The notes beneath the pieces were generated by a model. It had not been told where the DNA came from. It saw only the letters and a program-made list of their open reading frames with translations, and did no database searches. Of a stretch of 64,000 nucleotides of DNA, positions 1 through 64,000 are shown one piece after another. Where the stretch lies: NCBI GenBank assembly GCA_965205265.1, contig CBDBGH010000003.1, forward strand, positions 3,328,001-3,392,000, written 5' to 3'. The position numbers and the translations under genes were made by a program. Position 1 is the first letter of the stretch, and every line of letters begins with the position of its first letter. This DNA is from Alphaproteobacteria bacterium (GTDB lineage: Bacteria > Pseudomonadota > Alphaproteobacteria > Bin95).

Positions 1-159
1 ATGCGGGTCGTCATGGCCGAAATGGTTCCGGACATCGACATCGACTTCCACGACGCGCGCCGCACCCGCAGCCAGGGCCAGCATGACCAGCAGGCTGACC
101 AGAACGGTCAGCCATCGCCGGCCCATGATGAGCGCTATGCAGGCGTCCATACTCAACAT
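1..159 (-). CDS. N-terminal part of a probable MMPL/RND-family membrane transporter (continues beyond window start)
   Basis: My translation of the minus strand from ATG at 159: MLSMDACIALIMGRRWLTVLVSLLVMLALAAGAARVVEVDVDVRNHFGHDDPH. One TM helix followed by a D..F..D.P motif resembles MMPL/RND N-termini. Not in the ORF track. Confidence 0.55.
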   Translation of the reverse strand, partial: MLSMDACIALIMGRRWLTVLVSLLVMLALAAGAARVVEVDVDVRNHFGHDDPH

Positions 160-383
160 GCTAGGCTGCCGAAACGCGTGATGGAGGAGAGGAGGCCGCC
201 CGCCGCGCCGGCGACAGCGTGGCGAGAGCGGAGAGGAAGTCCGGTGCCGACCGCATTTCCGGAACAGTGTCCCAGCCTCCGTCTCCGTTGTCCATCCGCC
301 TCTCGGACCCGACGATGATCCGGGTTCAAACCGGCAGGACTATGCTCTAACTTCAGGCGACTGTGCTTGGGGAAGCTCCGCAC

Positions 384-1904
384 ATGCCGGGCGGAAATGT
401 CCTTCTGGAGGCGCGCGGCATCGTCAAGAGCTTTGGCGGCCTGGCCGCGAACGACCGTATCGACCTCACCGTGCATTCCGGCGAGATTCATGCGCTGCTC
501 GGCGAGAACGGCGCCGGGAAGTCGACCCTTGTAAAAATTCTTTACGGCTCGCTCCAGCCGGATGCGGGCTCTGTGAGCTGGGAAGGCCGGCCGGCGGCCG
601 TCGGCAACCCGGCCGAAGCGCGTGCGCTCGGCATTGGAATGGTCTTCCAGCATTTCTCGCTGTTCGAGGGGCTGACCGTCGCCGAGAACATTGCGCTGGC
701 GCTGCCGCCGGATGCTGCGGGACGCGGGCTTGCCGCAGATGTACGAACGGTCTCCGAGTCCTACGGCCTGCCGCTCGACCCGGCGGCGCGGGTGGCCAGC
801 CTGCCGGTGGGCGTGCGCCAGCGCATCGAGATCGTCCGCTGCCTGCTGCAGCGCCCGCGGCTGCTCATCATGGACGAGCCGACCTCCGTGCTGACGCCGC
901 AGGAAGCCGAACGGCTGTTCGAGACCCTGCGCCGGCTCGCGGAAGAGGGTTGCGCAGTGCTCTATATCAGCCACCGGCTCGAAGAGGTCCGCCAGCTCTG
1001 CCACACCGCAACCGTGCTCCGCCACGGTCAGGTCGTCGGCCGTCCCGACCCGAAGACGGCGACCACCGCCGAGCTCGCCCGGCTGATGGTCGGCGCCGAT
1101 GTCGAAGGCGTCGGCGACGGCCCGGGCAAGCCTGTCGCGCACGGTCCTGTGCGCCTCACCGTTCGCAACCTCTCGCACAAAGCCCGCACGCCCTTCGGAA
1201 TCTCGCTCGAAGACATCTCGCTTGAAGTCCACGGCGGCGAGATCGTCGGGGTCGCCGGCGTGGCCGGCAACGGCCAGGACGAGCTGTTTGCGGCGCTTTC
1301 GGGCGAAGCGCCCGCCTCCGACGAGGCCGCCGTCGAGATAGACGGGAAGCCCTGCGGACGGGCAGGACCGCGGATGCGGCGGCGCCTGGGTGCGGCCTTC
1401 ATCCCTGAGGAGCGGCTCGGCCATGCCGCCGTGCCGGGAATGCGCCTTTCCGAGAATGCCGTCCTCACCCGGCACGGCACAGATCCGGATGTGGCGGTCG
1501 GCGGGCTCCTGCGTCTGGGGCGCGCACGGCGTCTTGCCGAGCGCATTGTCGGCCGCTTCGACGTTCGCGCGCCGCCCGGGGACCCGGAAGCGAAGGCGCT
1601 CTCCGGCGGAAACCTGCAGAAGTTCGTCGTCGGGCGCGAGCTCGACCGCATGCCGGGGGTGCTCGCCGTCAGCCAGCCGACCTGGGGCGTCGATGTCGGC
1701 GCGGCGACCGAGATCCGCCGCGAGCTCGCCGTGCTGGCGCGCAGCGGCGCAGCCGTTCTCGCCATCAGCCAGGACCTCGACGAGATTTTCGAGATTTCCG
1801 ACCGCATCGCCGTGATCTCGCGGGGCCGGCTGTCGCCGGCGGTCCCGACGGGCGAGACGAGCCGGGAGGCGACCGGCCTCCTCATGGGCGGCGCAGGGGA
1901 CTGA
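384..1904 (+). CDS. ABC transporter ATP-binding protein (CUT2/nucleoside-purine type, two ABC domains)
   Basis: Walker A GENGAGKST, DEPTSVLT, LSGGNLQKF; ATG at 384 follows GGGGAAG. Confidence 0.93.
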   Translation: MPGGNVLLEARGIVKSFGGLAANDRIDLTVHSGEIHALLGENGAGKSTLVKILYGSLQPDAGSVSWEGRPAAVGNPAEARALGIGMVFQHFSLFEGLTVAENIALALPPDAAGRGLAADVRTVSESYGLPLDPAARVASLPVGVRQRIEIVRCLLQRPRLLIMDEPTSVLTPQEAERLFETLRRLAEEGCAVLYISHRLEEVRQLCHTATVLRHGQVVGRPDPKTATTAELARLMVGADVEGVGDGPGKPVAHGPVRLTVRNLSHKARTPFGISLEDISLEVHGGEIVGVAGVAGNGQDELFAALSGEAPASDEAAVEIDGKPCGRAGPRMRRRLGAAFIPEERLGHAAVPGMRLSENAVLTRHGTDPDVAVGGLLRLGRARRLAERIVGRFDVRAPPGDPEAKALSGGNLQKFVVGRELDRMPGVLAVSQPTWGVDVGAATEIRRELAVLARSGAAVLAISQDLDEIFEISDRIAVISRGRLSPAVPTGETSREATGLLMGGAGD

Positions 1905-1909
1905 AGAGC

Positions 1910-2998
1910 ATGCGAGTCGAACTGCGGCAGCGGAGCGAAGATTCGCGCGTCATGGTCTGGCTTTCGCCGCTGCTGACCCTTGCGCTGACGCTCGCGTTCG
2001 GCAGCATCCTGTTCGCCGCCCTCGGTTACGACCCCCTCCAGGCGCTCCACGTCTATTTCATCAAGCCGCTCACCGAGGCCTGGTCGCTGGAGGAAATCGT
2101 CGTCAAGGCGACGCCGCTCGCGCTCATCGGCGTCGGGCTTGCCGCGGCGTTCCGCACCAATGTCTGGAATATCGGCGCGGAAGGGCAATACACGGTGGGC
2201 GCCATCTGCGGGTCGATCCTGCCGGTCATGATGCCCGGACTTCAGGGCCCGCTGGTCCTTCCGGCCGTGCTGGTGTGCGGCGTGCTGGGCGGCATGGCCT
2301 GGGCGGCCATACCCGCCTTCTTCCGCGTCCGCTTCGGCGCCAGCGAAATCCTGACCTCGTTGATGCTGGTCTATGTCGCGCAGCTTCTTCTGGACTGGCT
2401 GGTGCGCGGCCCCTGGCGCGATCCGGAAGGGTACAATTTCCCCGAATCGCGGCTCTTCGAGGCCGACGCGGTGATACCGGCGCTGGCCGGACGGATGCAT
2501 TTCGGCACGATACTCGCCCTCGTCGCCGTCGCAGCGCTGGCCGTCGTCCTCGGGCGCACCCTCAAGGGCTTCGAGTTCCGGGTGGTCGGCGCGGCGCCGC
2601 GCGCGGGAGCGTTCGCCGGCTTCTCCGAGCGCCGGTCGATCATGGCCGTGCTGGCCATCTCCGGCGGCCTCGCCGGTCTTGCCGGCATCGCGGAGGTATC
2701 GGGCACGATCGGGCAGCTTCACCCGTCGATCTCGCCGGGCTACGGCTTTACGGCCATCATCGCCGCATTCCTCGGGCGGCTGAATCCCATAGGCGTGCTG
2801 TTCGCCTCGCTGCTGCTGGCGCTGACCTATATCGGCGGCGAGTCGGCCCAGGTCTCGCTCGGCGTCTCCGACAAGATCGCCCGCGTCTTCCAGGGCGCCA
2901 TCCTGATCTTCGTTCTGGCCTGCGACGTCTTCATCCGCTATCGCCTGCACTTCCTGCCGTTGCGTCGGCCGGCCGCGGGCACGGAGGATGCGCCGTGA
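1910..2998 (+). CDS. ABC transporter permease (BPD_transp_2)
   Basis: Hydrophobic; WNIGAEGQ and GYGFTAIIAAFLGRLNP motifs. Confidence 0.92.
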   Translation: MRVELRQRSEDSRVMVWLSPLLTLALTLAFGSILFAALGYDPLQALHVYFIKPLTEAWSLEEIVVKATPLALIGVGLAAAFRTNVWNIGAEGQYTVGAICGSILPVMMPGLQGPLVLPAVLVCGVLGGMAWAAIPAFFRVRFGASEILTSLMLVYVAQLLLDWLVRGPWRDPEGYNFPESRLFEADAVIPALAGRMHFGTILALVAVAALAVVLGRTLKGFEFRVVGAAPRAGAFAGFSERRSIMAVLAISGGLAGLAGIAEVSGTIGQLHPSISPGYGFTAIIAAFLGRLNPIGVLFASLLLALTYIGGESAQVSLGVSDKIARVFQGAILIFVLACDVFIRYRLHFLPLRRPAAGTEDAP

Positions 2999-3915
2999 CC
3001 GGTTTCGAGGCGGTCATCCTCACCATCGTCACGGCGGCAACGCCGCTGCTGATCGCGGCGCTCGGCGAACTCGTGACGGAGCGCTCGGGCGTCCTCAATC
3101 TTGGCGTCGAAGGCATGATGATCGTCGGCGCCGTGACCGGCTTCGCCGGTGCACAACTGACCGGCTCCCCCTATCTGGGCGTCATCGCCGCCATGGCGGG
3201 CGGCATGGCGCTTTCCAGCCTGTTCGCCTTCCTGGTGCTGCGGCTTGCAGCCAATCAGGTGGCGTCCGGACTGGCGCTCACGCTGCTGGGTCTCGGGTTT
3301 TCCGGCATGATCGGGGAGGCCTTCATCGGCCAGCCCGGCCTCAGGCTCGAACGCATCGACATACCGTTCCTGACGGACCTGCCCGTCGTCGGCACCCTGG
3401 TGTTCGGGCAGGACCCTCTGGTCTATGCGTCGGTGGCGCTTGCAGTCTGCGTCTCCCGGTTCCTGTTCCGCACGCGCGCCGGGCTGGCGCTGCGCGCTGT
3501 CGGCAACAATCACGGCTCCGCTCACATGCTCGGCGTCCATGTCATCCGCACCCGCTTCCTGGCCGTGCTGTTCGGCGGCGCCTGCTCCGGGCTGGCCGGC
3601 GGCTATCTCTCGCTCGCCTACACGCCCCAATGGGTCGAGGGCATGACGGCGGGACGGGGATGGATCGCGCTGGCGCTGGTCGTGTTCGCCAGCTGGATGC
3701 CGTTGCGCGCGGCGGTCGGCGCCTATCTTTTCGGCGGCGCGCTCATACTGCAATTCCATGCACAGGCGGAAGGAATCCCGCTGCCGTCGCAGTTCCTTTC
3801 GGCACTGCCTTACCTTGCGACGGTCGCGGCGCTGGTGATACTCTCGCGCGACCAATGGAGGGCGAGAAACGACTCGCCGGCATGTCTCGGACAGGTCTTC
3901 GTCCCCGACCGGTAG
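2995..3915 (+). CDS. ABC transporter permease (BPD_transp_2)
   Basis: GTG at 2995 overlaps the previous stop (GTGA); ERSGVLNLGVEGMM and GRGWIALALVVF motifs. Confidence 0.92.
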   Translation: MTGFEAVILTIVTAATPLLIAALGELVTERSGVLNLGVEGMMIVGAVTGFAGAQLTGSPYLGVIAAMAGGMALSSLFAFLVLRLAANQVASGLALTLLGLGFSGMIGEAFIGQPGLRLERIDIPFLTDLPVVGTLVFGQDPLVYASVALAVCVSRFLFRTRAGLALRAVGNNHGSAHMLGVHVIRTRFLAVLFGGACSGLAGGYLSLAYTPQWVEGMTAGRGWIALALVVFASWMPLRAAVGAYLFGGALILQFHAQAEGIPLPSQFLSALPYLATVAALVILSRDQWRARNDSPACLGQVFVPDR

Positions 3916-3990
3916 GGGCCACCTTTCCCCGGTGTTCCCGACTGGCCGGAGACAGCAATACGGCCCGCGGGCCCAGTTGGAGAACAGGGA

Positions 3991-5055
3991 ATGTTGAGAG
4001 CTACCATCCTCGCCGCGTTCGCCGTGGCGCTGGCGCTTCCGGCGGCCCAGGCGGCCGATCCCGTCAAGGCGGCGTTCGTTTACGTGGGCCCGATCGGCGA
4101 CCATGGCTGGACCTACCAGCACGACCAGGGCCGCCTCGCCGTCGAGAAGGAGTTCGGCGACAGGGTCGAGACCCTCTATGTCGAGAACGTGGCGGAAGGC
4201 CCCGATGCCGAGCGCGCCATAGAGCGGTTCGCACGCGAGGGCGCGAACATCGTCTTCACCACCTCCTTCGGCTTCATGAACCCGACGATCAAGGTCGCCA
4301 AGCGTTTTCCGGACGTGAAGTTCGAGCATGCCACCGGCTACAAGCGCGCCGACAATGTGGCGACCTATTCCGCGCGCTTCTATGAGGGCCGCTACATTAT
4401 CGGCCAGATCGCCGCGAAGATGTCGAAATCCGGAATTGCCGGCTATGTGGCTTCCTTCCCGATCCCGGAAGTGGTGCGCGGCATCAACTCCTTCCTGCTG
4501 GGCGCCCAGTCCGTCAATCCGGACTTCAAGCTCAAGATCATCTGGGTGAACACGTGGTTCGACCCCGGCAAGGAAGCCGATGCGGCCAAGGCGCTGATCG
4601 ACCAGGGCGCCGATATCGTCACCCAGCACACCGACAGCCCGGCGCCGATCCAGATCGCCGGCGAGCGCGGCGTCCACGGCTTCGGCCAGGCCTCCGACAT
4701 GGATGCGTTCGCGCCCGCCGCCCACTACACCGCGATCATCGACGACTGGAGCGCCTACTATATCGCCCGCGTGAAGGCGGTGCTCGACGGCACATGGGAG
4801 TCGGGCGACGTGTGGGGCGGCTTCGACGCCGACATGGTGGTCATGGCCCCCTATACCGACCTGCCGGAGGATGTCGCGGCCGACGCCGCCGCAATGGAGG
4901 CGAAGATCCGCTCGGGCGAATTCCATCCATTCACCGGCCCGATCCACGATCAGGACGGCAAGCTCCGCGTCGCCGAGGGCGAGCGAGCCGATGACGGCAT
5001 GCTGCTCGGCATGAACTGGTATGTGAAGGGCGTTGACGACAAGCTGCCCCAGTAG
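3991..5055 (+). CDS. BMP-family ABC substrate-binding protein (purine/nucleoside)
   Basis: Signal peptide; FVYVGPIGDHGWTYQH, TTSFGFM, WFDPGKE, QHTDS motifs. Confidence 0.93.
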   Translation: MLRATILAAFAVALALPAAQAADPVKAAFVYVGPIGDHGWTYQHDQGRLAVEKEFGDRVETLYVENVAEGPDAERAIERFAREGANIVFTTSFGFMNPTIKVAKRFPDVKFEHATGYKRADNVATYSARFYEGRYIIGQIAAKMSKSGIAGYVASFPIPEVVRGINSFLLGAQSVNPDFKLKIIWVNTWFDPGKEADAAKALIDQGADIVTQHTDSPAPIQIAGERGVHGFGQASDMDAFAPAAHYTAIIDDWSAYYIARVKAVLDGTWESGDVWGGFDADMVVMAPYTDLPEDVAADAAAMEAKIRSGEFHPFTGPIHDQDGKLRVAEGERADDGMLLGMNWYVKGVDDKLPQ

Positions 5056-6400
5056 CGGCCCGCCCGCCCGGAATGGCGTCGACGCCGTCGTTCTGGGCCG
5101 CCTGATCGACTTTTCCGGCGACCCGGCCGCGCTCGGCCGGGCCGCCGTCCGCGATAGTCCGGGCGGCGCGCTCGCGCTCCGCGGGGAGCGCATCGCCTGG
5201 GCAGGCGCAGCCAACGACCTGCCGGTGGAATTCGAGGCGGCGCCGCGGCGGGACTACGGGTCGTGCTTGATCCTGCCGGGCTTCGTCGATCCGCATGTCC
5301 ACTTCCCGCAATACCGCATTGTCGCCGCAGGAGGCCGCGGCCTTCTGGACTGGCTCGACCGCTTCGCCTTCCCCGAAGAAGCGCGCTATGCGGACGGGGA
5401 CCATGCCGCGGCCGCGGCCGAGACGTTCCTCGACCTCCTTCTGGCCCACGGCACGACGGCCGCGCTCGTCTTCTCCACCGTCCACGAGGAGGCCGCCGAC
5501 CGGCTCTTCGCGGCTGCCTGGCGCCGCGGCATGGCGCTCGCCGCCGGCAAGACCCTCATGGACCGGGGCGCGCCCGCGGCGCTCCGCGACGATGCCGAGA
5601 GCGGGCTCCGCGCGAGCGAGCGGCTCCATGCCCGCTGGCACAGACGGGGAAGGCTGCGCTACGCCGTCTCGCCCCGCTTCGCCATCACATCGGGGGCGGC
5701 GCAGCTCGCGGCGGTCGGTGAGTTCCTGGAGAGCCATCCCGACGCGTTGATGCAGACGCATCTTTCCGAGACGCCGGAGGAAATCGCCGAGGTCGCCCGC
5801 CTGTTCCCGGACGCCGCCGACTACACCGATGTTTACGACCGCTTCGGCCTGCTCGGGCCGACGAGCCTGTTCGCGCACGGGGTCCACCTTTCAGCGCGCG
5901 AGCGCGAGCGGCTCGGCGAGGCCGGCTCGGCAGTGGTCCACTGCCCCACCTCGAACGCCTTTCTGGGCTCGGGCCTGTTCGATATCGGGCCCTATTCGCC
6001 GGCAGCCGGGGCCGCCGCGCCGCGCCTGGCGGTCGCCACAGACATCGGCGGCGGCACAAGCTATTCGCTTCCCGCGACCCTGGGCGCGGCCTACCGGACG
6101 GCGCAGCTCCGGGGCAGGCGGCTTGCGCCGGAACGCGCCTTCTACCTTGCAACGCTGGGCAATGCCGAAGCGCTCGGCATGGAGCGCGAAATCGGGCGGC
6201 TGGAGCCGGGCTTCTTCGCCGATCTTGTCGTGCTCGACCCGTGCGCGACGCCGCTTCTGGCTGCGCGCGAGGCGCTCAGCGAAACGCTCGCCGACACGCT
6301 GCTCGCGCTGATGATCCTGGGCGACGACCGCATTGTGCGCGCAAGCTGGGTCGCAGGGCGGCGACTGCACCCGAAGCCGGACGACGGTCCGGCAGGCTGA
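5033..6400 (+). CDS. guaD: Guanine deaminase (start uncertain)
   Basis: PGFVDPHVHFPQ, LLDWL..FAFPEE, PRFAITS, QTHLSE, HCPTSNAFLGSGLF, TDIGGGTSYS, ILGDDR; next to a purine ABC transporter. Confidence 0.9.
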   Translation: MTTSCPSSGPPARNGVDAVVLGRLIDFSGDPAALGRAAVRDSPGGALALRGERIAWAGAANDLPVEFEAAPRRDYGSCLILPGFVDPHVHFPQYRIVAAGGRGLLDWLDRFAFPEEARYADGDHAAAAAETFLDLLLAHGTTAALVFSTVHEEAADRLFAAAWRRGMALAAGKTLMDRGAPAALRDDAESGLRASERLHARWHRRGRLRYAVSPRFAITSGAAQLAAVGEFLESHPDALMQTHLSETPEEIAEVARLFPDAADYTDVYDRFGLLGPTSLFAHGVHLSARERERLGEAGSAVVHCPTSNAFLGSGLFDIGPYSPAAGAAAPRLAVATDIGGGTSYSLPATLGAAYRTAQLRGRRLAPERAFYLATLGNAEALGMEREIGRLEPGFFADLVVLDPCATPLLAAREALSETLADTLLALMILGDDRIVRASWVAGRRLHPKPDDGPAG

Positions 6401-6409
6401 CCACGCGCG

Positions 6410-7072
6410 TCAGCAATCCGCCGCGTCGTCGCCGTCCTGCCGCATCGCATGGCCCAGTGCCGGGGCGTCGATCCTGCGGCGAAGCTGGTCGCGCGCATCG
6501 CGCCAGCGGAAGCGGATCGAGTTCATGACGATTTCCCGGTCGAGTTCCTTGTATTCGTCGATGACCGGCGCAAAGCGGACCAGATCCGCCTCGCTGCCGG
6601 AGAAGGCCTGCCGGCCTTCCGCCGCTGCCGGCCAGTCGGTGGCCCCGACCCGGAGATCGAACCGCTCCAGCGCTTCCGCGGGCACCGGGCCTGCGCCGGC
6701 ATCCGCCAGACTCCGCTCGGCCGCCTGGCGGAAACAGCGCTGAGCCAGCACCGCTGCGCCGCCAGGCGGCAGGGCCCTCTCCCTTTCGCAGAGCGCCGCC
6801 GCAAACACCGTCAGATCCGCGAGACAGGAGAGAAACAGCTTCACGGACGCCATCCGAATCGAGGCCGAGAAGGTGTCGTCCTCGAAATAAATCCGGAAGC
6901 TCGTGCCCATTCGCGTCTTCAGATAACCGTAGAGCGAGGTCTGCGCGACATAAGAGGAGCGGGTGCGCAGAAAGGCGGCGAGCCTCTCCGGCGTATCCAG
7001 CTTGTGGCGCTCGAAACGCGGCCCGAGTCTTTCCACAATTGTCGCGAGACCGCGGATGCTCTTGCGCAACAT
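6410..7072 (-). CDS. Conserved-looking hypothetical protein
   Basis: 220-aa ORF with normal codon pattern (YVAQTSLYGYLKTRMG...NSIRFRW), divergent from the symporter cluster. Confidence 0.7.
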   Translation of the reverse strand: MLRKSIRGLATIVERLGPRFERHKLDTPERLAAFLRTRSSYVAQTSLYGYLKTRMGTSFRIYFEDDTFSASIRMASVKLFLSCLADLTVFAAALCERERALPPGGAAVLAQRCFRQAAERSLADAGAGPVPAEALERFDLRVGATDWPAAAEGRQAFSGSEADLVRFAPVIDEYKELDREIVMNSIRFRWRDARDQLRRRIDAPALGHAMRQDGDDAADC

Positions 7073-7227
7073 AACCGCTTTTTCCGGTTCACATGCAAAC
7101 GAATCTCGACTATAGGCGATTCTGGCTCCGTGCGGCGTCCCCGGTTCCAGGACAAAATCCGAAGCGTCGAACGGAAAGGCCGGGGAGACACACGCACTAA
7201 TCGAGAAAAGGAAGGGGAGAGAGACGC

Positions 7228-7491
7228 ATGGCGGAAGTTAGCGCCGAAACTCGGCAAGCGCACTGGAGGAAAACCTCCACCCTAACCTATGTGATCCTGG
7301 CGCTATGGTTCCTGTTCGGATATGTGGTGCCATGGTTCGCCAAGGAACTCGATGCGGCGTCCTTCCTCGGGTTCCCGCTCGGCTACTACTTCATCGTGCA
7401 GGGCTCGCTGATCATCTTCGTGCTGTTGATCGTTGTCCAGAACATCTTCCAGGACAATATCGACGAAGAGCACGGGGTGGCCGAAGAGTAA
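7228..7491 (+). CDS. DUF4212 small membrane subunit of a Na+/solute symporter
   Basis: Two TM helices; FLGFPLGYYF..QGS motif; directly upstream of an SSS gene. Confidence 0.88.
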   Translation: MAEVSAETRQAHWRKTSTLTYVILALWFLFGYVVPWFAKELDAASFLGFPLGYYFIVQGSLIIFVLLIVVQNIFQDNIDEEHGVAEE

Positions 7492-7503
7492 GGGGAGCGG
7501 CTG

Positions 7504-9321
7504 ATGAACACACAAGCGCAAGGCACGAGGTTCGTCGACAGGCTGGGGAAGGTGTACGCGCTGTACACGCTGGGCTTCCTCGCCTTCTTCGCCCTCATGG
7601 CCATTATCGAGCAGTTCGGCGTCGGCGCCAGGACCATCGGCGTGCTGTTCCTGCTCTTCACCCTCGCGATCTACGCCACCATCGGCTGGCTGTCGCGCAC
7701 CATGCAGGTGGATGCCTATTACGTTGCGGGCCGGGAGGTCCCGGCGCTCTACAACGGCATGGCCACGGCGGCGGACTGGATGTCCGGCGCGTCCTTCGTG
7801 GCGCTTGCCGGCGGCATCTATTTCGGCGGCTACCCCTATCTCGGCTTCGTGATCGGCTGGACCGGGGGATACGTGCTGGTCAATGCGCTGATGGCGCCCT
7901 ATCTGCGCAAGTTCGGCTGCTACACGGTGCCCGACTTCATCGGCACCCGCTACGGCGGCAACCTTGCGCGGTTCTGCGCGGTCTTCGTCCTCGTGGTCGC
8001 GTCCTTCACCTATGTGACGGCGCAGATCAACGCCACGGGCACGATCGCCGCCCGGGCGCTCGACATTCCGTTCGAGGTCGGCGTGTGGTTCGGCCTGCTG
8101 GGCATCCTGCTCTGCTCCATGCTGGGCGGCATGCGCGGCGTGACCTGGACGCAGGTGGCGCAGTACATCGTGCTCATCATCGCCTATCTGGTGCCGTTGA
8201 TCTGGATGTCGAACGAACAGGGCTTCGGCATCATCCCGCATTTCGGCTACGGCGACGCGGCGCAGCGAATCCAGGAACTGGAAGCGCAATACGGACTGCA
8301 GCCGGCGGCCGAGGCCGTGGCGGGGCTGAGAGTGCTGACGACGCCGCACTTCGACCCGCAGACCTCGCTCGACAGCTGGAAGTTCGTCACGCTCGCGCTC
8401 GCCATGATGGCCGGCACGGCGTCGCTGCCGCACATCCTGATGCGGTATTTCACGACGCCGTCGGTGCGCCAGGCGCGCAAGTCGGTCGGCTGGTCGCTGT
8501 TCTTCATCTTCCTGCTGTATTTCTCGGCGCCGGCGCTCGCTACGCTGACGAAGCTGCAGCTGCTGGACCCGACGCTTGCAACCGCGGTGGTCGGCAAGGC
8601 GGTGGAGGACGTGATGGCGCTCGAGTGGATCCAGAACTGGGCCCATGTCGGCATGCTCGCCGTGCAAGACCAGAACGGCGACGGTATCGTGCAGCTGAAC
8701 GAGTTCTTCATGCGGCCCGACATCGTTGTGCTGGCCACGCCCGAGATCGCCGGCCTGCCCTATGTGATCTCCGGCCTGGTCGCAGCAGGCGGCATGGCGG
8801 CGGCCATGTCCACCGCCGACGGGCTGCTGCTGGCGATCGCCAATGCGCTCAGCCACGATCTCTACTACAAGATCATCGACCCGCAGGCCGATACGCGCCG
8901 CCGCCTGGTGGTGGCCCGCGTGTTGCTGGTCGGCATCGGCGCGCTGGCGGCCCTGGTGGCTTCGCTGCAGCTCACCGGCATCCTGGGCGCGGTGGCATGG
9001 GCCTTCTGCTTCGCCAACTCGGGGCTGTTCTTCCCCCTTGTGCTCGGCATCTGGTGGAAGAGGGCCAACCGGGAGGGCGCCATCGCCGGCATGATCGCCG
9101 GCTTCGCGGCGGGCTCCATCTACCTCTGGTGGACCTATACCACCGGCGAAACCTGGCTTGGCCTCGACCATCTGCGCTTCGGCATCGTCGGTATGCCGGT
9201 CTCGCTGGTGGCCATGGTGGTGGTGTCGCTGATGACACCGGAGCCGGATGCGGAAACGCAGGCCATGGTGGACGAAACCCGTATCCCGACGGGCGATTCC
9301 ATCCTGGCCGAGACGCATTGA
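7504..9321 (+). CDS. Sodium:solute symporter (VC_2705/ActP-like family)
   Basis: NGMATAADWMSGASF, GGMRGVTWTQVAQY, GTASLPHILMRYFT, AAAMSTADGLLL. Confidence 0.93.
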   Translation: MNTQAQGTRFVDRLGKVYALYTLGFLAFFALMAIIEQFGVGARTIGVLFLLFTLAIYATIGWLSRTMQVDAYYVAGREVPALYNGMATAADWMSGASFVALAGGIYFGGYPYLGFVIGWTGGYVLVNALMAPYLRKFGCYTVPDFIGTRYGGNLARFCAVFVLVVASFTYVTAQINATGTIAARALDIPFEVGVWFGLLGILLCSMLGGMRGVTWTQVAQYIVLIIAYLVPLIWMSNEQGFGIIPHFGYGDAAQRIQELEAQYGLQPAAEAVAGLRVLTTPHFDPQTSLDSWKFVTLALAMMAGTASLPHILMRYFTTPSVRQARKSVGWSLFFIFLLYFSAPALATLTKLQLLDPTLATAVVGKAVEDVMALEWIQNWAHVGMLAVQDQNGDGIVQLNEFFMRPDIVVLATPEIAGLPYVISGLVAAGGMAAAMSTADGLLLAIANALSHDLYYKIIDPQADTRRRLVVARVLLVGIGALAALVASLQLTGILGAVAWAFCFANSGLFFPLVLGIWWKRANREGAIAGMIAGFAAGSIYLWWTYTTGETWLGLDHLRFGIVGMPVSLVAMVVVSLMTPEPDAETQAMVDETRIPTGDSILAETH

Positions 9322-9347
9322 CGGCAGACCGGCCTTCAGGCGCTGAC

Positions 9348-9373
9348 GGAGGCGGGGCTTCGGCCCCGCCTCC
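9348..9373 (+). terminator. GC-rich hairpin with UUCG tetraloop (terminator or mRNA-stabilising element; no U-tract)
   Basis: GGAGGCGGGGC-TTCG-GCCCCGCCTCC, perfect 11-bp stem just after the symporter stop. Confidence 0.6.
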
Positions 9374-9405
9374 AGCCGCGCCGGCACCTCTTTCAGCGAG
9401 GCGGC

Positions 9406-9768
9406 ATGGATAGCCTCGCGCATACGCTGCCCGGCTGGGTGGTGCTTTTCGACTACGTTCTCGGCATAGCGATGTGGACCCTGGTCGGCCGCTCCGCCAT
9501 GAACATCTTTCTTCCCGTCACCTCCGACTTCTTCTTCATGAAGGCCTTCGTGAAGATGACGGACCCGATCCTGCGCGTCTTCAAGCCGGTGACGCCGGGC
9601 TTCCTGATCGACCCCGTCGTGCCGCTCTATGTCGCCTGGTTCTTCTTCCTGTTCCGCTTCTACGCCATGCCCTGGCTTCTCGGCTATTCGGTGCTCGGCA
9701 TGCTCTCCTTCCCGCTCGAAGGCGAGGTCGCCGCCATGCTCTACGACATCTTCGGCAGCGGCCTGTAG
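9406..9768 (+). CDS. YggT-like membrane protein
   Basis: Hydrophobic 120 aa with TDPILRVFKPVTP, the YggT-type TDP motif. Confidence 0.7.
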   Translation: MDSLAHTLPGWVVLFDYVLGIAMWTLVGRSAMNIFLPVTSDFFFMKAFVKMTDPILRVFKPVTPGFLIDPVVPLYVAWFFFLFRFYAMPWLLGYSVLGMLSFPLEGEVAAMLYDIFGSGL

Positions 9769-9802
9769 GGGCGTTCTTTCGGCGTCGGGAAGAGGAACCG
9801 CA

Positions 9803-10669
9803 ATGGTCCGCGCCGTCCTCCTGTGGCTTCCCCTCCTGCTTATGGGCGGACCGCTGGAGGCGGAGCCCTACAAGGGCTTCCCGCGCGGCCACGCGCTCAT
9901 TACCGCGGCCGACCTGAAATCCCTGCTGGACGGGCGCGGACCGAAACCCGTCGTGCTTGCGGCAGTCGGTCGGGTGCCTTGGCTGGTCGGCCGCATTCCG
10001 GGCGCGCGCCGCGTCCTGCGCCGCGCCTATACGGACCGCGACGGCATGGCGGTGGACCGGGCGCGTTTCCAGGCCTTTGCGCGCGGGCTCGGCATAGACG
10101 ATGAAACTCCCGTAGTCGTCTATGACAACACCTATGACGCCGCGCGCCTCTGGTGGCTGTTCCGGCTCTACGGGAAGACCGATGTGAGGGTGCTGGACGG
10201 CGGCTGGCGGGCCTGGGACGAGGCGGGCTACGCGATCGAGCGCGGCCCCGGCCGGGCGGCTCCCGATGCCGGGAACTTCACCGCCGTGCCCGCGCTCGCC
10301 GGTTGGACGGCCGGCTTCGATGAGGTTGCGCAAGCCCACCCGGAGGCGGGAACGCACCTCTGGGACGCGCGCGACATCCCCGAGTGGAAGGGAACCGGCC
10401 CCATCGGCGAAGCCCGCTTCATCGGCTGGCGCGCCTTCCGCAAGGCAGACGAGGGCCGGCCCTCGGAGTTCCGGACCGCCGCCGAAATCGGCGCTTTGCT
10501 CCGGCAGTCGGGCTTTGGGCCGGACCGGGACCACATCTTCTACTGCCATTCAGGCGTGCGCGCCGCCACGCCGATGTTCGCGCTCTACCTTATGGGCTAT
10601 CCCGAGGAGCGCTTGCATCTCTATGACGGTTCCTGGATAGAATGGAGCCGGCGGGCCCGGAGGAATTAG
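9803..10669 (+). CDS. Tandem-domain rhodanese/sulfurtransferase (SseA-like) with signal peptide
   Basis: AARLWW, VRVLDGG, active-site YCHSGVRA, LYDGSWIEW; hydrophobic N-terminus. Confidence 0.88.
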   Translation: MVRAVLLWLPLLLMGGPLEAEPYKGFPRGHALITAADLKSLLDGRGPKPVVLAAVGRVPWLVGRIPGARRVLRRAYTDRDGMAVDRARFQAFARGLGIDDETPVVVYDNTYDAARLWWLFRLYGKTDVRVLDGGWRAWDEAGYAIERGPGRAAPDAGNFTAVPALAGWTAGFDEVAQAHPEAGTHLWDARDIPEWKGTGPIGEARFIGWRAFRKADEGRPSEFRTAAEIGALLRQSGFGPDRDHIFYCHSGVRAATPMFALYLMGYPEERLHLYDGSWIEWSRRARRN

Positions 10670-10763
10670 GCAGACCCGCAGCCTGCGACCGATTGCGCCG
10701 GGGAGTGGACAAGCGCAGCGAACGCGCTATGATTTATGCTGCACTGCAACAAAGGAGCGAGCG

Positions 10764-11951
10764 ATGAACGCGGATCCGGTCGTCATTGTGGGCATGGCGC
10801 GCACGCCGATGGGGAGTTTCCAGGGCGTGCTCAAGGAGGCAACGGGGCCGGAGCTCGGCACGCGCGCGATCACCGGCGCGCTCGAAAGCGCCGGAGTGGC
10901 GGCCGACGATGTGGACGAGGTGATCCTCGGCTGCGTGCTGCCGCACGGCCAGGGCCAGGGCCCGGCGCGGCAGGCGGCCATCCACGCGGGAATCCCGAAT
11001 TCGGCGGGCGCCACCACGATCAACAAGCTCTGCGGCTCCGGCATGAAGGCCACCATGCTGAGCCACGACCTGCTGCTCGCCGGCACCAACGATGTCATGG
11101 TTTCGGGCGGCTTCGAGAGCATGACCAACACACCCTATCTGCTGGACAAGGCACGGGCCGGGATGCGCATGGGCCATGGGCGCGTACAGGACGCCATGTT
11201 CCTCGACGGCCTGGAGGACGCCTATGAACCGGGCGCGCTGATGGGCCATTTCGCCGAGGAGACGGCGCGGCACTTCCAGTTCACCCGTGAGGAGCAGGAC
11301 GAATTCGCGATCCGCTCGCTGAACCGCGCCCGCGCCGCGAACGAGGACGGCACGTTCGCGGGCGAGATGGTGCCGATGACGGTGAAGACGCGGCGCGGCG
11401 AGTCGGTCGTCGAGCAGGACGAACAGCCTTTCACCGCCAATATCGAGAAGATTCCGGGCCTGAGGCCCGCCTTCGCCAAGGATGGCTCCGTAACGCCCGC
11501 GAACTCATCCTCCATCTCTGATGGCGCCGCCGCGCTGGTGCTGATGCGACGGTCGGAGGCGGAGCGCCGGGGGCTCGCGCCGCTCGCCACCATCGTGGCC
11601 CATACCTCCCACAGCCAGGAGCCGCGCTGGTTCACCACCGCGCCCGTCGGTGCGATGCAGAAGCTGTTCGAGAAGACCGGCTGGGACAAGGACGAGGTCG
11701 AGTTCTACGAGATCAACGAGGCCTTTGCGGTGGTGCCGATGGCGGCGATGCGTGAGTTCGCCCTGCCGGCGGACAAGGTCAACGTCCATGGCGGCGCCTG
11801 CGCGCTGGGCCATCCGGTCGGCGCATCGGGCGCGCGGATCGTGGCGACGCTCATCAACGCCATGCAGAAGAACGGCGCGAAGAAGGGCGTCGCGGCCATC
11901 TGCATCGGCGGCGGCGAAGCGACCGCCATGGCCATCGAACGCGCGGCGTGA
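10764..11951 (+). CDS. Acetyl-CoA C-acyltransferase (thiolase)
   Basis: NKLCGSG, NEAFA, GHPVGASG, CIGGG motifs. Confidence 0.95.
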   Translation: MNADPVVIVGMARTPMGSFQGVLKEATGPELGTRAITGALESAGVAADDVDEVILGCVLPHGQGQGPARQAAIHAGIPNSAGATTINKLCGSGMKATMLSHDLLLAGTNDVMVSGGFESMTNTPYLLDKARAGMRMGHGRVQDAMFLDGLEDAYEPGALMGHFAEETARHFQFTREEQDEFAIRSLNRARAANEDGTFAGEMVPMTVKTRRGESVVEQDEQPFTANIEKIPGLRPAFAKDGSVTPANSSSISDGAAALVLMRRSEAERRGLAPLATIVAHTSHSQEPRWFTTAPVGAMQKLFEKTGWDKDEVEFYEINEAFAVVPMAAMREFALPADKVNVHGGACALGHPVGASGARIVATLINAMQKNGAKKGVAAICIGGGEATAMAIERAA

Positions 11952-12327
11952 CCCGCAGGCTCATCTCCTCCGGCGGCCGCTATGAGGCGGCCGCCGGCTA
12001 TTCCCGGGCCGTGGTGCTCGGCGGCTGGGTGCATGTCGCCGGCACGACCGGGGCGGACCCCGGGACAGGGGCGATTCCCGAGGACGTCGTCGAGCAGGCG
12101 CGGCTTGCCTTCGGCATTATCGGGGCGGCGCTGGCGGAGGCCGGAGCCGGTTTCGAGGATGTGGTGCGCGTCACCTATTTCCTGACCGATGCGGGCGATT
12201 TCCCGGCGCTCATGCCGGTGTTCGGAGAGATATCCGCCCGGCCGCCACGGCGGTGGTCGTCGCCGGGCTGGTCGATCCCGCCATGAAGATCGAGATCGAA
12301 GTCACGGCCCAGTGCCCACGGCCCTGA
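11948..12327 (+). pseudogene. RidA-family protein, frameshifted near 12228
   Basis: GYSRAVV..VAGTTG N-terminus in one frame; C-terminus DIRPAATAVVVAGLVDPAMKIEIEVTA continues in the -1 frame to TGA at 12327. Confidence 0.8.
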
Positions 12328-12983
12328 TTACCGGCGCGGCGCGCGGCATCGGCCGCGCGCTGGCGGGCGGCTATCTCGCCGACGGCTGGCGGGTGCTGGC
12401 GGTGTGCCGCGACCCGGCGGCGCTGGCCGGACTCGACGGCATCGCCGATGCGGCCCGCCTCGATGTGACGGACGACGAGGGCATTGCCGCGCTCGCCGAA
12501 CGCTGGCGGGACGAGCGCATCGACCTGCTCTGGAACAATGCCGGCGTGGATTCCCCCAACACCCGCTCGCTTGACCGGCTCGACACGGAGGAATGGGCCC
12601 GGTGCCTGCGTGTCAACACGATAGCACCGGTGGCGGTCGCCGCCGCATTCGCCCGCCATGTCGCGGCAAGCGAGCGGCGCACCATGGCGTTCGTGACGAG
12701 CCAGCTGGGCTCGATTTCGCAGGCGGCGGGCGTGCGCCGCTATGCTTACAGCAGTTCGAAGGCGGGGCTCAATATGGCGGCTCGCACGCTCGCGCTGGAG
12801 CTGGCGGGCCGGGTGCGCGTCGCGATCCTGCATCCCGGCCATGTCGCCACGGACATGGGCGGCCGGCACGCTCCGGTGACGGCGGAGGAAAGCGCGCGCG
12901 GCATGCGCCGCATCGCCGAGCGCCTCACCGACCGCCAGTCCGGCGCCTTCCTCGACTGGCGGGGGCGCACGATCCCCTGGTAA
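12312..12983 (+). CDS. Short-chain dehydrogenase (CsgA/C-factor-like SDR)
   Basis: TGAARGIG, NNAG, YSSSK catalytic motif, HPGHVATDMGG; GTG start. Confidence 0.9.
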   Translation: MPTALITGAARGIGRALAGGYLADGWRVLAVCRDPAALAGLDGIADAARLDVTDDEGIAALAERWRDERIDLLWNNAGVDSPNTRSLDRLDTEEWARCLRVNTIAPVAVAAAFARHVAASERRTMAFVTSQLGSISQAAGVRRYAYSSSKAGLNMAARTLALELAGRVRVAILHPGHVATDMGGRHAPVTAEESARGMRRIAERLTDRQSGAFLDWRGRTIPW

Positions 12984-13016
12984 GGGCTGCGGCACAGATC
13001 AATCGTCGCCGCCAGC

Positions 13017-13499
13017 TCAGGCGTAGTCGATCTTCACGATCTCGTAGTAGCGCGCGCCGCCGGGCGCATCGACCTCGATCTGGTCGCCGACGGACTTGCC
13101 GATCATGGCCCGCGCCAGCGGCGAGGCGATGGAGAGCCGGCCCTGGGCGACGTCGCTCTCGTCCTGGCCGACGATGCGGTAGCAGGATTCCTCGTCGCTC
13201 TCCTCGTCCACCACCGTTACCTGCGCGCTGAACATCACCTTGTCGCCTGAGACCTGGGAGGGATCGATCACTTCCGCCCGCGAAACCTTGTCCTCAAGCT
13301 CCGCCATGCGGCCCTCGATGAAGGACTGCCGGTCTCGGGCCGCGTGGTATTCGGCATTCTCGGACAGGTCCCCGTGCTCGCGGGCCTGGGCGATGGCCTG
13401 GACGACGGCAGGCCGCTCGACCGTCTTCAGCCGGCGCAACTCCTCCTCCATCCGGCGATAGCCTTCAGGCGTCATCGGCACCTTGTCCATCTCAGCCAT
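13017..13499 (-). CDS. greA: Transcription elongation factor GreA
   Basis: AREHGDLSENAEYHAA, SPLARAMIGK. Confidence 0.97.
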   Translation of the reverse strand: MAEMDKVPMTPEGYRRMEEELRRLKTVERPAVVQAIAQAREHGDLSENAEYHAARDRQSFIEGRMAELEDKVSRAEVIDPSQVSGDKVMFSAQVTVVDEESDEESCYRIVGQDESDVAQGRLSIASPLARAMIGKSVGDQIEVDAPGGARYYEIVKIDYA

Positions 13500-13521
13500 T
13501 TCCCTTGCGCAAAAGCTACAA

Positions 13522-16500
13522 TCAGAGCCGGAACGACCCGTCAAAATAGGATTGCAAAGGGGCTACTTCAAGGCGGGCGGCCTCGACCGCGGCGATGGCG
13601 CGGGCCGCCGCGTGCGCGCCCGCGAGGGTGGTGAAATAGGGCACGCGGCGGTTCAGGGTCTCACGGCGCAGGCTGTAACTGTCGCGGAGCGCGGCCACGC
13701 CCTCGGTCGTGTTGACGACCAATTGCACCTGCCCGCTCTTGAGGGCGTCCACGATATGCGGCCGGCCTTCCAGCACCTTCTTGACGACATCGACCTCCAG
13801 CCCTTCCGCCTGGAGCGCGCGGGCCGTGCCGCCGGTCGCGATAAGCCGGAAGCCGCTGGCGGCGAGCATCCGCGCCACCTCGACCGCGCCCGCCTTGTCG
13901 CTGTCGCGCACCGAGACGAAGGCGGTGCCGCCGCCGGGCAGAGTCACCCCGGCGCCCAGCTGGGCCTTGGCGAAGGCGCGGGCGAAGTCGGTGTCGATGC
14001 CCATGACCTCCCCGGTGGATTTCATCTCGGGGCCGAGCACGGTGTCCACGCCGGGGAAGCGCGCAAAGGGGAAGACAGCCTCCTTGACCGCGATATGCCG
14101 GCTCGCCTTCGGCCGCGGGAAGGCGGCGAGCGGCTCGCCGGCCATCAGCCGCGCGGCGATCTTGGCAACGGGAACGCCCGTGGCCTTGGCGACGAAGGGA
14201 ACGGTCCGGCTTGCGCGCGGGTTCACCTCCAGGATGTAGATCCGGTCGCCCCCGGGCCCGTGCGTGACCGCGAACTGCACGTTCATCAGGCCTATCACGC
14301 CGAGCGCACGCGCCAGCGCCTCTGTCTGCCTCTCGATTTCGGCGACGGTTTCGCCGGCGAGCGAGTGGGGCGGGAGTGAGCAGGCGGAATCGCCGGAATG
14401 CACGCCCGCCTCCTCGATATGCTGCATCACGCCCGCAACGACGACAGTCCGCCCGTCCGAGAGCGCATCGACATCCACTTCGGTCGCATGGCGCAGATAG
14501 CGGTCCACCAGCACCGGGCTCGCGCCCGAAACTTCCACCGCAACCCGGATATAGCGGTCAAGCGCGGCCCGGTCGTGGACGATCTCCATCGCCCGCCCGC
14601 CGAGCACATAGGAGGGCCGGAGCACCACCGGATAGCCGATACGCTCCGCAATCGCTGCCGCTTCCCCGGCGGAGGCCGCGACGCCGTTTTCCGGCTGGGT
14701 GAGCCCGAGCTCCAAGAGCAGGCCCTGGAAACGCTCGCGGTCCTCGGCGAGATCGATGGCGTCCGGCGAGGTGCCGAGTATCGGGATGCCCGCCTCCGCC
14801 AGCGCCGAGGCGAGCTTGAGCGGCGTCTGCCCGCCGAACTGCACCACGGCGCCGACCAGCTCCCCGCGCGCACCCTCGACCCGGGCGACCTCGATGACGT
14901 CCTCGGCCGTCAGCGGCTCGAAATAGAGCCGGTCCGCGGTGTCGTAGTCGGTCGAGACGGTCTCCGGATTGCAGTTGACCATGATGGTCTCGTAGCCCGC
15001 CTCGCTGAGCGCCAAGACGGCATGGACACAGCAATAGTCGAATTCGATGCCTTGGCCGATACGGTTGGGACCGCCGCCGAGAATCATGATCTTCCGGCGT
15101 TCGGCCGGGTCGGCCTCGCACTCGGCAGGCACGAGGCCGTTGCCCTCCCAGGTCGAATACATATAGGGCGTTGCGGAGGAGAACTCGGCGGCGCAGGTGT
15201 CGATGCGCTTGTAAACGGGTGCCAGGCCGAGCGCGCGGCGCCGGGCCGCGACCTCGCCTTCCCCAAGCCCTGTCAATTCGCCGAGGCGCGCATCGGAAAA
15301 ACCCAGCCGTTTCAGCGCCTGGAGGCCCTGCGCGCTCTCCGGCAGGCCGGATGCCCGCAACTCCTCCTCGGCGCATACCAGCGCCTCAATCTGTTCCAGG
15401 AACCAGGGGTCGAACTGGCAGGCCTGGCGGATGCGCTCCCGGTCGAGGCCGTGGCGGAAGGCCTGGGCGATCACCAACAGGCGGTCGGGCCTGGGCTCGG
15501 ACAGCAGCTGTACCATTTCGTCCGGCTGCGGCGCGCCCGGAATCTCGATCTCGTTGAGGCCGGTCAGCCCCGTCTCCATGGACCGGAGCGCCTTTTGCAG
15601 CGATTCCGCGAAGCAGCGCCCTATGGCCATCGCCTCGCCGACCGATTTCATCGAGGTGGTAAGCAGCGGCTCGGCGCCGGGAAACTTCTCGAAAGTGAAG
15701 CGCGGCACCTTGGTCACGACATAGTCGATGACCGGCTCGAAGGAGGCGGGCGTAGTGCGCGTGATGTCGTTCTGCAGCTCGTCGAGCGTGTAGCCGACGG
15801 CCAGCTTGGCCGCCACCTTGGCGATGGGGAATCCGGTCGCCTTCGAGGCCAGCGCCGAGGAGCGCGAGACGCGCGGGTTCATCTCGATCACGACCAACCG
15901 GCCGTCCTTGGGATTGACGGCGAATTGCACGTTCGATCCGCCGGTATCGACGCCGATCTTGCGCAGGCACGCGATCGAGGCGTCGCGCAGGACCTGATAT
16001 TCCTTGTCTGTAAGCGTCAGGGCCGGCGCCACCGTCACCGAATCGCCGGTATGCACGCCCATCGGATCGACATTTTCGATAGAGCACACGATGATGCAGT
16101 TGTCCGCCCGGTCGCGGACCACTTCCATCTCGTATTCCTTCCAGCCGAGCACCGACTCCTCGACCAGCACCTCGCCGACGGGCGAGGCGTCGAGGCCGCC
16201 CTGCACGATGTTCTCGAACTCCTCCGGATTGTAGGCGACGCCGCCGCCCGTGCCGCCGAGCGTGAAGGACGGGCGGACGATGAGCGGCAGGCCGATCTCC
16301 CGCATGGCACGGCGCGCCGCATCCATGTCGCCCACCAGCGCGCCGCGCGGCGTGTCGAGGCCGATCTCATGCATGGCGTCGCGGAACAGCAGTCGGTCTT
16401 CGGCCTTGGCGATCGACGCCCGGTCGGCGCCGATGAGCTCGACCCCGTAGCGTTCGAGCACGCCGTTTTCATCAAGCGCCATCGCCGTGTTCAGCGCGGT

Positions 16501-16779
16501 CTGCCCGCCCATGGTCGCAAGCAGCGCATCCGGCCGCTCACGCTCGATGACCCGCTCAACGAGTTCCGGCGTGATCGGCTCGACATAGGTCGCATCGGCC
16601 AGGTCCGGGTCGGTCATGATGGTCGCCGGGTTGGAATTGACCAGCACGATCCGGTAGCCCTCCTCCCGGAGCGCCTTGCAGGCTTGGGTGCCCGAATAGT
16701 CGAATTCACAGGCCTGGCCGATGACGATGGGCCCGGCGCCGACGATCAGGATGGAGCCGATATCGGTGCGTTTAGGCAT
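13522..16779 (-). CDS. carB: Carbamoyl-phosphate synthase large subunit
   Basis: [19 protein letters not shown]-type start, two ATP-grasp domains, MGS domain. Confidence 0.98.
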
Positions 16780-17932
16780 GGGCATCCATCATGTCGGCGA
16801 AGCGCCGGAACAGGTAATGGGCGTCCCTGGGGCCCGGGGAGGCTTCCGGATGGTACTGCACCGAGAAGATCGGCCTGCCTTCCGCCCGCAACCCTTCCAC
16901 CGAACCATCGAAGAGCGAGCGATGCGTCTCGACCACCCCCGGCGGCAGGCTTTCCCGCAGCACGGCAAAGCCGTGGTTCTGGCTGGTGATCTCCACCTTG
17001 CCGGTTTCCAGGTCCTTGACCGGATGGTTGGCGCCGCGATGGCCGATAGCCATCTTCGCCGTGCTCGCGCCCAGCGCCAGCGCGAGGATCTGGTGGCCGA
17101 GGCAGATGCCGAAGATCGGCTTGCCGCTCTCGATCAGGATGCGGACGGTTCCGGTTGCATAGGCCCCCGTCGCCGCCGGATCGCCGGGGCCGTTGGCGAG
17201 GAAGATGCCGTCGGGCTTGAGCGCCAGAATCGCGTCCGCCTCCGTTTCGGCCGGCACGACCGTCACAGCCGCGCCAAGCTCGGCCAGGCAACGCAGGATG
17301 TTGTGCTTGACGCCGTAATCCACGGCGACGACATGGCGCGACGGGTGCTCCAGCCGGCCGTAGCCGCGGCCGAGCGCCCAGCGGGTCCGGTTCCAGCGAT
17401 ATGTTTGCCGGCAGGTGACTTCCCGCGCGAGGTCCATGCCCTCCAGGCCCGGCCAGGCGGCGGCACAGGCGATTGCGGCGTCGGTGTCGATGCGGCCGTC
17501 CGGGGCATGGACGACAACGCCGCTAGGCGCGCCGGCGTCGCGGATGCGCCGGGTGAGCGCGCGCGTGTCGATACCGGCGACGCCGATCAGGCCGCTGCCG
17601 GCGAGCCAGTCATTCAGCCGGCGCGTCGCGCGGAAATTGGAAGGTCCGGTCGGGTCCATGCGCAAAACGAGTCCGCGCGCGGCCGGCGCGTCCGACTCCA
17701 CATCCTCGCCATTGGCGCCGACATTGCCGATATGCGGGAAGGTGAAGGTGACGATTTGCCCGGCATAGGACGGGTCGGTCAGGATTTCCTGGTAGCCGGT
17801 CGGCGAGGTGTTGAAGCAGACCTCGCCCACCGCCTCGCCCTCCGCGCCGAAGCCTTTGCCCCAGAACACGGCGCCATCGGCAAGGACCAGGGCGGCCGTG
17901 GCACCGTCCGGTCTGGGGTCTTGGATAACCAT
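16772..17932 (-). CDS. carA: Carbamoyl-phosphate synthase small subunit
   Basis: [28 protein letters not shown]. Confidence 0.97.
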
Positions 17933-18189
17933 TGGATTACTAGCTCGTTTGCGCCGGGCAACGGTCGGAGACCCTTGACGACGGAAGTCGGGAATACATA
18001 ATTTCCGCTGTCCGGGGCATGTTCCAACCGCCAAGGGGATAAGCGGGCGGACAGCCTGTGTCAAGGCGTGCACCAGCAGGAGAAAACTTCTAATTCAACA
18101 CGTTACGCCGTGTATGCGGCGTTTTGTCGTGAAGCTGTCACAACTCGCGGCGGGGTACCGGCCGCGACCTGGAAGAGCGGGAGACTTCC

Positions 18190-18645
18190 ATGCGGGCGCA
18201 ATTGAACGAGGCATTGAAGGAATCCTTGCGGGCCAAGGATGTCATGACCTTGCGAACGGTCAGGCTGATTCTGGCCGCGATCAAGGACCGTGACATCGCG
18301 GCGCGCGGACAGGGCAATGCCGACGGCATCGGCGATGCCGAAATCCGGGAGCTGCTGCAAAAGATGGTCCGTCAGCGGGAGGAGTCCTCCCGCTATTACG
18401 AGGAGGCAGGCCGGCTCGACTCGGTGGATGAAGAACGGCGCGAAATCGCCGTCATCCAGAGATTCCTGCCTGCCAGGCTCGATCCGGATGCGCAGATTGC
18501 CGCGGTGAACGCCGTGGTCGGCGATCTCGGCGCCTCGGGCATGCGCGACATGGGGCGCGTCATGGCCGAGCTCAAGCGGCGCTATGCAGGCCAGATGGAC
18601 TTCGGCGAGATCAGCCGGACGGTCAAGGCCGCGTTGGCGGCCTGA
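18190..18645 (+). CDS. GatB/YqeY domain protein
   Basis: RLILAAIKDRDI, DMGRVM; conserved position before dnaG. Confidence 0.9.
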   Translation: MRAQLNEALKESLRAKDVMTLRTVRLILAAIKDRDIAARGQGNADGIGDAEIRELLQKMVRQREESSRYYEEAGRLDSVDEERREIAVIQRFLPARLDPDAQIAAVNAVVGDLGASGMRDMGRVMAELKRRYAGQMDFGEISRTVKAALAA

Positions 18646-18665
18646 CGGCGGGCCCGGCGCACCGG

Positions 18666-20459
18666 ATGGCCTTCCCGCCCGAGTTTCTGGAGCAGCTTCG
18701 CGACCGCGTGTCCTTGGTGGATGTCGTCTCGCGCCATGTGAAATTGCAGCGGCGCGGGCGGGAGTTTGTCGGTCTCTCGCCCTTCAAGCAGGAGCGCACG
18801 CCGTCCTTCACCGTCGTGCCCGACAAGGGTTTCTTCCACTGCTTCTCCAGCGGCGAACACGGCGATGTCATCGGCTTCCTGATGCGCATGGAGGGGCTCT
18901 CCTTCCCCGAGGCGGTGGAGAAGCTCGCCCAGGCGGCCGGGATGGAAGTGCCGCGCGAAAGCCCCGAAGCGGCCGCGCAGGCCCGCAGGCGGCGGGGCCT
19001 TCTCGATGCCGTCGAAGCCGCCGCAGCCTTCTACGAGCGCCAATTGCGCCTGCCGGCGGGCCGGCGGGCGATGAATTATCTGCGCGGCCGCGGGCTCGAC
19101 GACGACACGATCGGTCGCTTCCGGCTCGGCTATGCGCCCGGCGACACAGCGGCGCTCATGCAGGCGCTGAAACGCGGCGGTTTCGAGGCCGATACGCTTG
19201 TCGAAGCCGGGCTCCTCCGCCAGGCCGGGCACGGGGAAGAGCCGCGCGCCTCGCTCCGCAACCGGGTCGTGTTCCCGATCACCGACCGGCGGGGGCTCCC
19301 GATCGCCTTCGGCGGGCGCGCAATGGGCGATGCGCAGCCGAAATACCTCAACACACCGGAAACCCCGGTCTTCCGGAAGGGGGAAGTGCTCTACGGCCTT
19401 GCCCAGGCGCGCGACGCGGCCTGGCGCGCGAAGGAAGTGATTGTCGTCGAGGGCTATATGGACGCCATCGCTCTTTCCCAGGCGGGCTTCGCGCATACCG
19501 TGGCCTCGCTCGGTACCGCCTTCGGGGAGAACCAGCTGCGCGCACTCTGGCGGCTCGTCGATGAGCCGGTTCTCTGTTTCGACGGAGACGAGGCGGGCCA
19601 GCGCGCAGCCCGGCGCGCCGCCGAACGCGCCCTGCCGCTGCTCGCGCCCGGCAAGTCGCTGCGCTTCGCGCGCCTGCCGGACGAACGCGACCCGGACGAC
19701 CTGGTCCGCCAGGACGGGGCGGCGGCGCTGCGCGCAGTGGTCGAACGGGCGCAGTCGCCGGTCGATCTTCTATGGTCGAGCGAGGCGGAGGCGGTGCGCC
19801 CGGATTCGCCCGACCGCCGCGCCCGGTTCAGCCGCAACCTGCTGGCGCTGGCCTCCGGGGTCCGCGACGAAACCGTGCGGCGCTACTACGAAGCCGAAAT
19901 CCTTTCCCGCCTTCGCGAGCGGTTCGGGGTCAATCTGCAACCGCAGCCCGGTCGGCGTCGCTCCCGGCCCTCTGCCCCGGGCGGGGGAAGGGAACGCGGC
20001 GAGGCCCGGATCGCGGGATTGCGCGAACGCCAGGCGAGGGGCGTATTGGCGGCAGCGATCAACCACCCCCAGCTTGCAGTCGAGTTCGACCGGGAAATCG
20101 CCGAACTCGATTGCGCCGGGTCGCTTGACAGGCTTCGACAAGAGATTCTAAGGCTTGCAGCCGACGGAGAGGGGATTGACGCGGGCGACTGGCGGACCCA
20201 TTTCGAGAAGGTCGGCCTTACCGGCGCGGTCGGCGGCGTGTTGTGCGAGGCCGTATACGCTCTTGCGCATTTCGCTCGCCCGAACGCTCCGGCGACGGAG
20301 GCGCGAAAGGGGATGGAGCAGGTCTTCGCGGCATACCGCTCCGCGGCCATTGAGCGTGAGGTGGCGGCAGTGGCCGAAACCGGCACCGAAGAATCGCTGG
20401 AACGCATGCCGGCGCTGGTGATGGAGGCCCGCAGGTCGCGCGCCCAGGACGGGACCTAG
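18666..20459 (+). CDS. dnaG: DNA primase
   Basis: SPFKQERTPSF zinc-binding region, KYLNTPETPVF, VVEGYMD, FDGDEAG. Confidence 0.96.
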   Translation: MAFPPEFLEQLRDRVSLVDVVSRHVKLQRRGREFVGLSPFKQERTPSFTVVPDKGFFHCFSSGEHGDVIGFLMRMEGLSFPEAVEKLAQAAGMEVPRESPEAAAQARRRRGLLDAVEAAAAFYERQLRLPAGRRAMNYLRGRGLDDDTIGRFRLGYAPGDTAALMQALKRGGFEADTLVEAGLLRQAGHGEEPRASLRNRVVFPITDRRGLPIAFGGRAMGDAQPKYLNTPETPVFRKGEVLYGLAQARDAAWRAKEVIVVEGYMDAIALSQAGFAHTVASLGTAFGENQLRALWRLVDEPVLCFDGDEAGQRAARRAAERALPLLAPGKSLRFARLPDERDPDDLVRQDGAAALRAVVERAQSPVDLLWSSEAEAVRPDSPDRRARFSRNLLALASGVRDETVRRYYEAEILSRLRERFGVNLQPQPGRRRSRPSAPGGGRERGEARIAGLRERQARGVLAAAINHPQLAVEFDREIAELDCAGSLDRLRQEILRLAADGEGIDAGDWRTHFEKVGLTGAVGGVLCEAVYALAHFARPNAPATEARKGMEQVFAAYRSAAIEREVAAVAETGTEESLERMPALVMEARRSRAQDGT

Positions 20460-20489
20460 AAGAAGCGAAAATCGGGGACGGATTGAAGC

Positions 20490-22424
<1,935 letters not shown>

Positions 22425-22491
22425 CCGGGAACGCTGCCCGGCGTCCTCAATCCACGGCGCCGGGTCTTCGCCGGGTTCGGGCGGGCCCGCC

Positions 22492-23661
22492 TCAGTAGCT
22501 CTTCGGCAGGTCGAGTTCCTTCTCGGCGATGAAGGAGAGCGCAAGCTGCCAGCTTACGGGCGCGATCCGGGCGATCCAGATCTCCCGGAGCCAGCGTTCC
22601 ACATGGTATTCCTTGGCGTATCCCATGCCGCCATGGGTCAGGATGGCGCGCTCGCAGGCTTCGTGCCCCACTTCCGCCGCCAGGTATTTCGCGGCGTTGG
22701 CCTGCGGCCCGCAGGCTTCGCCCCGGTCATACATCCACGCCGCCTTGTAAACGAGCAGTTCGGCCGCCTCCAGCTTCGCCCAGCTTTCCGCCAGCGGATG
22801 CTGGATCGACTGGTTTTGTCCGATCGGCCGGTTGAAGACATGGCGCTCGCGCGCATAGTCCGCCGCGCGGTTCAATGCACAACGGCCGATGCCGACCGCT
22901 TCGGCGGCGACGAGGATGCGCTCCGGGTTCAGGCCGTCCAGCAGGTAGTAGAAGCCCCGGCCTTCTTCGCCGATCCGATCTTCCGCCGGCACCGGCAGGC
23001 CGTCCAGGAACAGCGAATTCGAATCGACCGCCGACCGGCCCATCTTCGGAATTTCCGTCGGCGTGAGATAGCGCCGGTCAAAATCCGTATAGAACAGCGT
23101 CAGCCCGTCAAAGGCGCGCTGGCACTGCTCCCGTGGCGTGGTGCGCGCGATCAGCAGCATCTTGTCGGCCACCTGCGCCGTCGAAGTCCACAGCTTCTGC
23201 CCGTGGACGACGTAACCGCCCTTGCCGTCCGGCTCCGCCCGCGTCTTCAGGCTGGAGGTGTTGAGGCCGGAATCCGGCTCGGTCACCGCGAAGCAGGCCT
23301 TCTTCTCGCCCGCGATCAGTTCCGGCAGCATGCGCCGGCACTGCTCGTCTGTTCCGTGCTTGACGATCGGATGGGGGCCGAAAATGTTGAGATGGATCGC
23401 GGAGCAGCCGCTCATCCCGGCGCCGGACTGGGCCACCGCCTGCATCAGGATCGTGGCCTCGACGATACCGAGCCCGGAACCGCCGAAGTCCTCCGGCATG
23501 GCGATGCCGAGCCACCCGCCTTCGGCCATGGCCCGGTGAAAATCGTGCGGGAAGGCGCCCTCGGTGTCGCATTCGCGCCAGTAGTCGAGGTCGAAGCGCG
23601 CGCAAAGGCGCTCCACCGCCTCGCGCATCTGCTCGTGCTGTTCGCTCCATTCGAATTGCAT
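22492..23661 (-). CDS. Acyl-CoA dehydrogenase family protein
   Basis: [37 protein letters not shown]. Confidence 0.92.
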
Positions 23662-23815
23662 GGCACCGCCCCTGTCCGCCTCTCGTCCGGCCGCTGCTAT
23701 ACCCATTCTCCCGGGGCGCGGCAACGAGGGCGCCAGCCCGCGGCTCTCGCCAAACCGGCCCCGGCGGTGCTAAACAGCCGTTCGTATCCGAGCTGTCCCC
23801 CAGAGTCCCTGTCCC

Positions 23816-24319
23816 ATGTTCCTCAGAACCCTGATCCTGCTCATTCTGGCCGCAGCCGCGCAGCCCGCGGCCGCCCAGGTCGTCCAGGGCGAGACGTCCG
23901 GCGACTGGACGAAAGGCTGCCTCCAGCCGCGCAAGGACAGGCCGAACGCCCCGGAGCAGTGCTTTGTCTTCCAACGCCTCTTCCCTCCGGGCTCCGAGCA
24001 GGCGGCAGCCACGGTCGCAGTCGGGCGTCCGGGGCCCGGCAAACCGTTGCTGGCGTCACTGACAGTCCCGCTCGGGGTCAACCTGCCCCAGGGAATCACG
24101 GTCTGGGTCGAGGGCGATGAAAAAGCCGTCCGGCGGCCGCCGCTGTTGTTCTGCGTCAATGCCGGCTGCGAGGCGAACATGCGGATGGACGACGTGATGA
24201 TGAAGGCATTCAAGCTGCATCTGAACGCCGCGCTGTCCTTCACCATGGTGGATGGCCGGCAGGTCACCCTTCCGATCTCGCTGCGCGGCTTCACGCACGC
24301 GCTCACCTTCCTCGAGTGA
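23816..24319 (+). CDS. Invasion-associated locus B (IalB) family protein
   Basis: Signal peptide, DW..C, PLGVNLP.G, C..AGC, ISLRGF. Confidence 0.85.
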   Translation: MFLRTLILLILAAAAQPAAAQVVQGETSGDWTKGCLQPRKDRPNAPEQCFVFQRLFPPGSEQAAATVAVGRPGPGKPLLASLTVPLGVNLPQGITVWVEGDEKAVRRPPLLFCVNAGCEANMRMDDVMMKAFKLHLNAALSFTMVDGRQVTLPISLRGFTHALTFLE

Positions 24320-25398
24320 AGCCCGCCGGCATCCTGCCCTCGCAGCTCCTGCGCAAAGCGGTCGAGGCCGGCGCGCTCACCGCCTCCAGACCTGTCCTGG
24401 AAGACCAGATTCAGCCGGCGAGCCTGGACCTCCGGCTGGGCCGGCGCGCCTGGCGGGTCCGGGCGAGCTTCCTGCCGGACCCGGACGGCGCGCTGGCCGG
24501 ACGCATCGGCCGCCACGCCATGCATGAGATCGATCTCGCTGGGGGCGCAGTGCTGGAACGCGGCTGCGTCTATATCGCCGAACTCATGGAGCGGGCGGCG
24601 CTCGACGCCGGCACGGCGGCCGTTGCCAATCCGAAGAGCTCCACCGGACGCCTCGACGTGTTTGCGCGACTGATCGCCGACCGCGTGCCGGAATTCGACC
24701 GGCTGCCTGCCGGCTACGAGGGGCGGCTCTATGTGGAACTCGCGCCGCGCACTTTCTCCATCCTCGTCCGCGAAGGCGCGCGCCTGGTGCAGCTCCGCCT
24801 GCGAAGGGGGACGCAGGCGGGCGACGACCCCGCGTTGCGCGACCTGCATGCGCGCGATGCGCTGGTGAACCGCGAAGCCGTCATCGACGACGGGCTCGTG
24901 CTCACGGTTGACACCCAGGGACAGGGCGGCGTCATCGCCTGGAAGGCCCGCGCCCACACCGGACTCGTCGATGTCGAGCGCATCGGCCATTACGAACCCG
25001 AGGAGTTCTGGGAGCCGGTCACCGCCCGGCCCGGCCGCGGCATTGTGCTCAATCCGGACGACTTCTACATCCTCGCATCGAAGGAGACCGTCGCGATTCC
25101 CCCCGACCATGCGGCCGAAATGCGCCCTTACGACACTCGCGTCGGCGAGTTCCGCGTCCATTATGCCGGTTTCTTCGACCCCGGTTTCGGTTACGGCGCC
25201 GGCAGCCGGGCGGTGCTGGAGGTACGCGCCCATGATGTGCCCTTCGTCGTCGAGGACGGCCAGCCGGTCGGGCGGTTGATCTACGAGGCGATGCTGGAGA
25301 CCCCGGACAAGATTTACGGCGGCGGCATCGGCTCCACCTACCAGGCGCAGGGCCTGCGCCTCGGCAAGCAGTTCCGCCAGCCGGAAGGCGGCGGATAG
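24316..25398 (+). CDS. dcd: dCTP deaminase (long alphaproteobacterial type)
   Basis: [40 protein letters not shown]. Confidence 0.92.
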
Positions 25399-25466
25399 GG
25401 TCTGGAAAAAACCGCCCGAGGGCGCGACTATCGGGCAGACCCGGAGACGAGCGGGAGACGACGGCG

Positions 25467-27413
25467 ATGAGCGAGCGGACGATTTTTCCGGTGACGGCCG
25501 GCGCATCCAGAGGCGCGCATGTGGATGCGGCGGCCTATGAGGCGATGTACCGCCGGTCGGTGGAAGATCCGGAAGGCTTCTGGGCGGAACAGGCCGGGAG
25601 GCTCGACTGGATAAGGCCCTTCACAAAGGTGAAAGACGTTTCCTGGGCGAAGGACGACCTGCATATCCGCTGGTTCGAGGACGGCACGCTCAACGCCTCC
25701 GCCAATTGCCTCGACCGCCATCTCGCCCGGCGCGGGGAGCAGACGGCGATCATCTGGGAAGGCGACGACCCGGACCTGTCCGAGCACATCACCTATCGCG
25801 ACCTGCATGAGCGGGTGTGCAAATTCGCCAATGTGCTGAAGGCGCGGGGGGTGAAGCGGGGCGACAGGGTGACGATCTACCTGCCCATGATCCCGGAAAT
25901 CGCCGTCGCGGTGCTTGCCTGCGCGCGCATCGGCGCGATCCACTCGGTGGTCTTCGGCGGCTTCTCGCCGGACGCTCTCGCCGGGCGCATCACCGACTGC
26001 GCCTCGACCGTGGTCGTCACGGCCGACGAGGGGCTGCGCGGCGGGCGCAGAGTGCCGCTCAAGGCCAATACCGACGCCGCGCTCGCGTCCTGCCCGGACT
26101 GCACGACCTGCATCGTGGTCCGCCGCACCGGCGGCGGGATCGGCTGGGTGGACGGCCGCGACTACTGGTACGAGGACGAGATGGCGGGCGCATCGGCCGA
26201 CTGCCCGCCGGAGGAGATGGGCGCGGAGGACCCGCTCTTCATCCTCTACACCTCGGGTTCCACCGGCAAGCCGAAGGGCGTGCTGCACACGACCGGCGGA
26301 TACCTCACCTTCGCCGCCATGACGCACGAACTCACCTTCGACTATCGCGACGGCGAAGTGTTCTGGTGCACCGCCGATGTCGGCTGGGTCACGGGCCACA
26401 GCTACATTCTCTACGGGCCCCTCGCCAACGGCGCGGTGACGTTGATGTTCGAAGGCGTGCCGAACTACCCGGACAGCTCGCGCTTCTGGCAGGTGTGCGA
26501 CAAACACAATGTCTCGATCTTCTATACCGCGCCTACGGCCATCCGGGCGCTGATGCGCGAGGGCGACGAGCCCGTGAAGGCGACCTCGCGCAAGAGCCTG
26601 CGCATCCTCGGCACGGTCGGCGAGCCGATCAATCCGGAAGCCTGGCTCTGGTATTACGACGTGGTGGGCGATGGGCGCTGCCCGATCGTGGATACCTGGT
26701 GGCAGACCGAGACCGGCGGCCACCTGATAACGCCGCTGCCGGGCGCAACCGACCTCAAGCCCGGTTCCGCCACCAGGCCCTTCTTCGGCGTGCAGCCCGC
26801 GCTCGTGGACAATGAAGGCGCGCTGCTTGAAGGCGCCGTCTCCGGCAATCTCGTCATCCTCGACAGCTGGCCCGGCCAGATGCGCACGGTCTATGGCGAT
26901 CACCAGCGCTTCATCGACACCTATTTCTCCACCTATGAGGGCATGTATTTCACCGGGGACGGCGCGGTCCGGGACGAGGACGGCTATTTCTGGATCACCG
27001 GGCGGGTGGACGATGTCATCAACGTTTCCGGCCACCGCATGGGCACCGCGGAGGTGGAGAGCGCGCTGGTGGCGCACGAAAAGGTGGCCGAAGCCGCCGT
27101 GGTCGGCTACCCGCACGACATCAAGGGCCAGGGTATCTACGCCTATGTGACGCTCAATCTCGGCGAGGAGCCTTCCGACGACCTCAATGCCGAGCTGGTG
27201 CGCTGGGTGCGCTCGGAGATCGGCCCGATCGCCACGCCGGACCTGATCCAGTGGGCGCCGGGACTGCCCAAGACGCGCTCCGGCAAGATCATGCGGCGTA
27301 TCCTGCGCAAGATCGCGGAGGACGATTTCGGCAATCTCGGCGACACCTCGACGCTCGCCGAACCGGCCGTGGTGGACGACCTGGTCCAGAATCGGCGCAA
27401 CCGGCGCGACTGA
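25467..27413 (+). CDS. acs: Acetyl-CoA synthetase
   Basis: [32 protein letters not shown]. Confidence 0.97.
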
Positions 27414-27436
27414 CCGGCAAAGGGAGACTGCGCGTC

Positions 27437-28723
27437 ATGCTTCGGGACCGCTACGGCCTCGTCCTTTCGACGGAGTCGGCGGCGGCGCGCGACGCCTATG
27501 TCGAGGCGATGGACCTGTTCCTCGGCGCCAATGCGGGCGCCGAGCAGGGGTTTGCGCGCGCCGCTCTGGAAGACCCTTCCTTCGCGCTCGCCCATGCCGG
27601 GCAGGCGCGGGCGCTGCAAATGCGGGGGCGGGGGCGTGAGGCGGCGGACGCGATGGGCGCGGCGCGCGCTGCCGCAATCGGGTGCTCTGCCAGGGAGGCC
27701 GGCCATCTGAACGCGCTCGGCCTCCTGATCGACGGCGACGGGCCGGGCGCCTATGCCGCAATCCTCGCCCATCTGAGGGAATGGCCGCTGGACGCGATGA
27801 TCGCCCAGCCCTGCTGCGGCGTGTTCGGGCTGATCGGCTTCAGCGGCCGGGCGGGGCGCGAGGCTGAGCAACTGGCCTTCACCGACCGGCTGGCGCCGCA
27901 TTACGGCGATGACTGGTGGTTCCTCGCCCAGCACGGCTTCTCGCAGGTGGAAGCCGGCCAGGTGGCGGAGGCCGAGCGCCTGCTGGAACGGGCGCTTGCC
28001 GGCAATCCCCGCAACGCCAATGCCGCGCATATCCGTGCGCATGTCCACTACGAGGCCGGGGAATTCGAGGAGGGGCTCGCGCGGCTCGACACCTGGCGGC
28101 AGGACTACGACCCGGAGGCGCAGCTTTCCTGCCATATCGCCTGGCATGTAGCGATCTGGCGGGCCGCAGAGGGCGATATGGACGAGGCCTGGCGGGTTTT
28201 CGAGGCCGATGTCGCGCCGGGCGGCGCTTGGGGGCCGCCGATCAATGTGCTGACCGACAGCGCCGCCTTCGTGCTGCGCGCAGAGCTCGCGGGCGGAGCC
28301 GCGCCCGACGGCACCTGGGAGCGGCTCAGCGACTATGCCGGCGAGTTCTTCCCGAATCCCGGCATCGCGTTCGCCGACATTCACGCCGCGTTGGCGCATG
28401 CCATGGCCGGGCGCGGCGGCGCCCTGATGCGCATCGTCGAGGCCGCCGCCGGACCTGCGGGCGACATGGTATCGGGGCTGGCCGAGGCCCTTGGCGCCTA
28501 TGCCCGGAGCGACTGGGAAGGCGCGGTCTCGCGACTGGCCCCCTGGATGGCGACGCATGAACGCATCGGCGGCAGCCGCGCTCAACGCGACCTGCTCGAA
28601 TTCGCGCTCATCGGCGCGCTGCTGCGCAGCGGCCGGACCGAAGAGGCCCGCCGCCTTCTTGTCCTCCGCCGCCCCGTCCACGCCCCGGCCCCGCCGCTTG
28701 CCGCCCTGCGCATGGCAGCCTGA
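27437..28723 (+). CDS. Tetratricopeptide repeat protein (TTC38-like)
   Basis: AAH..AHVHYE, CHIAWH, RIGGSRAQRDL motifs. Confidence 0.85.
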   Translation: MLRDRYGLVLSTESAAARDAYVEAMDLFLGANAGAEQGFARAALEDPSFALAHAGQARALQMRGRGREAADAMGAARAAAIGCSAREAGHLNALGLLIDGDGPGAYAAILAHLREWPLDAMIAQPCCGVFGLIGFSGRAGREAEQLAFTDRLAPHYGDDWWFLAQHGFSQVEAGQVAEAERLLERALAGNPRNANAAHIRAHVHYEAGEFEEGLARLDTWRQDYDPEAQLSCHIAWHVAIWRAAEGDMDEAWRVFEADVAPGGAWGPPINVLTDSAAFVLRAELAGGAAPDGTWERLSDYAGEFFPNPGIAFADIHAALAHAMAGRGGALMRIVEAAAGPAGDMVSGLAEALGAYARSDWEGAVSRLAPWMATHERIGGSRAQRDLLEFALIGALLRSGRTEEARRLLVLRRPVHAPAPPLAALRMAA

Positions 28724-28834
28724 AATTCCGAAGCCTCGCGTCCGGCCGGACCGGGTGGAAAAGGCGCGATTACCGACAGTCCTTTTCGCAAACGACGCCC
28801 GGAACAGGGCAAGGCGTTGCATTTGTTGGGCCTA

Positions 28835-28855
28835 TTCCGATTTTATATATTGGAA
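28835..28855. promoter_or_regulatory. Imperfect palindrome upstream of LysR (probable LysR autoregulatory site)
   Basis: TTCCGAT-TTTATAT-ATTGGAA in an AT-rich intergenic stretch. Confidence 0.45.
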
Positions 28856-28879
28856 GTCTAAATGCTTTGGTAAATCAAA

Positions 28880-29779
28880 ATGGGTCGAAACATGATCGAT
28901 ATCGATACCAAGCTCTTCCGTTCTTTCCTCTGTGTCGCCGCAGAGCAGAGCTTCTCGACGGCTGCCCGACGGCTGGAGTACTCCCAGGCGACCATGTCGC
29001 TGCACATACGCGCGCTGGAAGAAAAACTCGGCGTCCGCCTGTTTCGCCGAAGTCCCCACAATGTGACGCTGACGGCCGAGGGACACCGGTTGCTGCCGGA
29101 AATCCGGGCGTTGGTGGACATGCATGACGGGATGGTCGGACGGCTGCAGTCGGGGCCCGTTTACGGCCAGGTCCGCCTTGGTGTCGAACAGGCCTGCGCC
29201 GTCTCGATTCTGCCCGGGCTTCTGAACTATGCGGTCGAGGAGCTCCCATCGATGGATCTGGATGTCCGGTGCCAGCCAAGCGAACGCCTTGGACAAATGA
29301 TTGAGGCGCGCCTGCTGGACCTCGCCATCGTCTTCCTGCAGCGCGAAGAGCCCTCGGCCCTGGTTCTGGGACAACCGCAACTGCACTGGGTCGCATCTCC
29401 CGATTTCCAGCTTGATGGCGAGGCGCCCGTTCCGGTGGCCTGGGGCGAGAAGGACAGCTCCTTCCGAGCCGCGGGAATTGCCGAACTGAGTCGCCATGGA
29501 GTCGCAAGCCGGGAGATTTTTCGGAGTTCCGACGAGCAAGCCGTGAAGGTCGCCGTTGAAACCGGAGTAGCCGTCACCGTCATGGCCGAAGGAACCATTC
29601 CGGACACGCTCGAGGTACTCCGCCCGCGCGCAAACCTTCCGCCGCTCGGCAAGACCTTCATCCAGCTGCTGGAGAGGCCGGGGCCGCACTCCGAAGCGAC
29701 CGAAACGGTCAAACGGAAGATTGTCGATACCTACCGGGAGCCGGCCACCCGGATTCCCCTGATGGCGGATGCGGTATAA
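28880..29779 (+). CDS. LysR-family transcriptional regulator
   Basis: SFSTAARRLEYSQATMS.HIRALEEKLGVRLF.R HTH followed by a substrate-binding domain. Confidence 0.93.
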   Translation: MGRNMIDIDTKLFRSFLCVAAEQSFSTAARRLEYSQATMSLHIRALEEKLGVRLFRRSPHNVTLTAEGHRLLPEIRALVDMHDGMVGRLQSGPVYGQVRLGVEQACAVSILPGLLNYAVEELPSMDLDVRCQPSERLGQMIEARLLDLAIVFLQREEPSALVLGQPQLHWVASPDFQLDGEAPVPVAWGEKDSSFRAAGIAELSRHGVASREIFRSSDEQAVKVAVETGVAVTVMAEGTIPDTLEVLRPRANLPPLGKTFIQLLERPGPHSEATETVKRKIVDTYREPATRIPLMADAV

Positions 29780-29858
29780 CGCCACCGTCAACGCAAGACG
29801 CCGCCTGAATTTCCCGGGTCGATCCGGCGTTCCCGCAGGAAACCCGAGGCAGTGCCTG

Positions 29859-31151
29859 CTATTGCCGGCCCCGCCGGCCCGCACACTCCGTCAACGCCCG
29901 GTCGAGAATATCCATGGCAGTGTCGATCTGCCCGCGCGTCACGGTGAGCGGCGGCGCGATCCGGAAGATATGCGCGCTTGCCTGCCGGGCGATGTTGAGG
30001 CTCGCGCCGAGTTCGATGCAGCGCCGCCCGACTTCGTGGCCCAATCGGTTCGCGGGCGTCTTGCCGTGCCGGTCCTCGACCAGTTCCATGCCGAGCAGCA
30101 GCCCACGGCCGCGCACGTCGCCGATGCACTCATGGCGCTGCTGGAGGTCGAGCAGGACGGCCTTCATATAGGCTCCGAGGTCCCGGGCGCGCTCCTCGAG
30201 CCGGTCGCGGACCAGGATCTCCACCACCTTGGCTCCGACCGCCGCCGGCAGCGGGTCGGCTGTATGGGTGGTGTAGAACAGGAAGTCGTTTTCGTAGCAC
30301 GTCTGTTCCAGCGCGGCCGAAGCCACCGTCGCGGAGAGCGGCAGGCCCGCGCCCAGCGTCTTGGAGAGCGTCAGGATGTCGGGGACGACGCCTTCATGCT
30401 CGAAGGCGAAGCGAGCGCCCGTGCGCCCGAGGCCCGTCTGCGCCTCGTCGTAGATGAGCAGCATGCCGCGTGCCCGGCAGTGTTCGGCGAGCGCGGTCGG
30501 ATAGCCGTCCGGAAGCTCGATGACGCCGCCCGAACTCAGCACTGGCTCCAGGATCATGGCGGCGAGGCTGCCGGTCGTCTGCCGGTCCACCATCTCGAAG
30601 CCCCAGTCGAGCTCCGCGCGCCAGTCATAGTCCCCGTTGGACGCGAAGGGCGAGCGGTAGGCATAAGGCGTCGGCAGCGCCAGCACGCCGGGCACCGGCG
30701 CCCCGTAACCCCGCCGCGCCCCGTTGAAGGTCGCCGATCCGGCGCCGCCGGTGATTCCGTGCCAGGACCGGTCGAAGGCGACGATCTCGTAGCGGCCCGT
30801 GGCGAGCTTCGCCATCTTGAGCGCCGCCTCGTTGGACTCGCCACCCGTGCTGAGCGGCAGCACCTTGGAGAGCTTGTCCGGCAGCAGATCGCTCAGCGCC
30901 CTCGAAAACTCGATAACCGGGTCGGAAAGGAAGCTGCTGTGGACATGGTCCAGGCGCTCGATCCCGTCTCTTACCGCCGCAGCGATCTCCGGATGCGCAT
31001 GGCCGAGAATCGAGCTCATCTGCCCGGAGGTGAAATCGAGGATCTCGCGCCCCTCGCGGTCGCGGATTACGGCCCCGCCGGCACTGGCGATGATCGTGTC
31101 CGAGAACTCATGCGTGTAGCGGAAGATATGCTCGGTTCCGGGCATGGACAT
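29859..31151 (-). CDS. dgdA: Class III PLP aminotransferase, 2,2-dialkylglycine decarboxylase-like
   Basis: DFTSGQMSSILGH.HPE, DEAQTGLGRTG, PLP lysine SKTLGAG, FYTTH..DP. Confidence 0.75.
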   Translation of the reverse strand: MSMPGTEHIFRYTHEFSDTIIASAGGAVIRDREGREILDFTSGQMSSILGHAHPEIAAAVRDGIERLDHVHSSFLSDPVIEFSRALSDLLPDKLSKVLPLSTGGESNEAALKMAKLATGRYEIVAFDRSWHGITGGAGSATFNGARRGYGAPVPGVLALPTPYAYRSPFASNGDYDWRAELDWGFEMVDRQTTGSLAAMILEPVLSSGGVIELPDGYPTALAEHCRARGMLLIYDEAQTGLGRTGARFAFEHEGVVPDILTLSKTLGAGLPLSATVASAALEQTCYENDFLFYTTHTADPLPAAVGAKVVEILVRDRLEERARDLGAYMKAVLLDLQQRHECIGDVRGRGLLLGMELVEDRHGKTPANRLGHEVGRRCIELGASLNIARQASAHIFRIAPPLTVTRGQIDTAMDILDRALTECAGRRGRQ

Positions 31152-31184
31152 CGCCAGCGCCTCCTTGTCTGCTGCTCCGCAGCC

Positions 31185-32606
31185 TTATTCCGCCGGAATG
31201 CGGGCGATGCGCAGCACATTCGTGGCGCCGGGGGTGCCGAACGGCACGCCCGCGGTGATGACCACCGTGTCGCCCGGCCCCGCGACATCCTCGAGCGCGG
31301 CGGCGGCCACCGCCTTGCGCACCATTTCGTCGAAATCGCGCACATCGGCCGTATGGACGCTGTGAACGCCGCAGGTGAGCGAGAGGCGCCGCGCGGTGGC
31401 GAGCTCGGAGGTCACGCCCAGAATCGGCTGCTCCGGGCGTTCGCGGGCGGCGCGCAGCGTCGTCGAGCCCGACGTGGTGTAGGTCACGATGGCGGCCGCT
31501 CCGATCGTGTCGGCCACCTGGTGGGCGGCGGCCGAGATGGCGTCCGCCGAGGTCGCCATGGGCGGGCGCTGTTCGGCCGCCGCGATGCGCCGGTGCGACG
31601 GGTCTCGCTCCACCCGGTCGATTACCCGGCCCATGATCTCGACCGCCGCCGTCGGATGGGAGCCGGCCGCGGTCTCCGCCGAAAGCATGACCGCATCCGC
31701 CCCGTCATAGACCGCGGTCGCCACATCCGAGACCTCCGCGCGCGTCGGCGCCGGAGCATGCACCATCGATTCCAGCATCTGGGTCGCCACGATTACCGGC
31801 TTGCCCGCATCGCGGCAGGTGCGGATGATCGTCTTCTGGGCGATCGGCACCTCTTCCGCCGGCATTTCGACCCCGAGATCGCCGCGCGCCACCATTACGG
31901 CGTCGGCGGCGGAGACAATTTCCTCGATGCAGTCGAGCGCGGCGGGTTTCTCCACCTTGACCAGAACATGCGCCCGGCTGCCGATCAAACGGCGCGCCTC
32001 CGCGACATCCTCCGGGCGCTGCACGAAGGAGAGCGCGATCCATTCGACGCCGAGCCCGAGCGCGAAACGCAGGTCCGTGCGGTCCTTCTCGGTGAGCGGC
32101 GAGATCGGCAGCAAGACGCCCGGCAGGTTGATGCCCTTGCGGTCGCTCAGCCGCCCGCCGTCCACCACCTGCGTCTCCAGCGCCGCCTCGGACTTGGACA
32201 GCACCTTCAGCCGGAGCCGCCCGTCATCGAGCAGCATGTCGTCGCCCGCGCCGACGGCCGAGAAGATTTCCGGGTGCGGCACCGAGGCGCGGGCGGCCGT
32301 GCCGGGCCTGTCGCTGCGGTCCAGCATGAAGCGCCGGCCCGGCTCCAGTTCGACGCTCCCGCCCTCGAAGGCGCCGACCCGGAGTTTCGGGCCCTGCATG
32401 TCGGCCATGATGCCGATGGGCCGGAAGGCATGGCGCTCCAGCTCGCGCAGGATGCGGTGGCGCCTCGCATGGTCCTCGGGCTGTCCGTGGCTGAAATTGA
32501 AGCGGAACACATCGACGCCGGCCTCGAACAGCGCCTCGATGGCCTCCGCGCTCGAGGTCGCCGGCCCGAGCGTTGCGACGATCTTGGCCCTCCGCTTGCC
32601 GCTCAT
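31185..32606 (-). CDS. pyk: Pyruvate kinase
   Basis: KIVATLGPA, RFNFSHG, MVARGDLGVE, ATQMLESM, DAVMLSAETA. Confidence 0.96.
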   Translation of the reverse strand: MSGKRRAKIVATLGPATSSAEAIEALFEAGVDVFRFNFSHGQPEDHARRHRILRELERHAFRPIGIMADMQGPKLRVGAFEGGSVELEPGRRFMLDRSDRPGTAARASVPHPEIFSAVGAGDDMLLDDGRLRLKVLSKSEAALETQVVDGGRLSDRKGINLPGVLLPISPLTEKDRTDLRFALGLGVEWIALSFVQRPEDVAEARRLIGSRAHVLVKVEKPAALDCIEEIVSAADAVMVARGDLGVEMPAEEVPIAQKTIIRTCRDAGKPVIVATQMLESMVHAPAPTRAEVSDVATAVYDGADAVMLSAETAAGSHPTAAVEIMGRVIDRVERDPSHRRIAAAEQRPPMATSADAISAAAHQVADTIGAAAIVTYTTSGSTTLRAARERPEQPILGVTSELATARRLSLTCGVHSVHTADVRDFDEMVRKAVAAAALEDVAGPGDTVVITAGVPFGTPGATNVLRIARIPAE

Positions 32607-32619
32607 CCCGTCCTCCCCA

Positions 32620-33831
32620 TTACCGCTCGATCAGGATAGCGCGGAAATCGTTGACGTTAGTAAGTGTCGGCCCTGTGACAACCAGGTCGCCCAGAGCCGA
32701 GAACACGGCGTAGGCGTTGTTTTCGCGCAGACATGCCGCCGGGTCGAGGCCGAGCGCCCGCGCCCGCGCCAGGCTGTCGGGGCGGAGCAACGCGCCCGCG
32801 CAATCGCCCGCGCCGTCGATCCCGTCCGTGTCGCCGGCGATGGCGTGGATGCCGGGTGCGCCGTCGAGCGCGAGCGCAAGCCCCAGCAGGAACTCCAGAT
32901 TGCGCCCGCCTTTGCCCTTGCCGCGCACCGTCACGGTCGTCTCGCCGCCGGAAAGCAGCAGGCAGGGCGGCGGGAACGGGGCGGCGAAGGCGCGGGCATG
33001 GAGCGCGATGCCGGCCATGACCTTGCCCGCCTCGCGCGCTTCGCCCTCGATCCGGTCCGAGAGCAGCCAGGCGGGCGGCCCGTCCGGTGCGGCGTCGAGC
33101 AGGCATTCCCTGGGCGTGGCGACCAGGCGGAATTCGCACCGCTCCAGCCGCTTCGGCGTCTCCTCGAGGCCGGCCAGCGGCTCGATCCCGTTGGCCTCCA
33201 GCACGCGCCCGGCATCGGCGAGCGTCGTCGGGTCGGGCACGGTCGGGCCCGACGCGATGACCGCGGGATCGTCCCCCGGCACGTCGGATATGGCCAGCGT
33301 GACGGTTCGCGCCGGAAAGGCCGCAGCCGCCAGCCGCCCGCCCTTCACCGCCGACATATGCTTGCGCACCGTGTTGATCTCGTGGATCGAGGCGCCCGAG
33401 GCGAGCAACCGGCCCGTCACCGCCTGCTTGGTCTCGAAGGAGACGCCCGGCAGCGGCAATGCCAGCAGCGCCGAGCCGCCGCCGGAGGCGAGGAATACGA
33501 AAAGGTCGTCCGGCCCGAGCGCGCGCGCCGCCTCCAGAATCCGCGCCGCGGCCTCGCGCCCGGCGGCGTCCGGCATGGGGTGCCCGGCCTCGATCACCTC
33601 GATCCGCTCGCAGGGGGCGGCGTGGCCGTAGCGGGTGACGGCGATACCCTCCAGCGGGCCGGGCCATGCCGCTTCGAACGCGGCCGCCATCGACCCCGCC
33701 GCCTTGCCGGCCGCCGCCACGAAGGTGCGCCCTTCGGGCGGCGCGGGCAGATGCCGGGCGAGCGACAGCGCCGGGTCGGCGCGCGCGACCGCGCGTTCGA
33801 AGGCCCGGCGGAGGATCGATTCCGGCTGCAT
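32620..33831 (-). CDS. Glycerate 2-kinase / hydroxypyruvate reductase (TtuD, MOFRL family)
   Basis: GKAA..MA, SGGGSAL, ISDVPGD..IASGPT, GGETTV, DTDGIDG, TLTNVND. Confidence 0.92.
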   Translation of the reverse strand: MQPESILRRAFERAVARADPALSLARHLPAPPEGRTFVAAAGKAAGSMAAAFEAAWPGPLEGIAVTRYGHAAPCERIEVIEAGHPMPDAAGREAAARILEAARALGPDDLFVFLASGGGSALLALPLPGVSFETKQAVTGRLLASGASIHEINTVRKHMSAVKGGRLAAAAFPARTVTLAISDVPGDDPAVIASGPTVPDPTTLADAGRVLEANGIEPLAGLEETPKRLERCEFRLVATPRECLLDAAPDGPPAWLLSDRIEGEAREAGKVMAGIALHARAFAAPFPPPCLLLSGGETTVTVRGKGKGGRNLEFLLGLALALDGAPGIHAIAGDTDGIDGAGDCAGALLRPDSLARARALGLDPAACLRENNAYAVFSALGDLVVTGPTLTNVNDFRAILIER

Positions 33832-33884
33832 GATCGGCTAGTTTAGCCGCGACCCCGTTTCCTGGCGATTGAGTAGCGAGACCG

Positions 33885-34175
33885 ATGACCGACAAGACAA
33901 CGACCGAGCTGGAGGCCGCCGCCTTCCGCACCCTGGTGCAGCATCTGCGCGACAACCCGGATGTCCAGAATATCGACCTGATGAACCTCGCCGGCTTCTG
34001 CCGCAACTGCCTCTCCAAATGGTACCGGGCGGCGGCCGAGGAGCGCGGCCTCGACATGGACTACGAGACGGCGCGCGAGATCGTCTATGGCATGCCCTAT
34101 GCCGACTACAAGGCGAAGCACCAGAAGGAGGCGACGCCGGAGCAGATGGCCGCCTTCCAGTCGAAGGCGCACTGA
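33885..34175 (+). CDS. DUF1244 protein
   Basis: DVQNIDLMNLAGFCRNCLSKW, YGMPY. Confidence 0.9.
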   Translation: MTDKTTTELEAAAFRTLVQHLRDNPDVQNIDLMNLAGFCRNCLSKWYRAAAEERGLDMDYETAREIVYGMPYADYKAKHQKEATPEQMAAFQSKAH

Positions 34176-34187
34176 ACCGTGCAGGAC

Positions 34188-34463
34188 ATGGCCGACGGAG
34201 GGGCGACGGAACGCGAAACCGGCGGGGTGACCGCCGGGCAGCTGCGCGCCTTCATCGAGCGGGTCGAGCGGCTGGAAGAGGAGAAGGCCGCGCTCATGGC
34301 CGATATCCGCGAAGTCTATGCGGAGGCGAAGGCGCACGGCTTCGATGTGAAGACCATGCGCCAGATCGTGCGGCTGCGGAAGATGGACAGCGCCGACCGC
34401 GCCGAGCAGGAGGCGCTGCTGGACCTCTACAAGGGCGCACTGGGCATGGCGCCGGACGGATAG
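34188..34463 (+). CDS. gapR: Nucleoid-associated protein GapR (DUF2312)
   Basis: QLRAFIERVERLEEEK..DIREVYAEAK.HGFD. Confidence 0.9.
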   Translation: MADGGATERETGGVTAGQLRAFIERVERLEEEKAALMADIREVYAEAKAHGFDVKTMRQIVRLRKMDSADRAEQEALLDLYKGALGMAPDG

Positions 34464-34580
34464 CCGGCCCGCGCGCGCCTTCGCAATCGCGGGGCGCATT
34501 GCAGTCTCCCCGCCCGGCAGGCAGAGTCGGGTCATGCGGCCGTCGCGCGGGCGGCCGGCAGGCAAGGCAGGGAGGAGGCG

Positions 34581-35870
34581 ATGTCGAGAATAGCGATAAC
34601 CGGTGCGCAGCTGTGGGACGGCGAGACGGACGCGCCCGTCCCCGCAACCGTCGTGGTGGAGGGCAACCGCATCGCCGCGGTCGCGCCCGCGGGCGAATCT
34701 ATAGGCGATCTGCCGGAAGAACGGATCGACGGCGCCGGCATGACCTTGATGCCCGGCATGGTGGAAGGCCACTGCCACCCGAGCTTCACCGGCATCATAG
34801 CCCCGCCGGACCTTGGCCGGATCGGCCCCGAGCGGCACATGCTGCTGACGGCGCAGAACCTGCGGCTGTTGCTGGAGCACGGCTTCACCTCGATCTTCGA
34901 GGCGGCCTCCGCCAAGCCGCTGCTGGGCGTCAATGCCCGCGACGCCATCGAGGAGGGCATGCTGGCCGGGCCCCGCATGCGCGCCGGCTCGCCCGAGATC
35001 ACCACCACGGCGGGGCTCGGCGACGAGCGCCAGCGCCACCTCCACCAGGAAAGCTTCGGGCTTGTCGCCGACGGGCCGGAGGAGATGCGCAAGGTAGCGC
35101 GCGAATGCGTCCGCGACCGCGTGGACCAGCTCAAGATCAACCTCTCCGGCGACGACTTCGTGCCGTTCGCCGGGGGCGAGGTCACGCCGACCAACGATGA
35201 CGAAGTGGCGGCGCTTGTCGGGGTCGCGCGCGATTTCGGCAAGATGGTGGCCTGCCACGCCCGCTCCTCGAAAAGCGTGATGATGGCGGTCCGGCACGGC
35301 ATCGAGTGCATCTACCACTGCGATTACGCCGACGAGGAGGCGCTCGATGCACTGGAGAGCGTCAAGGACACGGCCTTTGTCGGCCCGGCTTTCGGCCTCG
35401 TCCACAACTCCACCCGGGAGGGCGAAAAATACGGGCTGGACCGTGAGACCGTGGAGTCCCTCGGCCTCTTCCGGATGTTCGACCTGACCTGCGAGACCTA
35501 TCACGAGCTCCGCAGGCGCGGCGTCCGGGTGGTGGTCGGCGGCGATTACGGCTTCGCCATGACGCCGATGGGCCAGAACGCGCGCGATATCGAGCATTTC
35601 GTGCGCTGGTTCGGCTATTCGCCGGCTGACGCGCTGCGCTGCGCCACGGTCGTGGGCGCGGAGCTGATGGGCAAGGCGGGCGAGCTCGGCAAGGTGAAGG
35701 AAGGCTACCTCGCCGACCTGCTGCTGGTGCGCGGCGACCCGGTGGAGGACGTCTCGCTGGTGCAGGACCGGGACAATCTCGCGATGATCATGAAGGACGG
35801 CGTCATTTACAAGGACCCGCGCCTCGGCACGGCGCCCATGGACGACCACCTGGTCCAGGCCGCCGAATAG
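34581..35870 (+). CDS. Metal-dependent amidohydrolase
   Basis: MPGMVEGHCH, ACHAR, IYHC, GGDYGF, GYLADLLLV.GDP. Confidence 0.9.
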   Translation: MSRIAITGAQLWDGETDAPVPATVVVEGNRIAAVAPAGESIGDLPEERIDGAGMTLMPGMVEGHCHPSFTGIIAPPDLGRIGPERHMLLTAQNLRLLLEHGFTSIFEAASAKPLLGVNARDAIEEGMLAGPRMRAGSPEITTTAGLGDERQRHLHQESFGLVADGPEEMRKVARECVRDRVDQLKINLSGDDFVPFAGGEVTPTNDDEVAALVGVARDFGKMVACHARSSKSVMMAVRHGIECIYHCDYADEEALDALESVKDTAFVGPAFGLVHNSTREGEKYGLDRETVESLGLFRMFDLTCETYHELRRRGVRVVVGGDYGFAMTPMGQNARDIEHFVRWFGYSPADALRCATVVGAELMGKAGELGKVKEGYLADLLLVRGDPVEDVSLVQDRDNLAMIMKDGVIYKDPRLGTAPMDDHLVQAAE

Positions 35871-35882
35871 GAGGAACCGCTC

Positions 35883-36755
35883 ATGACCGCGATTATCCCG
35901 CTCGACGCCGCATTCGGCGCGGAAATCCGGGGCGTCGATCTGGGCGCGGGGGCCGATGAGGCGCTCATGCGCCGGCTTACGGGCGCGCTCTACGACCACC
36001 GCGTCATCGTCATCCGCGACCAGACGCTCGACGAGGAGAGCTATCTCGGCTTCGGCCGGCAATGGGGCGAGCCGATCCCCCATGTGCTCGACCATATGCG
36101 CATGGCCGGCTATCCGGAGCTCATGACCGTCGGCAATACCGAGAAGCGCGACGAGGACCCGAAGATCCGCAACGGCGCCGCGCTCTGGCACACCGACCAG
36201 TCCTACGAAAAGGTCCCGGCGAGCGCGACGATGCTCTACTCGATCGCCGCGCCGGAGGAAGGCGGCGAGACGCAGTTCTGCGACATGGCTGCGGCTTACG
36301 ACAATCTGGACGAGGCCATGAAGCGGCGCACCGACGGCCTCCGCGTCGCGCACAAATACGGGCGCGGCAAGCGGCGCAAGGACGAGCCGCCGGCGAACCC
36401 GATCGTCAACGAGGATCAGGACAGCCGCGTGCCGCCGGTCTGGCACCCGCTGGTCATGCCCCACCCGGTCACGGGCCGCAAGGCGCTCTACGCGCTCGGC
36501 CACGGCGCCTATGCCATAGAAGGCATGGCCGACGCCGAGGCGGAGGCGCTGCTGGACGAGCTCAAGGACCACGCGCTGGAGGAGCGGCATATCTACCGCC
36601 ACAAATACGCCGAGGGCGACCTTGTGGTGTGGGATACGCTGCAGACCATGCATGCTGCAACGCCCATCGGCGTCGCGACGGGCAAGTGGAATTCGCGCCT
36701 CCTCTGGCGCATCAGCGTGCGCGGCCGCCCGGCGGTCCACGCGCAGGCGGCCTGA
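35883..36755 (+). CDS. TauD/TfdA-family Fe(II)/2-oxoglutarate dioxygenase
   Basis: WHTDQSY, GGETQFCD, HPLV..HP.TGRKAL, VWD...MH.A. Confidence 0.92.
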   Translation: MTAIIPLDAAFGAEIRGVDLGAGADEALMRRLTGALYDHRVIVIRDQTLDEESYLGFGRQWGEPIPHVLDHMRMAGYPELMTVGNTEKRDEDPKIRNGAALWHTDQSYEKVPASATMLYSIAAPEEGGETQFCDMAAAYDNLDEAMKRRTDGLRVAHKYGRGKRRKDEPPANPIVNEDQDSRVPPVWHPLVMPHPVTGRKALYALGHGAYAIEGMADAEAEALLDELKDHALEERHIYRHKYAEGDLVVWDTLQTMHAATPIGVATGKWNSRLLWRISVRGRPAVHAQAA

Positions 36756-36761
36756 CCGACC

Positions 36762-37181
36762 GTGGCGGAACTCCCCCTCGAAGGCGGCTGCCTCTGTGGC
36801 GCGCTGCGCTACCGGATCGGTGCGGCGCCGCTCTGGACCGGCTACTGCCACTGCACGACCTGCCGGCGCAGCACCGGCGCGCCGGTCACCATGTTCGTCG
36901 GCGCGGCCACGGAGTCGGTCGCCTTCACCAGGGGCGAGCGGGCCGTGTTCGCCTCTTCGCCCGGCGTCGAGCGCGGCTTCTGCGCCGCCTGCGGCACTCC
37001 GCTCACCTACGAGTCGGACCGTTTCCCCGGCGAGACCCATTTCTACATCAGCACCTTCGACGACCCCGAGGCCCTGCCGCCAACCTTCCACGTCTTCTGC
37101 GAGGAGCGGATAGGCTGGCTCGAAATCGCCGACAACCTGCCCCGGCACGCCACGGTGACGGGACGGGCGGACGGGGGGTAG
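36762..37181 (+). CDS. GFA-family (CENP-V/glutathione-dependent formaldehyde-activating) protein
   Basis: GGCLCG, CHCTTCRR, RGFCAACG. Confidence 0.92.
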   Translation: MAELPLEGGCLCGALRYRIGAAPLWTGYCHCTTCRRSTGAPVTMFVGAATESVAFTRGERAVFASSPGVERGFCAACGTPLTYESDRFPGETHFYISTFDDPEALPPTFHVFCEERIGWLEIADNLPRHATVTGRADGG

Positions 37182-37217
37182 CCGGCGCGGCGGGGAAGGG
37201 GCCCACTCCACCGGAAC

Positions 37218-37286
37218 GTCATGATGTGTCATGTTTTGTCATGCGGCGTGGCGAGCCTTCCCTGCGATGCGTCATGAAATGTCATG
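37218..37286. repeat. Five GTCATG motifs phased at 10 bp
   Basis: GTCATG at 37218, 37228, 37238, 37271 and 37281. Confidence 0.75.
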
Positions 37287-37707
37287 ACCAGAATGCGCCT
37301 GACGCATAAGCGATGGTCGTTTCCGGCATGGGCATCTCCTTCCTGCTCCCGTTTCGTTCTATCCACCCCGCCGCCGGCTGCCTGTGGCGGGACCCTTTTC
37401 CGCGCGTAATCGCGTGCGCGCCTGCGCGGGCGGGCGGGCGCGTTTTGCGCCGGCGCGGTTCGCGCGCCTGATTGCGCCCGCGCGCGCAAGCCCAGGCGCA
37501 GGGCGCACGTCTCCCCTTGGTTTCACGGGAGTTTTTTTCGCGCCGGCGCCGACGCAATAGGCGAGACGGCCTCCGGATGCCGCCCCGACCCGCCTTATAT
37601 GGCAGCAGATATTCCGATATCAAGTTCTTTTAGGAACTATAGCAAACATTTAGTGAACAATGCACTTCTTTACGATCCTGCTACCTGCGCGGCCCCCGAA
37701 TTCCCGG

Positions 37708-38007
37708 TCAGGCGGAAACCGGCGCGGCGAACCTCTTCACGGTCTCGTCAATCGATGGTCCCGCTTCCCGGGTTACCAACTCCAACTCGTAGTGGGATTG
37801 CAGATTGAGCCAGAACGCGGCCGAGACCCCGAATGCGCGTTCGAGCCGAAGCGCGGTGTCGGCGGTGATGCCGCAGCGTCCGCGCAGGATGCCCGCGATC
37901 CGATTCCGGGAGACGCCCAGCGCTTCGGCCAGCCGGGCGACGCTCAATCCGTGCGGCTCCATGAAGTCTTCGCGAAGCGTCACCCCGGGGTGAATGGGTC
38001 CGATCAT
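37708..38007 (-). CDS. higA: HigA-family antitoxin (XRE HTH)
   Basis: PIHPG..LREDF, ITADTALRL...FG.S..FWLNLQ. Confidence 0.92.
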   Translation of the reverse strand: MIGPIHPGVTLREDFMEPHGLSVARLAEALGVSRNRIAGILRGRCGITADTALRLERAFGVSAAFWLNLQSHYELELVTREAGPSIDETVKRFAAPVSA

Positions 38008-38285
38008 CGATGGTAATCCGTCAGTTCCACATTGGCTGGTCCGTCATCCCAGTCGAACACAATACGGTATTGCACGTTGACGGCAACGGCCCATTGGCCG
38101 GCGCGGTCTCCTCTCAGCCTGTGCAGTCTCGCGCCGGGGTTCTTCCGCAAGTCGTCCAGCATCGTGGCTGCGTTCAACACGTTGAGTCTTCGTTTTGCCT
38201 GGGCCTGTATGTTCGCGAAACGACGAACGCGCCGATCAAGCCACACGGCCTCGGTGTCCCTGTCGGCGAACGACCTTATCGTCAT
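38004..38285 (-). CDS. higB: HigB/RelE-family toxin
   Basis: IRSFAD..TE, PG.RLH.L.GDRAGQW...VN.QYRIVF.W; ATGA overlap with higA. Confidence 0.92.
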   Translation of the reverse strand: MTIRSFADRDTEAVWLDRRVRRFANIQAQAKRRLNVLNAATMLDDLRKNPGARLHRLRGDRAGQWAVAVNVQYRIVFDWDDGPANVELTDYHR

Positions 38286-38411
38286 GGTCGTTGTGTTGTG
38301 CACTGCGAGTGTCGGTCAAGACAAACAAGCGATCCGGGAAGCATCATGTCTGGCGCGGAGCCCCGATTTCCCTTGAATGATCGATGCCTCGGCTCGAAAC
38401 CGCAGTCACCC

Positions 38412-39533
38412 TCACCCCAGCAGCTCCCGCCGCGCCAGATTCCCCATCAGGGCGCGGGCGCCGAAGGTCCAGCGGGGGGCGTTTTCGCAGGTGGTGACGC
38501 GGTTTGTGAGCGCGCCGAGGCGGGGGCTTGAGACCGTGACGAGGTCGCCTTCCTTGTGGGTGAAGCCCTGGCCGGGGGCGTCGCGGTCCTGAACGGGCGC
38601 GAACAGCGTGCCGGTGAAGAGCGCGAGCCCGTCGGGGTAGTCATGCGCGGCGCCGATGGTCTGCGCCGCGAGGTCCTCGATGTCGCGGCTGATCTCCGCC
38701 ATCGAGCTGCTGCCCTCCAGCGCGAAGCCGTCCTCCCCCGTCACATGCAGCGCAATCTCGGCGGCGCGCATGTCGTCCAGACCGAAATCATCGTCGACGA
38801 GGCGGATGAAGGGGCCGAGCGCGGCCGAGGCGTTGTTGTCCTTCGCCTTTCCCAGCAGCAGGGCGCTGCGGCCCTCAATGTCGCGCAGGTTCACGTCGTT
38901 GCCGAGCGTCGCGCCCACGATCCGGCCCGAGGGCGCGATGACCAGCACGAGCTCCGGCTCCGGATTGTTCCAGACCGAGTCGGAGCGGATGCCGATCGCC
39001 ATGCCCGGCCCGACCGCCGACATGGGCTGCGCCTTGGTGAACACCTCGGCGTCCGGCCCGATGCCGACCTCCAGATAGGCCGACCAGAGCCCGCGCGCCA
39101 CCAGCGCCTGCTTGAGCCGCGCGGCCTCCGCGGAGCCGGGCCGGATCGCCGCCAGGTCCGCGCCGATTTCCTTCGCGAGCATGTTGCGGACGCCCTCGGC
39201 GGCCGCCGGATCGCCGCGCGCCTGCTCCTCGATCACCCGCTCCAGCATGCTGGCGGCGAAGGTGACGCCGCAGGCCTTGACCGCCTGCAGATCGACCGGG
39301 GCCAGCAGCGAGTCCCGCGCCTCGAGCGGCCCCAGCTCCTCTCCCGAAGCTGCGCGGAGCGCCGCCGCCGGGTCGTCGGCCGTGAGCAGGTCCGCGATGG
39401 TCGGGAAGGCGCCCGTCACATCGACCAGGCGGCCTTCGCGCAGCGCCACGACGGACGGGCCTCCGGCATCGTCTCGCCAGACCCGCCCGGCGAGCGCGGC
39501 GCGGTCTGCGTCTTCAGGCGGGCGGATGCTCAT
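38412..39533 (-). CDS. Fumarylacetoacetate hydrolase family protein (XylX/KDX dehydratase-like)
   Basis: KACGVTFAASMLERVIEE, WNNPEPE, GNDVNLRD.EGRSALLL.KAKDN. Confidence 0.88.
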   Translation of the reverse strand: MSIRPPEDADRAALAGRVWRDDAGGPSVVALREGRLVDVTGAFPTIADLLTADDPAAALRAASGEELGPLEARDSLLAPVDLQAVKACGVTFAASMLERVIEEQARGDPAAAEGVRNMLAKEIGADLAAIRPGSAEAARLKQALVARGLWSAYLEVGIGPDAEVFTKAQPMSAVGPGMAIGIRSDSVWNNPEPELVLVIAPSGRIVGATLGNDVNLRDIEGRSALLLGKAKDNNASAALGPFIRLVDDDFGLDDMRAAEIALHVTGEDGFALEGSSSMAEISRDIEDLAAQTIGAAHDYPDGLALFTGTLFAPVQDRDAPGQGFTHKEGDLVTVSSPRLGALTNRVTTCENAPRWTFGARALMGNLARRELLG

Positions 39534-39665
39534 TCCGGGCTCCTCCGGCGGCGTGTGCGGCCATCATAGCGCGCGGATGGGACTGGAACAGCGCGACGCC
39601 CTACCCTCCGGCACCGGCTACGGCTAGACTGCCAGCGGTCGCAGATTGTCGGGGAGGCATGCGCC

Positions 39666-40239
39666 ATGCCGTTCGAAGCCGTTCCGCTCTCCGGGTCCTT
39701 CGGCGCCGAGGTCCGGGGCGTCGATCTCGGCGCCCTCGACGATGCCGGCTTTGCCGAGGCGCATGCTGCGCTGCTCGAATACGGGGTGGTCGCCTTCCGG
39801 GACCAGAAGCTCGATCCGGATGCCTATCTCGCCTTCGCCAGACGCTGGGGCGGCATCCACCTGCATCCCCATCTGAAGGGCCTCGACGACCGGCCGGAGA
39901 TCATCGAGATCGTGCGCGAGGCGGACGACCCGACCGGCTTCGCCGACCACTGGCACACGGACCAGAGCTTCACACCGACACCCGCCATGGCGACCCTGCT
40001 CTACGCCAGGGAGGTGCCGGCGGCCGGCGGCGACACGCTGTTCGCCAATCTCTACGCCTCCTATGACGCGCTCTCGGACGGCATGAAGGCGGCGGCGGCG
40101 AAGCTCACCACCCACAATCTCTACAACAAGCACGCGCCGCGCTCGGCAAAGATGCAGAGGCGCGTGACCGAACAGGACAAGCCCGCGGAGCCGGCATACC
40201 ACCCGCTGGTGCGCGTCCACCCCGAGACCGGGCGCCCGG
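39666..40239 (+). pseudogene. TauD-family dioxygenase, 5' part (interrupted by IS21 element)
   Basis: WHTDQSF, GGDTLFAN, HPLVRVHPETGRP, then the IS end begins at 40240. Confidence 0.92.
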
Positions 40240-40333
40240 TGTTAGCGACGGTTAGGAAGGGCGTTTATTTGCTGGCGCGGAACGGCCGGTTTGTGCGGCT
40301 TGCGAGCAGCGTCGCATGGGTTAGGTGTTGCGT

Positions 40334-41227
40334 TCATCTGATTGGGCGGTCATCGGTTTCGAGCGGCTCGCCGTCGCGGTCACGGATGAGCATGTCGTTC
40401 CAGTCCTGGTTTTCGAGGGCCGGTCGCATTCGGACGATTCTTGTGTCGTTGTCTTGCATGCGGCGGGCGGCGTGATCGCCGTATCGTGTAGCGTCCCAGG
40501 CACAGAAGATACGGCGCGGGTTCCAGGCCTCGACCCATTTGGGGATTCTGGCCGTGATGGCGCCGGTGGAGACGACGGCGCATTTGCTGCGTTTTTCCGG
40601 GACGAGGTGGAGGGAGAGGATCGACAGGGCGTCGAGGGCGCTGCCGGTGAGGATGACGGTGCCGGGCCAGTCGGGCTCCCATGACATCCAGAAGCCGCCG
40701 TCTGCGGCCGGCTCCTGCGCTGCGGGGAGGGTCTCTATGCCGACCACCTTGCTGGCGGCGTTTCGGCGGAGGAACACGGGATTGCCGCGCCGGTCGGCAC
40801 GGATCAGGCCGAGGCCTCGGCATAGCTCGACGAGCGCGTCGGCGAGGCCGCGCTGCTCGATGAGGTATTGCCGCAGCGCCGGCCAGCGAGGGTCCTGGCA
40901 CGAGGGCTCCGCCTCACAGCGACTGTTCGGGAGCCGTGAGTGGCGCGGCAGTTGGGCGAGGAAGTCGAGGGCTTCGGTCGTTGGGCATCCGAGCGCATGA
41001 ACCGCCAGCTGGATGGCCCCGGCGCCTCCCTCTCCGCGCAGATGGTCGTAGAACATGAAGCGGTTGATGGAGAGGACCGAACCGGCTCGTCTCCAGCGCG
41101 CGGCATCGGCGGGATCGCGGCGATAGCCGAGGGCGTGGACCACGTCTTCGAGGGGGCAGCTTCGCAGCCCCTCGGCCCGCAGGCGGCGATCCCATGGATG
41201 CAGATGCTGCACGGCTGGCTCAGGCAT
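40334..41227 (-). CDS. DUF3991/TOPRIM-domain primase-like passenger protein (297 aa)
   Basis: [14 protein letters not shown]...LG N-domain; YLIEQRGL...[11 protein letters not shown] (DUF3991-like); [25 protein letters not shown]...QDWND (TOPRIM-like); start overlaps istB stop (ATGCCTGA). Confidence 0.75.
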
Positions 41228-42005
41228 CCCCCGTGTCTTGCGCCGTGCTCTTGCCCGCTCCTTTTGCCGATCGCCGCCGGCGGCGATCGGCGCTGCGCTG
41301 CTTCTGGCGTTCCTCGGCCTCCTTGCGGCGGTATGAGTCGCCGTCGATGGCGAGGATCTCGGCATTGTGGACGAGCCGGTCGACAAGGGCCACGAGGCAG
41401 GCGGCGTTGGGGAAGGCCTCGCTCCACTCGGCGAAGGGGCGGTTTGTGGTGATGATGGTGGAGCGCTGCTGGCTGCGGCTTGAGACGATATTGAACAGCA
41501 GGTCGGCATGACGGTTGGAGTAGGAGAGATATCCGACTTCGTCGATGACCAGGAGGTGCTGGCGGGCGTAGAAGCGCAGCCTGCGCTGGAGCATTGTGTC
41601 GGAGTCGATGGCGGCGAGCTCGCCGAGCAGGCTGGCGGCGGTTGCGAAGCGCACGGTGTGGCCTTCGAGGACGGCGCGGTGTGCGATATTGGCGGCGATT
41701 GTGGACTTGCCGACGCCGTTGGGGCCGATGAGGACGACATTGGCGCCCTCGCGGAGGAAGTTGAGGGTCATGAGGTCCTCGACGGCCATGCGGTCGCATC
41801 GCCTTGGCCAGTCCCAGTCGAAGTCGGCGAGCGGCTTGAACTGTCCGAGGCGGGCGGCGGTGAGGCGTCGCCTGAGGCTTCGGCTTCGCCTCTCTTCCTC
41901 TTCCCATGCGATCAGGGGCGGGAGCCAGTCGCGCTCCGCAACCTCGCTCCAGTGGGCGAGGAGGCCGTGCAGTCCGAGCGCCGTGGCGCGGTCCTTGAGG
42001 GTCAT
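41220..42005 (-). CDS. istB: IS21 helper AAA+ ATPase IstB
   Basis: Walker A GPNGVGKS, Walker [24 protein letters not shown]. Confidence 0.96.
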
Positions 42006-43507
42006 TCTTCGCTGTCCTCCTCGTGGTGGCTTGCGAGCCCGTCGTATCCGCCGAGGTCGTGATCGCGGACCGCGATATCGCGCAGTCTTGGATCGCCGGG
42101 CAGGTCGATGGGGATGGGTGGTGGCTCGTTGCGCTGTTCGCGCCGCCGGTTCAGGCTGAAGCGCACCGCATTGGGATGGGGGACGCCGCGCTCAAGGGCT
42201 TCATCGATGGCGGCTTCGAGTTCGACGGCTCCGTAGTCGTCGAGCAGGCGCAGCAGGGAGGCGACGGTTGTGCCGATATTGCCGCCGCGCCTGGCGGTCT
42301 CGGCAAGCAGGCGCTCGCTGTCGGGGGCGGCCTGGAGAAGGCGGCTCTGCCCGCGCAGGCGGTGGGCGTGACGTTTGAGCCTGACCAGCTCCTCGATGTG
42401 CTCGGGGGTCTCGATGCGGGCCGCCTTGTCGAAGCTGCGCGGATGACGGGCGACGGTGTCGGCGCCGTCGAGGATGCGTACCTCCTCCAGTGTCGCGACC
42501 ACGGTGAGGGTGCGCCGCGTATGGGTATGCGGGACGCTATAGTCATTGAGGTCGAACCTGGCGTAGGGGGTCTTGCCGATCCTGACCTCGACCCTCTCGT
42601 CGACGGGGGGCCGGTCGTCGGGCAGCGCCATCAGGGAGCCGCGCTCGCGCTCGAAGGCCTCGCGCACGGTGAGGGAGCGGTCGTCCGGCCAGCGACGGTC
42701 GGCGGCGACGCCGTCGCACCAGGCGCGGGCCCGGGCGTTCAGGTCGTCGAGGTCGCGCCAGGCGCGGGCGGCGAAGAAGTTGTCGCGCACATAGCGTATG
42801 GCGCGCTCCACGCGCCCCTTCTCGTTGCCGCGCGCGACCGCGACCGGCTTGGGCAGGAAGCGGTAGCGGGCGGCGAAGTCGAGGAGCCGGGGGTTGAACC
42901 GGATGGCGTCGCCCTGGCGCTCCAGCACGACGCTCTTCAGGTTGTCGTACCATAGCTCGCGGGGCACGCCCTGCCAGGCCTCGAAGGCCTCGACATGGCC
43001 GCGCAGGAAGTTGTCCATCGCGGCATTGAGGTAGAAGTGCAGGAAGATGCGGCGCGAGTAGCTCAGCACCATCACGAAGCCCATCAGCGGGCGCTCCGCG
43101 CGCCCGATCCTCACCTTGCCGAAGTGGGCCCAGTCCACCTGGGCCAGCTCGCCGGGCAGGGTCTTGAGGCGCAGATAGGCCTCGGCCACAGGCCGCGGGC
43201 GCTCCGGCGCGATCATGCGCCGGAAGTGGCTCTGGCTGCCCCGGTAGCCGCGCTCGACCGCCATCTGGTAGAGCCGGCTGGCTGGCAGCCTGGGCCAGAC
43301 CGCCAGGGTCTGGCGGATGAAGGGCCGGAACGGATCGATCATCGAAGCCCTGCGCCGCCTCTCACGCGCGGGCGCCCCGGCGGCCGCTACCGCGCGCTCG
43401 ACCGTGCCGTGGTGGACGCCGAGCTGGCGCGCGATCGTGCCGATCCTCCACTTCTCGGCAAAATACAGCCGCTGGATCTCGGCACGGGTCTGCTTGTCGA
43501 TCGCCAT
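42002..43507 (-). CDS. istA: IS21 DDE transposase IstA
   Basis: N-terminal HTH; QVDW (D), WYDNLKS (D), EKGRVER (E); NDYSVP. Confidence 0.96.
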   Translation of the reverse strand: MAIDKQTRAEIQRLYFAEKWRIGTIARQLGVHHGTVERAVAAAGAPARERRRRASMIDPFRPFIRQTLAVWPRLPASRLYQMAVERGYRGSQSHFRRMIAPERPRPVAEAYLRLKTLPGELAQVDWAHFGKVRIGRAERPLMGFVMVLSYSRRIFLHFYLNAAMDNFLRGHVEAFEAWQGVPRELWYDNLKSVVLERQGDAIRFNPRLLDFAARYRFLPKPVAVARGNEKGRVERAIRYVRDNFFAARAWRDLDDLNARARAWCDGVAADRRWPDDRSLTVREAFERERGSLMALPDDRPPVDERVEVRIGKTPYARFDLNDYSVPHTHTRRTLTVVATLEEVRILDGADTVARHPRSFDKAARIETPEHIEELVRLKRHAHRLRGQSRLLQAAPDSERLLAETARRGGNIGTTVASLLRLLDDYGAVELEAAIDEALERGVPHPNAVRFSLNRRREQRNEPPPIPIDLPGDPRLRDIAVRDHDLGGYDGLASHHEEDSEE

Positions 43508-43508
43508 C

Positions 43509-43943
43509 TCACTCCCTTCGCGCCTGGCGCAGGCCCGGATAGACCGCCAGGCCGCAGAACCGACCGCAGCGCTCGCAGCGGAACACCCGGGCGGGACGGT
43601 CGGGCCCGAAGGGCCGGGTTCCGGACCGCCCCGCCGGTATGCGCGCCACATCAGGACGCCGGCGCGCGACGGTCAAAGGGTGATGCGTCACTTTCTGCGC
43701 GATGGCCCGAACTGCCGGCTGCCGCACACGGCGCCGTTCGCGGTAGCGCCGCTGGCGCTCGGCATGCTTGTGACGGCCCCGGCGGCTGTTCTGGTAGCGC
43801 TGCCCCGCAAGGCGCACCGACCGACGCCGCGCCCGCCCGCTGCAACGCGGCGAACAGTAGATATGGCCAGAGTCGCAGCGCCGGCAGAGAACCACCTGGC
43901 GGCGGCACAGGGCGCAGGTGAACAGGCGGGCGGCGTTCCTCAT
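43509..43943 (-). CDS. Cys-rich basic putative zinc-finger protein inside the IS21 element (144 aa)
   Basis: CALC..CRRC..YCSPRC, Arg-rich helix, C-terminal CERCG.FC; stop lies 1 nt before the istA ATG. Confidence 0.72.
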   Translation of the reverse strand: MRNAARLFTCALCRRQVVLCRRCDSGHIYCSPRCSGRARRRSVRLAGQRYQNSRRGRHKHAERQRRYRERRRVRQPAVRAIAQKVTHHPLTVARRRPDVARIPAGRSGTRPFGPDRPARVFRCERCGRFCGLAVYPGLRQARRE

Positions 43944-44172
43944 CGCGACCGATGAGAACGGGGTGGACCCACGCCCGGACGCGCACGATACTGCGCTTCC
44001 GGGCCGCGCCTTGCATGGCTCGGGGGGTGCGGCGCCGGTCGTTGCCACCAAGCCAACGGGGCCGGCGCCGCATCGTTCTCAGAAGCCCCAGTCTACCCCC
44101 TGCCGCAGCCCGGGAACGGCCAACCCGGTCGCCAGGACGTCGCCGCCCTCCGGGAGGCGAAAATCTCAACGC

Positions 44173-44229
44173 GACGGGGGCCGAGGACTCCGGTCGGGCT
44201 ACGCCCTCCTTCCGTCCTCGGCCCCCGTC
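44173..44229. repeat. Perfect 16-bp inverted repeat enclosing a GGGC-TAC-GCCC mini-hairpin
   Basis: GACGGGGGCCGAGGAC (44173-44188) pairs with GTCCTCGGCCCCCGTC (44214-44229). Confidence 0.85.
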
Positions 44230-44325
44230 ATAAACCCGGCCGCGCCTGTCTCACGCTGTTTGTCGTGCGCACCACAAAAGCGCGCTACGCCAGCAAATAT
44301 GCGCCCTTTATGATAATCACCGACA

Positions 44326-44614
44326 CCCGGCGCTCTATCTGAGCGACTCGCGCAGCACGAGGCGCTTCCAGGGCATGACCGAGGAGGAGAGCCTGCCGCT
44401 GCTCGAATGGCTGATGGGCCACGCAACGCGGCCGGAATTCACCTGCCGGCTGCGCTGGGAAGTCGGCACGCTCGCCATCTGGGACAACCGCCGCCTGATG
44501 CACATGGCCGTCAACGACTATTTCGGCCAGCGCCGGGTCATGCAGCGCATCACCATCAAGGGCGGTCCCACAATCGGCATCCTCGACGCGGAGGCAGACC
44601 GGCGGGCGGCTTAG
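44326..44614 (+). pseudogene. TauD-family dioxygenase, 3' part
   Basis: Resumes in frame as PALYLSDSRSTRRFQGMTEEES...WDNRRLMH.A...RRVMQR. Confidence 0.92.
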
Positions 44615-44634
44615 GGCGGAGGTTGGACCGCGGA

Positions 44635-44922
44635 ATGGCAATGAAGGACCCCGTGCATCCCGGCGCAATCGTGCGCGAGGACTGTCTGAAGCCGCTGGGC
44701 CTTTCCGTTACCGAAGGTGCGAAGCGGCTTGGCGTGGGCCGCCAGACGCTGTCCAACCTTGTCAACGAAAAGGCATCGGTCTCGATCGAGATGGCCTATC
44801 GTCTCTCCAAGGCGTTCGGCTCCACCCCGGAAACATGGCTCGGCATGCAGTTGGCTTTCGACCTCGCGCAGCCGCGCCATCTGGAACGCACGATCATAGT
44901 TGAACGAATCGCTGCAGCATAA
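44635..44922 (+). CDS. higA: Orphan HigA-family antitoxin
   Basis: MKDPVHPG.IVREDCL..LGLSVT, SIEMA.RLSKAFGSTPETWL.MQ. Confidence 0.88.
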   Translation: MAMKDPVHPGAIVREDCLKPLGLSVTEGAKRLGVGRQTLSNLVNEKASVSIEMAYRLSKAFGSTPETWLGMQLAFDLAQPRHLERTIIVERIAAA

Positions 44923-44973
44923 GCGTTCGCCAAGAACAGAAAGACATAGACGCCGGCAGCGAAGGACAGCTTT

Positions 44974-45483
44974 TCAACGCCGGAGAGCCGCCACCAGACG
45001 AGCCAGTTCCTGCCAGGGCTCCGGGTCCCAGTAGCCGCTCGCGGCACCGGAGGTCGAGGGCAGCACGAACATCGCGGTATCGCCGATTCGCTCCTCCCGT
45101 AGGCCGTAGCCGACCCGGTTCGCGCCGATGAGCCTCTGCGCCGCGTTCTTGCCGTTGAAGGCGAGCATGCGGGGCCGCGCCGCCTCGATCCTGCGGCAGA
45201 GCCCGTCCGCATCCCATGCGCTGCGCGGTATTTCGGAATCGGGCCCGCTGGCCGTCTTGGCAAGGTCGGTGAGCCCGATGCCGAATTCGGGAAGCAGGCG
45301 GAATTCTTCGGGCTCCAGCAAACGGGGCGTCAGCCCCGTCTCGTGCAGAATGCGCCAGAACCTGTTGCCGGAGCCGACATAGTAGGCGCCGACTTTCGCC
45401 GAGCGACGCCCTGCGGCCGCGCCGCAGACCGCGAGGTCCAGTCCGGGCGGCAGAATGTCGGGAAGAACGAAGGCGCCGGGCAT
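44974..45483 (-). CDS. mug: Mismatch-specific uracil-DNA glycosylase (MUG/TDG family)
   Basis: LPDIL.PGL, YY.GSGNRFW..LH, GIGLTDL.K, VLPSTSG. Confidence 0.88.
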   Translation of the reverse strand: MPGAFVLPDILPPGLDLAVCGAAAGRRSAKVGAYYVGSGNRFWRILHETGLTPRLLEPEEFRLLPEFGIGLTDLAKTASGPDSEIPRSAWDADGLCRRIEAARPRMLAFNGKNAAQRLIGANRVGYGLREERIGDTAMFVLPSTSGAASGYWDPEPWQELARLVAALRR

Positions 45484-45505
45484 GGACTGCCGCGCCGGGC
45501 CGCGC

Positions 45506-45910
45506 TCAGCCCAGTTCGGCGAGCTTCGCTTCGGCGACGGCGGCGCGGCGTTCGGCGGCGGCGCGGCGGCGCTCGTCATCCGTGTCGGCGGCGTCCTCGC
45601 GCGCCTCGCGCAGTTCGCGCTCCACCTCCGCGCGGTCGAACTCGGCGAGCGGCACGGCCTCTTCCGCCAGCACGGTGCAGCGCTCGGGCGTGACTTCCGC
45701 AAAGCCGCCGGCCACGAAGATTGCCGCCGGCTCCCCCCCGCCGTCATGCAGCCGGATCGTGCCGGGGCGCACAGTGGAGATCAGCGGCGCATGGCGGGGC
45801 AGCACGCCGAAATCGCCGGCCCCGCCCGGCACCACCACCATGTCGGCCTCCTGGGAGAGCAGCAGGCGCTCGGGCGTAACCAGTTCGAAGGAAACCTTGC
45901 CGTCCGCCAT
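45506..45910 (-). CDS. atpC: ATP synthase F1 epsilon subunit
   Basis: FELVTPER, GDFGVLPRHAP, GGFAEV. Confidence 0.96.
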   Translation of the reverse strand: MADGKVSFELVTPERLLLSQEADMVVVPGGAGDFGVLPRHAPLISTVRPGTIRLHDGGGEPAAIFVAGGFAEVTPERCTVLAEEAVPLAEFDRAEVERELREAREDAADTDDERRRAAAERRAAVAEAKLAELG

Positions 45911-45912
45911 CG

Positions 45913-48236
<2,324 letters not shown>

Positions 48237-48248
48237 GGCGGCAGGCGC

Positions 48249-49778
48249 TCAGGCGAAGGTCCGGGCGAAGGCGGAGACGATCCCGTCCACTTCCTTCTCG
48301 GTGTCGTCGTCGAGGTCGCCGCTCTCGTCGATGCGCGCGATCAGCTCGCCGTGCCGGGCCTTGATTTCGCCGAGCAGGCCTTCCTCGAAGCGGGTCACGT
48401 CGCGCACGCCGACGCCGTCCAGATAGCCGCGCACGCCGGCGAAGATCGCCACCACCTGCTCGGCCACGCTGCGCGGCGCATACTGGCCCTGCTTCAGCAC
48501 TTCCGTGAGGCGCGCGCCGCGGGCCAGAAGCTGCTGCGTCGAGGCGTCGAGGTCGGAGGCGAATTGGGCGAAAGCCTCCATCTCGCGGTATTGCGCAAGC
48601 TCGAGCTTGATGCGCCCCGCCACCTTCTTCATCGCCTTCGTCTGCGCGGCGGAGCCCACGCGGCTGACCGAGAGGCCGACATTGATCGCCGGGCGCACGC
48701 CCTTGTAGAACAGGTCGGTCTCCAGGAAGATCTGCCCGTCCGTGATCGAGATCACATTGGTCGGGATGAAGGCGGAGACGTCATTGCCCTGGGTCTCGAT
48801 CACCGGAAGCGCCGTCAGCGAGCCGGCGCCGTGGTCGTCCGACATCTTGGCGGCCCGCTCCAGCAGGCGCGAATGGAGGTAGAAGACGTCGCCCGGGAAG
48901 GCCTCGCGGCCCGGCGGGCGGCGCAGCAGCAGCGACATCTGGCGGTAGGCGGTCGCCTGCTTGGAGAGGTCGTCATAGACGATCACCGCATGCATGCCGT
49001 TGTCGCGGAAATACTCGCCCATGGCGCAGCCCGAATAGGGCGCGAGGAACTGGAGCGGCGCGGGGTCCGAGGCCGTGGCGGCGATGACGATGGAGTATTC
49101 CATCGCGCCGTATTCCTCGAGCGTCTTGACCACCTGGGCGACCGAAGAGCGCTTCTGGCCGACGGCGACATAGATGCAGTAGAGCTTCTTCGCCTCGTCG
49201 TCGCTCTCGTTGATCTGCTTCTGGTTGATGAAGGTGTCGATGGCGACTGCGGTCTTGCCGGTCTGCCGGTCGCCGATGATGAGCTCGCGCTGGCCACGCC
49301 CGATAGGCACCAGCGCATCGAGCGCCTTAAGGCCGGTCTGCATCGGCTCGTGGACCGAGCGGCGCGGGATGATGCCGGGGGCCTTGACCTCGACCATCCG
49401 GCGCTCCGCGGCCTCGATGGGGCCCTTGCCGTCGATGGGGTTGCCGAGCCCGTCCACCACGCGGCCGAGCAGCCCCTTGCCGACCGGCACATCGACGATG
49501 GCGGAGGTGCGCTTGACGAGGTCGCCCTCGTGGATGTCGCGGTCCTCGCCGAAGATCACCACGCCCACATTGTCGGCTTCGAGGTTGAGCGCCATGCCGC
49601 GCGTGCCGTCGGCGAACTCGACCATCTCGCCCGCCTGCACGCGGTCGAGGCCGTAAACGCGGGCCACGCCGTCGCCGACGGACAGCACCGTGCCGACCTC
49701 GGCGACATCGGCCTCGTCGCCGAAATTGGCGATCTCGTTCTTGAGGATCGCGGAGATTTCGGAGGCGTCGATATTCAT
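48249..49778 (-). CDS. atpA: ATP synthase F1 alpha subunit
   Basis: [23 protein letters not shown]. Confidence 0.99.
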
Positions 49779-49784
49779 GTCCCC

Positions 49785-50342
49785 TCAAGCCCCTTTCATG
49801 GAGAGTTCGAGCCGGCGCAGCCGGGAGCCGAGCGAGCTGTCGTAAAGCCGCGAACCGAGCCTGACGACCAGTCCGCCGAGAATGTCGGGATCGACCTTGA
49901 GGTCGATGGAAACCCTGCCGCCCGCAATGCCGCCGAGCGCGGCTTCGAGCGAGCGGCGCTGCGCGTCGTCGAGAGCGTGCGCCACGGTCACTTCCGCCGT
50001 GACCTCGCCCCGGCGCTCGGCCAGCACGGCGAGGAAGCGCTCGGCAATGGCCTGGAGCGCGAACAGCCGGCCGTGGCGCGCGACGACGCCGATGAAATTG
50101 CGCGTGAGGTCCGAGAAGCCGGCCCGCTCGGCCACCGCCTGCATGGCGCGCGCGCGGTCCTCGCGGGCGATCAGCGGCGAGCGCGCGAGATGGGTAAGCT
50201 CCGGGCTTCCCTCCAGCAGCGCCTTCAGCGCCTCCAGGTCTTCCGCGACCCCGTCCAGCGCCTTGCGCTCCTCGGCAAGCTCCAGCAGAGCGGTCGCATA
50301 GCGCTCGGCGAGTGCGGAAACCGGTCCTGCCTGAGAAGCCAC
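49785..50342 (-). CDS. atpH: ATP synthase F1 delta subunit
   Basis: ERYATAL, VDPDILGGLVV.LGS...DSS. Confidence 0.95.
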   Translation of the reverse strand: MASQAGPVSALAERYATALLELAEERKALDGVAEDLEALKALLEGSPELTHLARSPLIAREDRARAMQAVAERAGFSDLTRNFIGVVARHGRLFALQAIAERFLAVLAERRGEVTAEVTVAHALDDAQRRSLEAALGGIAGGRVSIDLKVDPDILGGLVVRLGSRLYDSSLGSRLRRLELSMKGA

Positions 50343-50609
50343 GAATAATGTCCCCGAATGCGTGCCGCCTTGGGTCCGCCGCCGCTCGAAAGCCCCGGCG
50401 AAAAGACGGCCGCCAAGCCGAGCGCAACGGGCGCGAGCCCGAGAGCGCCGCGCGGGCTTTCTGCTATCACAGCGCCCGCCGAAGCCGCAACCGAACCCCC
50501 CGCGACATATTGGCTTGTCGCCCGAATTATAGTGTCGATGTGGTGTGGAATTAAGGCGCCGTCCGCCCTACCCTTTCCAAGCTAACCGGGCCACGACAGG
50601 GAGGCCGCA

Positions 50610-50876
50610 ATGGAAGTCGCCATACGCGAGGCGAAGGCGCGCCTTTCAGAGCTCGTGGCCGCCGCCCGGAACGGCGAGCGCGTCGTCATCACGAAGCACG
50701 GCCGCCCGGCGGCCGAACTCGTTCCTTGCAAGGCGCGCGGCGGCCTCGACTTCGACAAGCTGGACAGGATACGGGAACGCCTCGGCATCGTCGGGGACGC
50801 GGAGCCCTGGCCGGAAGAATGGAACGACCCGGCCTTCAGCCGCCAGGTGCTGGGGCTGGAGGACGAAGACGGGTAG
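50610..50876 (+). CDS. Phd/YefM-family antitoxin
   Basis: IREAKARLSELV....GERVVITKHGRP.AEL. Confidence 0.92.
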   Translation: MEVAIREAKARLSELVAAARNGERVVITKHGRPAAELVPCKARGGLDFDKLDRIRERLGIVGDAEPWPEEWNDPAFSRQVLGLEDEDG

Positions 50877-50880
50877 CGGG

Positions 50881-51288
50881 GTGCGCATCCTCCTCGACAC
50901 CCACTGGCTCTACGACTTCATGGAGGCTCCGGGGAAACTGCCGGCAACCGCGCGACGCTTGCTGGCCGACCGGAATACGCAGCTGTTTTCGAGCGCGGTA
51001 TCCGTCTGGGAAATGCGGCTCAAGTTACACACCCGCCATCGGGACGGCGCGCGCAAGAGCCGCTTCGACCCGAAGGACGTGCTGGCGGCGCTGGAGGATC
51101 TGGATATTCCGGTACTCGCCATGACCCCGGCGCACGCGGCGCGGCCTCTCGAAACGCCGCTTCCCCACCGCGACCCGTTCGACGAACTGCTGCTCGTCCA
51201 GGCGCAGGAGGAAGGCCTCAAACTGCTGACCCGCGACCGCCTGCTCATCGGCCATCCGCTCGCGGTCTCGCCGGGCGCGGCTGCATAG
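50881..51288 (+). CDS. vapC: VapC PIN-domain toxin
   Basis: LLDTH, SVWE, HRDPFD, LLTRD: all four acidic PIN residues present. Confidence 0.92.
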   Translation: MRILLDTHWLYDFMEAPGKLPATARRLLADRNTQLFSSAVSVWEMRLKLHTRHRDGARKSRFDPKDVLAALEDLDIPVLAMTPAHAARPLETPLPHRDPFDELLLVQAQEEGLKLLTRDRLLIGHPLAVSPGAAA

Positions 51289-51303
51289 CGAAGCGCGCGC
51301 GCC

Positions 51304-53466
51304 TCACATGAAGCTGTAGGGGTCCACGTCTATCTGAAGGGAGACGCTGGCGGGCAGGCGGACGGAGCCGAGCCAGGCGCGCAGCACGGGTTGCACCGGG
51401 CGCTCGCGCGGGGCCTTGAGCAGGAGGCGCCAGCGGTGGCGGCCGCGCAGCAGCGCCAGCGGCGCGGGCGCGGGGCCGAGCACGTCCGCCTCCCCGCCCC
51501 GGGGCGCGGCGCGGGCGAGCGCGCGGGCCGCCGCCTCCACCGCCGCCGCATCGCGCGAGGCCAGCACCAGCGCTGCGAGGCGCCCGTAAGGCGGCATGCC
51601 GGCGGCCCGGCGCCCCTCGCGCTCGGCCGCCAGGAACGCCTGCCGGTCGCCCGAGGCGAGCGCCTGCATCACCGGGTTCTCCGGCTGCCAGGTCTGCACC
51701 AGCACGCGCCCCGGCCGCTCCGCCCGCCCGGCGCGGCCGGCCGCCTGGGTCAGCAATTGGTGGGTGCGCTCGGAGGCGCGCAGGTCGCCGCCGGCGAGGC
51801 CGAGGTCGCCGTCCACCACGCCGACGGCCGTCAGCCAGAGGAAATGGTGCCCCTTGGCGGCAAGCTGCGTGCCGATGATCAGGTCGATCTCGCGCGCCTC
51901 CACCTTCTCGACGAACTCGGCGGCGGCGCGGGGCCCGCGCACGCTGTCGCTCGAAAACACGCCGAGCCGCGCCTCGGGAAAGAGCGCCGCCGCTTCCTCG
52001 GCGATGCGCTCCACGCCGGGCCCGCAGGCGGCGAGGCTTTCCTCCGCCCCGCAGGCCGGGCATTTCGGGGGCGGCGGGCCGGCATGGCCGCAATGGTGGC
52101 ATTGCAGCCGCCCGGCCAGCCTGTGCTCCACCAGCCAGGCGCTGCAATTGAGGCATTCGATGCGGTGCCCGCAGGCGCGGCAGAGCGTGAGCGGCGCATA
52201 ACCCCGCCGGTTGAGGAACAGCAGCGCCTGCTCGCCGGCCTCCAGCGCGCTCCGGACCGCCGCCTCCAGCGGCGCGGCGAGCCACTGGCCGCGCGCGGGC
52301 GGGCTCCGGCGCAGGTCGATCAGCGAGACTTCCGGCAGGGCCGCCCGCCTGTAGCGCTCCGAGAGCCTCAGCCGCCGGTAGCGCCCGGCATCGGCGTTCT
52401 CCTCGCTTTCGAGCGAGGGCGTGGCGGAGGCGAGCACGACCGGCACGTCCTCCAGCCGGGCGCGCAGCACGGCCATGTCGCGCGCGTGGTAGGCGACGCC
52501 GTCCTCCTGCTTGAAGGCGGGCTCGTGCTCCTCGTCCACCACAATGGCGCCGAGCTCGGGGAAGGGCAGAAAGAGCGCCGAGCGCGCGCCGACGACCACT
52601 CGCGCCCGGCCCTCCGCCACCGCCCGCCAGCCGCTGCGCCGCTCGCCGGCCGGCAGGTCCGAATGCCAGGCGAGCGGCCGCGCGCCGAACCGCGCCTCGA
52701 AACGCTGCATCCACTGCGCCGTCAGCGCGATCTCGGGCAGCAGGATGAGCGTCTGCCGGCCGCGCCGGAGCGCGGCCGCAACCGCCTCGAAATAGACCTC
52801 GGTCTTGCCCGCCCCCGCGACGCCCTCCAGCAGCGACACGGAGAAGCCGGCACCCCCGAGCCCCGCCGCCGCCGCCGCCTGCTCTTCCGTCAGCCCGACG
52901 CGGCCGCTGTCCGGGTCCGGCGGCGCGAAGGCCGGCCCCGGCGGCAGCACCGCCGGCTCGACCGCACCCAGCGCCGCAAGGCCCTTGAGGACGCCCGGCC
53001 CCGTCCCGGTCTCACGGGCGATTTCGGCAGCTATGAGCGCGCCGCCGCCCGCCAGCAGCTCCAGCACGAGCCGGCGCTGCGGCGTGGCGCGCATGGCCGG
53101 CGGCGGGATATCGGCCAGCCGCCAGGCGCGGCGCGGCTTCGGCGGCTCCAGCGCCGCCGGCACGCTCAGCGCCATGCGCAGCACGGAGCCCGGCGGCGAG
53201 AGCGTGTAATTCGCCACCCGCGCAACGAAGCGGCGGAGCGGCGGGCGCATCGGCGGAATGTCGAAGCGCCGCGCCACGGGCTTCAGGCGGTCCGGCGCGA
53301 CGCCGCCGGGCTCCCCGTCCCAGACCACGCCGGCCACGTGGCGGCGGCCGAGCGGGACCTCCACGATGTCGCCCGGCTCGAACCCCTCGCCCGCATAATC
53401 GTAGGGGCCGGGCAGCGGCAGGGGCAGCAGGACCGGCACGGTTATGGCGCGGTTCGGGGCGGACAT
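51304..53466 (-). CDS. priA: Primosomal protein N'
   Basis: [15 protein letters not shown], Cys-rich [23 protein letters not shown]. Confidence 0.96.
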
Positions 53467-53511
53467 GTATAGAGTCATAACGGTTCGCAGCGACGATAAG
53501 GGCGGGTTGCC

Positions 53512-54189
53512 ATGAAATTCTTTGTCGATACCGCCGATCTGGCGGAAATCCGCGACATGGCCGGGACCGGCATGGTCGACGGCGTCACCACCAACCCCTC
53601 GCTGATCGCGAAGAGCGGGCGACCGCTGCTGGAGGCGATCGCCGACATCTGCGCGCTCGTGGACGGGCCGGTGAGCGCGGAAGTCACCGCGACCGACCAC
53701 GACACCATGCTGGCGGAGGGCCGGCGGCTGGCCGCTATTGCGCCCAATGTGGCGGTCAAGGTGCCGCTCACCGTGGACGGTCTGCGCACTTGCCGGGCGC
53801 TCGCCGACGACGGCGTGACGGTCAATGTCACCCTTTGCTTCTCGCCCCAGCAGGCCCTGCTGGCGGCGCGGGCGGGCGCGGGCTTCATCTCCCCCTTTGT
53901 CGGCCGGCTGGACGATCTCGGACAGGACGGCATCGGGCTCGTGCGCGACATCTGCGAAATTTACCGCGCCTATGACAACATCGGCACCGAGGTGCTGGCG
54001 GCGTCGGTCCGCGGCCCCCTGCATGTGGTCGAGGCGGCCCGTTGCGGGGCGCACGCGGCCACGGTGCCGCCGCAGATCCTGCGGCAGCTCTACCGCCATC
54101 CGCTGACGGATGCGGGGCTCGAAGCCTTCCTCGCGGACTGGCGCAAGACCGGCCAGTCGATCCTCGGCCTGCCCGAGGCCGCGGACTAG
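53512..54189 (+). CDS. tal: Transaldolase / fructose-6-phosphate aldolase
   Basis: [29 protein letters not shown]. Confidence 0.92.
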
Positions 54190-54209
54190 GCCCGCCCGTG
54201 TCCGGGCCC

Positions 54210-54878
54210 ATGTCGGACGAGGTCGCCGAATATCTCCGGCGCAATCCGGATTTCCTGCGCCGCCATCCCGACCTGCTGACGGTTCTGTCCCCGCCGGGGC
54301 GCGACGAAGGCGGCGTGGTGGACCTCCAGCGCGTCATGGTAGAGCGCGAGCGGCGGAACAGCAGCGAGCTGCGCGAGGCGTTGCGCGAATTGCTCGAAAT
54401 CGGGGCGAGCAACCAGTCCGGCATGTCCCGGGTCCACGATGCGGCGCTCGCCGCAGCGGGTCGGCGGCGTTTTGCGGAACTCGCCGCCATCGTCTCCGGC
54501 GAATGGCCGGGCCTGCTCGGCTGCGACGGAGCGGCGCTTGCCTTCGAGACGCGCGCCGAGGCGCTGCCCGCAGCGCCGGGCCTTGCGGCGCTGGCGCCGC
54601 GCCGGGTGGACGCACTGCTCGGCGAAGGTGACGCCCGGCTCGAGGGCGGGCTGGAGCGGGGCCCGGCGGACCTGTTCGGCGCGGCGGCAAAAACGGTGGG
54701 CAGCATGGCGCTCTTGCGCCTCGATGCCGGGCCGCGCGGCCCGGCCGGCCTGCTCGCGCTCTCTTCGCGGGACCCGGAGCATTTCCAGGCCGGGCAAGGA
54801 ACCGATTTGCTCGTCTTCCTCGCGCGCATGGTCTCGGCGCAACTGCCGGCGCTCATCGACTCGCCCGAAGCGCTATGA
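54210..54878 (+). CDS. DUF484 (YigA-like) protein
   Basis: [27 protein letters not shown]; conserved position before xerC. Confidence 0.88.
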
Positions 54879-55777
54879 CGCCGGAAACCGCCAGGCTGCT
54901 GGAGGACTGGCGCGGCTGGCTCGCGCATGAGCGCGGCTTCTCCAGGCACACCGTCTCCGGCTACCGGCGGGACACGGCCGATTTCCTCGCATTTCTCGAA
55001 GGCTATACCAGCGAGCCGGTCTCGCCTGCGGACCTGACGAAGATCGAGCCGCGCGATATCCGCGCCTGGCTTGCCGCGCGCGCGCGCGGCGGAATGGGAG
55101 CTTCCTCGCGCGCCCGCGGCCTCTCGGCGCTGCGCAGCTGGCTGCGCTGGCTGGCGCGCCGGGGCGTGGGCGACGCGGCGGCGCTCACCGGCATCCGCAC
55201 GCCGAAATTGCCGCGCCCGGTGCCCAAGGCGCTCGCGCGCGACGAGACCGACCGCCTGCTCGCCGCGCCCGGCGAGGACTGGCAGGACCGCCGCGACCTG
55301 GCGCTGTTCTCCCTGCTTTACGGCGCGGGGCTCAGGATCGGCGAGGCGCTCGCGCTCGACGGGCGCGCCTTCGAGGCCGGGGACGCGCTCAGGGTCATCG
55401 GCAAGGGGCGGAAGGAGCGGGTCGTGCCGCTGCTGCCGGCGGTGCGCGAGGCGGCGGCCGCATACCGCAGGACCTGCCCGTTTCCGCTGCTGCCGGACGG
55501 GCCGTTCTTCCTCGGCGCGCGCGGCGGGCGCCTGCAGGCCGGTGTCGCCCAGCTCCGGCTCCGGCGCCTGCGCGCCCGGCTGGACCTGCCCGAAACGGCG
55601 ACGCCGCATGCGCTCCGCCACAGCTTCGCGACGCATCTGCTGGGCGCCGGCGCGGACCTCAGGACCATCCAGGAATTGCTGGGGCACGCCTCGCTCGCCA
55701 CGACGCAGCGCTACACCGCCGTGGATGTCGCCCATCTGGAGAAGGTGTTCCGCGCCGCCCATCCGAGAGCGAGATGA
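54875..55777 (+). CDS. xerC: Tyrosine recombinase XerC
   Basis: YGAGLRIGE, GKGRKER, TPHALRHSFATHLL, LGHASL.TTQRY. Confidence 0.93.
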   Translation: MTPETARLLEDWRGWLAHERGFSRHTVSGYRRDTADFLAFLEGYTSEPVSPADLTKIEPRDIRAWLAARARGGMGASSRARGLSALRSWLRWLARRGVGDAAALTGIRTPKLPRPVPKALARDETDRLLAAPGEDWQDRRDLALFSLLYGAGLRIGEALALDGRAFEAGDALRVIGKGRKERVVPLLPAVREAAAAYRRTCPFPLLPDGPFFLGARGGRLQAGVAQLRLRRLRARLDLPETATPHALRHSFATHLLGAGADLRTIQELLGHASLATTQRYTAVDVAHLEKVFRAAHPRAR

Positions 55778-55839
55778 ACATTGGCAATCCGTCTCTTCTG
55801 TTATAGTCCCGCGATTCGCCGCTGCCGGAGCGCCATGCC

Positions 55840-56607
55840 GTGACGATGCCCCTGGTCGGAATTTCGGCCTGCACCAAGACCTTCCACAATTTCCCGGTGC
55901 ATTCGGTCCATTCCCGGTTCGCCGAGGTGGTGGTGGAGGTGGTGGGCGCCGCGCCGCTGCTCATCCCGCCGGTTGGCGAGCATATCGACATTCCGGACCT
56001 CGTGTCGCGGTTCGACGGCATCATCACCACCGGCAGCCCCTCCAATGTCCAGCCGCATCTCTACGGCCAGGACATCGATCCCGAGAACACGAATTTCGAT
56101 CCCGGCCGCGACGCCACCACGCTGCCCATGCTGCGCGAGGCGGCGCTTCAGGGCGTGCCTGTGCTCGCCATCTGCCGGGGCATCCAGGAGTTGAACGTCG
56201 CCTTCGGCGGCACGCTCCACCAGTTCGTCCACAAGGTGCCGGGCTGCCAGGACCACCGCTCGGTGAAGACCCGCCCGATGGGCAGCCGCGCCGCGCTCCG
56301 CCATGCCGTGACGCTCGCGGAAGGCGGGCTTCTGCGCCGCATTGCCGGGGGGCGCAGCTTCGAGATGGTGAACTCGCTCCATGCCGAGGGGCTGGACCGG
56401 GTTGCCGACGGGTTCATGGTCGAGGCGCGTGCGCCCGACGGCGTGGTCGAGGCGATCTCGCGGCCGGCCGGCGCCTTCTGCCTCGGCGTCCAGTGGCACC
56501 CCGAAACGCTCTACCAGACCAACGCTTTCGCACGCGCCATCTTCGCCGCCTTCGGCGATGCGGTGAAAGCCCGCACGATGGGCGCCGGCGCCGTCCGCGC
56601 GGCATGA
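55840..56607 (+). CDS. Gamma-glutamyl-gamma-aminobutyrate hydrolase (PuuD-like, peptidase C26)
   Basis: TGSPSNV.P, DP.RDATTL, AICRGIQELNVA.GG, VQWHPE. Confidence 0.88.
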   Translation: MTMPLVGISACTKTFHNFPVHSVHSRFAEVVVEVVGAAPLLIPPVGEHIDIPDLVSRFDGIITTGSPSNVQPHLYGQDIDPENTNFDPGRDATTLPMLREAALQGVPVLAICRGIQELNVAFGGTLHQFVHKVPGCQDHRSVKTRPMGSRAALRHAVTLAEGGLLRRIAGGRSFEMVNSLHAEGLDRVADGFMVEARAPDGVVEAISRPAGAFCLGVQWHPETLYQTNAFARAIFAAFGDAVKARTMGAGAVRAA

Positions 56608-57539
56608 CGGCGGGGGCCGCCCGGCCGCCATCGCTCCCCGAACCGTTTGCCGACAGGCTGGTCGTCGGCGCCGATGACGGCCTGGAGCTCAGCCTCTACC
56701 GCCTGCGCAAGGCAAAGGAGGGCGCGCCCGCCCTGCTCTGGGGCCACGCAAACGGCTTCCCGGCGGGCGGCTACGCGCCGCTGCTCCGCCTGCTGGCCCG
56801 CGACTTCCGCGTTTACGCCTATGACGCGCGCGGTCATGGCGGATCCGGCCTGCCGGACGGCGAGCCGGATTTCGACCGTTACGCCGCCGATCTCGGTCTG
56901 GTCTGCCATGCCGCAAAGGCGGATGCGGGCGGCGCGCCGCTTTTCTACGCCTCGCACAGCTTCTGCGGCGTGGCGGGCCTGAGGCTCGCCGGCGTGTTCG
57001 GGCGCGAGCCCTGGGAAGCGTTTACCGCGTTCGAGCCGCCGATATCCCCGCCCCTCGACCATCCGGCCCGGGACTTTTCGGTGGCGGCGTCGCGCGAACT
57101 GTCCGGCATGGCGCGCCGCCGGAGGCCGCGCTGGGCCGATCCGGAAACCTTCCGGCTGGCGCTTGCCGAACGGGACGCCTATCGACGCTTCGACGCGGAA
57201 GCGCTCGCCGGCCACTGCCGGGGATCCCTGCATCCGACGGATGCGGGCGACTGGCAGCTTGCCTGTCCCGGACCGCTCGAGGCACACAATTACGAGGCGG
57301 CGCTCGACCCCTCGACCTATGAGGGGCTCGCCCGCATCGCCCGGCCGGTCACCTTCGTAGCCTCCGTCGACGGCGGCCCATCCGGCAATCCGAGCTGGGC
57401 GGCGACCGTGCAGGCCGATTGCGCCGAACGGGTGCCGAACGGCCGACTTGCGACGTTTCCGCGCGCCGGCCATCTGGTGCCGTTCGAGGACCCGCCGCGT
57501 TGTGCTGCGGAGGTAAGCCGTATGCTCGCTGGGGACTGA
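56604..57539 (+). CDS. Alpha/beta hydrolase
   Basis: HANGF, DARGHGGS, SHSFCG nucleophile elbow, GHLVPFE. Confidence 0.85.
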   Translation: MTAGAARPPSLPEPFADRLVVGADDGLELSLYRLRKAKEGAPALLWGHANGFPAGGYAPLLRLLARDFRVYAYDARGHGGSGLPDGEPDFDRYAADLGLVCHAAKADAGGAPLFYASHSFCGVAGLRLAGVFGREPWEAFTAFEPPISPPLDHPARDFSVAASRELSGMARRRRPRWADPETFRLALAERDAYRRFDAEALAGHCRGSLHPTDAGDWQLACPGPLEAHNYEAALDPSTYEGLARIARPVTFVASVDGGPSGNPSWAATVQADCAERVPNGRLATFPRAGHLVPFEDPPRCAAEVSRMLAGD

Positions 57540-57568
57540 ATTTTTTCAGAAAATTTCTACTTCCGGAC

Positions 57569-57597
57569 TTGTCAAGCGCGACATTCCGTCCTATCTT
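57569..57597 (+). promoter_or_regulatory. Sigma-70 promoter (-35 TTGTCA, 17 nt spacer, -10 TATCTT)
   Basis: cTTGTCA-N17-TATCTT resembles the alphaproteobacterial CTTGAC...CTATAT consensus. Confidence 0.6.
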
Positions 57598-57602
57598 CTG
57601 AC

Positions 57603-57711
57603 GAAAGGCTGCACGCGGCTTTCTCGCCGCCTTGGGACTCCCCCTCTCGTCCCGCAGTCTTCGACGCCCTGAAGCGCCCGGTCTCCCCCCGACCGGGCGC
57701 TTCTCCTTTTC
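57603..57711 (+). ncRNA. Putative trans-acting sRNA with C-rich (anti-Shine-Dalgarno) loops
   Basis: Three hairpins; loops TCCCCCTCTC and TCCCCCC; the last is a 13-bp perfect stem followed by TCCTTTT. Confidence 0.55.
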
Positions 57712-57741
57712 GCGGGGCAGGCGGAGCGGTAGGGTGGCAGC

Positions 57742-58392
57742 ATGAGCGAAATTCTGGTCGTCAATCCCAACAGCACCGGAGCCGTGACGGCGGCCATCGA
57801 CCGGGCGGTGGAGCCCTTCCGCACCGCCGGCGGGCCGGAAATCCGGGCCGTTACCAACCGTGCCGGCCCGCCCGGCATCCAGAGCCAGGGCGACGCCGAC
57901 GGAGTCGTGCCGCATTTGCGCGCGATGGCGGCCGACAGCAATGCGGACGCGCTCGTGCTCGCCTGCTTTTCGGACCCCGGCCTGCATGTGCTGCGGGAGG
58001 ACACGGGCAAGCCGGTGATCGGCATCGCCGAGGCAGGCCTGCTGACGGCGCTGACGCTTGGCGAGCGGGTGGGCGTGCTTGCCATCCTCGCGCGCTCCGT
58101 GCCGCGCCATCTGCGCTATGTCCGCCAGATGGGCCTCGATGCGCGCTTCGCCGGAGACCGGCCCGTGGACCTCGAAGTGGTCGAGCTCGCGAACCCGGTG
58201 CGCACCCGCGCCCGCCTGCTGGAGACCGGCCGCGAGCTGCGCGACCGCGACGGCGCCGATGTGCTGGTGCTGGGATGCGCCGGCATGGCGGACCAGCGCC
58301 CGGCGCTCGCCCAGGCGCTCGGCATGCCGGTTGTGGAGCCCGTCCAGGCCGCCATCGGCATGGCCGCCGCCTCCGTCATGCGGGGGTGGTGA
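57742..58392 (+). CDS. Asp/Glu/hydantoin (allantoin-type) racemase
   Basis: ILVVNPNST, LACFSDPGL, VLGCAGM: two catalytic Cys. Confidence 0.9.
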   Translation: MSEILVVNPNSTGAVTAAIDRAVEPFRTAGGPEIRAVTNRAGPPGIQSQGDADGVVPHLRAMAADSNADALVLACFSDPGLHVLREDTGKPVIGIAEAGLLTALTLGERVGVLAILARSVPRHLRYVRQMGLDARFAGDRPVDLEVVELANPVRTRARLLETGRELRDRDGADVLVLGCAGMADQRPALAQALGMPVVEPVQAAIGMAAASVMRGW

Positions 58393-58489
58393 GAGAGCGT
58401 CTTTCGCCTTATCTAGATTGAGGCCCGGTGGTTTTGCGCGGGCCGCTTGCCAAACCGGACCGGACGGGGTATCCCGCCGGCTTTGGCGA

Positions 58490-58564
58490 GACCCCATCGT
58501 CTAGAGGTTAGGACACCACCCTTTCAAGGTGGAGACACGGGTTCGATCCCCGTTGGGGTCACCA
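58490..58564 (+). tRNA. tRNA-Glu (TTC)
   Basis: Acceptor stem GACCCCA/TGGGGTC, anticodon arm CCACC-CTTTCAA-GGTGG, GGTTCGATCC T-loop, encoded CCA. Confidence 0.97.
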
Positions 58565-59038
58565 CCATGCAGATTGTTGTTTTTGCGCGGCGTTTCGCAG
58601 GGTTGGGGGGCACTTTGTCCAACCGTCGAGGCCGCGCCGACCGCGCGCCCTGAACCCCTTTGCGCCCCGGCACGGGGGTGTTGGCCGCAGTCGCCGCGCG
58701 GTAGCTCACCGTCACCGGCAAGGTCGCTGTCGGTGCCTCCTCGCGACCGGCTGCGAATTGCGCGGATTCCCGCGAGTTTCCCCCTTGAATGCTACGGCCC
58801 GGAGCACCGCATGGGCACCAGGCCGACGAATGCAGGAAAATCGCGGAAAGCGGGACCGTCGCAAACCAATGCCGTCCGACGCGAACCGGCAGATCGTGGG
58901 TGGGGGTGTTGCAGGTATTCGCGCGCATTTGCGGTTATGAGGACCCCGACAATTGCGGTGGCCTGCCAGGGATTCGGACTGTGTATTCCATTACTTGACG
59001 TTCCATTCCAGCAAACTCGCCAGGGTGGACTTCTCGAT

Positions 59039-59754
59039 CTATGGGTGCGATGAGCCGAGTTGCTCCGTGACGGCGCTTACGGTTTCTACAAACCACTCCT
59101 CGGCGAACGGCGAAACAACGACCTTGTGGATCAACGTCCTAATGTCGATCGGCCAATATATACCAGGGCCATCGACAACGTCCGCAGATATGTCGGTTTC
59201 GTTGGAATTTTCCTGTTTCTTCCAGTCGAACCACTTGGCGATACAAACTTCTCTTTCATGATCGAATGACTTCCGTTTTTGGAAGAGCAACATACCGCCG
59301 AATAGCCTCATGTCATCTTTTTCGTAGTCGGAACAACGGACTCGTCCGAAAAGAATGTTCCGGCAATTCTTGGAGCCATACAGTTGAAAGCTGCCGATCA
59401 GAGAGCCAAAACCGGTTTTGATCGCGATGCCCGCGCCGCCCGGTGCATAACGAGCCCACATCGCCTCGGATTCGCATCGCAGTTGGTACCAACATCTGAC
59501 AACAACTCGCTTACGATCCTGGCGCAAGAACTCGGATAGTCTGCCAAGCATGCGATCAGGAGTGCCCGTGCTGGCAGCCCAATCGCCAATGCGATCTTTG
59601 CAGGGCCGTGACAATGACCCTTCGAACCGATCGCCCAAATTGTCCGCGCGGGGAAGAACAGGGCTTTCCTGTGAAGCAGCGAAGTGAATTTTCTGAAGTC
59701 CATATATCGCCACAGTGTATCCCCGGAGGCAGGCGGCTCCGGTTTCCCGTCCAC
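59039..59754 (-). pseudogene. DUF2971-like hypothetical protein, frameshifted near 59650
   Basis: LWRYMDFRKF..LL...LFF in one frame; RAD.L.D.FEGS, CW..ESEAMW..Y, KRKSF.HEREV in another. Confidence 0.75.
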
Positions 59755-60397
59755 AGCGCCTTCGGGGTCTGGAATCTTAGCGGCAAGAAATGCGAAACCG
59801 CAACATCGTCGGCGCTCGCAGTCCACACACTGCCGACGATGTTCGCATCACTCTTTGAGACCCGACTTCCCGCGTTCGTAATCGTCCAGCGTGCCCGTTT
59901 CTACCGACGCGATCTTGCACACGCCCGGGAAGTCCACCCTCATATACATCCACGTCGGTCCGCCAGAAGACGCCTTCCGCACACCGGCGGACTCGGCGAG
60001 GACGGCCTCGGCGAATACGCATCCTCCAGATGACTTCTGGCAGCCCTCGTCATCCGGCGCCACCATCGTTACGAATCTCGGGCTCAACGTCGATCCGCAA
60101 TTCACCCACGTTCGGACGCACCCACTCGCGCCTGCGCCCCGTCACAAGGAGCTCATCGCCAGGCGCCTCGTGCCCGGAGAACCATTCGTTCAACGGATGA
60201 CGAAGGAGATCAAGCGAAGGCGGGCGCGACGCTGAAGAACATGGGTTTGCCATCGAGCCCCTCATCGTCGCCCCCTTTGAGCGAACGAAGACGATGACCT
60301 TTAGGTCGAGAACCGTATGCGGTGCGAGCGCCCCACCTTCATACAGGCCTGGTGATGTGGGAGTTAGGGTTCGGAATGAGACGAAGGGAATTTCTCA

Positions 60398-60796
60398 TTG
60401 GAGCCCTCAGCAGAGCTTCTCACCAACGCCAGGGTTGAAGTGTTGCCGGCGCGTGGCGGCTTTCGCCGTCGCTGGCCGGCTTCGGTGAAAGCGCGGATTG
60501 TTGCCGAGACACTGGAGGAAGGCGCGACGGTCGCCGGGGTAGCGCGTCGCTACGAGATCAACTCGAACCAGCTGTCGGAATGGCGCCGCCAGGCACGGAA
60601 GGGCCTTCTGGTGTTGCCTGCGGAGGGCGAGATGGGTTTTGCTCCGGTGGTCTTGCGTCAGGATGAGCGCCGGGTTCCCGCTGCGGGCAGCGACCGCCTG
60701 GAAGTGATCCAGGACCGGGTGACGCTCCGTCTGGACGCCGCGACACCGGCTTGCCGGATCGCCGAGATCGTGTCGGCGTTGAACGCATCGGTATGA
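60398..60796 (+). CDS. tnpA: IS66 TnpA (HTH)
   Basis: RRRW...KARIVAETL..GATV..VARRY...NQLSEWRR. Confidence 0.88.
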   Translation: MEPSAELLTNARVEVLPARGGFRRRWPASVKARIVAETLEEGATVAGVARRYEINSNQLSEWRRQARKGLLVLPAEGEMGFAPVVLRQDERRVPAAGSDRLEVIQDRVTLRLDAATPACRIAEIVSALNASV

Positions 60797-61146
60797 TCTT
60801 CCCATCGAACCGGGTCCGGATCGTGGTTGCGACGAAGCCCGTGGACTTCAGGAAGCAGCACGACGGCCTTGTTGCGCATGTGAAGAGCGTATTGCGCAAG
60901 GACCCGTTCACGGGAACGGTCTTCGCGTTCCGTACGAAACGAGCTGACAGGCTGAAGCTGATCTACTGGGACGGGACCGGCCTGGTGATGGTCTACAAGC
61001 GTCTGGAGGACCAGGGCTTTGTCTGGCCGGCGATCCGCGACGGGGTGATGTCGCTGAGCCATGCGCAGTTCGAGGCGCTGTTCTCCGGGCTGGACTGGCA
61101 CCGTGTGCGAGCGCTGTCGGCACGGCGCCCGGCTGAGGCCGAATGA
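60793..61146 (+). CDS. tnpB: IS66 TnpB accessory protein
   Basis: PVDFRK.HDGL, DRLKLIYWDGTG...YKRLE. Confidence 0.93.
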   Translation: MIFPSNRVRIVVATKPVDFRKQHDGLVAHVKSVLRKDPFTGTVFAFRTKRADRLKLIYWDGTGLVMVYKRLEDQGFVWPAIRDGVMSLSHAQFEALFSGLDWHRVRALSARRPAEAE

Positions 61147-61201
61147 CTCACTGGGCGGATCGGGGCGTGCCGCGTCCCGACACTGTGCTACCAGACTGGC
61201 C

Positions 61202-62845
61202 ATGCCGGCCCTTGCGGAGATCGACCTCGGAACGCTGACGCCCGAACAGCGGGAAGCGGCGGTGCAGGCAATCGCGGCGCTGGAGGTGCTTCGCGCCGAG
61301 AACGAGACGCTGGCGGAAGAGAAGGCCTGTCTCGCGGGCGAGAACGAAGTTCTGACGGACCGCAACGGGGCTCAGGCGGAGCGCATCCGCCGTCTCGAAC
61401 ATCTGAACCTCGAACTGATCCGCCTTCTGTATGGCAAGAGGTCGGAGAAGCTGTCGGCGGACGAGCGCCAGCTGGCGTTCGAGGACCTTGAGGGCGCGGC
61501 GGCGGAGATCGAAGCAGCGGCCGCGCCGGAAGATCCGACGCCGGCCCAATCGCCGAAGCGTCCTCGCCCGGCGCGCAATATCGGCCACTTGCCGGAGCAT
61601 CTGGAGCGGATCGAGCAGGTGGTCGAGCCGGAGAGCACGCTCTGCCCCTGCGGCTGCGGGGAGATGGTGAAGATTGGCGAGGATCGCACGGAGCGCCTGG
61701 ACATCGTGCCGGCGCAGCTTCGGGTGATCGTCACGGTGCGGCCGAAATACGCCTGCCGGGCCTGCGAACAGGGCGTCACCCAGGCGCCGGCGCCGGCCCG
61801 GCTGATCGAGGGCGGGTTGCCGACCGAAGGCGCGATCGCCCATGTGCTCGTCTCCAAATACCTGGACCATTGCCCGTTGCACCGGCAGGCGCAGGTCTAT
61901 GCCCGTTCCGGCCTCGATCTGGACCGCTCGACGCTGGCCGGCTGGGTCGGCAGGGCGTCATTCCATCTGAAACCGGTGGCCGACCGGCTGGCGGAGCATC
62001 TCAAGCGCTCTTCGAAGCTGTTCATGGACGAGACGCGGGCGCCGGTGCTCGATCCGGGCCGCGGCAGGACCAAGACCGGCTGGCTGTGGGCGCTGGCCCG
62101 CGACGACCGTGCCTGGAGCGGACCCGACCCGCCGGGCGTTGTGTACTTCTATGCGCCCGGGCGCGGCGGTGAATATGCCGAGCGCTTCCTCGACGGCTTC
62201 GATGGTATCCTCCAGGTGGATGGCTATGCCGGCTACAACCGGCTGACTGGACCGAGCCGCAAGGGCGGCGCGCCGATACGGCTGGCTTACTGCTGGTCCC
62301 ACGCGAGGCGCCGGCTCCGCGAGATCTACGACAGCAGCGGCTCCGAGATCGCGGCAGAGGGCCTGCGCCGGATCGCCGAGCTCTACGCCATCGAGGCCGA
62401 CATCCGCGGCAGCCCGCCCGAGCAACGTCTCGCAGAACGACACGCGCGCTCCGCGCCCCTGGTCGAGGCCTTCGGCGACTGGCTGAAGCAGCAGCGCGCC
62501 CGCATCTCGCCCAAGTCCCGCCTCGGCGAGAAGCTCGCCTATATCGCCCGTCACTGGGACGGCCTCCGGCTGTTCCTCGCCGACGGCCGCGTCGAGATGG
62601 ACAGCAATGCCGTCGAGAACCTCGCCCGGCCGATTGCCCTTACAAGGAAAAACGCGCTCTTCGCGGGTCACGACGAAGGCGCAGTCGCCTGGGGCCGGAT
62701 CGCTTCACTCACCCAGACCGCCAGGTTGAACGGGGTCGAGCCCTACGCCTGGCTCAAGGCCACCCTCGAAGCCATCGCGGTCGGCCATCCCAACGACCGC
62801 ATCGACGACCTGCTCCCGTGGAACTTCAAGCCGTCGTCAAGCTGA
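61202..62845 (+). CDS. tnpC: IS66 DDE transposase TnpC
   Basis: Leucine zipper, CPCGC/CRAC zinc finger, MDET, QVDGYAGY, CWSHARR, LLPWN. Confidence 0.95.
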   Translation: MPALAEIDLGTLTPEQREAAVQAIAALEVLRAENETLAEEKACLAGENEVLTDRNGAQAERIRRLEHLNLELIRLLYGKRSEKLSADERQLAFEDLEGAAAEIEAAAAPEDPTPAQSPKRPRPARNIGHLPEHLERIEQVVEPESTLCPCGCGEMVKIGEDRTERLDIVPAQLRVIVTVRPKYACRACEQGVTQAPAPARLIEGGLPTEGAIAHVLVSKYLDHCPLHRQAQVYARSGLDLDRSTLAGWVGRASFHLKPVADRLAEHLKRSSKLFMDETRAPVLDPGRGRTKTGWLWALARDDRAWSGPDPPGVVYFYAPGRGGEYAERFLDGFDGILQVDGYAGYNRLTGPSRKGGAPIRLAYCWSHARRRLREIYDSSGSEIAAEGLRRIAELYAIEADIRGSPPEQRLAERHARSAPLVEAFGDWLKQQRARISPKSRLGEKLAYIARHWDGLRLFLADGRVEMDSNAVENLARPIALTRKNALFAGHDEGAVAWGRIASLTQTARLNGVEPYAWLKATLEAIAVGHPNDRIDDLLPWNFKPSSS

Positions 62846-63080
62846 AATCCGGGTGACCCGCCCGCATCGCTTACGCTAGGGCGAGCGAGGCGCTGACCCT
62901 TCTCGACAACCGCGCCGAACCCGCATGAGCATGAGTGGGAGGGTCCGGCGGGAGGGGTCGGCAACGACCCGCCTGGCCCGTTAGGCAGCAAACCTGACGG
63001 GGATTCCGCGACTCATGACAGCTGAGGTGCGAATCAAATTGTTTGCCAATAGTTTGCCAGTCGGCAAATTCGCTTTGTCC

Positions 63081-63142
63081 AAAAACGACGAAGCCCCCGA
63101 AAACGTCCGTGCTTTCAGGGGCTTGATGTGGTTGCGGGGGCA
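63081..63142 (-). other. Displaced 3' end of tRNA-fMet plus terminator hairpin (att-site remnant)
   Basis: Minus strand reads TGCCCCCGCAACCA, then the hairpin AAGCCCCTGAAA/TTTCGGGGGCTT and a T-rich tail. Confidence 0.6.
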
Positions 63143-63402
63143 CGCTACAACCGAGACCGACATTTGATCGTAATCCCGGTGTGATTCGTCGCAACCTTTT
63201 GATCTACAAGCGATTTATGTAAGTTCGTGGCTCACGCCCGCTTGGAATCCTGCTCCTGACGCGATCAGCCCCAACGATTTTGCCTTGTAATCTCCGGTTC
63301 GCATGCATTCGCGGCGCTCTTTCGCTTCCACTGGTGGCAGTGCGCCAGACGCCCGATGGACAGCGGTCAACATTACGCCCCAACTGCTTGTCATGGCCCA
63401 AC

Positions 63403-63481
63403 GTGTCGATATATTCTATCTACATCGATATGTTGGAGTGAAATGTCGATGGTATCGACATGTTCGGAGCATGTGTCGACA
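63403..63481. promoter_or_regulatory. Cluster of TGTCGA/TCGACA inverted repeats upstream of fic (probable operator)
   Basis: Perfect ATGTCGAT-GGT-ATCGACAT at 63443-63461; further half-sites at 63404, 63424 and 63474. Confidence 0.55.
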
Positions 63482-63499
63482 GGGGACGGATAAATCGTC

Positions 63500-64000
63500 A
63501 TGGCGTTCGATCCCCATCGCCCCTTCAATGACCTTCCAGACCTTCCGCCGGCTTCGGACACCGAGACAAGGACCATTCTTCGAAGCTGCATAGCCGCGCG
63601 CGCGGCACTGGCGGAACTCCGCGTCTCCGGGACTCTCATCCCGAACCAGGCGATGCTGATCAACTCGATCCCCCTGCTCGAAGCGCAGGCGAGTTCCGAG
63701 ATCGAGAACATCGTGACGACGGCGGACCGGCTGTTCCGCCATGCCAACGACGCGACGGGCCGGGCCGACCCTGCCACCAGGGAAGCCTTGCGCTACCGCA
63801 CCGCTCTGCACCGCGGTTTCGAGATGCTGAACCAGCGGCCGGTTTCGACCGCCATCGCGGTCGAAGTGTGCCGAACGATCAAGGGCGTGCAGCTGGACAT
63901 TCGCAACACGCCGGGAACGGCGCTGGTGAACGATGCGACCCATCAGGTCATCTACACGCCGCCGGAGGGCGAGGACGTTCTCCGGAGCAAGCTGGCCAAC
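63500..64000 (+). CDS. Fic-family protein adenylyltransferase (partial, runs off window)
   Basis: My translation MAFDPHRPFNDLPDLPP...LIPNQAMLINSIPLLEAQASSEIENIVTT...YTPPEG contains the SSEIEN autoinhibitory motif. Not in the ORF track. Confidence 0.9.
   Translation, partial: MAFDPHRPFNDLPDLPPASDTETRTILRSCIAARAALAELRVSGTLIPNQAMLINSIPLLEAQASSEIENIVTTADRLFRHANDATGRADPATREALRYRTALHRGFEMLNQRPVSTAIAVEVCRTIKGVQLDIRNTPGTALVNDATHQVIYTPPEGEDVLRSKLAN

What the first reader, a model, noticed from the sequence alone, without database searches (positions are those of the whole stretch)
40240..44325. Four-gene IS21 element carrying a primase-like (DUF3991/TOPRIM) gene and a zinc-finger gene: possible self-priming transposon
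Seen: a 4,086-bp unit with TGT...ACA imperfect IRs and a 5-bp CCCGG duplication. Inside is one tightly coupled minus-strand operon: Zn-finger ORF (stop 1 nt before istA), istA, istB (ATGA overlap), then a 297-aa DUF3991/TOPRIM-like ORF (ATGCCTGA overlap) that ends about 95 bp from the IR. Known: canonical IS21 elements are about 2-2.6 kb with only istA and istB, and rely on host replication to resolve transposition intermediates; DUF3991-TOPRIM proteins are usually plasmid/ICE primase-like proteins. Inference: the overlapping arrangement suggests the extra genes are part of the transposition machinery (priming or second-strand synthesis of an intermediate, or target selection) rather than random cargo.
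Basis: partly seen in the sequence, partly recalled or inferred. Interest (0 to 1): 0.85.

Follow-up and report, generated by a model that had tools for sequence, protein, structure and literature searches.

The report
Four-gene IS21 element with degenerate primase
This is an active, many-copy IS21-type jumping gene with two extra conserved genes, a small zinc-finger protein and a primase-shaped protein that has lost its catalytic residues, and it points to a wider set of IS21 relatives that carry primase-like genes.

Summary
Window 40240-44325 is a 4,086-bp IS21-family element with imperfect inverted repeats (27 of 38 nt) and a CCCGG duplication, inserted in a TauD-family gene. It carries four tightly packed minus-strand genes: Zn-finger ORF, istA, istB and a DUF3991/Toprim-like ORF.

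It moves as one unit. The genome holds 14 full copies, and 11 of them have their own 5-7 bp duplications. The same gene order recurs in other genomes, where 41 of 45 full-length IstA hits have the fourth gene downstream.

The fourth protein folds like a DnaG/T7-type primase. Across this clade it lacks the Toprim catalytic Glu, the second Asp of DxD and a basic motif, all of which relatives keep. It is still under purifying selection (dN/dS 0.56). Self-priming by this element is therefore unlikely, and a non-catalytic accessory role is the best reading.

Two wider results emerged. The Zn-finger ORF is a conserved, mostly unannotated gene upstream of istA in IS21 copies of Burkholderiales and Rhizobiales plasmids. 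A distant IS21-like clade of about 5 kb carries five genes, including a primase-like gene with intact motifs.

My literature searches found no description of either arrangement. ISfinder could not be consulted.

The parts
40235..40239 (.). Target-site duplication CCCGG, left copy
   Evidence: A contig in run X20 joins 40234 to 44326 with 5 shared letters.
40240..40277 (.). Terminal inverted repeat at the istB/Toprim end (starts TGTTAGCG...)
   Evidence: I1; 27 of 38 nt match the other end. The unitig boundary in run X1 falls exactly here.
40319..40349 (.). Inner direct repeat of the terminal sequence (71% to 40250-40280). Probably a second IstA binding site. It overlaps the stop of the fourth gene.
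   Evidence: D9. The role as a binding site is inferred from the multiple terminal repeats described for IS21 (PMC10122671, passages).
40334..41227 (-). Fourth gene: 297-aa DnaG-like (Zn-less ZBD-like + DUF3991 + Toprim-like) protein with degenerate catalytic motifs. P0001.
41220..42005 (-). istB, the AAA+ helper ATPase (261 aa). P0004.
   Evidence: PF01695 193 bits; NF038214 212 bits, cut-off 200.
42002..43507 (-). istA, the DDE transposase (501 aa). P0003.
   Evidence: NF033546 249.7 bits, cut-off 160; rve; Mu-transpos_C_2.
43509..43943 (-). Zn-finger ORF (144 aa). P0002. Invariant Cys at 10, 13, 20, 30, 34, 123 and 126, His 87, and a basic helical hairpin. No known family.
44173..44229 (.). 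Perfect 16-bp stem hairpin in the 382-nt leader between the repeat tip and the Zn-finger ATG. A 53-nt stretch here is 83% identical to about 20 sites that lie beside copies of a second IS21-type element of the genome.
   Evidence: I14. (matches to element positions 3936-3988). (neighbouring IstB positions).
44288..44325 (.). Terminal inverted repeat at the Zn-finger/istA end (ends ...CACCGACA)
44326..44330 (.). Target-site duplication CCCGG, right copy
39666..44614 (+). TauD/TfdA-family dioxygenase gene split by the insertion (5' part 39666-40239, 3' part from 44326 on)
   Evidence: Pfam TauD profile positions 4-192 and 209-267 on the two sides.

Best explanation
This is a recently active IS21-family insertion sequence whose mobile unit holds four co-oriented, translationally coupled genes.

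Shown:
- IstA (DDE transposase) and IstB (AAA+ helper) are standard IS21 proteins.
- The whole 4,086 bp between the inverted repeats transposes as one unit and makes 5-7 bp duplications.
- The Zn-finger ORF is a conserved upstream gene of this IS21 subgroup.
- The fourth gene encodes a DnaG/T7-gp4-type primase fold: a Zn-less zinc-binding-domain look-alike followed by an RNA-polymerase/Toprim core.
- Throughout this clade that protein has lost the catalytic Glu, the second Asp of DxD and a basic motif. It is nevertheless kept in frame under purifying selection.

Inferred:
- The ancestor of the fourth gene was a working element-borne primase of the DUF3991-Toprim family. That family is otherwise fused to conjugative relaxases and is also carried, with intact motifs, by other IS21-like lineages.
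- In the window's clade it now acts without catalysis, as a DNA- or protein-binding accessory factor of transposition or of its regulation. It might hold or mark the strand-transfer intermediate, or recruit host replication or repair proteins.
- The Zn-finger protein is a DNA-binding cofactor or regulator made together with IstA.
- The element does not prime its own DNA synthesis.
For: Mobility as one unit
- The genome has 12 uninterrupted copies and 2 copies with a nested IS, all at 99.98-100% identity.
- 11 of these 14 have their own direct repeats: 5 of 5 bp, 4 of 6 bp and 2 of 7 bp. The script flagged the five 5-bp cases. I read the other six by eye from the flanks it printed.
- In run X2 the element's contig depth is 514 against about 25 in the flanks.

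Conservation of the four-gene order
- Nearly all complete loci among 62 loci from about 15 genomes keep the order. Identities are IstA 75-90%, IstB 80-92%, Zn-finger 57-86% and fourth gene 55-74%.
- That scan was seeded with the fourth gene, so I repeated it with IstA as query. In 37 genomes of the same order, 45 full-length IstA hits at 76% identity or above lay in 7 other genomes. 41 of them have the fourth gene 0.6-4.5 kb downstream on the same strand.

Selection
- dN/dS medians over 45 pairs: IstB 0.26, IstA 0.34, Zn-finger 0.42, fourth gene 0.60.
- Five independent pairs give 0.56 for the fourth gene, with a bootstrap interval of 0.47-0.67 and 0 of 1,000 replicates at or above 1.
- All internal indel runs are multiples of 3. 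The linker is unconstrained (1.34) and the C-terminal tail is the most constrained part (0.24).

Fold
- AlphaFold2 mean pLDDT is 86.7.
- The best Foldseek matches are the Aquifex primase ZBD+RPD (2au3, E 4.8e-7), E. coli DnaG cores, the T7 gp4 primase fragment (1nui) and a primase ZBD (1d0q).

Loss of catalytic motifs
- The family profile aligns to the E. coli DnaG core at E about 0.01. It places the family's '...vEsAiDALS' on DnaG 'VVEGYMD' and its 'DaDraGd' on DnaG 'DGDRAGRD'.
- In the window's clade the Glu position is K (32), G (19), D (6), A (2), T (1) or N (1) in 61 of 61 motif instances from 62 loci.
- DxD reads DAT in 8 of 11 aligned sequences, and the Thr is invariant.

Wider association
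- 70 of 80 metagenome loci holding intact-motif relatives have istB directly upstream on the same strand.
- 30 of 30 loci with room show five genes: Cys-rich ORF, ParB-HTH/KorB-like, IstA, IstB, DUF3991-Toprim. These lie inside inverted repeats 4.9-5.0 kb apart.

Zn-finger ORF in cultured bacteria
- It lies directly upstream of istA in plasmid copies whose IstA is 59-62% identical. It was found in 31 records, and most matches have no annotated feature under them.

A copy without the fourth gene
- One relative (G013, L158) lacks it precisely. That copy is single, its Zn-finger ORF is broken after codon 40, and it is nested inside the clade that has the gene (96/95 support).
Against: - No experiment links either extra protein to transposition.
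- The Top-less copy in G013 still has intact ends and a 5-bp duplication (CCGCA). Either the gene is dispensable for insertion or it was deleted afterwards. The data cannot tell which.
- dN/dS of 0.56-0.60 is about twice that of IstA and IstB, so constraint is weak. NG86 values in 68% G+C DNA are inflated for all four genes.
- High G+C also makes long open frames cheap, so an intact ORF alone proves little.
- Residues elsewhere (E165, D199, D245, D251 are conserved) could in principle rebuild a metal site. Loss of activity is read from motifs and was not measured.
- IstA relatives at about 60% identity do well without the fourth gene.
Confidence: 0.6

Rival explanations
1. Self-priming transposon. 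The fourth protein is an active primase that primes second-strand or gap synthesis on the transposition intermediate of this element.
For: The fold is that of DnaG/T7-type primases. Relatives with intact motifs sit in the same place behind istB in 70 of 80 metagenome loci. IstB is itself kin to DnaC-type helicase loaders (NCBIfam DnaC and DnaI hits). The idea remains plausible for those other lineages.
Against: In the window's clade the Glu aligned with the catalytic Glu of DnaG is absent in 61 of 61 instances and varies freely among K, G, D, A, T and N. DxD reads DAT and the SRK motif is lost. Toprim_3 scores 13.8 bits against a cut-off of 27.2. The branch leading to the clade is long (0.62) in the quick family tree.
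Confidence: 0.08
2. Cargo with a function outside transposition. The two extra genes ride in the element but serve something else, such as interference with conjugative elements or plasmids, or some benefit to the host.
For: Both families have kin beside or inside conjugative relaxases. DUF3991-Toprim is fused to TrwC or MobV relaxases. A 60%-identical solo Zn-finger gene lies just downstream of a TrwC relaxase gene in this genome. Selection on the fourth gene is weaker than on IstA and IstB.
Against: The genes are translationally coupled to istA and istB, with a 1-nt spacer and an 8-nt overlap. The position behind istB is kept in two IS21 lineages whose IstA proteins are only 24-32% identical by tblastn. 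The Zn-finger ORF stays glued to istA across Alpha- and Betaproteobacteria. Ordinary cargo is rarely this constant in place and order.
Confidence: 0.2
3. Decaying relic. The fourth gene is a dead primase gene on its way out and has no function.
For: The catalytic motifs are lost. It has the highest dN/dS of the four genes. One lineage (G013) has deleted it. One copy in this genome carries a 1-nt deletion that splits the frame.
Against: dN/dS is 0.56, with 0 of 1,000 bootstrap replicates at or above 1. All folded domains score 0.50-0.56, the tail 0.24 and the linker 1.34. Every indel run is a multiple of 3. 96 alignment columns are invariant across 11 sequences at 59-74% identity. The gene is kept in 41 of 45 IstA-seeded hits.
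Confidence: 0.1

Closest known systems
Canonical IS21 family elements (istA + istB between terminal inverted repeats)
   Same: IstA and IstB both score above NCBIfam's IS21 equivalog cut-offs. The istA/istB ATGA overlap, TG...CA ends with repeated terminal motifs and 5-7 bp duplications all fit.
   Different: There are four genes, not two, in 4.1 kb. PMC10122671 (introduction passages read) describes family members as composed of two ORFs. The usual size of about 2-2.6 kb is recalled, not checked.
Unnamed IS21 subgroup on Burkholderiales and Rhizobiales plasmids (e.g. NZ_AP023183.1, NZ_AP025174.1)
   Same: IstA is 59-62% and IstB about 65% identical. The same Zn-finger ORF lies directly upstream of istA.
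   Different: There is no primase-like gene. A roughly 70-aa ORF follows istB instead. The Zn-finger ORF is mostly unannotated there.
Five-gene IS21-like elements of metagenomes (L105, L129, L152 and others)
   Same: A DUF3991-Toprim gene sits directly behind istB, a Cys-rich ORF sits at the front, and all genes lie inside inverted repeats.
   Different: IstA and IstB are only 24-36% identical to the window's. There is an extra ParB-HTH/KorB-like gene and the Toprim motifs are intact. Homology of the two Cys-rich ORFs is not shown (hhalign E 0.054 and 0.077).
DnaG-type primases, including the T7 gp4 primase fragment
   Same: Overall fold: a ZBD-like domain followed by an RNA-polymerase/Toprim core. 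Motif register was confirmed by profile alignment to E. coli DnaG.
   Different: There are no zinc ligands in the N-terminal domain, no catalytic Glu, only half of DxD, and no helicase-binding or helicase domain.
Relaxase-primase fusions of conjugative and mobilisable plasmids (TrwC or MobV + DUF3991 + Toprim)
   Same: Same DUF3991-Toprim family.
   Different: Those are fused to relaxases and keep Toprim scores above Pfam cut-offs. Here the protein stands alone inside an IS.
Phage Mu and Tn7 (DDE transposase + AAA+ regulator + extra proteins)
   Same: A DDE transposase with a dedicated AAA+ partner plus additional element-encoded factors. The likeness of IstA/IstB to MuA/MuB and TnsB/TnsC is stated in PMC10122671 (passages read).
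   Different: Neither Mu nor Tn7 is known to me to carry a primase-like gene (recalled). No homology between the extra proteins was found.

Membership tests
IS21 family | IstA-type DDE transposase | tested here: met
   NF033546 249.7 bits (cut-off 160). Pfam rve and Mu-transpos_C_2.
IS21 family | IstB AAA+ helper encoded just downstream of istA | tested here: met
   NF038214 212.2 bits (cut-off 200), PF01695 193 bits, ATGA overlap with istA.
IS21 family | Terminal inverted repeats ending TG...CA, with repeated terminal motifs | tested here: met
   27 of 38 nt match. Inner repeat at 40319-40349.
IS21 family | Short target duplications (the 4-8 bp range is recalled) | tested here: met
   5, 6 or 7 bp in 11 of 14 full copies.
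IS21 family | Only two ORFs | tested here: not met
   Four conserved ORFs lie inside the repeats.
Pfam DUF3991 | Score above the gathering cut-off | tested here: met
   27.9 bits against 24.5, residues 120-165.
Toprim domain (Pfam Toprim_2, Toprim_3) | Score above the gathering cut-off | tested here: not met
   Toprim_3 13.8 bits against 27.2. Toprim_2 is not listed for P0001. Relatives P0011, P0014, P0018 and P0026 pass Toprim_2.
DnaG-type primase | ZBD + RNA-polymerase/Toprim fold | tested here: met
   Foldseek: 2au3 E 4.8e-7, then 1dde, 1eqn, 1nui and 1d0q.
DnaG-type primase | Catalytic Glu of the Toprim fold | tested here: not met
   Gly in P0001. K, G, D, A, T or N in 61 of 61 instances in the clade.
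DnaG-type primase | DxD metal-binding motif | tested here: not met
   DAT in P0001, with the Thr invariant in the clade.
DnaG-type primase | Zinc ligands in the N-terminal domain | tested here: not met
   The aligned N-terminal domain has no Cys/His quartet, in this clade or in the wider DUF3991 family. The expected ligand pattern is recalled.
DnaG-type primase | Primer synthesis | not testable with these tools
   Needs a biochemical assay.

The most novel reading that the evidence does not exclude
Several IS21-family lineages carry their own DnaG-type primase, and in the five-gene clade also a ParB-like and a Cys-rich protein. The reason would be that their transposition passes through a replicated intermediate, either copy-out synthesis or a short-lived circular episome, that the element primes itself. 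The window's clade would then have converted that primase into a non-catalytic cofactor that it still needs. This would add an element-encoded replication module to a family thought to consist of a transposase and an ATPase only.
Probability: 0.25. Interest if true: 0.8.

Novelty: new variant of a known kind. Interest (0 to 1): 0.65.

Why it matters
IS21 is a structural model for transposases that depend on an AAA+ partner, and it is described as a two-gene element (PMC10122671, passages read). Three results go beyond that picture.

- An unannotated Zn-finger gene is glued to istA in a whole subgroup, including copies in cultured Burkholderia, Cupriavidus and Mesorhizobium.
- Primase-like genes sit behind istB in at least two distant IS21 lineages.
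- One of these lineages, active and at high copy number, keeps a primase fold stripped of its catalytic residues.

How IS21 intermediates are finished, by second-strand processing, gap filling or replication, is to my recollection still open. These natural variants offer matched systems to test it: an intact primase, a degenerate primase and no primase.

There is also a practical point. Genome annotation currently misses the Zn-finger ORF and labels the fourth gene as an unrelated hypothetical or Toprim protein.

Tried and rejected
Searches and predictions that gave nothing usable
I did not try it again.
- Megablast of the element against plasmids found no match.
- phmmer of P0001 against PDB sequences found nothing. 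P0002 gave only chance-level hits with E above 0.4.
- PHROGs found nothing for either extra protein.
- The ESM Atlas gave only 'hypothetical' clusters for P0002.
- The AlphaFold2 model of the Zn-finger protein has mean pLDDT 58.6, so I ran no fold search on it.
- The consensus promoter scan found 0 sites. Terminator-like sites (3 found) were within the shuffle range.
- Complex prediction on IstB plus the fourth protein gave no answer. It counts neither for nor against binding.

Tests that came out negative or inconclusive
- Profile-profile comparison of the window's Zn-finger family with the Cys-rich ORF of the five-gene clade gave E 0.054 and 0.077. The motif register was the same in both runs, but the result is not significant, so homology is left open.
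- Orientation against replication: cumulative GC skew puts the origin near 4.3-4.4 Mb and the terminus near 1.5 Mb. A ParB_N hit at 3.97 Mb suggests a slightly different origin. Either way 5-6 of the 14 copies are co-directional and 8-9 head-on, so there is no bias.
- tblastn of P0002 against plasmids found nothing, although the homologous ORF of L156 used as query found 31 records. I take as a filter or sensitivity miss, not as absence.
- RepC (PF03428) and ParB_N (PF02195) searches found no hit inside C3:4.91-5.34 Mb. A plasmid origin for that segment is therefore not supported by these two families.

Limits of what was run
I draw nothing from them about habitat.
- The Top family tree is only the quick tree with SH-aLRT support. 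The careful search did not finish in 300 s and I did not resume it.
- dN/dS used 10 of the 16 representative loci. I left out L032, L043 and L054 as near-duplicates of L031, L033 and L053, and L051, L062 and L070 as partial genes.

Literature
- Five full-text searches found no paper that describes an IS21 element with a Toprim, DUF3991 or primase gene or with such extra ORFs: IS21+Toprim; DUF3991; 'IS21 family'+'passenger gene'; IstB+Toprim+ParB; IS21+istB+primase.
- I read passages of PMC13055273, PMC7371123, PMC8649781 and PMC10122671.
- PMC11208146 and PMC12486865 I saw only as search listings with the start of the abstract.
- ISfinder and TnPedia could not be consulted. Supplements were not opened.

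Full report
**1. What is at the coordinates**

The unit runs from 40240 to 44325 (4,086 bp). Its ends read TGT...ACA, and 27 of the first 38 nt of the two ends are complementary. CCCGG flanks it on both sides.

Four genes lie on the minus strand:
- a 144-aa Cys-rich ORF (43943-43509), whose stop is followed by one base and then the istA ATG;
- istA (43507-42002, 501 aa);
- istB (42005-41220, 261 aa), overlapping istA by ATGA;
- a 297-aa ORF (41227-40334), overlapping istB by ATGCCTGA and ending 94 nt from the tip, inside an inner copy of the terminal repeat.

IstA and IstB pass NCBIfam's IS21 equivalog cut-offs (249.7 against 160, and 212.2 against 200). The fourth ORF passes Pfam DUF3991 (27.9 against 24.5) but not Toprim_3 (13.8 against 27.2). 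The Cys-rich ORF matches nothing. The element splits a TauD-family gene.

**2. It is a live mobile unit, and all four genes move together**

The host genome is 5.70 Mb in 3 contigs at about 68% G+C. It holds 12 uninterrupted copies at 99.98-100% identity, 2 further full copies that each carry a nested 1,051-bp IS, and several fragments.

Of the 14 full copies, 11 have their own direct repeats: five of 5 bp, four of 6 bp and two of 7 bp. The script flagged the 5-bp cases. I read the others from the printed flanks.

Two of the three exceptions have swapped flanks (see section 10).

The two copies with the nested IS630-like element carry it at the same point but sit at different sites with different duplications. 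The 5.1-kb composite has therefore moved as well.

Public runs give independent support:
- In X1 the element is a unitig of exactly 4,086 nt with no differences.
- In X2 its depth is 514 against about 25 for the flanks.
- In X20 a contig joins 40234 to 44326, which is the unoccupied TauD site of a relative.
- X20 is an RNA library. Its contigs, from a relative at roughly 90-95% identity, cover all four genes. That is a weak hint of expression, because DNA carry-over cannot be excluded.

**3. The four-gene order is conserved elsewhere**

A scan of species-representative genomes with the fourth protein found 62 loci in about 15 assemblies. They are labelled Alphaproteobacteria, Defluviicoccus, Dehalococcoidia, Chloroflexota, Gemmatimonadota and Pseudomonadales, and often hold many copies per genome.

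Nearly all complete loci show Zn-finger, IstA, IstB and fourth gene in that order and tightly packed.

That scan was seeded with the fourth gene, so I repeated it with IstA in the 37 genomes of the same order. This gave 45 full-length hits at 76% identity or above in 7 other genomes, all in the same genus. 41 of them have the fourth gene downstream.

The clearest exception is a single copy in G013 (L158):
- The fourth gene is precisely absent.
- istB is followed after about 20 nt by the 36-nt terminal repeat.
- The Zn-finger ORF is broken after codon 40.
- The copy has a 5-bp duplication (CCGCA).
- In an IstA+IstB tree it nests inside the gene-bearing clade with 96/95 support.

So the gene can be lost. 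The one lineage that lost it is a decaying singleton, which is suggestive but anecdotal.

**4. Selection**

NG86 dN/dS medians over 45 pairs are 0.26 (IstB), 0.34 (IstA), 0.42 (Zn-finger) and 0.60 (fourth gene).

For five phylogenetically independent pairs the fourth gene gives 0.56, with a bootstrap interval of 0.47-0.67 and 0 of 1,000 replicates at or above 1. Its folded domains all score 0.50-0.56, the inter-domain linker 1.34 and the acidic C-terminal tail 0.24. Every internal gap run in the DNA alignment is a multiple of 3.

The protein is therefore maintained, though less strictly than the transposition core. Absolute values are inflated by the G+C bias.

**5. What the fourth protein is**

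The AlphaFold2 model, built from a 33-sequence alignment, has mean pLDDT 86.7. Its best matches in the PDB are DnaG-type primases:
- Aquifex ZBD+RPD (2au3, E 4.8e-7);
- E. coli, M. tuberculosis and S. aureus DnaG cores;
- the T7 gp4 primase fragment (1nui);
- Twinkle;
- for the N-terminal part, a primase zinc-binding domain (1d0q).

The library of 1.84 billion representatives holds 721 related clusters at E up to 0.001. These include stand-alone proteins of about 290 aa at 40-47% identity, and long proteins in which the module is fused to TrwC relaxases. In plasmids it is fused to MobV relaxases.

A profile of the family aligns to the E. coli DnaG core at E about 0.01. This fixes the register: the family's Glu in '...vEsAiDALS' lies on the Glu of DnaG 'VVEGYMD', and 'DaDraGd' lies on 'DGDRAGRD'.

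Relatives keep these residues and a 'GSRK' motif. The window's clade does not:
- The Glu position is K (32), G (19), D (6), A (2), T (1) or N (1) in 61 of 61 instances.
- DxD is DAT in 8 of 11 aligned sequences, with an invariant Thr.
- The SRK motif is gone.

The N-terminal domain has the shape of a primase zinc-binding domain but no Cys/His ligands, in the whole family. That these positions are the catalytic and metal-binding ones of DnaG is established knowledge that I recall. Their loss is a sequence observation, not an activity measurement.

**6. The association of IS21 with primase-like genes is broad**

A metagenome scan used an alignment of intact-motif relatives. Its two search patterns were GGGGAIDL and ESA[IV]DALS, so Glu is partly selected for. 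It returned 80 loci.
- In 70 of them istB lies directly upstream on the same strand.
- 7 have no istB despite at least 300 nt of upstream sequence, 1 has istB on the other strand, and 2 have no room.
- All 30 loci with room for a full element show five genes: a Cys-rich ORF (no Pfam family), a ParB-HTH/KorB-like protein, IstA, IstB, and DUF3991-Toprim_2 with intact motifs.
- In the three loci that showed them, inverted repeats with tandem sub-repeats bound these genes and lie 4.9-5.0 kb apart.

The IstA and IstB of this clade are only 24-36% identical to the window's.

A third arrangement, with the primase-like gene convergent behind istB, occurs in L159 (same genus as the window's genome) and in L075.

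In a quick family tree the window's clade is monophyletic on a long stem (0.62). It groups with L159-type and P0011-type proteins (96 SH-aLRT). The five-gene clade groups with the relaxase-fused forms on the other side of the midpoint. That fits at least two separate unions of IS21 with this module, but the tree is quick and unrooted.

**7. The Zn-finger ORF has its own, deeper history with istA**

The closest annotated IstA proteins (59-62% identity) are on plasmids of Paraburkholderia, Burkholderia, Caballeronia, Cupriavidus, Aromatoleum and Alicycliphilus.

Two such loci (L156, L157) have istA, istB and a roughly 70-aa ORF, and no primase-like gene. Both hold an open frame directly upstream of istA that is 60-64% identical to the N-terminal half of P0002, with the same Cys pattern.

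With that ORF as query, 31 plasmid records match. Most have no annotated feature under the match, and the coordinates abut the IstA hits.

The family has 56 clusters in the large protein collection, all unnamed. Its invariant residues are Cys 10, 13, 20, 30, 34, 123 and 126, His 87, and a basic 'RYQ...GRHKHAERQRRYR' hairpin. The hairpin is the only part that the low-confidence model predicts well.

A 60%-identical solo copy, with one Cys replaced, lies just downstream of a 1,630-aa TrwC relaxase gene elsewhere in this genome.

**8. How it most likely works**

Shown: IstA and IstB are ordinary IS21 proteins, and the element makes IS21-type insertions.

From the literature passages I read (PMC10122671): IstA synapses and cleaves the ends, while IstB captures target DNA and recruits the transposase.

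Inferred:
- The Zn-finger protein is made from the same message just ahead of IstA, and its ORF is kept across the whole subgroup. It is most likely a DNA-binding cofactor or regulator of the transposase.
- The fourth protein descends from an element-borne primase. In this clade it is most likely a non-catalytic factor that still binds DNA or partner proteins.
- Candidate roles are recognising or holding the strand-transfer intermediate, or recruiting host replication or repair proteins. Its most constrained part is an acidic C-terminal tail, a kind of motif that often docks partners (recalled).

I put 0.6 on this package, 0.2 on unrelated cargo, 0.1 on a relic and 0.08 on true self-priming. 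For the five-gene clade, whose motifs are intact, self-priming remains a live hypothesis.

**9. Comparison with what is known, and novelty**

By its IstA, IstB, ends and duplications the element is a member of the IS21 family. It departs from the family's two-ORF definition.

The fourth protein has the fold of a DnaG-type primase, but I cannot file it as a primase because two catalytic features were tested and not met.

I found no paper that describes IS21 elements with primase-like, ParB-like or Zn-finger genes. ISfinder could not be checked, so 'undescribed' is provisional. I rate it a new variant of a known kind.

**10. Seen in passing**

The copies at C3:4,904,715 and C3:5,341,828 are in the same orientation and have exchanged flanks. 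The outer flanks share CCCGG and the inner flanks share ACCGA. This is the pattern left by recombination or replicon fusion between two copies, enclosing about 433 kb. Searches for RepC and ParB_N found nothing inside that segment, so its origin is open.

The genome also holds three other IS21-type elements, about 38 IstB matches in all. Their IstB is about 33% identical to the window's, and they have neither extra gene.

Noticed in passing
L156 2586-2999 (NZ_AP023183.1), L157 about 2564-2990 (NZ_AP025174.1), and 29 further plasmid records: A conserved Zn-finger ORF lies directly upstream of istA in IS21 copies of Burkholderia, Paraburkholderia, Caballeronia, Cupriavidus, Mesorhizobium, Rhizobium, Aromatoleum and Alicycliphilus plasmids. 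Most matches have no annotated feature under them. In L156 a hypothetical gene is annotated on the opposite strand instead.
   Followed up: partly
L105 168-4838, L129, L152 732-5704, L123 2056-6978, and 30 loci in all: An IS21-like clade of about 5 kb with five genes inside inverted repeats: a Cys-rich ORF, a ParB-HTH/KorB-like protein, IstA, IstB, and DUF3991-Toprim with intact catalytic motifs. It is common in metagenome contigs.
   Followed up: partly
L159 51-3295 (G003:C682) and L075: A third arrangement. An IS21-type istA-istB pair (about 30% identical to the window's) is followed 25 bp later by a convergent, intact-motif DUF3991-Toprim gene. It was found in a genome of the same genus as the window's genome.
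   Followed up: no
own genome C3:365946-366347 (L155 7929-8348, minus strand), outside the window: A solo homologue of the Zn-finger ORF (60% identical, one conserved Cys replaced) lies directly downstream of a 1,630-aa TrwC relaxase/helicase gene.
   Followed up: partly
own genome C3:3728904-3729954 and C3:4998892-4999942. Corresponds to window position about 40322-40324 in those copies.: A 1,051-bp IS630-like element (7 full copies in the genome) is nested at the same point of two copies of the four-gene element. Those two copies sit at different sites with different 6-bp duplications, so the composite has transposed.
   Followed up: yes
own genome C3:4904715-4908800 and C3:5341828-5345913: Two same-orientation copies have exchanged flanks. 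The outer flanks share CCCGG and the inner flanks share ACCGA. This is a signature of recombination or replicon fusion enclosing about 433 kb, a region with unusually strong GC skew. No RepC or ParB_N hit lies inside it.
   Followed up: partly
window 44175-44227: A 53-nt stretch around a perfect 16-bp hairpin in the element's leader is 83% identical to about 20 sites that lie beside copies of a different IS21-type element of the same genome. This may be a shared regulatory or insulating structure.
   Followed up: no
own genome, contig C3 (for example 429445-430146, 3450899-3451606, 1221915-1222613): The genome is rich in insertion sequences. Three other IS21-type elements, about 38 IstB matches in all, have neither the Zn-finger nor the primase-like gene.
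   Followed up: partly
own genome C3:5286699-5290783: One copy is 4,085 bp long. A 1-nt deletion splits the primase-like ORF into two frames. The copy still has a 5-bp duplication (TCCCG).
   Followed up: no
window 40334-40369 (residues 286-297 of P0001): The acidic C-terminal tail (consensus ...GEPLETDDR...) is the most constrained part of the fourth protein (dN/dS 0.24) and is specific to this clade.
   Followed up: no
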